Origin: Vicugna vicugna
Taxonomy: Eukaryota
Direction: 5' to 3'
DNA length: 64,000 nt
NCBI GenBank assembly: GCA_013265495.1
Contig: MU058009.1
Span: 2,668,001 to 2,732,000 of the forward strand
A program made the translations under genes and the position numbers. The notes below the pieces were generated by a model. That model saw only the letters and a program-made list of their open reading frames with translations. It ran no database searches and was not told where the DNA came from. Shown here piece after piece: positions 1-64,000 of this stretch. How positions within the stretch are numbered: position 1 is the stretch's first letter; every line of letters starts with the position of its first letter.

Positions 1-2201
1 GTACTCAGAGAATGTGAACTTGCCCGCAAGACTGCTGGCTTCCTTTGAAATAGTTCGGCCTACGAGTTTTCCTAGAGAGCTGTGTGACGACGTAACTGCT
101 CCTACTCTGTTTCCTACCCTGTTTTAACGCAGTGCTGAGCTGGTTGTGGGGACCCGGTGTGCACAGGCTGGGGACCCACAACCCCTCCTGCCTGCTGTTG
201 CTCGCGCGGTGTGATCGTGGGGGGACCCACCAGAGACCCCTGGGAGGGGTGCTGCTGAGGTCCTCCCGTCCTGTCTGCTGCCCGGCTCTGCTCCGGCATC
301 TGACCGCGCACAGTCATGTAGGATTAATTACGTTAACTGTAGATGAAGAATCATCCTTAAACGTACAGAGTCCACAAAGGCAGCTGGGTGTTTGGAGAAT
401 GAAAGGACTGAGGCCCCTCTAGAGTGTGAAGGGTGTGGGGGGTGGGGCATGGATCTGCAGACCCCCAGGGCTCTGTTGGGGGCCTGGAGCTGAGGCTCTG
501 TTCTGAGCTGATGGAGTAGGAGAGGAGGAGGAAGGGCCAGCAGACCTTGCCGGAGTAGCTTCCAGGAAGCTTCGGGGTGAAGCCTGCATCCTGACCTGTT
601 AGATTTGTTTAGGTCTACCCAGTTGAAAAAAAAAAAAAAAAGCAGTATTTTCTTCAATTTTTTGGTAGAAAATCTACACTGTGGTGTAGTATTTTATAGA
701 AAAGGCCTGTTTTGTGTGGTGAAAGTAGAAGGTGCGATCAGTGTGTTGAATTAACATGTGAGCCAGGGCCAAGGTGCCACTGGAGTGACCTGGGGGGCAG
801 GACCCGCGCTTCTTAGAACATCTCTGCTGTGTGGTGTTCAAGGCCCTTAATTCTGGGGAAGCTCGGCTTCTGGGTAACATCAGCCTTTTGCCTGTTCCCT
901 GTGCTGTTGTAGAAGACCCTGGATGTGCTCAGCCCCTTACAACGTGTGCGCGTCCGACCTGGGGACGAGCGATGTGGGGCGGCAGCCCCGGGGCCCCTCC
1001 GAGGACCCTGGCGCCCGGCCCTCCGCCGGGTGGGCTTGTCCTCCGGGTGTGGGACCGCCCTCTCCCGGCTCCGTGATCCGCCTGACGTGTGGCGGGTCAG
1101 CACGTGCTGGGTCTCGGGAGTACGTGGTTTGGTTTCCATTGCATTTCCATTTTTTCTCTGAGGCAGTCACTCTGGTGCTTTGCCATCACTTTACGTGATT
1201 AAAACAATGGCAAATGCAAAATTAAATTGCTTTCATCCTCCCTTGTAAAGGTCAGCGAGACATCCATCTACAATGAAAGGATCTTTCCCTTGAACTTTTT
1301 TTTTCATTTCGACCCTTCATGTTAATGGCTTCGAGCCCACATGATTAATCCGTGGGCTCAGTGCGCCCTCTTCAGAAAGGGGCCGGTGGCTGCAGGTGTG
1401 ACCAGGCAGGGCGGCCTTCCTGAGTAGCTTGTGTGACCTGCAGCCACTTCCTTACTGCGCACTGGGGTGGATGTGGCCCAGAGCGCCCCTCAGTTCCACC
1501 CTGGAAAGCTTAAAAGTCAATGACCACTTTTAATGGCTTTTTTTTTTTTTCTGGGACAACCAACCTTGGAACTTCTGCAGTCAGAAAAGGCAGTGAGCTT
1601 TGGCAGACAGGATGGTAGATAAATCTTCCTTTATCACTCCTTAAAATCGGGTTCATTTATCCTCAGCAGTGTTGAAAGAGTGGCTGATTTAATTAAACAG
1701 GAATAAACTAGTTCTGATGCTCACTGTGATGATCACTTTAGGCCGTTACTTCACTGAGCAAAAGCCCTGCCCCCAGATCACTCTCCTCACCTCACCTAGT
1801 CTGACCAGTGGTTTTAAAAAAAAAAAAAAAAAGACCAACTCTTTTCTTCTTTCACTCAGGAAAAACCTGCTTGCGTGTCTGGCGTGGTACAGATTTGGAT
1901 TCTTCTTTTACAGGACAGTTAGCAAGTGCCTCATGTGAACCAGATCAATAACTGGCCAGTGAAAGTTGTGACATTTTCCCTGAACTGGGAGCATTCTCTG
2001 TGCATAAATCCTTAGGTCCCCGAGAGGCACTGCACTCATTCTTGCACTGGAGTGGTCAGTAAATACGAGGGGTTCGTACTGTCCCTCTGACCAGCGGCTC
2101 TGCTGGACTCTGTGGAGAACGTGTCCCTTTGCAGAGGCAGGTGGATGTCCCGGCTGGCCCTGCTGCTCGCTGACAAGGTGTCCCCCGTCCTGTGCTTACA
2201 G

Positions 2202-2301
2202 GTGATGACACATCTGCATGTGATTGAAGAAAGGAGGAACCAGAGCCTCTCTCTGCTCTACAAAGTACCTTACGTGGCCCAAGAAATCCAAGAGGAAATT
2301 G
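2202..2301 (+). CDS. APLP2: APLP2 exon (end of E2 domain)
   Basis: ttacag|GTGATG...GAAATTG|gtgagt; [33 protein letters not shown]. Confidence 0.96.
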
Positions 2302-5300
2302 GTGAGTGTCCACTGTTTGCAGGGAGGTCAGGCGGGACTTCTGTCTAAGGCTCGCCGGCGGCGGTGGGAGAGGGAATCCGGATGAGCAGGGCCGTGAAGC
2401 CGGGCATTAGCGCGCCAGGGCTCCTGGACTCAAGGTCAGGTCCTGGCTGGGAGCCGCAGAGCCTCGGGTTTCACTGACCTTCACCCGGTTACCGGAAGGA
2501 AAATCTAGGGTGTGAAGTCCCAAGGGACTGGGCAAGTCTCCTGTTACCTTTTCCTCCTCAACTGCTGATGTGCTTCAGGGCACGTGTTTGCACACGTTCT
2601 CACTTCCTCTCCCTCCTCTGGTCTTTCTCTTCTTCATTTATTCAGCAAATGTTTGTCGTGTCTACTGTGTGTCCCAGAGGGAAATGTGCTCCAGTAGACA
2701 GAACTCCTGGAGCTCACACTATAGGAGGAGAGAACAGATGGGAAAACGGGTGTGGGGTGGGGGTCTGTGTGGGACGGGGAGAGGCTGCCCCAGGAGGGAA
2801 GCCTGAGATCCGAACGATGCGGAGGAGCCGTCCACGCAGAGACCACACAGAGGGGCCCTGAGCGCAGGAAGTGATAGTCACCTCAGAGGCCGACTGAAGC
2901 GACATTAGCAAAATCAAGGAGTTTGTATTGCGTTCTAGGATAACAGAAAGCTGTTGGATAGTTTTAAACTAGCAAGTGACTAGATCTGGATTACGCTGTT
3001 AAAAAGAATGTGAATTTTTAAAAAATCTCTTGACTGCCGTGTAGCCAGTTGATTAAAACTGAAAACCACCCAGGAAGCAATTGCACAAATCCAGGAGACA
3101 GAGGACAGTTGTGCGCAGAGAGGGGGGATCGGGGGAGACGGGGGTGTGGGTGGTCGGGAGGATGTATGTCAGAGGGGGCGCTGACGGGTGGATGGGGGAG
3201 GGGGCTGAGGCAAAGATGGCCTCGGATGACACCCAGGTTTCCGTCCTGGGCGGCTGAGTGGGTGGTGGTGCTGCATTTTACTGAGGTTGAGTGTTCTTTG
3301 TACTTGTTAAAACAGAAGTTGCCCTTGGACGTTAAGCGGAGGTGTGAGGTGGGCCACCAGTGGGAGGAGCGGAGGTCGGGGCGGGAGGCGCAGGATGCAG
3401 GTTTGGGAGTCAGGGTGTTTGGATGGTATTTAAACCTGTGCTACCAGATGAGACCACTTGACCAGAGTGTGTTGGTAGAGGAGTACCCAGGACGGAGCCC
3501 TGGGGTCCCCAGTGCTACAGTGTCGGGATGCCACCTCGGGTAGAAGGGAAGGAGAAGAGGACAGTAGGAGCTCGCGTGGTCCACCCATAAGGACACGAAC
3601 TAGCCCAGTTCAGGCTGTCGGTCCCGTGCCTAGAAGCCAGACCCTTCTGAAAACTGGGCTCCTGCCATATCTGTCTTTGTCAGATGAGCTGCTTCAGGAA
3701 CAGAGAGCAGACATGGACCAGTTCACCGCCTCCATCTCAGAGACCCCCGTGGACGTCCGGGTGAGCTCGGAAGAGAGTGACGAGATCCCGCCATTCCATC
3801 CCCTCCATCCCTTCCCGTCCTTACCTGAGAATGAAGGTGGGTATGATAAACAGCGCACCTTCTTGGCACTGGGGGCCTGGCAGGAAGAATGCAATTAGAA
3901 AACTGAAGTCAGATTTTGGGGCCAGGGTTGTGCTGGGGAGGCTATGTTCCTGGTGCAGGTTGGACGGAGGGACGGGAGACGAGGTTCACTCTGCGCACCT
4001 GCTACGTGCGGGCGCCTGTGGGGGCCTTCAGCCTCATCGGCAGGTTAGTAAAATGCCTGCCATGTTGCACACGGGTTGCTTAAAGCCTGCCAGTTTTCCT
4101 GGTCCTGTCCGCTGCCTCCAGTGTGGAGTCACTTTTCCTTCCATGTGGAGGTCACTCTGCCGCTTAGGTAGCACTTTCGTGTTCTCTGCGGCCGTGGTCT
4201 TTTCCTGGCGGTTTGGGGAGGCTGCAGCGGCGACGTGACTTGCTCGAGTCTGAGGCTGGTGACAAGCTGTCCCTCTGACCCCAGCGGTGAGAAGAGGCGT
4301 GCTGCTCTCTTCTGTCCCCTGCTGGTTCTCGATGTCTAAAGGCGCCTCTCAAAGCTGTGGGTCTGCGCCAGAAAAAAGCAAGCTGCCGACTCTGGCGCAC
4401 CGAGATCAGGGTGTGGAATCCATTTCTATTTATTTGCTGCTGCTGCTGGTGATAAAAATAGTGACTACAGCTACAGAGTGCTTCCCATACCATACAACCA
4501 GCCTTGGCTAGCGCTGTGCGTGGACGCTCTCATTTATATTTTTATCCTCAAAATAATCCTCTAAGGTAGGGCCTGGGAGTGTTGGCCCCGTTTGGGGATT
4601 CCAGGGTTTCAAGGGGTTAAGTGTCTGCCTGGCATCATGTAGCTTGTAGGTAGAGGGTAAGGATTTGAACCCAAGCCGACACGGTCCTACTGTCCTAGGT
4701 CCAGTGCCACCCTGACCAGGTACGGTGGCTCTGCAGCAGAGGCCCAGGCAGGGGGCATCCGGGTTAGCCTCCAGACCGTCACAGAAATGCCCCTAATTCT
4801 GTTATGTCAGAGGTACCGGCTCAGCCCATTTGACTCTCTGATACTAAACTGGGATCCGAGGAAGGAGCCGGGCGAACAGAGTGGTGCCGCCGCACCCTAC
4901 ACCCGCGCTCACAGACCTGCCTCCACGGGCTGTCGGTGGGGGCGTCTCGGACGTCTGTGAACTCGGCCCTTTTCTCCTTCTCAGAAAACCACAGTCCATA
5001 CTAACTTGTGTTTTTCTTATTTTCTAAGAAAAGTAACTTGGGGCTAAGCTCAGTAATTCTGGAATCTCACAGAAGTTCCCCCAAAAGACCCAAACCGACC
5101 GGCTTCTCTCTCCTGCCCTCTAGCCCTTAGCTGTAGATCTTCCCGCCTTGTGCTTTCGGGGTGTGGCGCGGGCGTGGTTGTAAGGGAGAGCGCTTTTGTT
5201 CACATTGTACAGAAATTCTAAGGTAGGAATTTTGAGAGAAACTTTTTTTTTCCTTAATCTTCTTTTATGCTGTTTGTTTCTGTCGTTTTCCTTCCCGCTA

Positions 5301-8300
5301 GACACCCAGCCGGAGTTGTTCCACCCAATGAAAAAAGGTTGGTTGTCAAAGATGTTCCCTGTAAGACCTTCATTCCTTTCACATCCCCGGAAGTTTCACA
5401 TTCTGTTTCATTCCATCTCCTGAGCTTTTCCACCTCATCCTTCAGGCGTGGCTGTGGGTGCAGGGACGGCAGCCCCGGCTCCCAGCGTCGGTGGGTCTGC
5501 TCACCAGGTGGCCACGCTGAGCTGTCCTTCTGGATGTCCAGAGAAGACAGGATAACCAAAGTCGATTTTTCATAAATCCTTTCAACCTGGGTAGACTTTT
5601 AAAAATGTGTCCAGTTTAACCAGGTTGGTTGCGAACTGTCGGGAGACACACAAAGAGGCTTAGCGTGGGGCAGAGAGTCGTTTTATTTTCCCTCCCCTTT
5701 TCCTCTGCTGCTGCCACTTTGCATCTTCCCCCTTCCTTTCAGCTGCCCCTTCCTTCCATCTCTGCCCACCTGTCTCTTGCCCGCTGTCTCATGTCCCTGG
5801 AGATGGAGCCCTGCTCCTCCAAACTCAGTAGAAGCTGATGGATGAAGCAGGTTGAGGCAAGGGAACTCCTGTGTAGCGAGTCCAGGTTTCAGATGAAGTT
5901 GGCCAGATGTGCTGAGCACTTGCATTCTTCATCTCATTTAACCCACTGAGCACAGGTGTGGGTAGGGTTTCAGCCCTTTTCTAGGTGAGGCATTTGAAGA
6001 AGCTCTGAGTTAAAGTTAGGAGTTTAAGAAGCGGTGGAGTCAGTTTGAACTCCGTCTTCAAAGACTGAAGTGTTTCTGTTTGGTAGAACGTGGTGTCGGC
6101 TGCAGCATCTCCCGGGTGGACGGGCGGCCCAGCCTCCGGGGTCATCGCGAACGAGGTCCCACGTTCACAGACTGCTTGTGCTGCCAGCGCTGGGCCCTGG
6201 CTGAGGGGTGGCGGTGGTGTGTGTGCACCAGCTGACTCTTCAGAACCACCCGCGTGTACCTGCTTTGTTTTATTCTCCTTGGATGTGCCTCTGGGTCACT
6301 GTGTGGACATTCCCCTGAACAACGTATCTTGGATATGCTTAAAGACAATTTTCTAAAAGTTTAACTGGCTTTCACCCTTACAGTTTAACTGTGATTAGTG
6401 GGTATAGTTTAAACATTAACTTTCGGTCTCCTGAGTTCCTTGTTTACGCGTTCTGTAAAACCAAAGTGGTTTCGATCAGTGTTTAAGAAGCACGTGGGTC
6501 GTAGCACCAAACAAGCCTTGGGACAGACTGCACTGGTGGTAGGACTGAATTAGCTGGGTCTGTGCCACATTATTTTTCAGATGGGATCCTGCCCTTGTGA
6601 CCTGTAAACTCTGCGGTGGGGGAAGGAGCACAGTTAGAATTTGTTAGACTCGGTCATGAACTTCCCACTGAGAGAGATTCCTCTTTCTCAAATAGCTGAA
6701 ATGCAGTGTTGCTGTTTCACTGATATTTTGAGACTACAAAAGCCAGCCCTGGTTTTACCCTGGAATCAAGTTGTGAAACTTCCTTAAAATGAAAGCTTTG
6801 GAACAAAGCTGTGTCGTCTTTGGCTGCCTTCTCACGAGTTAAGCGTGAGCTGACCTGGAGGTGCAGCGACTGCAGCCCAGTTTGCAGTGACTCGGGTCCA
6901 GCGCGGGTCTGGCTGTGAGCTGGACAGCTCTGCCGGGTGTCGTGTCACCACCCTTCTCGGGGACAGCAATGCTATGCACATTGTCTTGCCGGAATCTTAC
7001 TCACTTGCCGGTGGTCACCTTAGAATGCCGAGTATGCTGTCAGATCGATCTGTTTGTAAAAGGTTCATTGACTCGTAGGGGTCTGTACAGGACTAGATAT
7101 ATTATTATTAATAGGAAACTCGTGGGAGAGCTAGAAGCCACGTGCTCTGGAGCTAAAAATAACAAGGATTGTTCCTCACTTCTCCTCTCCCTGGGTTTCT
7201 GCTGCGTCTGGGCGTTGTACCTTGGAGTGCCAAGCACAGGTGACGTGGGCTCAGGTGATACCGGCCTTGACGAGAGCAGTGTTTCTGTTCTTGCTCTGTT
7301 CATGGCAGGGTGCCTGCCACCCTGGGGTTGGAATTCTCACTGTGTATGGAATGCTTCCTTCCTGTTCCCTCTCTCATGACCATCGAGGCGGTGACCATGT
7401 GTGATCTAGGCCCCGAGAGGGTTACGGCCTAGCGGGAGGTGCAGGAGAAAATCAGGGATCACGGTGACTTTAAGTGCTGCAACCTGGGATGTGTCCCTGG
7501 AGGATCTGCAGCTTGAAGGACAAAAAGGAAGGGTTTAAGGCTGGGGATGGTCTTTCAGGCAGAAAGAGTGGCCTGTGGAATAAAAGACGATGCTCAAGGC
7601 GAACCGTGTGGTGTGGCCGTGCTTCCGTTCAGAGGGAGCCCCGGCTGTTGAAGGGGCAGGTTGAGGGGTGGTAGGTGCTTAGTAACAGCCACAGGGGTTA
7701 CGTGTTCACCCGGGCTGGCATGCCTTTGGATTCAGCTTCTATGTCTCTTACAAAAAGCGTCTCTCCTGAAAGCTTGCGTTCCATTTTCCAAGTTGGACGC
7801 AAACCAGCGAGCACTCTCTCCTCCTCCACGATACCATCGGTCCCGTGTCGCTCATCCCTCGGGAGCACAGTTGCATCCTCGAAACGTGTGCGAGTAGCCT
7901 GTCGAGTGCGGGGGGAGGCGTTCGGTGAGGGCTCCCTGGCCCGCGTCTGTGAGGTTGGCGTGGGGTCAGCCCATCCTGGGAAACCCAGCTGTGCTCTCTC
8001 CACCCAGGGTCTGCGCTGGGAGAGCAGGACGGAGGACTGATTGGTGCCGAGGAGAAAGTGATTAACAGTAAGAATAAAGTGGATGAAAACATGGTGAGCC
8101 ATCTCTCTCTGCTGCCCTGCCATGTTAACTTTGAGAACAGCTGGAGCGAGTGGCCTTGTTCTAGCTGCCTTACAGACGGGTGGGCTCCGACACTCCCACA
8201 AACGTGCTGTGTCGTTTAGCATCTGGGCGTGAGAAGGAACAGAGAATTATTTTTCAGCAGCAGCCCATCTCTTGCTCTGCGCTGGAAAATATATTTGCAC

Positions 8301-10574
8301 CTAAAGGTATGAATAAAATATGAGAGGCCATGTCAAGTGAGTAGAGATTTAATAACTGAAAAAGGAATGGACTTGGACTTGGTTCTCACACTGCCTGAGG
8401 TTTATACCTCCTGTTAATGATTCCTGTAGCATTTTTGTCGCTTACACTTCTGGATCGTCCTTAACTGGGTTTGGTATTTAATCAGGGCTTCTTGGTGATC
8501 TGTCCTGAAACACCCCAACGACAGTTACCCAAGGGAAAATGCAGGTGACAGCCCTTGGAAGAGCAGCTGCTGTGCAGTTATCTGGCACCCACACTTGCTC
8601 CTTCATTTAGGGGTTCAGCGAGGGGACTTTGGTGAATGCGGCAGGACTGACGGGTCAGTGGGTGTCCATCAGGTGTCTGCTTCCCTCCACCAAAGGGTAA
8701 ACAGCAGAAGAGAAGCAGTTATGTTTCTGCTCAGTGTCCCCCCCCCCCCCCCCCCCCNNNNNNNNNNNNNNNNNNNNNNNNNNNNNNNNNNNNNNNNNNN
8801 NNNNNNNNNNNNNNNNNNNNNNNNNNCCCCCCCCCCCCACCCAGTTGGTGACATTTCCCTGCTGTTTCAGGTCATTGACGAGACCCTGGATGTGAAGGAG
8901 ATGATTTTCAATGCTGAGAGGGTCGGGGGCCTCGAGGAGGAGCCGGTATGTGTTTGTGTTTGGAACCTGCTGGCAGGTCCCACATCAGTCTGTTCTGTTC
9001 TGTCCCGTCTTCTCAGCTCAGGCGGAAACTGGGAGCAGTGCCTTCCCTCTTTAGTTACTAAACGTCCCTCGTCACCCCATTTTCCATACTTTTGGACAAG
9101 AACGCTCAAACTAGAATCTCCGTGGAGATTGGGAAGGGAGGGCTCTGCGCATCTGGGCGGTCACCGGGCTGCGAGGGAGACCCGACGGAGGGCTCACGGC
9201 TTCCCCAGCCCATCTCTCTCACCTCCACCTGCTCCATTTCAGGAGTCCCTGGGGCCGCTGCGGGAGGACTTTGGTCTGAGCAGCAGCGCCCTCATCGGCC
9301 TGCTGGTCATCGCGGTGGCCATCGCCACGGTCATCGTCGTCAGCCTGGTGATGCTGAGGAAGCGGCAGTACGGCTCCATCAGCCACGGCATCGTGGAGGT
9401 GAGCGCTGGGCGCCCCTCAGCGCGAGCTCTGCCCTGAGCCGCCAGCAGCTCTCAGGATTCAGACGTCTCGCTGGGGACCTCGCATCCTCGCCGGGTCATT
9501 AGGCCACTTGTTGGAAGTGAGCCCCGCGGAAGGATGGTGATCCTCGACCGGGGGCCACAGCCAACTTGGCGCGTTGATGTGGGCTTTGTGAGTGTGAGGA
9601 AGTCGCAAGGGCTGCAGAGGGTGAAACCTGTTCTGAGTGTTTCCTTAGCGTTTCTTTTTCCAGGTGTGTTAGATGTTTGCGAATGAAGGACTGCTGATAC
9701 TGTTTATTTATTGTTAGTTTAATGTTTTTAATCTGTTTTATAAGGAACAAAGCAGGTGTTTGACGGCTCAGGCAGCAATGGCCACATGGGTGAACCGCGT
9801 CTTTAAAATATGAAGTAGGAATAATATTCTTCTTTTTTGGTGGGGAAAAAAGCGACAGGAAGTTCAGAAAGAGGCAAAGCAGACTGTTTCTGTTCCATTG
9901 TCTGCGCACTTGTAATTAGAGCTGCTTTATTACGCTTGTGTTGGTGGGTGGTGGGAACGCCCAGAGAGTCTGGATTCTAGAGGAGGGAAAGCGTATGCTC
10001 TGGAAACTAGTTCAGATGCCTGTGTCTTAAGTTACGAGGTTTCACCTCCTGCTGGACGCTGACCTCATTACAGAATTCCAGGCTGGAGGAGCCCCGGGGG
10101 GTTGGTTGTCTGGCACCACTCCTTAGGTTACAGGCGTGGCTCACTGAGGCCGCCCCGCACCAGAGCAGCAGAGCTGAGCCTTGCTGTCACTGTGATGCTG
10201 AGAGACTCAGCTCACCGTTCTATCCACTCGGAGCAGGCGTTTAGGACTCCAGCTTTCAGAAGCCTGGCCTCTCTGACCCTCTTCTTTCCTCTCTCCTCCT
10301 CCGGGGTCCTCACCAGCTCTTGTTTGGTTCGCCTGGTGGAAACAGGGCTCTGGGCTGACTTTGGTCCCCGGGGAATCACACGTGCAGCTCAGGTCTCCTG
10401 ACGCCCTGGGAAGTCCTCCTAGGGTCATGCAGTGACCCCGCCCCCACCCCACCCCCATCTCTGTTCTTCCAGGTCGACCCAATGCTCACCCCAGAAGAGC
10501 GTCACCTGAACAAGATGCAGAACCATGGTTACGAAAACCCAACCTACAAGTACCTGGAGCAGATGCAGATTTAA
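2202..10574 (+). CDS. APLP2: Amyloid beta precursor-like protein 2, 3' part (5' exons upstream of window); join(2202..2301,3684..3836,5302..5337,8008..8093,8871..8945,9243..9398,10473..10574)
   Basis: Seven AG/GT-bounded exons total 708 nt in one frame: [47 protein letters not shown]...TM ([23 protein letters not shown])...[15 protein letters not shown], matching the APLP2 C-terminus. Confidence 0.98.
2630..3540 (-). mobile_element. Degraded L2-like LINE fragment
   Basis: ttcatttattcagcaaatgtttg...tactgtgtg is typical of a reversed L2 3' end, followed by purine-rich L2-like body; family from memory. Confidence 0.5.
3684..3836 (+). CDS. APLP2: APLP2 exon (juxtamembrane linker)
   Basis: tgtcag|ATGAG...AATGAAG|gtgggt; [51 protein letters not shown]. 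Confidence 0.96.
5302..5337 (+). CDS. APLP2: APLP2 36-nt alternatively spliced exon (12-aa insert)
   Basis: cgctag|ACACCC...AAAAAAG|gttggt; [12 protein letters not shown]; frame-preserving; long upstream pyrimidine tract. Confidence 0.92.
8008..8093 (+). CDS. APLP2: APLP2 exon
   Basis: acccag|GGTCTG...AACATG|gtgagc; [29 protein letters not shown] (not in the ORF track). Confidence 0.95.
8758..8826. other. Assembly gap (69 N) inside a poly-C tract
   Basis: N run flanked by C homopolymers on both sides. Confidence 0.99.
8871..8945 (+). CDS. APLP2: APLP2 exon
   Basis: tttcag|GTCATT...GAGCCG|gtatgt; [25 protein letters not shown]. Confidence 0.96.
9243..9398 (+). CDS. APLP2: APLP2 transmembrane exon
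   Basis: tttcag|GAGTCC...GTGGAG|gtgagc; [52 protein letters not shown]. Confidence 0.97.
10473..10574 (+). CDS. APLP2: APLP2 last coding exon (intracellular domain, YENPTY)
   Basis: ttccag|GTCGAC...[39 protein letters not shown]. Confidence 0.97.
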
Positions 10575-11910
10575 GCGGCAGGAGCGCTGCGCCCGGCTGG
10601 AGTGGGGGCGCGGCGGGCGGCGGGGCTCCAGGCGCCTGGATCGACTACTGAGCAGCAGTTACTCCCAGAGGGTTTCATCTTCACTCGGACCTCCTGGGTC
10701 ACTGAGACTGTAAAGCGCTGCTGTAGAATCACGAGTTCCATGCTTTCAAATGGGTGAACAAATGTTAATATAAGTATATGATACATAAACCTTAAATGAA
10801 GTGAAAAAATGATCTATTGCAGATATTTGACTGATGTAGTTTTCCTTTTTTTTTTTTAAATTAATCAGGAATCCCACTTCCATTGTATTGTCTCACACGT
10901 ACTCGCTATAGAAACGGGAAATGTTGATTCTCAGCGATAGACTGTACATGCTGTATGCAGGCCGTTTGTTCCAGCTGCATTGTGTAAACCAGCTCTTTAA
11001 GGCTCACTGTCCTGTCCTGGTTTTTATTAAAAAAAAAAAAAGAAGAAGAAGAGGCAGTATTCCCTTTTAAATGAGCTTTCAGAAAGTTGCTGAGAAACCA
11101 GCTGAGCTAGGAGCCGTAACTGAAGTACACCGGGACCCCGTCTCAGAGCCACTGTGAAGGGCCAGTTCCTTGAAAGTCCGGTGCTCCCACCGCCGGGTAC
11201 CTTGGTGTCTCCGCACAAGGCCTGTCACCACGGAGGCGCCAAAGGCAAGCATTTGAGTTCCAGCGTCCTTCGGCCAGCCTGGTGTGTGCAGGTTAGGGCC
11301 CCTGCCGCCTTCCTCCTGAACCCAGTTCTCCCACAGAAAGTAGCCTGTAGTTTGTACGTGATTTTCTGCCACCGTCTGCCGTTGACTCACCGTGGCTTCC
11401 CACTGCTCACTCCTCTCCCGAGTCGTGTCCTGGGGTGCCCCCTCCCTCGCAGGGCATTTCGCCCCCGCAAAGGCATTGACCCCGAGTCCCCCGTGGTCCT
11501 CCGAGGCGATGCGGTAGGAGGCGGCCGACGGCCCGGGGAGAACGTGAGGGATTGCCTCCCCCTGGAAGGTGGGTGTTCTGGGTTGCACATGCAGTGATCT
11601 GTAGACCCCGTGGAAAGCTCTGAAGGTTTTGTTTTCTCCACTTGAGTCTTTGTGATGCTTGTATAGTTGATGTCGATGCTCACAGCTGCTGCTTTTCCTC
11701 TTTTTTTTTTTTTTTTTTAAATTCTGAAGGTTCTGGTAACCTGTGGTGTATTTTTTTCTGTTTCCCTGTGGCAGTCTTTTTTCTTCCTCCCCTCTACCCT
11801 GTCCATGTCTCTTCCCACTATGCACAGAGAAACTTCACCCACAAACTCCTTAATCTGATCTGTGGAGAATGTACAGTTTAAACACATCAATAAATACTTT
11901 AACTTCACCA
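10575..11910 (+). other. APLP2: APLP2 3'UTR (end approximate)
   Basis: Follows the stop codon and ends shortly after AATAAA at 11889-11894. Confidence 0.8.
11889..11894 (+). terminator. APLP2 polyadenylation signal AATAAA
   Basis: catcAATAAAtactttaac with a downstream T/GT-rich element (cttgttttatt). Confidence 0.8.
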
Positions 11911-12643
11911 AGACTCCTTGTTTTATTGGCCTAGAGTTAATCGTGGCGATGACTTTAACCCTCCTGCCCCGGGACGGCGGGCAGCTTCCTGACCTGGGGG
12001 TGACCGGCTGTGGCAGGGGCGGGAGCTGGTCCACTCAAGCAGGCTGGACTCCTGGGTTTGAATTCTGCTTTTACTTTAAGATAGAAGGAGGAAAGTGCCT
12101 TCAGCCTCAAGGCTGGTGCCTTTCATTGATCTCAGAGGAATAGTCTTTTATTGTTTCTTTAATGATTCCCTCCACTGTATTTTACGGTTCCTAAAATTCT
12201 GATTAAACTTTGGACCTCCCTGATTGCTCCTTTTTCTTTAGTTTTAGTCTATAATCTGGGCGATTGCTTTGTATTTTTAAAAATTCATTAGAGCAGCTTG
12301 CTTTATCTTAATATTTCTTGTAAAATTTCTTCTTTTTGTGATGACAAATCCACCTGAGTTTCTGCATCAGGATTTTTAAGGATTTCTTCTATGTGACCTG
12401 TTTCCTTTTGAGCTATTGATATCCTATAAATTCCTGTAAATGTGTAGGGATCATTCATTTGACCAAATGTAGGAATAAAGTACATGATTAGCTAAAAGGA
12501 ATAATATAAAAAACTCAAGAGTTCGGTGCAGCAAAATGTAATTAATGTTTATTAATATGAGACTTTCCTTGATCCTGGAAACTGAGTGGAGCCTGTGGCT
12601 GAATTGTCAGGAAGCTTTGCAGTTTCTGAGTTTTTCAAATAAC

Positions 12644-12662
12644 CTGCCACTAGGAGGCACTG
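12644..12662 (+). promoter_or_regulatory. Candidate CTCF site
   Basis: ctgCCACTAGGAGGCACtg resembles the CTCF core CCASYAGRKGGCRS. Confidence 0.5.
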
Positions 12663-15524
12663 TTCTCACTGGAGGTGGTTTGTTTACCCCACACCTGCTT
12701 TCAGCACTTTGTGCCTGGGGTGGTTTTCACTGGTGACCCAAGTCTTTTTAACGTCCAGCTACTGTATGAGTCAGTTCAGGGGCTCAGGTCAGAGTCCTCA
12801 CCGTAGTTGAGTGAAACGCCAGTCTACATATTTGGTGCAGTTAAGATTCCATGGTGTACACACGCGTATCTGGGTATAAAAGTACACCTGTGTGCGTGTG
12901 CGGTGTATACGATACTGGATTAGGGAGTGCATTTTACGAGCCTCTGGCCAGAAAGCACCTTGGGACAAACCAGTTGGACGAGCTGGTTCTCAGCGATCAC
13001 ATTCCCCCACCTGCCCCTCCCTCCCGCGCTGACCTCACAACCTGCTGCCAGGAAGGTCGTGAAGAAGACGAGACTTTATTTTTTGAACTCAGTTTCTGCC
13101 AGAGTGCCCTGAAGAGTGTTTTCACCTGACCCTCTGTAATACCAGGTCAAAGTGGGGATCTACACTCATGATTCGGTTCCAATTCTAACAGACCAGCCTC
13201 ACTTGAGTGTCTGCCAGCTGCCAGCTGCTCTGTGTGCAGTGCCTCAATTAATTGTCTTCATTTTATAGCACAGCTTTTATTTTATAGCAAGCTGAGGTCC
13301 TCCGACTAGGGAGGGATGAAGCAGAGATCCAAGCCCGGCTGTCACTGTTGTCCCCTTGTCCAGTGTCCGTCAGTCCTGGAAGACAGTAGGCCCTGGGAGT
13401 CAACGCACAAGCTGGTGCTTGCCAATCAGGACCCATCCCACAGGCCAGCTCAGGGCTGGTGTCTGCTACCCACGCTGCTGTCGACGGTGGGCTGGTGACA
13501 TAGCAGTGGGTTCTTTTAAGTACAACTCATTCCCTGAATGGGGTCAGTGCGGAGGGTGCTGAGGTAGATTGGAGCGTCCTGGCAGCTGGGTTCACGTAGC
13601 ACCCTCCTCCTGGATTGACGGAGAGCTCTGTGTATCTAGATGGATAGAAACTCTGTGGCGATGCAAGGTTTTTAATTCCGAAAGGAAACGCCCATGGAGT
13701 TGCATGTGAGACCGGGACTGCCCGGCCGGCTCCCCCTGGACCAGCTCCGCTCTGCTCCCTGGTGGCACTGTCCCCTCACCAGGTCCTGAGAGAAACCTGC
13801 CCTCTCCTGGTTTCTGGTCGGTGACTCAGCCTTGCCCTCTGGGGAATGTGGCCCTGCCCATCTTGCTGGCACCTCAGGTGCCGACAGCTCCCAGTGGACT
13901 TTGGTGCGAGGCCCTCCTACTTCCCCGTCTGCTCTCAGTTACAAACCGGAACCTGTCAGCTGAGGTCTGAGCCAGGTGCCCTGGAAATCTCTGGTTTCTA
14001 TGGCTATGATTTAGGAGACAGATTGGGATGCAATGAGTCACTAAGATTTGAGGAGGTCCCGGGGTCCCCTCGAAAGGAGCACACTGTCTTACACTACTCG
14101 TTAGAAGTGGTGGGACAGGCAAAGTGGCAGGAAGGAGCCGGAAGGCCCTGTGGCGTCCCCCTCATTTCACAGGTGGCACAGCCACCAGCTCATATGCTAC
14201 TCAGCACGCAGCCAAAGCGTAGAGCGTGCAGTAAGCTCTTTTCTGGGACAAAGGGTGAAGTGGTCCTTGTAAGATGGAGAACCAGCACCTTGCCTTGTCA
14301 CCTAGCGTGAACAAGGGGACACGGTGTCTGCCCTGTCCTCTGTGTGCATGAGGTCTAGAGGCCTTGACAATTGCAGGTGCGGGTGGCCCAGGCATCCAGG
14401 GAAGGGGCACAAGAGACCTAACCAATGAAAAAATATTTTTCTAGAATCCTTGAAAAGCATGGGGCATGATTTCTTGAGGAATCTTGAAGAGCTCTCTGGC
14501 CAAGTTGACCCACGTCTGACGGAACTTAAAAGGCTGGATGGAGTCCGTGTCTCTTTGTCCTGAGAGCAGTAACATCCATCAATAAAAGCTTTCTCATATG
14601 TGTCCCCCACAGAGAGTTACTTTAAAATTATGTACATAGATTATCATAGATAGTAACTCTGAAAGCATCAAAAAGATGGAATTTTTTTCCCCAAATTTTA
14701 TTTCATAAGGGTACAAAGCCTTTTGGGCCCAGTAAAATTTATTCAGATTTCATTAGTTTTTGCAGATGACATTTTCCTGTCCCAGGATATCACATATTTA
14801 GTTGTCTCTTTAAGCTCCTCTCGACTGAGGCAGTTTCTCAGAATTTCCTTGCTTTTGATGATTTTGAAAGTTTTGAGGAGTGCTGGTCAGGCCTCCTGTA
14901 GGATGCCCCCTCTGCGGGGCTGGATGGATGTTTTTCTCGCAAAAGCCCCTGGGGTTGTGTGTTACTGGGGAGGAAGACTGCAGCCGGGTGCCACGCCCAT
15001 CAGCCCACGTCCGGGCGCGCACCGCCGCGCCGTATCCCTGCTCACCCTGGCCTTGACACGCTGGCTGAGGTGTCTCGGTTTCCCCCCTGTGAAGTCTCTC
15101 TCCTCTGTCCTCCCTCTCTGGAAGGATGCCCCTGTCACCCGCCTGAGCTTCAGGAGTGGAGTTACACTTCCCCATACCTTAATTGCTTTTGCGTGTTCTA
15201 GCCCGCAAAACAGAGCCACTAGGAAGTCTGGTTCTAAGGCCCATTTGTTTCTTTGTCGTATTCTGTATTTCATGGCTATCAAAGCTCGAAGAGTTCTTGA
15301 CTATGGGGTGGTTTCAGGGGTGTATAAGTCTGACATATGTCAAACTTATCAGAATGTCCACCTCTAATATGTGCAGTTTATTGTATGTCAATTACACCTC
15401 AATAAACCTGGGTTTTTTTTTTTTTTTCAAAGCCAGAAGAGACGCCTCGCAAAAGCAGGCTGGAAGTGGGAGAAGTCATTCTTGACTGTGCCTGTTAACA
15501 GCACAAAACTCAAATTCCAATCCT

Positions 15525-15614
15525 GGGGTGGTGATAACTCAGTGGTAGAGCACATGCTTAGCATGCATGAGGTCCTGGGTTCAACTCCCAGTACCTGAAA
15601 ATAAAATAAAATAA
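15525..15614 (+). mobile_element. tRNA-Ala-derived SINE (camelid Vic-1-like) with target-site duplication
   Basis: gggg...ctcagtggtagagcacatgcttagcatgcatgaggtcctgggttcaactccc (A/B boxes, AGC anticodon remnant), A-rich tail, TSD tccaatcct at 15516-15524 and 15615-15623. Confidence 0.85.
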
Positions 15615-15624
15615 TCCAATCCTA

Positions 15625-17000
15625 TCTACCAATTCTATTTCCAAGTTTAAGTATACAAATAGGTCTTTCAGGTCCCTGCTGACAGTAGAATTATCTACTA
15701 ATGGAAATCTTTCCAAATCTTGGTTTTCAAGGTTCTCCATAGCATGAGTTTCTTAGAAAAAGCAAATTGGAGATGTTTTTAGCTTAACAAACAAAACAAA
15801 AAACAGTATAACATCATTAAGTTCAACAACTCTAAACACTTTGTCACAAGACGAATCTCTCTGTGAGGTACAAAATGTTTCCTTGGTCACTCCCAATCTT
15901 ATTTTAAAATATTGCAAGCAATCTATCATATTTAAATGTTCCTGAGTCTTATCAAAATATCTACGTTGGTTGGAGACATTTTGTGGCAATCCATGCACTT
16001 ATGATTTCCAGCATCAAATGTTATCTGGAAGTATTTCATTACTCCAGTCAAAGCAGCCAATCCATCAGTATTACGTTTTCCCGGATTTTTCAAACTTGTC
16101 TTTCCCATAAAATACAAATAAAGTTTAAGAAGCAGCCAGAGTGTTCCAAGGGGGAACCCTGAAGCCAAACTGCCTGATTCTTCTCCTAATCCGGCCGCCT
16201 CCTGGCTGATGACCTTGAGGAAGTTGTCTAACTGCCCTGTGCCTTAGTTCCTCCACCTGAAAACGTGGGGGTGGTGATAGTACTCACCACGTTGGGTTAG
16301 GAGTGAGTGACAGGTACCGATTCTAAACCTACACCGGTGCCCAGTGCACAGCAAGTGCTTGATGAGCATGAAGTGGTCTTACTATTTGCTCAACAACAAA
16401 AAAATAGCATTTGTGTATGTCCTGATTAAAGCAAATGCAAGTATTATAGCATCAACTGGGCTCTGATAGAAACACCTGGACTTTCATCCAAGCCTCCCGT
16501 ACTCTGACAGTACTTTTTGCTCGTTTCTTCAAAGTGACCATTTTCCCACAGCCCTCACTGGTGGAAATACGGATTATACTGCTGCCACGTCGCAGAATTC
16601 TCTGTATCACTTCAGTCCTTTCCACTTCGGCAGGACATAGTGATTCTACACTGGTTTACGGCTTTCCGTCTTTGGCTTTTAATTAAGAACTTCAAGCCGA
16701 ATATTTATCACCCCTTAATGAAATTATGTAAATTACGAAAGTGAGTGTTGCATGACTTCCAGCACTGGAAAAATTACAGTGGCTTGTCTCCACACACTGG
16801 ACATGTAAGTTTTAAGTCTCATTAATCCTGTTGGCCTCATAATATTTGTTAATGCCTCCAGACCCAATGTACACGTAGAGTAAGGAACGTCATTATTAAC
16901 AGACGTTGTAAATATCCAATATTGATTTGCGATGTAAATCCATGGTACTGATAATTTATAACTTTTTTTTTTTACCAACTTCTTATCAGATGACAGTTGT
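15625..17000 (-). mobile_element. Fossil hAT/Charlie-type DNA transposon (decayed transposase), interrupted by a MIR at ~16150-16385
   Basis: Minus-strand motifs in colinear order: BED-finger-like region (16733-16978 ORF), LDES...AQLM (16448-16491), TDGLAALTG (~16040-16070), DKVFRVVELNDVILF (~15800-15850), ENQDLERFPL (~15700-15730); stops and frameshifts throughout. Confidence 0.75.
16150..16385 (+). mobile_element. MIR SINE
   Basis: tgaccttgaggaagttgtctaactgccctgtgccttagttcctccacctgaaaacgtggggg matches the MIR core. Confidence 0.7.
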
Positions 17001-17599
17001 TTTAACCTGATAACGTGGCAGTTGAAGCGTTTCTACTGGGAGTAGAAACGTCAATGTTGTCATTTTCTTGTTCTGTGCTTGTAGTCACAAGAATACATTG
17101 GAAGAATCTTTTAAAGCCACACAGACGTTTATTTACATTATTTGATTAGAACGTCAGTTCCTTTAATCTGATGCATGAGCAATGGACTCAGAATATAAGG
17201 AAATGCATCAGGTACTTTGCTTTCTTAAAAAGCCCACGTAGATCCCTTTGGGTCCGCAGGTCAGGGAGTAGCTACAAATATCAGATGGAAGAAGGGATGA
17301 GCTCAGACGAGCTGATGATATGGACAGGGCAGAAATTCTCAACGATGCTCCAAAGGGCAGCAGGTACGTAGGCCTGGCTAATCAAATGCACGTCCAGAAG
17401 GCTCCAAGGAGGCCCTCCAGACCGCCAGCTCAGATCATCTGCATCCGCCCTGCCCTCAGACGCCAGGCTGGCTTTGGAGCCGCCCTCCGACGCTGGGAGG
17501 GTTTCCGTATCATGCCTCCTATCTACCCACAGCAAGAACAGAACTTGCCTTCTCAGCCAGCGTGCGGGGTGTCTCCTAGGGTCCCCAGTGAGGTGCACT

Positions 17600-17935
17600 C
17601 TCAGGAGACCTACTCAAGAGAGGACAAAGAGCATGCAGCCCACTGTCTGGTTGTAGTGACAGCAGAGGCACGCAGCTTCCGGGCAGCACTCCTGGCCGCC
17701 AGGGTCAGTCTCGCCCAGGGCGGAGCTGCAGTGGTATCTCCCCGGGATGGGAGCCGGGGGCGTCCCAGGCAGCCGCTGGTGAGGCTGGCCTTGTTCCTGG
17801 CTGTGCCTTCTCACTTCTTGTCTCTCTGGCCCTCCCAGAGATTCTAGGAGCTTCCTAAGAATCTTTTAATAACTTCCTCTTTTTTGTTGTTGTTTTTTAA
17901 CCCAAATTAGCTGGAGCATTCTGTTGCTTGTGAGC
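17600..17935 (+). mobile_element. ERVL-type LTR fragment (LTR16/33-like)
   Basis: 3' end aataacttcctcttttt...aaattagctggagcattctgttgcttg resembles ERVL LTR termini; family from memory. Confidence 0.4.
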
Positions 17936-18509
17936 TGGCAGGTTAACAAAAACTCCACTAAGGGCAAGCTCACTGAACTCTAATGAAAAATTGTAGTGTT
18001 GCCTTCATTTAATAAAGGGGGTAGGGCTTTAAAAAAGAAAAAGTGACGTGAGAACAAGGACTCTCCGTGCGGGAAAAGAAAAATACAGAGACAAGACATC
18101 ACAGACGATGCTACCCTGTGGTCCCAAACTGGAATCAGAAGTAAATATGAGTGTGAATTTGTTGGATATTTTATCTCTTTAAAAAACTTCCTAGCTTTGT
18201 TCACCAAAAGCCCCAGACACAATGACCAACTCAGTGTAACGAACACTACTTGTGTCCAGTTGATTGTCTCGAAACGGCATTTCTCATCAGAAGACACTAG
18301 GATGTCTTAAAGAAATGGCTGATGGCACGTGTGGGCAGGTGGAGCACAAGGTGGATCTTACCAGAAAGCAAAGAATGATCAAACATGAGCAAGACTGAGT
18401 CAAAAAAGAGTCAGAACCAATGAAGACATTCCTGCTGGTCAAAGAGGGGACAGTTTGAACATCAATAGCATAAAAACGGCAACGAACCAAAACATAACAA
18501 CTACGTTTA

Positions 18510-19143
18510 TTTTTTTATTGTAGTATACTTGATTTACAATGTTGTGTTAGTTCCTAGTGCTCAGCAGAGCAATTCAGTTACACAGATGAATATTTTCTTT
18601 TTCATATTCTTCTTCACTATAGGTTATTACAAGATATTGAATGCAGTTCCCTGTGCTATACAGTAGAAACTTAATGTATATCTATTTTAAAAATCGTGGT
18701 TTGTATCTGCAAATCCCAAGCTCCTAATTTATCCCTCCCCACCCTTCCCCCTTTGGTAACCATAAATTTGTTTTCTAGATCTGTGAGTCTGTTTCTGTTT
18801 TGTAAATAAGTTCATTTGTGTCATTTTTTTTAAGATTCCACATATGAGTGATATCATATAATATTTGTCTTTGATTTGCTTCACTTACTATGATAAACTC
18901 TATGTCCATCCATGTTGCTGCAAATGGGATTATTTCATTCTTTTTTATGGCTGAGGATATTTATAAATACATAACATCTTCTTTATCCAATCATTTGTCA
19001 ATGGACAAATTTTAGTTTGCTTCCATGTCTTGGCTACTGTAAATAGTGCTGCTATGAACATTGGCGTGCATTATCTTTTCAAATTAGAGTTTTCTCTGGA
19101 TATATGTCCAGGAGTGGGATCACTGGGTCACATGGTAACTCTT
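18510..19143 (-). mobile_element. 5'-truncated L1 3' end
   Basis: T-rich tail then typical L1 3'UTR/ORF2 end (tatgtccatccatgttgctgcaaatgg..., gtaaatagtgctgctatgaacatt); imperfect TSD caactacgttta/caagtatgttta. Confidence 0.85.
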
Positions 19144-19910
19144 CAAGTATGTTTAAATAGAAGAATTCTTAATAACACAAAAACAAGTAAATGCACACCA
19201 ATTGGTCCCTTTGGCAAATGCTAGAGAACTGACTACTCTGAAAACTGCAAAACGGAGGGAGAGACTCAGGCTTTTACCCCTCCTTCCCTGCAGAAGCCAA
19301 GAGCGTGGCTAGTCACAGGGGAAGTAGGGTTGTTTTGGGAACAAGCACAGGGAGGGCTCCGTGGTGGGCTGCGCTGGCAGGTTTGAGTGGTGATGACAAG
19401 GTGATGTGTCAGAATAATTCAGTAAGCTGTATGTTCCATGCTGTTTTCTGTATTTGTGTTGCATTTAACAATAAAAAGTTTTAAGTGCTAATGGAAAACC
19501 AGAAAACATTTCCACTTATTCATTTAGTTTTTTTTAAATAATTTAACAAATACGTGTTGTATGTGAGCTGGGAAACTAGCGGATACTGATCCTTGCCGTA
19601 GGAGCTCTGTGTTTTGTGAGGCGGGCGATGCGGCACCAGGGATCCCGCGTGGTAATCACAACAGATGGCCGGAGTGGACCAAGGCGGCCAGCAAGAGGTG
19701 ATGTGTAGTCCAGGCAGGAGATGTGGTAGCTTAGAACAGGGAGACATGGTACGAAAGAGAGGCGTAGGCGGAGTCTAAATGTATTTCAGAGGCAGAACTG
19801 ACAGACGTGATTTGTTTGTTGTTTGTGGGTAGGTGGGACGAGGAAAAAGAAGCCAGTGATGTCTTTAGAACTGTTTCACTAAATGGATTTAGGAGCCATT
19901 TACTGAGATG

Positions 19911-20288
19911 GTCGGATCCGAAGTAACGTAAAGGGGATGGCATGCATAGCACTTAAACCCGCTGCTCTGCCACAAAGGAGGGTCTCCTATCGCCTCCCAG
20001 GTTCCCAGAGCATCGTCCTTTGTCTCACGGAGCTGTGGGTGCCCTGCACGGAGAAGGCACTTGGTGCCGTCATCTGAACCCAATGCAGATGCCGTGCGTT
20101 TACTGCGACTCCAGACCAAGAGGAAGCGATGCAGGCGGAGACCCTTCCCGACAGTGTCCTGTCAGCTTACTGAGTGCATGTCACGCGGGATGGAGGAAGA
20201 CGTGTAACCACCCATCCTTACATTAAAGCCCTGATATGAGGCTGGTGCTTTTATTCCTAAACTGTTAGCAGACAAACCCAAAAGCAGA
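19911..20288 (+). repeat. Long inverted repeat, left arm
   Basis: Reverse complement of 21277-21658; ~95% identical by manual alignment. Confidence 0.97.
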
Positions 20289-21276
20289 AGCTGGAGCTCC
20301 TTAATACGCCGACACACTCATCAGCTTTGTGGCCTCCCTCTTCCCTGCAACCCCGTTCAGAGAGCTCTTACGTGGACCAGGAAAATCAAAACGCCCTGCG
20401 GAGCAAGCTCCAGCTGAGGGTGAGTCAGTCTGGGAGGAAGGAGACGTTAACTGTGCCTGTGAAAGTCCCACAGAAGTGACATTCGGGCTGAACTTGGATT
20501 TTGCCTGGAGAAGGAGCACAAGTGGGCGGGGTGATGTGGGAAAGACGCCAGGCTGATGGAGTATCGCTGTCAAGGCCGGGGCGGCGTGTGGAGGGAGGGC
20601 AGAGTTTCCTCGTGGCTCCTAAACTGGTATTTAGAAAGCACGTGTTTACCTTCCACAGGAAAGTGCCAGTAGGTGTCAGATACACATAGCTTGCTCTAGA
20701 AGATTAAGATACATTCACGGATGACGGCCCTCTAACTGGTTCATTCTGCTCTCCCTAAACCTCTCCCACACCAGCTGTCTGCAGACTGGTCCTTGCCGGA
20801 GTGGGGTTTGCCCGCCAGCCTGGCATGATCTGTGTCACCTGGGTTTGTCCCTGGTTCTCACCATCTCTAACAGGAACAGAGCTCGGGGATTTTAACCTTG
20901 GGCTGAGTCGACCTGACGTGGCCCTACTCCCTCTCATGTCATCACCAGGTGAAGCCAGTATCTTTTGGCTTGTGCTGTAGTCCACACGTGTACACCCTCT
21001 AAGTGGCTCCGGCCCCAAGTGCTCTGGGGGTAGCTGGAGGGAGTGGCCTTCAGAGGGGGCCCCAGGGCCCCAAACCTGACTTCCCCAGCAGACAGAGTCC
21101 GGGTCAGGAAGAGGACTTACGCAAGAGATGGCAGCTTTGGGGCAAGGAGAGAGATGAGGGTGGAGGCATGCGAGCTGGTCATCATGGCAAATGACACAGG
21201 CCTCGGGCTGACATCTGGGTTTGAACCTGGATTTACCCCTTAGGAGTGTGAGAACCTGGCTTTATCCTTCTGGCTG

Positions 21277-21658
21277 TCTGCTCTTGGGTTTGTCTGCTTA
21301 CAGTTTAGGAATAAAAGCACTGACCTCACATATCTGGGCTTTAATGTAAGAACGGGCAGTTACACGTCTTCCTCCATCCCGCGTGACGTGCACTCAGTAA
21401 GCTGACAGGACACGGTGTCGGGAACGGTCTCCGCCTGCATCGCTTCCTCTTGGTCTGGAGTCGCAGTAAACGCACGGCATCTGCATTGGGTTCAGATGAC
21501 GGCACCAAGTGCCTTCTCCGTGCAGGGCACCCACAGCTCCGTGAGACAAAGGACGATGCTCTGGGAACCTGGGAGGCGATAGGAGACCCTCCTTTGTGGC
21601 AGAGCAGCGGGTTTAAGTGCTATACATGCCGTCCCCTTTACATTACTTTGGATCCGGC
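21277..21658 (-). repeat. Long inverted repeat, right arm
   Basis: Reverse complement of 19911-20288; ORFs 19889..20119(-) and 21450..21746(+) share the same N-terminal translation. Confidence 0.97.
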
Positions 21659-22004
21659 TTACTTTCAATCACTCATGCTAACTGAAGGGTATTGCGTCAT
21701 TGGTAACTGTGGTACCAAGGTAGCACCTTTGAAGTTCTGTAGATGACTTTGTCCCAATATGCAGAAAATTATTTTCTGATATCTTCTACTCAGCTTTGGA
21801 ATGCTTCATATGCTGGAAGGTGGCAGACTTACTTTCTATGTACTCAATGGATATGATTTACTGTGCCAGTCAGTGTGCTAGGCTCTGAAGACTCAAAGGT
21901 AAGACACTGACAGAAAGGCAAAGAAAAATTGATAAGTTCCAAGACAGAGGTACAAACAGACCGAGTTCCGGTTTAGAGGGAAGGAAAATCTTGTGGAGGA
22001 GACA

Positions 22005-22380
22005 GTATATCAGGCAGGATGGGCTAGATCTGCTGTGATAACAAACAAATCTCCACTCTCAGTGGCTTCACTTCCCAAAAGCTTACTTCTCATTGATGCT
22101 ATGCATCAAGTGCCCGTCAGCAGGAGTCTCTGCTCATTGCAGCACCTAGGGCCGCAGGGGGATGGAGACCCTATCTCAACATGTTCTTCCAGGATCCCCT
22201 TGCCAGGGGAAGAGGGCACGGGGATTCTGCATTGTCTCCTTGTGCTCCTACTTGGAAGAGGTGTGTATCATTTGATGTTTTACATTTCCTTGCCCACAGC
22301 GACCCATATGGCTACGCCTAACTTCAAATCCGAGCCTGTGTCCAAAAGGCAGAGAGCTAGAAACACTTGGTGAAGAACTC
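22005..22380. mobile_element. MaLR LTR (MLT1-like)
   Basis: tatcaggcaggatgggctag...tgctgtgataacaaacaa...ctcagtggctt...atggctacgcctaacttcaa pattern typical of MLT1J/K. Confidence 0.6.
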
Positions 22381-23449
22381 TAATGACTAGTGTTGCACAG
22401 GTGACTTTGCCCCAGTACACAGAAATGAGTGTGAAGGAGAAGGTCTTCCCAGGAGATGGGAAGCATTAGGAAAGGTGCAAATGTGGGACAGTCTGGCTAC
22501 AGAGAAGGAGACTTAATAAGAAGGCTGGGAGGCAAGTTTGTAGAGGAAGACAGGTCACGCTATGAAAGCCAGGCAAGGAGGTTGAAGTCCATCCAGGAAA
22601 CACTGAGGGTTTTAAAGAAGCCGTGGTTTAGGAAGGGTAGACTGATTGCTGTGTGTAGGAGAGATCTAGGTCCATAAACTAGAGACAGGAGGTACTTTTG
22701 CTTTTTACGCTAATCCAGGCAAAGGGTGACAAGGGCTTGAAGTGGGGTCTTCTGAATGGGGAGGAAAGAGAGGGCTCTACACATTAGCTACTTAAGAGAG
22801 AGACTTGCAGGTTTGGAACTAATTAGCTATGAGATGTAAGGGGGTAGGGAATCAAAGATGATTCCAAGGTTTTGAGCCCAGGAGAATGGATGACAATATT
22901 ACAACCAGAGAAAACGGTACAAGACGGCTGAGTCTGGGAAGGAAGCTCTAGGCTTGCTGATTGTAAAGCAGGGGGTTTTATTTTGTTGACTCTTGTGTCC
23001 CAGCACCTAGAACAGTGCTTAGCATATAAATGTGCTCAATAATATTTGTTTTTTTTCAATAATATTTGTTGACTAGGTAACACCAGTAGAACGCAAGTGG
23101 AGAAGTTCCCAAGCAGTTGTTAATGCAGTCGGCCTCCTTCACGATGTCTGCTAGGAAGGCAGATACACCTACTTGAAGCCATGTGATGAGTTGCCAAGAA
23201 AGTGGAGAGGAAAAGGGGGGAAGGTTGAAGAGAGAGCTTTGGGGACCCTGACATTTAGGGGTCAGAAAGTAGGACCAGAATCCAGAGAAGGTGGGCAGGT
23301 GAGCACTAGGATCAGTCAGTTGCTGCCAATGGGTGAAGGAGGCTGGGGCAGGAGAAGGGGGCACGGGACTGAGCGGCTCTGGGAAAGCTGGACACCGACC
23401 GCAGCAAGGCCCTCCTAGCAGTGAAGAGCAGCTACTGGCCAGAAAGGAG

Positions 23450-24470
23450 AGTCGGGGCAGTGGCTGGAGGGGGAGGCCGGGCCAAGCGGCCGCCCTGGTT
23501 TTTGCTTGGGTTCGGAGGGGTCCTAACAGCCTAGACGTGGAGCAAGGCAGGGAGGCGGAGGTGGAAGATGGAGAGAGGAAGGAAACCATGGCCGGCGTGG
23601 GGGGAAGCTGTCCTCCAGGGGAAGGACCACTTCCAGGCTAGGAGCAGGGCGGGGGAATTAAGTTTCGCTGTTGTTCCAAACTTCCTGCGGGCCCGTTTTG
23701 TGCGGCGCACAGTGCGGGCTGAGGGCCACCACCAGGCAGGTCGCCATCCGGCTGCCACACCACCTGAGGCGGTGGCCTGGCTCCCCGGCTCCCNNNNNNN
23801 NNNNNNNNNNNNNNNNNNNNNNNNNNNNNNNNNNNNNNNNNNNNNNNNNNNNNNNNNNNNNNNNNNNNNNNNNNNNNNNNNNNNNNNNNNNNNNNNNNNN
23901 NNNNNNNNNNNNNNNNNNNNNNNNNNNNNNNNNNNNNNNNNNNNNNNNNNNNNNNNNNNNNNNNNNNNNNNNNNNNNNNNNNNNNNNNNNNNNNNNNNNN
24001 NNNNNNNNNNNNNNNNNNNNNNNNNNNNNNNNNNNNNNNNNNNNNNNNNNNNNNNNNNNNNNNNNNNNNNNNNNNNNNNNNNNNNNNNNNNNNNNNNCGG
24101 GGCGCCGGGGGCCGGGCAGCGCCGCGCGTCCCTCGGCCGCGGGAGCCGCTCCGCCGGCGTTTGCGGCCGCGGCGCCGGCCCGACAGGTGGAATTTCCTGC
24201 TCGGCGGGCGCCGGCCGGACCTTGGGTTCCAGCCCTGCCGCGCCCGCCCGGGGCCGGCGGCCCCGCGGCCCTCTCCTCCGGCCCTCCGGCCCCTCGGGCC
24301 TCTCGCCGCCTGGAAGGGGCTCGTCTGGGGCCGCTCACGAACGCCGCGCTGTGCGTGCACGTCTGGAAGGAAGCAGCGGCGCCGGCTCGGAGAGGGCGAC
24401 TTGGGCCGGGGAAGGAAAGTTTCCAGGGCGCTTTGGAGCCCGAGCGTCCTTGGCCTCCGCGCGAATTTGC
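23450..24470 (+). promoter_or_regulatory. ST14: ST14 promoter CpG island; exon 1 inferred in gap
   Basis: Very GC/CpG-dense sequence either side of the gap, upstream of ST14 exon 2; E-boxes CACCTG 23761-23766 and CAGGTG 24184-24189. Confidence 0.8.
23794..24097. other. Assembly gap (304 N)
   Basis: N run inside the CpG island. Confidence 0.99.
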
Positions 24471-27400
24471 TTTTGTCTTGCTGGTCAGAAGGCATTTTGG
24501 GGACCTTTGCCGACGGCAACTGGGAGACCAGAGCTTCGCTGGCCATGGAGCATGACGCTTAGGACTCAGGGTGGACTCGGCCTGGGCTTCTCCAAGAGAG
24601 GAGGGAGCCCTTGGGGAAGGTGACTTTACGGAAAGGGATGTGGGAGCCTGTGTCTTGAGCCTTTCGGAAGACATTGAGGCAGGAAACTCTTGTTTGGCAG
24701 AAAGAACAGTGAGATCTTAAAAGACCTTAAAGACATTGAATCTTCACGTAGAGATCTGGAGGTGGGTCTTAGCTGCTTTGTAGACGGACACACCTAGGTG
24801 GCAGTGGCCAGGTAGGCCTAGCAGCCAGGCCACCACCTCTCTGCCAGCGGGGACCCTACGTGTGCTGGAAGACCAGTGCACGCCAGGTTGCTGGCACTGA
24901 GTGGGTGCCGAGAGGCGGGCGCTATTTGGGGAAGGAGCTTTGCTGCTTTGCGAACAATGGCCGGCCTCGAACTTTCTCCTGCGATCCTGCCCTGCGCTGC
25001 GGCCGTCTCTCCTGTGTCAGGCCAGATTTTGATGGTCTCTCAAATCAGTTGCTTTCCCCAGGTGGCATCCTGATTGAGGGAGCTTGCAGAAGACCCGGTT
25101 CGGGGCTGCCAAGGTTCCGGCTGGGCACTTTTGTTTTCTCCACTCTTCCACCCGCTGTGTAGGTGTTTGGAAGCCCATGCTCCCCGGCAGCCTGGGGGCT
25201 TGGGTCTGTGTTCCCGCTGGGTCTCTGCCCTGCTGGAGGCAGATGCACCGGGCGGACACCTTCTGTTTTCCTCTCTGTAATTGCCATGTTTGTGAATCAC
25301 TGATAATTGCCTGTTGGGGTTCTAGACTCCTGCCTCCTCAGCAGAGGGTTTTTTCTTTGGTGTTTGTTATTTCAGGGCTGTTTTTCTTCCCTCCTCCAAG
25401 TCTTTGGTTCCTCCTGAATTCCCTTTCTGAGACTCTCTCCTGCTGACACTGGGAGAGCTGGGTCTCCTGGAGACACCTCACCACCCGTGCTCCACAGCCC
25501 CTCTGAGCTTCCACAGCCCCCCATAAGCCCTCGCTTACTTTCCCCTGTGGCCTCTGTTCATTTCTCACTTTCCATGACACTCATCCATTCTCCGCTCCAC
25601 TGGGCTCTTCCTTCCACTCCGAGTCTGCCATTTCCCTACGTGGATCACTCTGTCTTTTCTCTTGCCAAGCCCCATTGAACCAACTCCCTACCTTGTCCTG
25701 GGCTAGGCACGGTTGGAGGGGAGGCTCTCAAAGACAAATAAGATATGATTGTTTCCTTTAAGGAGCTTACACTCTTGAGAGCCATGCTGAGAGGTGTGTG
25801 CAAAAATGAGACGTGACTCGGTGTCCTGAAGGAAGTCGCCTGCGGCGCCCAAAGCTCACTTTGTTTCTCCAGGAAGTCTTCAGCTAGTCCTCCACTCCAC
25901 GCATGCCCAGAACTCTCACTCCCTGGATCGCCTTGCAGTGCCTGCCGTCAGGGTCTGCGGAGGCGGCCTTGACTTAGTTTCTGACCAGGAGGTGCAGCCG
26001 CCACGTCAGCTGAGCTGGCAGCTCTGGCTGGGTCATGCTGGGCCCCACAGAAGCACTGTTGCTTTTGCGTTCCTTGTTCCTGGTCACTTCCCTCCCTGCG
26101 TGGATGGAGAGGGGCTCTGTTTGATGGTGCTTGTTTCTGGCTGCCTCCTTCCCAAGGCTGATGACTCTGGCCCCTGCCCTACCTCCACCTATTCCTAAGT
26201 GAGAAGTGGCTGCCTCTGTGTTCCCCACTGTCTCCGGAGCCCTGGTGACACCTTGTTTCTGGGGACTGTGCGCACCCTGCCTGCATGAGAGCAAGCACAC
26301 CGGTGCCAGTTGTCATGCCTATGAACAAGGGCGGGGACGCCTGCTCACTGATTGTCTTGGCCCTCGTGGAACCCTCACTGGTGGCTCGGAAGCCGCCTCC
26401 TTCCTAAGTCAGTATTGCCCCGGTAGGACTCAGCACCCTTCAGCAGGCGGAGGCCAGGCCTGCAAAATGGGGTGTGATGAGATCAAAATCAGATGCTGTG
26501 GGGGCTGTCGGGAGTGCCAGCTCTTTGTAAGTCAGTCAGACATTCACTCATCTTCAGGACAAATACCTATCAGGTGACCACAGACGGAGCATGTGCCAGC
26601 TACTGGGCAGCGGCCCCGAGAAAGACCCCACACAGTCCCTGCCTTCAGGGAACGCCCAGAGTCGTGTGGGATGCAGGGAATTAAATTCTGTGTGGTAAGT
26701 ACTGGGTTCTGGAGAAGCCAAAGGGAGCCACTTAGGGTGGGCGCCTAACCCAGGCTTGACGGGCCAGGGTGGGTGACTCGTGGCCAGAGGCCATCTGTGA
26801 CGTGGTGGCAGGAGTGTCCGACGTGGAGCCAAGACCTGGGCCACCACTGTCCTCCCGGGTGATCTCAGCGGTGTTACCTCGTCCCTCTAAGCCTCAGTGT
26901 CTGTGGCTGTGAAACGGGGATGACATATGTGTTACAGGTTTGTTGCGAAGATTGAAAGGGCTACTTAACATGAAAGCCCTTTGTAAGTTGCAGCGTGGTC
27001 TACGAATCGCAGTGTTTCAGTTTCTGAGTTGGAAAAGCCTCGAGACAAGCAGGAAGGTGATTTCGTATCAGCAGGATGCTCGGGAAGAGGCTGAGAAGCG
27101 GGGGTGGGGTGGGGGTGGGGGTTGTGCTGACCGCGCAGCCTGCTGAACACACGCGATCACTTCGAGGAGTGTCAGGGAATCAGCATCCCAGCGACGGAGA
27201 CCCTCTTCCTGTGGTCCCAGGTTTCATCTCCCTCCCTTTACGTGGCTTCTAGAGAAAGGTCCTCCTGTGAAAGGGAAGGGGGAGCTGAGACCTACTGTAA
27301 CTGGCTGCTCATCCCTTTCTCCTCCCATCACATGAAACAAAACACTTCCTTCTTTCTCGGTTCTCCGAGCATGTGCTGGCCTCTCCGGAAGGGGCAGGCC

Positions 27401-28814
27401 CTGTGCTGGAAGGTGTGTGCAGGGGTGAGAGGAGAGCAGGGGAGGTGGTAAGCATGGGAACTAGCCTGCCCTCCGCTGGTCCTGGGAGACCTGGGCATTC
27501 CTGGCCCTCATTCAGGAGACGGGAAACTGAGGGTGAGAGAAGGCAGCACTAGCTTGACAGCTGCTCAGGTAGGAAGCCGAAGTCTCCTGCGACCCCTGCA
27601 GATTGTCCTGGGGTGGGTCTGCCCAGAGCCGGCTCCTCTGTGGGGCCCCGTCGCGCCTGCCTGGCCTCTCACTGTCAGCTGTGGCCAGTGGCCGCCGTGG
27701 TCCTGGAGTTCCTCTGGTATCAGTTCCTTCTCTGGCAGTGGTTCTGCCCAGGTGGTTGGCTCATGTCTCTCCTAAGAGAGGAAGTCTGTTCTTAGAAGAA
27801 GAGCGAGGGTGTGACCAGCCCCTGAGGAACCCAGGTCCCAGAGATGTGGCTTCTGGCCTTGTGCACATACGACGGGAGCGTTCAGAGCTCTGATAGTCGT
27901 TGCTGGTGCTTACTGAGCATATAGCATGTGTTGTACCTCTTAGACCTTTTTACAGGCGGGGAAGGGGGAGCACAGAGAGGCTGAGTGACTTGCCTAAGGG
28001 CGCAGCGCAAAACAGCAGTGGGGTTGGGGTTTGCACCCAGGCAGTGCGGCTGTGCTGTGTTCTCCCTGGACTGCTGCGGTGCAGGGTGGCGCTCTCCGCC
28101 CAGAGGGCTCTAGGAGGGATTTACGTCTAAGAGTAAGAGTTGGTTTGATTTGGGTAAGAAACTGGATTTCTCTTCTTAGGATTTTTCTGAGATGCCTGGC
28201 GCTTAGCAAAATTCCGATAACCATTTGATTATAGGAGTGGGAAATAGGAACTTCTGAGCGTCTCAGGGAATGCTCACTCTGGCTGGTGGGGGTGAGAAGG
28301 GTGTTTGGAATTTGCTCAGAGCTCATGGGCAGTAATTGCCCTTTTTCTTTGCTAAGAACTTTTCTAGAAGCAGATCCCTACTGAAAATTCTGTCTTGGAA
28401 TCTCGTATCATCAGAATTAGCAACAGAAACCTTAAGATCCTTGTGATAGTTGGCTAACAAACAGGTCAGAGTCTTGGGTCCTTGTCTCTCCGAGTTGGTG
28501 GTGACGGTGGTGAAAAGGTGAGGAATTTGATGACAGTCGTTGCTCCCCGGCACTAAATATGTGCACTTCTGTTCACCCTCTGTGTTCTCACAGCATCCGT
28601 ATGAGAGCAATGCCTAGTTTATGGATGAGATGACTGAGGCTCAAAGGGTTTGCATAATAGCCCCAAGGCAGTTAGAAGTGGAGCAAAGGTTCAAACCTAG
28701 ATCTGAGCGACTTCAAAGCCTGGAGTCTTAACAGCAAAGCCATTATATACAGCTGTGTTCCAAAGACGTGGAGGTTGAAACTCACCCCCAGCAAAATCCG
28801 AGAACACATCTTTA

Positions 28815-29721
28815 TTTATTTATTTTTAAACTTTTTTTTGAGTTATAGTCATTTTCCAATGTTGTGTCAAATTCCAGTGTAGAGCACCATTTTTCAGTTT
28901 TACATGAACATACTTATATTCATCGTCACATTTTTTTTCACTGTGAGCTACCACAAGAGCTTGTATATATTTCCCTGTGCTATATAGTATAATCTTGTTT
29001 ATCTACTCTACATTTTGAAATCCCAGTCTGTCCCTTCCCATCCCCCACTCCCTTGGCAACCACGAGTTTGTATTCTATGTCTGTGAGTCTGTTTCTGTTT
29101 TGTATTTATGTTCTTTTTTTTTTTTCAGATTCTACATACGAGCGATCTCGTATGGTATTTTTCTTTCTCTTTGTGTCTTACTTCACTTAGAATGACATTC
29201 TCCGGGAACATTCATGTTGCTGCAAATGGTGTTATGTTGTCATTTTTTATGGCCGAATGGTATTCCATTGTATAAATATACCACATCTTCTTTATCCAGT
29301 CATCTGTTGATGGACCTTTAGGCTGTTTCCATGTCTTGGCTATTGTAAATAGTGCTGCTATGAACATTGGGGTGCAGGTGTCATTTTGAAGTAGGGTTTC
29401 TTCTGGGTAAATGCCCAGGAGCAGGATTTCTGGGTCATACGGTAAATCTATTCTTAGTCTGTTGAGGAATCTCCACACTGTTTTCCACAGTGGCTGCACC
29501 AAACTGCATTCCCACCAGCAGTGTAGGAGGGTTCCCTTTTCTCCACAGCCTTTCCAGCATTTGTCATTTGTGGACTTTTGAATGATGGCCATTCTGACTG
29601 GTGTGAGGTGATACCTCATTGCAGTTTTGATTTGCATTTCTCTGATAATTAGTGATATGAGCATTTTTTCATGTGGCTGTTGATCATTTGCATTTCTTCC
29701 TTGGAGAGTTGCTTGTTTAGT
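28815..29721 (-). mobile_element. Young 5'-truncated L1 with ORF2 C-terminus
   Basis: ORF 29212..29664(-) [13 protein letters not shown]...[16 protein letters not shown]...[13 protein letters not shown]; perfect 15-bp TSD gagaacacatcttta at 28800-28814 and 29722-29736. Confidence 0.95.
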
Positions 29722-31536
29722 GAGAACACATCTTTAAGTGGAGAACCGACACCAGGTGCCAGCACAGGTCCGCTCCAGACCTCTCACACCAAGCTTGTCT
29801 GGTTTCTCGTTTGATGAGGTTACTCACCTGGTAGACCAGGAGACTGGCTAGAAATGGGCTTCAACAAGGCTTTGAACAAATGGTAGCTTTATTTGTTACA
29901 CACATGATCAAAAAGAAGCCACCTACCCAAGCCAACGTATCAGGTTGTTTACATTTTTGGGGACTCTTCCAGTCTTTGCCACACGCATAGGTTTTACCTA
30001 GTTTGTGGCTGTTCACGTACTGATGCTCTGGGAGGTGTATCCGTCTCCTGTCTGCTGGGTGGTGCGGTGGAAGACTGGGGGATGGAGGAGAGTGAGGTCC
30101 GGGGGTTGTGTCTGAGCAGCTGTGCCTAAGAGAGTCCCCTCATGCCTCCAAGTCACTCTGGGTGGTGGCCTGGGGCTGTCCCCGACTCCCTCCTGAGTCC
30201 TGTATCCTTTCTTATTTAGTAACAGCTCTGATGAGGTCTTTGTTTGCTTATCAGCTTTGTATATGACACCTTACTGGGAGGGAAAGGTGAATACCTTGGA
30301 TGACACAGTTGTGAGTCAGAAGAAGGGCAGCCTGCGTGAGAGGTTGCCGAGAACTGCACTGTGTCCGTCTGCACTGGGAGGACGTGCACCGCTCTGACTG
30401 TGGACACAAAACCCCCACCCTCCCAGGGCTGGGACCTGAGGAGCCCCGGGAGGTCCTGGAGTAAGGGAGGCCCTGGAGTAAGCGGGACACCACAGCAGAT
30501 CCTGAATTTCCAGTTGAAAGCCAGGCATGTAATGTGGCTCCCTAAAATGCAGAGTAAGTATCCCCCTTCCCATGAAGTTTTTATTTGGTTGTACCTTTTA
30601 AAATTATGATTAAAAAGGCTAATATGTACATCTTTAAAGAGCATTTGGCTGACTGAGATAAGTAGAAAGAATTTTAAAAATGGGGAAAGTACCCTAGAGA
30701 GGCATTTTAATATTTTCTAAAAAAAACCTGCTTTTTTTTCTGATTATGAAAGTTAGGATCTTATGGTCAAATAGAGCCTGGGAATCTCCACATTTAAATA
30801 AACTGTTCAAGGGTACCTCACTGATGTGAGAAGTCTGACTTCTCAATAGCTGCCAAGGTTAGTGTTGACTAGAGATGTATTTGATTTTGAAGAGATTTAA
30901 ACATGTTTGCCCCAAAATTAAACTTCAGAAATTTAGGGTCAAAAAACAAATTAGGAAAGGACTTTTTTTTTTTTTTAAAGTTGAGCAATACACAAATGTA
31001 CACAGTGAAATTTCTCTGAAATTCTTTCCCCCAGGTTATAAAACCTTGGAATAGTTTGGTTTCTCGTCTCCAACAGTCTTCCATGCGTATACTAATATTT
31101 ATGTGGATATTAATGTATATGTGTGTGTACGTGTATTCTCCCCAAAATGGAATCATAACGTCATTCCTGTTCTACAGCTGAGGACATGGTTGTCATGAAT
31201 TAATTCATCACACATTTATTACGTATCTTAACCCATGCTAGAATTGTGGAGCAAGACACAGCCCCCACTCCTCTCCCTCATCCTTAAGGAGCAGGTGGTT
31301 GACTTTGAGACACTGAGTGACTTGGATGGAGGCTTGGGGGATAGGAAACCAGAGGACGTCACCTGTCACCTAAAACAGTGGGGGACAGACTTTCCTTGGC
31401 AGCTTCGCAGAGGAGGTGCCTGAGCTGAGTTCAGAAGAGTGGGAAGTGCCCAGATACTTTGACTTTTTTTTCATTTAACATTATAGTTTAGAGATTTTTT
31501 TCCATGTTACCACCACCTCTTTGAAAAACCATTCTT

Positions 31537-31863
31537 TTTTTTTTTTTTTTAAATTGAAGTACCATCAGTTACAATGTGTCAATTTCTGGTGTACAGCACA
31601 ACGTCCCAGTCATGAATATACATACATACATTCGTTTTCATATTTTTTATTAAAGGTTATTACAGGATACTGGACATAGTTCCCTGTACTATACAGCAGA
31701 AACTTTAAAAAAATCTATTTTTATATATGGTGGCTAACATTTGTAAGTCTCAAATTCCCATATTTTCCCTTCCCACCCCCTTTTCCTGGTAACTGTAAGA
31801 TTGTTTGCTAAGTCCGAGTCTGTTTCGGTCTTGTAGATGAGTTCACAGTGTCCTTTTTTTTCC
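31537..31863 (-). mobile_element. Truncated L1 3'UTR with poly(A)
   Basis: Poly-T then L1 3'UTR; TSD tgaaaaaccattctt (31522-31536) / tgaaaaaccgttctt (31864-31878). Confidence 0.85.
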
Positions 31864-32535
31864 TGAAAAACCGTTCTTGGTTGCTGTGTCAATGCTCATC
31901 AAGTGGATATGTCAGTCTGTGTTACTATATTTTTATTATTTGTGTTTGCTAATTGACTGTATTTTTGGACGATTAATGGAAACAAAGGGAATTGAAGAAC
32001 AGCCCTTACGGGGCAACGCTGGTCAGATCCCATTCGGATTATGTTGTTCAATTCTGGGTTCCTTGTCTTAATGGAAATATTGCTACTTCATGGTTGCCTG
32101 AGATAGCCAGAGGTTTAGAAAACACTGTGAACCACTGAGTTGAGCATTTTAGCCAGAGAAAGAGCAGACTCTGAGGAGGATTTCAGGAGCTGCTCTGACC
32201 CGGAGGAATTAGGCTGGATCTATTGCGGTGCTAATGTGCAGGGCTGTTGTGATGCTGATTGCTGGCAGGGGAGGAAGAACTTAGTAATGTGGGCACTCCT
32301 GAAAATACTCTGTCCCCCAGCAAGGGTGGCCTGGGAAGATGGGAGATGGGATGACGTCTGAACTGTTTGTGCTCTAAGAATCTGATTCCCAGAACGCGGT
32401 TCCGCGGTTCTCTCTCCTGTCCTTCTACTTCCTCCACAGGATTCTGGCTGCAGTTGTGGACCGGGGCCTCCGGGCGCCATCCTGTGTTTGCATATTTAGG
32501 CCTTTCTTCCAGACAGCTAGATTTGTAGCTTGATT

Positions 32536-32590
32536 TTTTTTTTTAACATTTTTTTTTATTGAGCTACAGTTATTTTACAATGTTGTGTCA
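32536..32590 (-). mobile_element. Extremely 5'-truncated L1 (~55 bp)
   Basis: Resembles the 3' end of the L1 at ~28830-28870; 17-bp TSD agatttgtagcttgatt / agatttgtaccttgatt. Confidence 0.8.
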
Positions 32591-32729
32591 AGATTTGTAC
32601 CTTGATTAACCGGCCTGGGAGCTACTGAAGAGGTGGGAGGGGTGTTTCTGAATGTAGTCAGTTCCAGGAGGCCAGTGCGCTTGGGGTGTTTCCCCTGACT
32701 TCTGGAGAGACTACCAAGGCAGCTGTTAA

Positions 32730-33420
32730 AAAAGGCTGAATGGTGCCGTGGAGTACTACTCAGAAGTGAAAAGGAGCGAATGCAGTGGCTGCACTGATGC
32801 TCCGGGGAATTTTGCTGAGTGAGAAGAGCCAGCCATCCCCAAAGATTCTACACTGGATGGTCCATTTATACAGCAGGTTTTTAAATTGAAATTTCCAAGT
32901 ACTTTACTTTTTTAATTCTTACTTTTTTACTGAAGTGCGGTTGGTTTACAATGTTAGTTTCAAGTGTACAGCAAAGCCATTCAGTTATACATATATATTA
33001 CATGTATATATATTTTCAGATTCTTTTCCATTATAGCTATCATTTTTGAAATGACAATTTTAGAGCTGGCTGGTGGGTGGGGGGGCAGAAGGGAGGTGGG
33101 TATGGTTGCTAAAGGGCAGCAGGAAGGATCCTTAAGTTGGAATCGTTCAGAATCTTGACTGTTGGTAGATACAGAAGCCGACACCAGTAGTAAAATTGTG
33201 TGAAATTTAATATTTACACACAAGTGGGTACAAGTGAAAGGGGAACTCTGAGTGAGGTCCGTGGGTCACATCAGTGTCGTGGCATTATAATACAGTCCTA
33301 CGGGATGTTATCATTGGCGGAAACTGGGCCAAGTGTACGAGGGCTCTCGATACTGTTTCTTACAACTGCACCTGAGTTTACAATGATCTCAACACAAAAG
33401 CCAGTAACTAACTAAGAAAG
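32730..33420 (+). mobile_element. Old L1M-type 3' fragment with a nested minus-strand L1 tail (~32880-33040)
   Basis: ggagtactactcagaagtgaaaagga...ctgtttcttacaactgca...caatgatctcaa is L1M 3'UTR-like. Confidence 0.6.
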
Positions 33421-36400
33421 CAGTAGCCTTTGAAATCAGCACGTGGGCTCAGTGAAAAGTCAAGAAAAAGAATGGAAAGAAGTTTCACCTTCTTTTCCTG
33501 AGGCGAAGGGGCATCCTCTTAGCTTTCTTGCTTGGTTTCTGGGGGAATCTGCCTGGTTGTGCCCCTGTGGGCAGATGCTTCTGCTCCCAGTCAGGTGACT
33601 GGGGCAGGAGAAAGGAGGGAGTGGCTGGACCAGGATGAGGATCTCTGGCCAAAAAGGACAGGGTGATCAAAGAGCCTGGCTGGGGAGTCTCTCATCTGTG
33701 ATCTTGGAGCCCATCTGAGATGGAATTCTCTGGTTGGAATTACAAGAGGCTGTGTCCTGGGGGAAGCATTTAACTGAAGACTGGGAGAGTCGAAACTTGG
33801 GTGTCTTGGGAATAGCAGGTAACCGGGCCGGCTGACACTAGAGAGCTTGGGGAGGGGGGCTGTCAGCAGGACCTTTGGGTGTTGACTGAGCATTCTCTCC
33901 CCTTCCAGGGGTGGACACAAGTCTGGAAAGTTCCCTAGGGCCTGGTATCTCCTTTGGGTAGGCGACTTAAGAGTCTGGCTATGGAGAGAGAAGTCCTTCA
34001 GTCAATCAAAAAAAAAAAAAAAGGATAAAGTGCTAACTCTGGGCAAGGTCAAGGGTAGGAGGAGGGCTGGAGAAGAAACAATACCCGGAGGGCCCCCTAG
34101 GACCACCTGTCCACCCCCTGTGGCAGTGAGGGGACCTGATGCCAAGTGGGGCATGCAGCTCTAAGGCAGGGGAGGTCCCGGGGAGAAAGCCTGTGGTCTG
34201 AGATGGTCCTCGGAGGTCTCCTGGAAGATCTTGGCCTTGGTCTGTGTTCTCAGGGGCAGGCTGTGCTTGGTAGGTGGTGAGGAGCCAAACCTTTCTGAGT
34301 GGCAGGATGGGACCAGCCTCCCTCTTCCTCACAGGTCTGGGGGCCTCCAGCTGGGACGGGGTTTGCACCCCCAGCCCAGTGTTGAAGGGGTGGAAGTCCA
34401 CGTGCAGTGGTGGGCCACAGCATGCCAGTCTTTCGGGCCCAGGAAGCGGTTTTGAGGTAGATAGTTTTGCTGAGTGTTCTCCAAGACCGGTCACCTCCGA
34501 GCTTCAGTTTCTCGTCTGCAGAGCTGTGGGGAGCGATCAGCTTTCCCCCTGAGAAACAGAGTGTCCTGAGAATGCTGACTTTGGAGTCAAATCTGGGTCT
34601 GAAATTCAGCCCTGCCGCTTTGTAGCTTTCTGGGTTTTAGATAAGTTACCCTCTTTTAACCCATTTCCTCTTCTAAAAGTGTAAGAATTAGAGATGAGAT
34701 ATTTGAAAAGTGCCCATCGTGGCACAGAGATGCACAAAAATACTGATTATGCTTGGCCTGGCCTTTGCAGAGTCACAGAGGCAGTGAGTATGCTGGCCCC
34801 TCGGGAGTGGTCGTGGCAGCCTGGAGCCTCCGTGGCTTCCGTCCATGTGCAGGCCCCTTCCCCACGGCCGCCCGGGGCCTCGGCTTCCTCACCGTCTAAG
34901 TCGGTGGTTTGAAACTCTTTCACCTTTTAGGACAATGTCTCCAGGAACACAGACCAGAGCCCTTGGTCCTACTTCCCCTTCAACCAGTCCATTTATTGTT
35001 TATCATTTTGAGGTGCTGCAAAAATTGCAGTTGAAGTAAGATTTTAAAGTTTTAAAAAATATGTTCTGGAAGTGGCCGGAACTCTGTGTGTAAACCGAAA
35101 CTCGGAGTCTGGAAGTGGTCTGTCAGACTCACTGGCTTTGCAGCATAATCGCCTCTGGGCTTTCTCCCCCAACACCCCACCCCCCAGGCCAGGCACTGCC
35201 TCCCCAGTGGAGGCGGGGGAGGAGCGGGCCGGGCAGGGAGCGGGAGGCCTTCCCAGTGTCCCCTGTCAGGGCAGCGTGACCAGAGGGCGGTGGACATGGG
35301 CCTTCCTGGCTCTTGGAGGCCTGCTTTGTACACGTGGGCTGTTAAGGCTTTCTGTTTGTTTCATTCTAATGTTTGAACTCCACCTGCTCCGCCAGACCCC
35401 AAGGAGGAATGGGGCCTGCCTGGCTTTGGGCAGATGGGTGGACAGTGGGTGGAGGAAGCAAAATCGAAGGGAAACAGTAGGTAGGCCTGTCGTTAGCAGC
35501 TAATTATGTTTTACAACACCTCTATGGAGGAGGCTGTAAGAGGTTATTAACCCACTTTTAAGAGGAGAAAACTGAGGCTCAGGGAGAAATACTTGCCCCA
35601 GTGGCTCAGGGTTCTTGCCCTTGACTCTCATAAAAGAAAGACGAGGCTTGTGTCCGAGGGGTCTGGTTGCAGGCGTGTGTGGTCCCATTCCCATGGTGGT
35701 GTGGGCGGGGCTGTGGGCAGGGCTGGGAGTAGGGAGGGGACACGGGCATGAAACCTGCAGGAGCCGGACACTGGCTGGCAGAGAACCACTGGGTCCTGTG
35801 CTGACGATGCCCACGCTCGGCTGAGTCAGGCCCCTGGGACTTTCCAGCCTGCTCTGACCAGGTGTGCAGAGTTTTGATTGATTTCCTGCAGTGGGAGCTG
35901 TTGGCTCTGGGTCAGCTTCTGTTCCCCTAGAGGCCTTGGGGTCACAGATCTGCAGGTAATTCCGGATCCTCCGTAGGGCCCCACAGCTCACCTGTTTCCC
36001 AGCAGCTCCTAATTCTTGTGGGGGACAGTGACGGGGTCGAAGGGCAAGGGTGAGAGGGTCGAGTAACAAAAAGGCAGAGGGTTTAGGAAGCCTGCCACCC
36101 GCTGACCAATCTTGGCTGATAGCATATGTCGGCAGTAATCTGGTGGCAGCCTCAGGGACTTCTGGGTGGTGCTTATAACCTATCGTGGGAGGGTCCTGGG
36201 CGTGAAAGCAAGTCCAGCCTCTTACAACATGTACCTTGTATCCCAGGTGGTTGCTTAAAATAGGCTGACTGAAACTGACATGACCCCGCCGGCTCCTCTC
36301 ACAGTGGTGGGAAGCAGGTGAGCCAGGCCGGCAGCCTCCTAGAAATGGCAGGCGGCAGTGTTCTCTCACGGTCAAGTTCCTGCGAATGACCTGGGACACC

Positions 36401-36985
36401 GGTTAAACTTCCAGACCCTGCCCCTGCCCTGCTGCATCAGAATCTCCAGGGAGAGGGGCTTGGAAATCTGGGTGCTGAGCAAGCACTGTGCTTCTTTTAT
36501 TGTATTTTTTAATCATTATTTTTCATGGGAAATGCTAGGGTGGTGCGGTCAGTGGGAACCGGAGCCTCCTGTTTCTTGAGAATCTGGCTTCTTGTGGGAT
36601 CAGTTGGCCCAGCCTGGTGAGTGGGTGGATTCTGATGTGGCTTTCTCTTCCCTTTTCCTTTGTCGCTTTGGTCATCCTGGGATGAGCAAATCAGGTGTCC
36701 TCTCGGTGCTGGTCATTGTGCTGGGCGGGGACTGCAGTGGCTGCAGGAAGTCCCCGCCCTTGGGAGCTGGGAGTCCTCACAGCTGCCTGAGTGTTTTTGT
36801 GGGTGCTGATTAACTGAAAAGAGCCATCTAAGTAGGGCCCCTCCTGCCTGGAGACAGAGTCCCTTCCTAACCAGCAACTTGAAGCAGGGGCCTTTCTCCA
36901 GTTTCATCCCTCGTGTCCCTGGGCCACGCGTTGTACTGTGCTCAGCATCGCCCAGGATGGCGAAAGCTGTGTTAAGTTTTGGAAT

Positions 36986-37066
36986 TCACTCCTTGCTCTG
37001 TTGTCTCTGGTGGCCTTGAGCCATGCTGAGTTTCTGGGGACTCTGGCCAGGATCTAACTCAAACTG
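36986..37066 (+). repeat. Direct repeat copy 1 (81 bp)
   Basis: 73/81 identical to 38266-38346, ungapped. Confidence 0.9.
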
Positions 37067-38265
37067 ACATCAGGGAGCAGCCAGGAGAGTTAATCCTGGC
37101 TTTGTCTTTCCCTTGGAGAATGAAGGCATCTTCAAGGTGCCAAGGAATGTGTCCTCACTTGGAAAGCCATTGCTGATGCTCAGACTGTTTCTTGCCTGAA
37201 CCATCTCAAGGATATTTTATGGTTCTCATGACTGTGGCTGCGGGGGTGACATCGTGGAATTGAAATCTGTCCCATCTGGTGGTGGGTACACGGCGTCACC
37301 AGACCTGTGAGTGAAGCGTGCCTGCTGCAAGTCAGCTGGGGGGTTGGCAGTGGCACCTGAAGCCAGCCACCCCTGTCCTCCTGCCAGTGACATCACCTCT
37401 GCCCTTTGACCTTGATCTTCAGCACCAGAAGCACATCACCAGGTGTTCTGGGAGGGCCTCTCACGGCCCCTTCCTGGGCTCCTGGCAACCTCTTTAGTCT
37501 TCAGGTTCACCTCCTGCCTTCCTGGCAGATCACATCCAAACTTGGCCAAATCAGGAACAATCTTTAAAAAAAAAAAAAAGAGTCCAGCGTGAAGACTTCT
37601 TTTCTCCCCATCTGCTTTGACTGGAGTCTTGTGTGGATTTTTGGGTCGTTGGTATTATTTCTGTTATTTATGAATGTGAACACTTACCAGTAGCTTTTCT
37701 CCTTTGAGGACCACACTGAGCTGCCAGTGGTGCGTTCTGGCTTCGGATCCACTGGTGCCTGGAGCCGGGGGAGAGCAGGTCCTGATGAGCACACAGCAGG
37801 TGCCAGGTCATCAGTGTGTTCTTGAGGAGCAGGCGAAGAAGGGTCTTCTCCCACGGGAGGTTCAGTGGTGGACTTGGACACTGAGTTTGTCTGCTTAGCA
37901 TTGGGCTTTCAGCCCTGGCGAGTTTCTTAATGGGAGTAAGGTGACTACGAGGATCTTTCCCGTAGCATCAAATGAAATGTACCTTTTTCTTTTTACCTTC
38001 TGGAAGTGATTTTTTTGCCCAACCACTGGGGCTGGACCACTCGGGGAGGATACACATCATTTGCACTGGTGTGCTTACAACAGCAGAAATATGGTCTTCT
38101 CCCCTCCTGAAGTTTTGGACAGCACCCCCTCTATTGCTCCAGGAAGCTGGGTGGGGATGGTGATCTGATCTGGCCCCTGCAACCTTCCCCTTGGGTTCTC
38201 CCCCTTTGTCTCTCCAGGGGCTTCACTCTGCATGTAGCCCTGAGGCCCATCTGTCCTCCAAGAAG

Positions 38266-38346
38266 TCACTCCTTGCTCTCTTGTCTGAGCTGGCCTTGAG
38301 CCACGCTGTGTTTCTGGAGACTCTGGCCAGGATCTAACTCAAGCTG
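38266..38346 (+). repeat. Direct repeat copy 2 (81 bp)
   Basis: 73/81 identical to 36986-37066; offset 1280 bp. Confidence 0.9.
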
Positions 38347-39061
38347 CCCGGGGGGAAGAGGCCCTGAGAGTTGCATGGCCTCTGTTTGTGGTTAGCAAGC
38401 TCCTGCTTCACAGCTTTGGGTTTTGTACGTGCACCTGCAAATGTGTTTACTTTCTCGAGAGAGGAGAGGCAGAGGGAGGCGTTGGCATACACCCTCCTCC
38501 ATTGGCTCTGTGGTCTGTAGAGAGGTGATTATATGTAGAGAGAAGGTTGTGTACACGATTAAGCTGGAGTGGATGGGAGCTGACAACCGCGTGCATCGGT
38601 CAAACCCCAGCCAGGGTTGGAAGGCGTGGCTCTTGTCCCACTTGGCTGCATTACTGGCTTAGTACCTTTGTGACTTTGGACAGATCACTCCCTTTCTCTC
38701 AGACTCAGTTTCTTTATCAGTGAAATGACTGGGTTAGGCAAGATGATCTCTAATATCCTGCAAATGGAGCCAAGAGTAGGGTTATAAAAGGAATTGGTCT
38801 AGTTACTGATTAAACAGCGTTTCTGGGCTGCATGGAGCCCAGAGTTCATAATGCCTTTGAACCAGTCCCACCACTGACTGCCTTGCTCTGTGGCCAGTCT
38901 AGGGTGGCCCTGGGGTCTGCTATCCATGCCATCGGCCACCTTCCCCTTGCCAAGGGGCTTGTGTTCTCATTTCCCAGAGTACTTACTCTCTCAATTCTGG
39001 AAGCTGACCACAGGGAGGCAGAAAACCAGTATCTAATCTGGAGTGGCCACTGAGAATACAT

Positions 39062-39185
39062 GGGGAGGGTATAGCTCAGGTGGTAGAGCGCATGCTTAGC
39101 ATGCATGAGGTCCTGGGTTCAGTCCTCAGTACCTTCTTTAAAAATAAATAAATAAACCTAATTACTCCCCCCCTACAAAAAAAGA
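39062..39185 (+). mobile_element. tRNA-Ala-derived SINE (camelid Vic-1-like)
   Basis: ggggagggtatagctcaggtggtagagcgcatgcttagcatgcatgaggtcctgggttc...aaataaataaa...acctaattactccccc...aaaa. Confidence 0.88.
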
Positions 39186-39189
39186 AAGG

Positions 39190-40380
39190 ACTTTGATTTG
39201 TGCCTCACATCATTAAAAAAACTCAAAATGGATTATAAGCCCAAATATAGACTCCAAAATTATAAAACTATTGGAAGAAAACAAAGCAGAAAATCCTTGT
39301 TGCCTTGGGTCAGACAACGATTTTTCAGGTACAGCCACAAAATCAGAATCCATAAAGAAAAACTTGACAAACTGAGACTTCATCAAAATGAAAAACTTCT
39401 CTTCTTCAAAAGACACTGTTAAGGGAATGTAAATACAAGCTACAGACTAGGAGAAAATCTTTGCAAAGTATATTATCTGATAAAGGGCTTATAACCAGAG
39501 TATATGTAAAGAACTCTCTGAACTCAACAACAGGAAACTAAGCAAACCAACTTTAAAAACTAGGCAAATGATTTGAAGAGACCACCAAAGAAGATAAACA
39601 GATAGCAATTAAGTACATGAGAAGATGCTCAACGTCCTTAGTCATTAGGGAAAAGCAACTTAAAACCTCAGTGAGAGACCACCACACATCTGTTAGAATG
39701 GCTGAAATGAGGAAGTCTGACCACATCAAGTGCTGGATAGGATGTGGACATGACACACTGCTGATGGGAACTGTACAAAGGCACAGTCACTTTGGACAAC
39801 AGTTTGACAGTTTCTTAAAGAGTTAAACTTACAGCTATCATACAGACTTGCTAGTTTACTCAAGGTATTTACCCAACAGCAATGAAAGCATATACCAATA
39901 CAAAGACCCAAACAGAAATGTTCATAGCAGCTTTATGTGTGATTGCCCCAAACTGGAAGCAACCCAAGCATCCATTAACTGGTGGCTGGGTAGACAAACT
40001 GCTGTCTATCCGTACAGTGGGCTACTGCTCAACAGTGGAAAGGAATAATAAACGTAGTGACATGGGTAAATCTCAGATGCTATGCTGAGTAAAAGAAGCC
40101 AGGCAATAAAGGGTTTCTGGTGTATAATTCTATTTATATAAAGTTCTAGAGAAAGGAAACTAACCTTTACTGCTGGGAAGCAGATAGGAGGTTGCTTGGG
40201 GATGGGAAAGGGAATCAGGGAGGAAAGGAGGGGAGGACCAGGTGGAAACTGTTGAAGGTGATAGATATGTTCATTATCTTGATTGTGGTGATGGTGGTGT
40301 GTGTGTGTGTGTGCCAAAAAATTGTATACTTTAAATATGCACAATTTGTGTCAGTTCTTCAGTGAAGCTATTTTTAAAAT
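39190..40380 (+). mobile_element. Old L1M ORF2 end and 3'UTR
   Basis: aactcaaaatggat..., MRRCSTSLVIRE, MFIAAL-like translations. Confidence 0.85.
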
Positions 40381-41049
40381 TCCATAGAAGGTTTATAAGA
40401 GTAAGTTTAAAAAGATCCCAGAATAGAGCCAAATGATGAAGAAATGTAAAATATTAGGTGGAGGGGGAGGGGAAAGCCAGATAGGCACATAGAGGATGTA
40501 CTCTTACACCCTGGTGTTCTGAAATTTCACACGATAGATTTTTGTTATGTGTGCTTTTTCATTTGTCTTTCTCACCATTCAGTGACCCCTTTGACTTTGA
40601 AGATACATGCTGCTGTTTACTGCTTAGAAATACTCTTCTGGTATTTCTCTGGTCACATCCTCTGCCAGGCTCAGGAATTATAGAAGAAGGATGTGAGCAT
40701 TGTCAGAGACCGCCAGAGCCCCACCTCCATCCCAAACAAAAATACCCCCACCCACCAGTCCCCCACGAGGGCGGGAAACTGATTTCTCCAGACTTGACAC
40801 CAGATGCCAGGAGAGATGAAGTGAGGGGAACACAGTCACGGGTCTCTTCTCTTCCATGTTAGTGACTGGGTTTAAATTACCCCATCCAGGAGATTAGAAC
40901 TCCTGCAGTAACCAAACTATCCCGCAGAACAGTGAGGAGAGCCTGGTAGAATATCTGGCTAGCCATTGAATTGTGGCCTGAGGTGAAGCCGCTGTGGCCA
41001 GCCATGCCCAGAGCTTCCAGAGGACTAGGACCTCATTCCTAGATACGAG

Positions 41050-42400
41050 TAAACAGCCTCACATCCTCAGGCATTTGAGGAAAGTCTTCAACACAGTAAA
41101 CTTACTCAATAGAAACATAAGGATGAGAAGATTTTGCATCCAAAATTCAGAGAATAAGAAAGAACTCTTGAAAGTGAAAGTTTTGATAGCAGAAATGAAA
41201 ACCTCAAGAGAAAGATTAAAAAACAAGATGGATAAAGCAGAGAAAGGATAAGGAAAGTAGAGGGTCGGTATAATAGAACTTAAAGAAAGAGAAAGGAGAA
41301 AATGAAGGGGAGAACATAATCTAAGAAATAGCGCAAGAAAGTTTCCCAGACTGAAAGATCCGAGTTTCCAAAATCAAGGACAGGCAGAAAGCTCAGTGTA
41401 GTGAAATTTAAAGACCCAAATCAAAGCATTTCCTCAGAGAAAGACCATAAATCATGAATAAAAAATAATGGATTTGTACTAATAACGTATTTCTCCAAAG
41501 CAAAATTAGAAGCTCTGGGAAACAGTGGAGCCTTCAGAATTCTAAGCGAAAACGTATAGTCCTCGAACCAGCCAAACCATCAAACAGGTGCGAGTGCAGA
41601 ATTAAGATCCTCCTGAAACATACGAAGTCTAAAAAAATTCCCCTCTCTGGAAACTCCTGAAGTATGTGTTCCACCAAAATGAAGTAAGTCAAGAGAGATG
41701 GAGGTGTGGGATCCAGAAAATAAGGGTTTTAGCACAAGAGGGAGATGAAGGAGCTTCCTGGGGTGATGGTGGAGGAAGTTACAGTTGACAGCTAGGGGAG
41801 GTCTGGCAGGGGTCCCTCAGAAGGGAAGTGAAAGGAGAGGTTATTTGACGGACGCTACACTTGGAGGCTCAGAAGAACACTACAGAGCTCTTAGATCGTG
41901 TGGAAAGACAGGTGCATGTTAAAAAGAAACCCAAGCGAATGAATATTTGTGGCAAGAAAAACAAATTAGTTGTAGTGGGAAGGATACAACAGTGAACAAT
42001 ATTTTCAAAGACTAATAATGAAAACATAAAGTATGGATGTAATTTTTTCAAAACTTAAGCTCTGTAACTCCTGGGAGGATGGGTGAGAGACAGAGAAGGA
42101 AGGACATTGAAGTCCACGTTTTCGTAATAGGATTATATCTTAGATCGATGAACCAAGAGATAGTTATATTGGCATATTATTTAGAAATATGGAGGCAAAT
42201 TCCAGAGCAAGCAGCTCAAATGCATTTTAAGTGGTTGCCTCTGGGGTAGGTTTTTTCCTTTAAAAGTTTTATTTCTTTTTGAGATGTAATTGACCCAGTA
42301 GTGTTGAAGTGATACATTTATACGTTGCAATATGATTACCAGGGTAGGGTTGAGTATGGGATATGTTTCTGTGTTCGATATTAGACTAAGTCACAAATAT
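41050..42400 (+). mobile_element. Degraded L1 ORF1-region fragments
   Basis: A-rich; gaaagtttcccagactgaaag and tagaagctctgggaaacagtggagccttcagaattctaag resemble L1 ORF1. Confidence 0.55.
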
Positions 42401-43382
42401 GACCAATTAGAAAACTAAAGGTAGAGATACAAGTATCTGAATGTGGCTGGAGCGGGGAGACTTTTTCATAGCAGTGAGTAGGTAATGCTTGAGTGTGACG
42501 ACTCAAGAAATGTCAGTTCAGGCCCATCATTTAGAGTCATGAGGTGAATACCTGGTGGACCACATCTGGAAACTTAAAAATGGCCACATCTGTGGAACTT
42601 GGGGGTGGGGCTGTTGCTTTTACTGCAAACCCTGTTGGAGTGGGTGTGAGGCCATTAACTCTAAAAGGGCGCAGCTCCTCTCCAGGATTTAGGGCAGGCA
42701 GATGGATCATGTGCTGTCTGGCCTAACAGTTTGCTCACCCACCTGTCATTGAGTGCTGCAGGCACCCCACCTGCCCCATCCATACTCATGCCCCTGCTTC
42801 CTGGATACCCCTTAATGGGGAGGAGCTGGGGAAGCTGCCATCCCATTTGTTGGAAGTTTTGTTTGCTTTTCAAGCTCTTGGGTGTGGATTCCAGTGGATA
42901 CCTGGCCATGTCACCTCACCTTGGGATCCTGGCCTGGGACACGTTAGGCTTATGGCAGAGTGACTTGTCCTGCAGGGGCATGGCCGAGCTGCCCAGTTCA
43001 CTGCCTCTTTACTCTTGGCTGGCTGAGCATTGGTGGGGTGTCCAGCGAAGCTTGCCCAGAGGCACCACAGCGGCCAGTCCCGGCCCTGGGCTGGGCCTGC
43101 TCTCCCCACACCTGGGCGGCCTCCTGCAGCTAGCATGGTTCAGGCAGGTGGACAGCCCCAGTGACTGGTTCAGATGGGCTGTTCTTTTCATTTTTATTTA
43201 AACTTGCAATTCTTCATCAGCATGTGCCTGGTGCTGCCTGGACATGGGGTTGCAGGGCAGGGAAGGCTCGTGCCTCCTGCCTTTCCTCTCCAGCTGTACA
43301 TGTGCTCCCGAGCGGGGCTGGGCTGCTGCTGAGGCGGGAGGGCTCCTGCACTGAACGGCAGTGCATTGATCTCTCTGTTCAG

Positions 43383-55448
<12,066 letters not shown>

Positions 55449-55919
55449 ACGCGAGGCCTACCCGCCGGCGTGCACAGCGCGGGCTGAGGACTGGATGGCT
55501 CTCTGCACCCCCGGCTTGCCCCCCAGAACCCAGACTGCGAACTGAACCCCCAGGCTCTGGAGATGGAGAACCCCCTCGAGTCCTCGCACTTCCTCAGCCT
55601 GGAAGTGAGGTTGGGGAGCAGAGGGGAGGACACTGGCGGTGCCCAGGCGACAGAGGTTTGGGAGGTTTGACGACACAGCGTCTCCCCTTTGGCCCCAAGC
55701 TGGGCGAAGGCTCTTTCCCGAAGGTTTGCTGCTTCTGCGCTGATCCCGGAGCTGCTGTCTTGACTCTGCGACGCTTCGGGTGGGGCAAGTGGGGCCCTGT
55801 GGGCTCCTAGGGTCACACTTTTCAGGAAACCCAGGTCTGAAGGACCAGGGAAGTCAGACGGGTCCAAGATTTGAATGTTTTACCAGCTCCCAGAAAGGGG
55901 TTCAGTGTGTGTATTTGTG

Positions 55920-55925
55920 AGTAAA
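55920..55925 (+). terminator. Probable ST14 variant poly(A) signal AGTAAA
   Basis: No AATAAA seen near the stop; AGTAAA ~470 nt downstream is followed by a T/GT-rich tract (tttgattttggtaattttgttttc). Confidence 0.55.
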
Positions 55926-56238
55926 ACACTTTGATTTTGGTAATTTTGTTTTCTTACTGGAGTTGATGGGTTCCTCTAGCCCCAGATACAAGAAGCCGGG
56001 CTTAAATTCCTCTCCACACAGATCCTGGAGGCAGGCTGAATGGGAACCAGAGTGCTCTGTGGCCTCCTCTGGGCCAGCAAGGGCTGTGTTCCTGCTCTTA
56101 CCTGAAGCTTCGGACACCAGGGCCTGGTGCCCTGAGAAGGGGCGGGAGGGGCTGCGGCACCTGTCCAGTCTGGGCACCCGGCGGGGGAGGAGCTTGTCCC
56201 AGGATTTTCCATCAGGTGGGGAGGTGATCACACGAGTG

Positions 56239-56239
<1 letters not shown>

Positions 56240-56270
<31 letters not shown>
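56240..56270. repeat. (TG)n microsatellite
   Basis: About 15 uninterrupted TG units. Confidence 0.97.
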
Positions 56271-56271
<1 letters not shown>

Positions 56272-56954
56272 TGAACCACTCGGACAGGGGGTGTGCGTCA
56301 GTCCGTGCCTGTCCAGTGTGGGCTGCGGCCTTGGGGGAGTGACGCTGCCTTGCTTGAGGCTTCTCACACGTCTGGTGCCATCCTCCTTCAATTTTCACTT
56401 ATTTAGAATATTCTCTATCTCCTTGCTTGGAATGACCCAGAGACAGTGAGAGGATCTGGGGAGGACTTAGGGAGATCTTGAAAAGGCACGTGCAGGCCTC
56501 CTGTATGCCAAGGGTCCACGTGAGTGGGGGCTGGGGTGGGTGGAGGGGGCAGACCTGGGAAGAGACAGCAGATGCCAGTGTTGAGAGGGAAGACAGGGTG
56601 GTCTGCGCTTATCGCCAGCTGTGTCCCCAGTCGGGCCTTGCTGCTAGAGATGCTGATGCGTATTTGTTAAGTGAATGGCCTTTGCCTTCCATGATTTTGG
56701 AAACCAAAGGGACAGTCCGGGCAGGCTTCCTGGTGGAGGTGAGCTGCTGCTTTCATTTTAGCCTGAGTGTTTTAGCCTCTGGAGGGAGTAAGTGTTGTCT
56801 TGACACCTGTGCAAGCATGTGCATTGGGTTTTCCTTCCAGGAAAAGGAAAGAGTATTACTCTCACCGATGTGTGAGGGGTAAAGGAATGAAGGTGCTGTC
56901 AGAGGACCCTGTGCGGGCAGTGTAAATAGCTGGTGTGCAGGGAAAGGCTTCACT

Positions 56955-57122
56955 GGTGGTCTGGTTCCCAAGGGCCGGGAGCGTCGGCACCTGCTGGGAT
57001 GTTGCAGGCTCAATTCTCCCGCTTCGCCCAGACCTCCATCAGAGACTCTGGGGTGGGGCCTAGCAACCTGTGCTGTAACAAGTCTTCCAGAAGGTTCTGA
57101 CGAAACCTCAAGACTGAGGACC
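56955..57122. mobile_element. MER5-like hAT MITE
   Basis: ccccagacctccatcagagactctggggtggggcctagcaacctgtgctgtaacaagtcttccagaaggttctga...gaggacc. Confidence 0.6.
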
Positions 57123-57844
57123 ATGGGGCTACTGGCGTCAGCATCACCAAGTGCTGGGCATTTTTGTTTTGTACTGAGCCCCTCAGATTGTGTGTGTCTG
57201 GTCCGGCAGCCTTGTGCAAGCGACTGTTCTCCGGGCAGCCTGCAGAGTTACAGCGTGTGAACTGGGCGGGAGCAGGGCCTGAGGAGTCTCTGAGGTGGGT
57301 CCTGCGAGGTGCGGAGCCCACTGGGAGGTGGAATGAACTAGTCCCTGAGCTGCTGCCCTGCTGTGTGGGCTCTGGGTTGGGGAGTGGGTGGTCCACAGGC
57401 CCTATCAGCAAACTTGGCCAAGGGGATCCTAGGACCCCCTGAAGGTGTAGGCTCCGCTGCAATTAAGGCACAGCCGAGGGGTGCAAAGTGGGAGGCAGTG
57501 GCGGCGGGGGCGAGGCTGAGGGGGTGGGATTCCTGTTCCCGGGAGCGCCATGCACAGCACCACCAGGGTTGCCAGGAAAACGGCCCAGTGGGGGTGGCTG
57601 GGGCCCCCAGAAGCTCAGTGCACCACTGTGCGGTCTTTTCCTGACTGACTAGCCTGTTTTTGTGGCTAAGATCTTGAAACAATCCAGCTGTCTTGTGCCC
57701 CAAACTACCTTGTATCTCAGTTTAATTAGGGTCAGTGAATGTTTAACCCTGTTTCGTGGAGGGGCATCTGGTCCAGGCCTGGCTCCTGCAGGAGTGACAG
57801 TGCAGCCCAGAGCTGCAGACCCTGAAGGGCAGAGGGAAGTTGTT

Positions 57845-57863
57845 CAACCACAAGGGGGCGCCG
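57845..57863 (+). promoter_or_regulatory. Candidate CTCF site
   Basis: caaCCACAAGGGGGCGCcg. Confidence 0.55.
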
Positions 57864-60474
57864 CAGGGCTTCCCAGGCGCTGGTCTCCCGAGGTCGCCGC
57901 TCTCACAGGAGAGGTGTCTCACTGCCTCCTGGGGGTGGGCTGAGTGGGGTGCTGACACGGGGTGGAGGCTGCGTCTCCCACCGCCCGCAAGCCCGAGCAT
58001 GTGCTGAAGAGCAGCCTGGAGTCTCAGACCGGCGCGGCGTGGTGCGCGGGCTGCGTCTGGTCCGCTGGGCCCACAGTGATGACACTGTGACGAAGGGCTC
58101 AATCCTGAGGATTTCAGTTAGCTTCATTATCTCTTTCCTGTTTCCCCCTTTTCTCCTTCAGAGGGGTGCATACCTGCTCCATCCCCCGTGCCTGTGGCTC
58201 TGAGGCTGTGTTTATCTTTTCCGCTCACCTCCAGCTGTTTCCTAAAAAGTCAGCGTCCAGAGTTGTTTCCAGGTGGAGGTGGAATCAGCTCCATCGTCTG
58301 TCTGTTCCGCTGTCTCAGGATCTTCCAGCAGGAGGAGGGTGTATTTTCCTGGGTGGCAGCCTTCCCCTTGGCGCTGCCTCTGCCACACACCGCCTTCACC
58401 TTGAGGCTGTCAGGCTTTTCCCTGCCCCCGCCTGTCATTGGAGAGAGCGGCTCCCTGCCAGGCCTCTCCTTCGGAACTTCATACGGACTTGTTTAACTCA
58501 GAAGGAAACTCTTCCCTTCTCAGCCTGTTTTCTTTTTCCAAAGAGCTGCAAGGATGAGGTGGGTGTGTGTGGTGGGGGCCGGGGTGGCAAGGGGAGGAGG
58601 ACCGGGCCCCGAGAGAAGGGCAGAGCAGCTCTCACTCACTCTCCTCACCCTCCTGTCCACACAGAAGTGCGTTCAGAGAACAGTTCCCAGCGTAAACAGG
58701 GCACTGGTACCGCTCTGCACTTCATAACCTCAGCACTATCCGAGCGCCTGACAGGACAGGAAAAATCTGTAGAAACAAACTGAAATCTGTCTGAAACGTG
58801 GCTTGTGAGAACCTGTAACAAGCTTGTTTATATCAGCTGGAGGAAAGAAGTCATTAATTCAACGAGCTTCTGGCAAGGGCCACCCCGGCGCCCTTTGTGA
58901 CTGGGGCACAGGGCAGTTGTGGGTTGTGGGACACGGGGTTTGGGGCTGCTCCAGGCTCAGCAGGCCTGGCCTCGCAGACCTCAGGAACAGGTCCTGAAGC
59001 AGGTCCTGGGCCCGGGGTGGGGTTCACATCCTTAGTAGGTGTGGGGTCACATGGTCGGCCTCTTGGACCACCGTGGGGACAGATGCCTCTGCCTGGGGCC
59101 TCTTCAGGTGTGTAAGGATGGTCCCGTGATCCTCTAATTGCTCAGTGGGAAGTTTTTGTGGAATAACATGCCTGAGGGATGCCCTTTAAAACTGGAAGGA
59201 TACCTCCGTTCAGCCCCTCATCAGGAAAGAAACTTGAAGGTCTGGTAGGTAAGAATCTGCCTAAAATTGAGGGAAGCACAGACAGGCTTCCAGGGAAGAG
59301 GGACTCGCCACACCTCCGCCCGTCAGTACACCTGCGCTGCCACATGGTGTTGGAAGTCACCTTGATGTCCGTCTCTCCCCCGTGATGTCTGCACCGGGTA
59401 GAGAGCGGCAGATCATCTGCTCCAATGATGTATAAGAAGCATCAGTAACAACCACAGCAGGTGCTAAGGGCCGGGTACACATCAGATCACCGCATCCTCA
59501 CCAGTCATGGGAGGAGGCCTGGAGGTGGCACTAGATCTTGCTCAAGGTTCCCCAGTAAGAGAAGGGTGCAAACCCAGGTGCTGGACTCCAAAGCCGGTGC
59601 ACTGAGTCCTGCACCGCCTTCCTGAGGCAAGGCACTCTCTCCACCTGAAGCTTTAGAGATCCAGGGCCTCTTGCCTGGTGACCAACTCCCTGGCTCAGGC
59701 ACACGCAGAAAAGGCCAAAATGAACTAGCTGCACTCTGAAATGGCTCCTTCGGTATTTCAAAATCTTTCCCAGTCCCATTTCCTTGGCTGCCCTAGCAGC
59801 CGCTGGGCATTTCCCTTTCTCAGGGGCCAAACCATCTGCTTTCTCTTGTTCCTCTGCCTGAGGCTTGCATGGACTGGCGGGAGAAAATGTTTCCCTGAGG
59901 TCTTGGCTGTGGGCAGCAGAACACCACATTCTGACCTGTGATTCAGAAGGATCAACTCTTCTGCCCACCCCCACCTTCCTCCCTTGAGCCATTCATTTCT
60001 GCTGAATGCTGGGTGGCCTTGGGGGAAGTGTCGGCAAAGGGAACAGAGGCCAGAAGTGACGGGGGCACCTGGGCTTGGAGAAGTGACTGGAAAAGGAGGA
60101 GTGACAGAAATCCTGCTGGGGTCTTGGCGCACTTACGGGTCCTTCTGAGTCCAGGGAAATGCCCTTCACTCAGATTTTCCCATCTCAGAGGAGAGCCACA
60201 AAATAAGCCTGTGTGTGGTGACACAAATATTTCTGGATCACCAATGACAAGGACTTTTCCTGGGACCTGGGGGAATGCCACAACCAGAGCTGAAAAGACA
60301 CTTCCACTTTGTTCTAGTTCAAAGGCTTTTGAAAAATGAGTAGTTAATAGTTTGAACTGTTTCACTGGGTATTTTAAACAAAAGCCTTTTAATTTGGTTG
60401 AGTAAGTATTTTGTAAATTTGCATTAAAGGCCAAGAAAGGAACGATTAGCGTGTGCGCCCGGGGCTCACGCAGG

Positions 60475-60493
60475 AGAGCAGCAGGGGGCGCTC
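60475..60493 (+). promoter_or_regulatory. Candidate CTCF site
   Basis: agaGCAGCAGGGGGCGCtc. Confidence 0.5.
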
Positions 60494-63400
60494 ACACACC
60501 GCGCCGCCCGAGAGAGTGGCTGGAGCAGCCACGTCCACAAGCAGGGCTTGGGCAGCCCCCTCTCCCCACAGCTCCCTCCCGCCCAATTCATGGTGAGTCT
60601 GGGCGAAGCACAGATGTGGAACCCTGTGTCCCCAAGTGTGGAAACACCACGTTTGGACCCACTGTGAAGGCAGCTTTCCAGGGGCCATGCTGCCTTCCCT
60701 CTTCCTGACCCCTCACCCCATCCTGACCCCTGACCCCAAGGTGGGAACCTCATTGAGGCGGTGGCCCTTCCTCTGGAGAGGCTGGCGGGCACTCTGAAGC
60801 CTGGCAGCAGCCCCTGAGCTCTGAGCTCCAGAACTGGGGGGCCGCACTCCCCCGCCTTGTCTCGGAGGCTGCTTGCTGCCATCTTCCCAAGGCCAGGCCT
60901 GTCCGGGCACAGCGGTGCCCTACGGCGACTCGGGGAGAGCGGGGCCGAGGGAGGGGGCGACTGGCTGGCTCACACCCTCCCCTGCCCTGTGCCGCCAGTC
61001 CCAGCGGGAGGAGAGCCGGTTCACGAAGCCTCCAGCACCCAGCTACTGGAGGGTGGGTTCTTGGCTCTGGGAAGGTCTTAAGCGTGTTTGTTAGCACACA
61101 TTCCTGCCACCCCAGGCTAATGTTACCTTAGACTGAGTCTGAGTGACATGCAGCCTTGCCCCCCCACCCCCCGCCCATTCTCCTCTGGCTTCGGGAACCC
61201 CTTCTGTTTTGTACTTAGATTGTTCATGGGATGGTGTTACAGATAACTTCTGGGAAGCAAGGACCACGTGTCTACACTGAAGACAGATTATACTTCTTAG
61301 TCAATGTACCTCAAGACGGCCTCTTGGGCTGTCGTGGGGGGAGAATCAGGGAGAGGCCAAGTTCCGAGGCTCAGGAGCCCGGGGCTGAGTGCTGCGCTGG
61401 CGGTTAGGCCCGGAGAGGCATCTGGTTCCCGTCGGAGACTGGGGGATGCTGGGATTTTCCTTTGCTCCTGGCTCTGCTCACCCCTCCACCCCGACTCCAA
61501 CTGACACTTCGTGGTGGGAGAGGAACTGGAAAATCCACTGATGCACATGAGAGCTGGGGTAAACCAGGGACTGTGAGCGAGCCCAGGTGGGAAGGGGATT
61601 CAGCAAAGTGGGGACAAACCTTCCTCACGTGGTGCCTGCAAACAGGCAACTAAGGGGCTAGAATTGCTTGGCTCTGGGATGCTGGGAGCGCCAACAGCAA
61701 GGGGAGGGGTGAGAAGCGTCGGGCTCGGGTGGGAGCGCACCCTCTCCCACTGAGCACGAAGGGGCTTCTGGTCCCACGTGTTTCAGGGGTGCGAGCTCGG
61801 GGCCCCACGAGGGAGGGTCTGGCAGCAGCGCTGGGAGGGGGCGTCAGGTGGGCAGCAGTCCATGGGGAAGACAGGAGCTACAGATGGACCCAGATTGAAC
61901 AGAGGCCCTCCTTCACTTGTCCCTGTTCTCACACACGAGTGTGCACGTGTTGGTATGTAGGTGCACATAAACCTGTGTTTTGCAGTGCTTACAACGTGCA
62001 AAGTGAGACCTGCCCAAAGCTGATCTGAGCCAGTCTCTTTCTCCTCGGTCCACACGGAAGCCCCTGCCACGTCAGTCAGTGGGTTTGAATGCTCACAGGT
62101 GTCACACGGTCGTACCTGGGAGGCTGGGGGTGCTGTGGGCGGAGCCCCAGCTCTGGAGAGGAATTACACAGACGCACCTGGCACATCCCCGCCCGGCCGG
62201 AGGAGCCAGTGCTGTTTTCCGTGCGTGTGCACGCGGCCCCGGCTGAATCTCACCCTTTCCCCGCATCTTCCGTGCTGTACGGAACTCTCTCGAAGGCACC
62301 TGGTAGGATTTCCCAGGGCAGTCGTGCCTGTCCCTCTCTGTCAGGGAGTTCTTAGGGGAAGAGCAACTGTCCTACTGAGGCCACTTCTGTTTCCTGGTGA
62401 ATGCAGACCCGCTGACAGCACATGCCTGGTACCCAGGCTCAGTGTGTGCAGGGCTGTGTGTGCAGTCGGCCCCACCGTAGGAAACGATGTGTCTGGGTAC
62501 TGGACACATGCAAGGCCTCTTAAACGCATCTTAAACTTAGACAGAAGCCAAAAATCTGGACACAGAGAAAGAGCTCAGCTCTATGAAAAAGTTAAACCTA
62601 CAACTGCTGCCAGTGCCTGGCCCTCAAGCTCAGTTTCTAACTTAGGGCAGCCCGCCCCTTGGCTTGTGTTGGGGAAACAGACTTCCCCGAGTTTGTCCAG
62701 GAAAAGCCGTCTCACACGTGGAAACAAACTTCCTCCAGTTTCTCTACTTCTCTCTTTATAATCTCCTGGCGCTGCCTGTTCTGCTTGGGCGTCTTCCTGG
62801 AGAGATGTGGGTGGGGACCACGGCCTCCCCGACAGACGGGCCAGGCGGCGCCCCTGCACTCGCGGCCCCCTCCGCCTGCAGCGCTCCTGCCGTCACCTGC
62901 CTGGGCCTGGCTTCATTCGCTCACTTCGGCCTCCGTACCTAGTCGCCCCCCTGCCCACTCACTGCATCCATCTTGTTTGTTGCCAGTCACTCTCCTTTCC
63001 CCACTCCTTCCTCCACGAGGGCAAGACTTCTGTTCTGTTCGATGCTGTATCTGAGTGTCTTGTGTAGCACACAGTCTACGGAGGGGAGGAGGAGAAGGAA
63101 CTGTAAGCAGCAGAGTGAGGCAGGACATGAAAAATGCCTTTGGGATTTTCAACCCCACCAACCTGGCTTAGCAGGAGCCAGGCTCTGCTAGAAATCGGCC
63201 ACCCAGCTAAGCAACTACACCTGCATGACTGTTCCCAGGGGAAAAAAGCTCTCTCCTCACCACCCTAAACTGAACTCAACTCTGGGCCTAGGCTCAGAAC
63301 TTCGCCTAATTCTTACCCTGTTCTGTCAAGGACACAGAGTTCTCTCCCTGAAAAGCAGAGGGAGTTTGCCTGAGAATTCGACAAGGTCAAGTAAGCAAAT

Positions 63401-64000
63401 ATCTCGAGGCCTCAGGAGGGAGCAGATGTCTGCTGTTCAGAGACGAGATGTGGTCTTAAGATCACAGGCCCATGTCTCACCCAGCCCCTGCTGGACCCCT
63501 GCTCTGCACCCTGCCCCGTGTCCCCTCCTCTGGGCTCTCCCCTGACTGCAGACCCCTCAGTCACCTCTCTTCAGTCTGTGCCTCCCCCTCAGCTGCGTCC
63601 TGCCTGCTCCTGCCCCCGAGCAAGCTCGGATGAAGCTGGCCCTCGGCCTGAGAACATGAGCTGCCCCTGCTTCCTGCCACGTTCTTCAGGCCTCCTCTGC
63701 TCCGGTCCCAGGCCTCTGCTGTACGTTTTCTCCCGTCTTTCCTTTCGGGGATCCTGTAACTCTCAGCAAGTCAAACCACCTTCACTCCCTGGACACCTGG
63801 CCTCCTGTGCGCGATGTTGTTTCCTGGGTGCCTCCAGCCCCACCCCATTTCTGCTGGTACAAATCCTACTCTACAAGCAAGACACAGCTCACGTGTTCCT
63901 CCCGCCCACTGCCTGCCCGGGTCCCTCCACCCAGATCTTGCCCTCCAAGTTTTCAAAGCACCTTTTTGGTGTTTCTCTCATGACAATCAGTTATTTCTAC

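Follow-up and report, generated by a model that had tools for sequence, protein, structure and literature searches.

Chen et al. 2017 (PMC5398296) describe inverted duplicates as pervasive in the intergenic DNA of mammals. For mammalian gene conversion, tract lengths between tens of bases and 1 kb are reported, and 56 conversions versus 3 inversions are given for the human Y palindrome P6 (PMC3723533). Inversions between repeats that are more than 90% identical are said to be mostly recurrent, and Giner-Delgado et al. place an inversion in the recombination-derived class only if its repeats measure at least 654 bp (PMC6748972). Among human repeat pairs similar in size to the one described below, HsInv0021, HsInv0049 and HsInv0062 are entered as not polymorphic (PMC13629690 Table S1).

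The stretch analyzed here, hereafter called the window, comprises 64,000 nucleotides of Vicugna vicugna DNA (GenBank assembly GCA_013265495.1, contig MU058009.1, positions 2,668,001 to 2,732,000), and it carries a real inverted duplication. When the window is compared with itself by BLAST, a left arm of 376 bp on the plus strand (19913-20288) pairs with a right arm of 380 bp in reverse complement (21277-21656, minus strand) at 94.7% identity over 380 columns (E 5e-169). Of the 25 inverted pairs in the window, none of the others comes close to this one. The arms enclose a spacer of 988 bp (20289-21276), predicted earlier as about 990 bp, which has no self-inverted similarity above background. 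Within these trimmed ends, the arm-arm alignment includes 16 substitutions and two 2-bp indels. The original prediction used slightly wider ends (19911-20288 and 21277-21658) and counted about 17 substitutions and two 2-bp indels, for roughly 95% identity. Aligned with those ends, the arms span 382 columns at 94.5% identity and differ by 17 substitutions and two 2-bp indels, so that both the location and the tally hold.

The most unusual property of the arms is a shared core of 198 bp. Positions 21426-21623 on the minus strand of the right arm are the exact reverse complement of positions 19946-20143 on the plus strand of the left arm, a segment with 11 CpG dinucleotides, as had been noted from inspection. 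The outer 33 columns carry four substitutions, the 198 core columns carry none, and the inner 149 columns carry 12 substitutions along with both indels. The earlier description of a perfect center with divergent edges is therefore accurate in that differences occur only outside the core, but the core sits off-center, 33 columns from the outer arm end and 149 from the inner one. Both outer arm ends also include the short palindrome GGATCC (19912-19919 and 21650-21657). That the element starts and stops on this self-complementary hexamer could mark a template-switch point, or it could be due to chance.

The differences cluster far more tightly than even decay of a single old duplication allows, in agreement with the claim that such a history fits the arms less well. 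When 19 events are placed at random in 384 columns, a longest identical run of 198 has a probability of 2e-5, or 1.5e-4 once adjacent changes are merged to 15 events. Weighting CpG sites 5 or 10 times does not raise this value, and it stays below 0.007 even with only 10 events. Likewise, the 182 edge columns hold 18 events and the 198 core columns hold 0 (Fisher P 1e-6, for a core that was chosen post hoc), and CpG columns are identical in 23 of 23 cases within the core. The placement of the core is not a product of chance, and something appears to have reset the middle of the arms. The GC content of the arms (54%) is not above that of the spacer (56%), which gives no hint of GC-biased conversion over the long run.

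Several characteristics of the edges indicate that the arms are two real copies. Transitions account for 13 of the 16 arm-arm substitutions (P 1e-4), and differences are found in 6 of 22 CpG columns at the edges versus 10 of 156 other columns (P 0.006, slightly inflated because a column is counted if either arm has a CpG there). These two excesses are what argue for natural divergence of genuine copies, and the edge divergence of about 9% is far too high for two alleles. The arm ends are sharp. All eight alignments of 60-250 bp past these ends gave similarity within background (P 0.26-0.76), and we therefore rejected the possibility that an older and longer duplication has decayed beyond them. 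No target-site duplication above background was detected, as originally stated, and the strongest direct repeat close to the ends, a 7-mer located inside the arms, is within background. Similarly, no third copy of the arm is present in the 64-kb window, and none of five tandem-repeat rows falls in the element. The left flank aligns to another stretch resembling an old repeat in a match that runs into the left arm (P 0.03), but this match is too weak to indicate which arm is ancestral. Open reading frames in the arms are disfavored as coding sequences by the two indels and by the absence of exon context. A metagenome scan for host DNA with a 23-mer yielded 0 matches, whereas a 19-mer yielded four loci, none similar beyond about 20 bases, which is the level expected by chance.

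The element is intergenic, with an APP-family gene upstream and ST14 downstream, at a locus that is presumably autosomal on the basis of synteny. The last coding exon of the upstream gene is located at 10473-10574 on the plus strand (Pfam APP_amyloid), and this gene is presumably APLP2, the name it was first given on the basis of synteny. In the stretch scanned downstream of this exon, the first AATAAA or ATTAAA occurs at 11889, which is 8 kb before the left arm, and nine further plus-strand poly(A) hexamers lie between that position and the arm. The identity of ST14 is confirmed by a protease exon near 54.2 kb whose best PDB match is ST14 (E 3.8e-50), and the remaining exons were read by eye from about 43.3 kb. 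GC and CpG content begin to climb near 23300, and past an N gap at 23794-24097 the island proper is seen at 24100-24400 (visible part 24098-24450). The right arm is about 1.7-2.4 kb from this island, consistent with the 2 kb initially proposed. A search for a short motif from the first ST14 coding exon gave no match, and so this exon presumably resides within the gap. The gap falls in the GC-rich ST14 promoter, and the assembly seems to lack this exon. Another N gap of the window is at 8758-8826.

The arms had also been called CpG-rich. Their observed/expected CpG ratios of 0.65 and 0.75 are indeed raised over the 0.43 of the window, but the excess is modest: these values are matched by 7% and 2% of 172 GC-matched tiles and by 15% and 5% of 60 tiles in the first 23 kb. 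A ratio of 0.75 is also reached in the 500 bp directly left of the left arm.

Other repeated sequences are scattered through the window. An 85-bp direct repeat in the long first intron of ST14 (36982-37066 and 38262-38346), with copies that are 89% identical and 1.3 kb apart, looks like another small local duplication. Two tRNA-like elements (15524-15596 and 39061-39137) are 86% alike, and the first carries A-rich tails; they probably belong to a tRNA-derived SINE family. Three AT-rich fragments (18507-19142, 28810-29449 and 31631-31861) are related at 70-73%, and by eye they look like 3' ends of old LINE-1 elements. Finally, an ST14 intron carries two MIR-like copies at 51040-51480 in opposite orientation with overlapping ends.

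We favor, with moderate confidence, a model in which an old local inverted duplication was followed by at least one arm-to-arm conversion that reset about 200 bp. Gene conversion is the usual explanation for such a reset, and the tract falls within the size range given for mammals (PMC3723533). About 380 bp of ordinary intergenic DNA would have been copied once, backwards, to a site 1 kb away, perhaps by a template switch during replication or repair. The copies would then have decayed independently to give the 9% divergence now seen at the edges. One or more non-crossover recombinations between the arms, in the simplest case within a single chromatid, would subsequently have overwritten the tract that is now identical, and a single event of this type would be enough to account for the core. 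If changes are assumed to accrue at 2e-9 to 2.5e-9 per site per year, an age of about 19-24 million years follows for the edges and one of less than about 3-4 million years for the core. A tract of this length would suffice for renewed conversion or, less often, for a crossover in the core, which would flip the 988-bp spacer without touching either gene. The element most likely has no selected function. The two arms, their sharp ends, the natural mutation spectrum and the non-random clustering are observed, and the origin, the conversion and the neutrality are what we infer.

The most serious challenge to this model is that the core might be a product of the assembly. Two real copies might have diverged evenly by 5-8%, and the assembler might then have merged the differences in the middle, such that no conversion is needed. 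In a bubble-merging assembly graph, copies are joined at words shared in the middle, whereas differences chained to unique flanks survive. We consider this explanation possible but clearly short of probable. The original prediction had pictured the assembly artefact as a locus with only one arm, but two real arms with a merged middle are the likelier form, one that would give just such a perfect center between divergent edges. In 6000 runs per setting, with 5-8% divergence and bubbles of up to 150 bp that were up to 10% different, an identical run of at least 198 with at least 14 differences left was seen in 4.6-15.8% of runs at k=25-31 and in 2.8-4.0% at k=41, versus about 1e-4 without merging. 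The pattern fell to 0.4% or less of runs at k=63, and it remained a minority outcome even though the merging rules were generous and of our own invention. The window does come from a gapped assembly, but the element and its surroundings contain no N, and the nearest gap is 2.1 kb away. The longest identical run at the edges is 29, with none reaching 31, just as merging predicts, although this is also expected by chance (P 0.48). In a search of sequencing runs, 15 of 24 rows, representing three organism labels and eight studies, carry 0.92-0.94 of 311 sampled words, whereas five RNA or guessed-RNA rows carry 0.07-0.14. Among the rows listed, one raw-read run appears, a targeted single-cell library. 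The higher share excludes loss of the words specific to both arms (expected 0.84-0.85). It fits equally well with loss of the core words (0.945), loss of the words specific to one arm (0.92) or about seven SNPs, and therefore it is no proof of two arms or of a perfect core. A further way to dispense with conversion is to assume a single old duplication that decayed evenly and kept its 198-bp run by luck. The element was picked from many windows, which enriches for rare patterns, but given the run probabilities presented above we regard luck as exceedingly improbable.

Three further explanations assign the arms a function or a different origin. Purifying selection might hold both copies of the core identical if it is a regulatory element, such as an enhancer for ST14. 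The location about 2 kb from the ST14 island and CpG ratios within the upper 2-15% of matched tiles are consistent with this idea. However, the CpG excess is mild and is shared by the adjacent 500 bp, and enhancer selection preserves short motifs rather than every base, which does not account for identity across the whole core (198 of 198 bases) with its 23 CpG columns. A literature search whose reach covered few subscription journals found no paper on such an element, and we judge this explanation to be unlikely. A slightly less probable alternative is that a transcript crossing the element, derived from read-through of the APP-family gene or from upstream antisense RNA of ST14, folds up as a long stem, that this stem undergoes editing or dicing, and that its pairing is under selection. 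As originally proposed, such a transcript is predicted to form a double-stranded stem, with 364 arm-arm pairs on the plus strand or 368 on the minus strand and a longest helix of 198 or 205. However, folding is expected of any inverted repeat and shows nothing alone. The read-through route must pass the hexamer 8 kb upstream of the element and nine more before the left arm, and the ST14 route needs 4 kb of antisense RNA. Moreover, a candidate poly(A) signal, AATAAA, precedes the second core copy on either strand (21310-21315 within the right arm's inner part on the plus strand, and its mirror at 20250-20255 in the left arm on the minus strand). A bias toward G-U wobble pairs is absent on either strand (5 versus 8, P 0.58, from small numbers), and the element lacks a match to Rfam, whose two tRNA-like matches in the window both lie elsewhere. 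An inverted repeat at mouse Optn's 3' end offers a precedent, in that it likewise has a stem of about 300 bp, a 1-kb loop and a location downstream of a gene, and it gives rise to low-level endo-siRNAs. However, the Optn repeat is expressed (PMC11239679), whereas the element described here is 8 kb past a poly(A) hexamer. Editing of inverted Alu pairs is also reported to drop with distance (PMC526178). Finally, the arms might represent one interspersed repeat present twice in opposite orientation, or else belong to a non-autonomous DNA transposon as its long terminal inverted repeats, which we consider very improbable. The geometry fits, and most human pairs of such size are listed as SINE or LTR pairs (PMC13629690 Table S1). 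The inner arm also looked MIR-like by eye, but this idea was not supported by our comparisons within the window. A profile built from 10 MIR-like copies gave no hit on the arms, although its power is limited in that at E < 0.1 it retrieved 7 of 10 copies that had been left out, and pairwise MIR-like scores were within background (P 0.11-0.44). The lack of a target-site duplication and of a third copy in 64 kb also argues against a repeat family, though a family of low copy number might leave no further copy in such a stretch.

The arms exceed 90% identity around a unique segment of 988 bp, which is the geometry seen in recurrent inversions. When a table of 612 human candidate inversions was queried for chromosome 11 starts 1300-1302, none was found among the matches listed; we assume that human ST14 lies near 130.1 Mb. 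Hairpins stall replication forks in eukaryotic cells at a reported spacing of 12-52 bp (PMC7999016). The 1-kb spacer is far above this range, and therefore formation of a DNA cruciform is unlikely.

The structure is of a known kind, and a function is without support. Literature searches with ST14, APLP2 and inverted repeat returned no paper on the element, and searches with camel, ST14 and APLP2 returned none on the locus. A sequence look-up gave no similar element. Nor did the locus appear among the best 20 of 89 papers on structural variants in camels. We regard as improbable, when taken as a whole, the proposal that this is a lineage-specific, non-transposon mirror element 2 kb upstream of the matriptase promoter, in a genome without Alu pairs, whose identity is maintained by repeated conversion and whose spacer flips in living populations. 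In that proposal, spacer orientation would alter ST14 output, or transcription upstream of the promoter would yield 200-380 bp of double-stranded RNA.

If the core is real, then the element presents a small and clean case of conversion in unique DNA near the lower size limit for mammalian homologous recombination, which is roughly 200 bp, and it could be easily typed by PCR or long reads. If the core instead reflects an assembly merge, this would serve as a warning for other findings of perfect cores in the same assembly. The locus would carry greater weight if the spacer flips and alters ST14, which encodes a dose-sensitive epithelial protease, or if double-stranded RNA is made.

The element shares features with several described systems. 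Like the set reported by Chen et al. 2017 (PMC5398296), it lies in intergenic DNA and consists of two reverse-complementary arms around a spacer no longer than 1 kb. However, its 380-bp arms are far above the 80th percentile of that set (36 nt), and internal perfect cores are not treated in the portion of that paper on which we draw. Four polymorphic human inversions resemble it in arm length, spacer length and orientation: HsInv0045 (repeats of 256/257 bp with 940 bp inside), HsInv0098 (297 bp with 1077 bp inside), HsInv0031 (285/249 bp with 644 bp inside) and HsInv0193 (418 bp with 618 bp inside) (PMC13629690 Table S1). The arms of these four are SINE or LTR copies (PMC13629690), whereas no repeat family was found for the arms described here. 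The human Y palindrome P6 provides a parallel for the proposed process, in that its arms are kept alike by conversion, which is more common there than inversion (PMC3723533). The arms of P6 are about 100 kb and more than 99.9% alike, whereas those of our element are 380 bp with one tract, and conversion is proposed from one sequence. In its internal pattern, the element is similar to HsInv0209, where a 782-bp block of 99.9% identity is reported within duplications that are 94% identical (PMC3961182), and thus a near-perfect block likewise resides in diverged copies.
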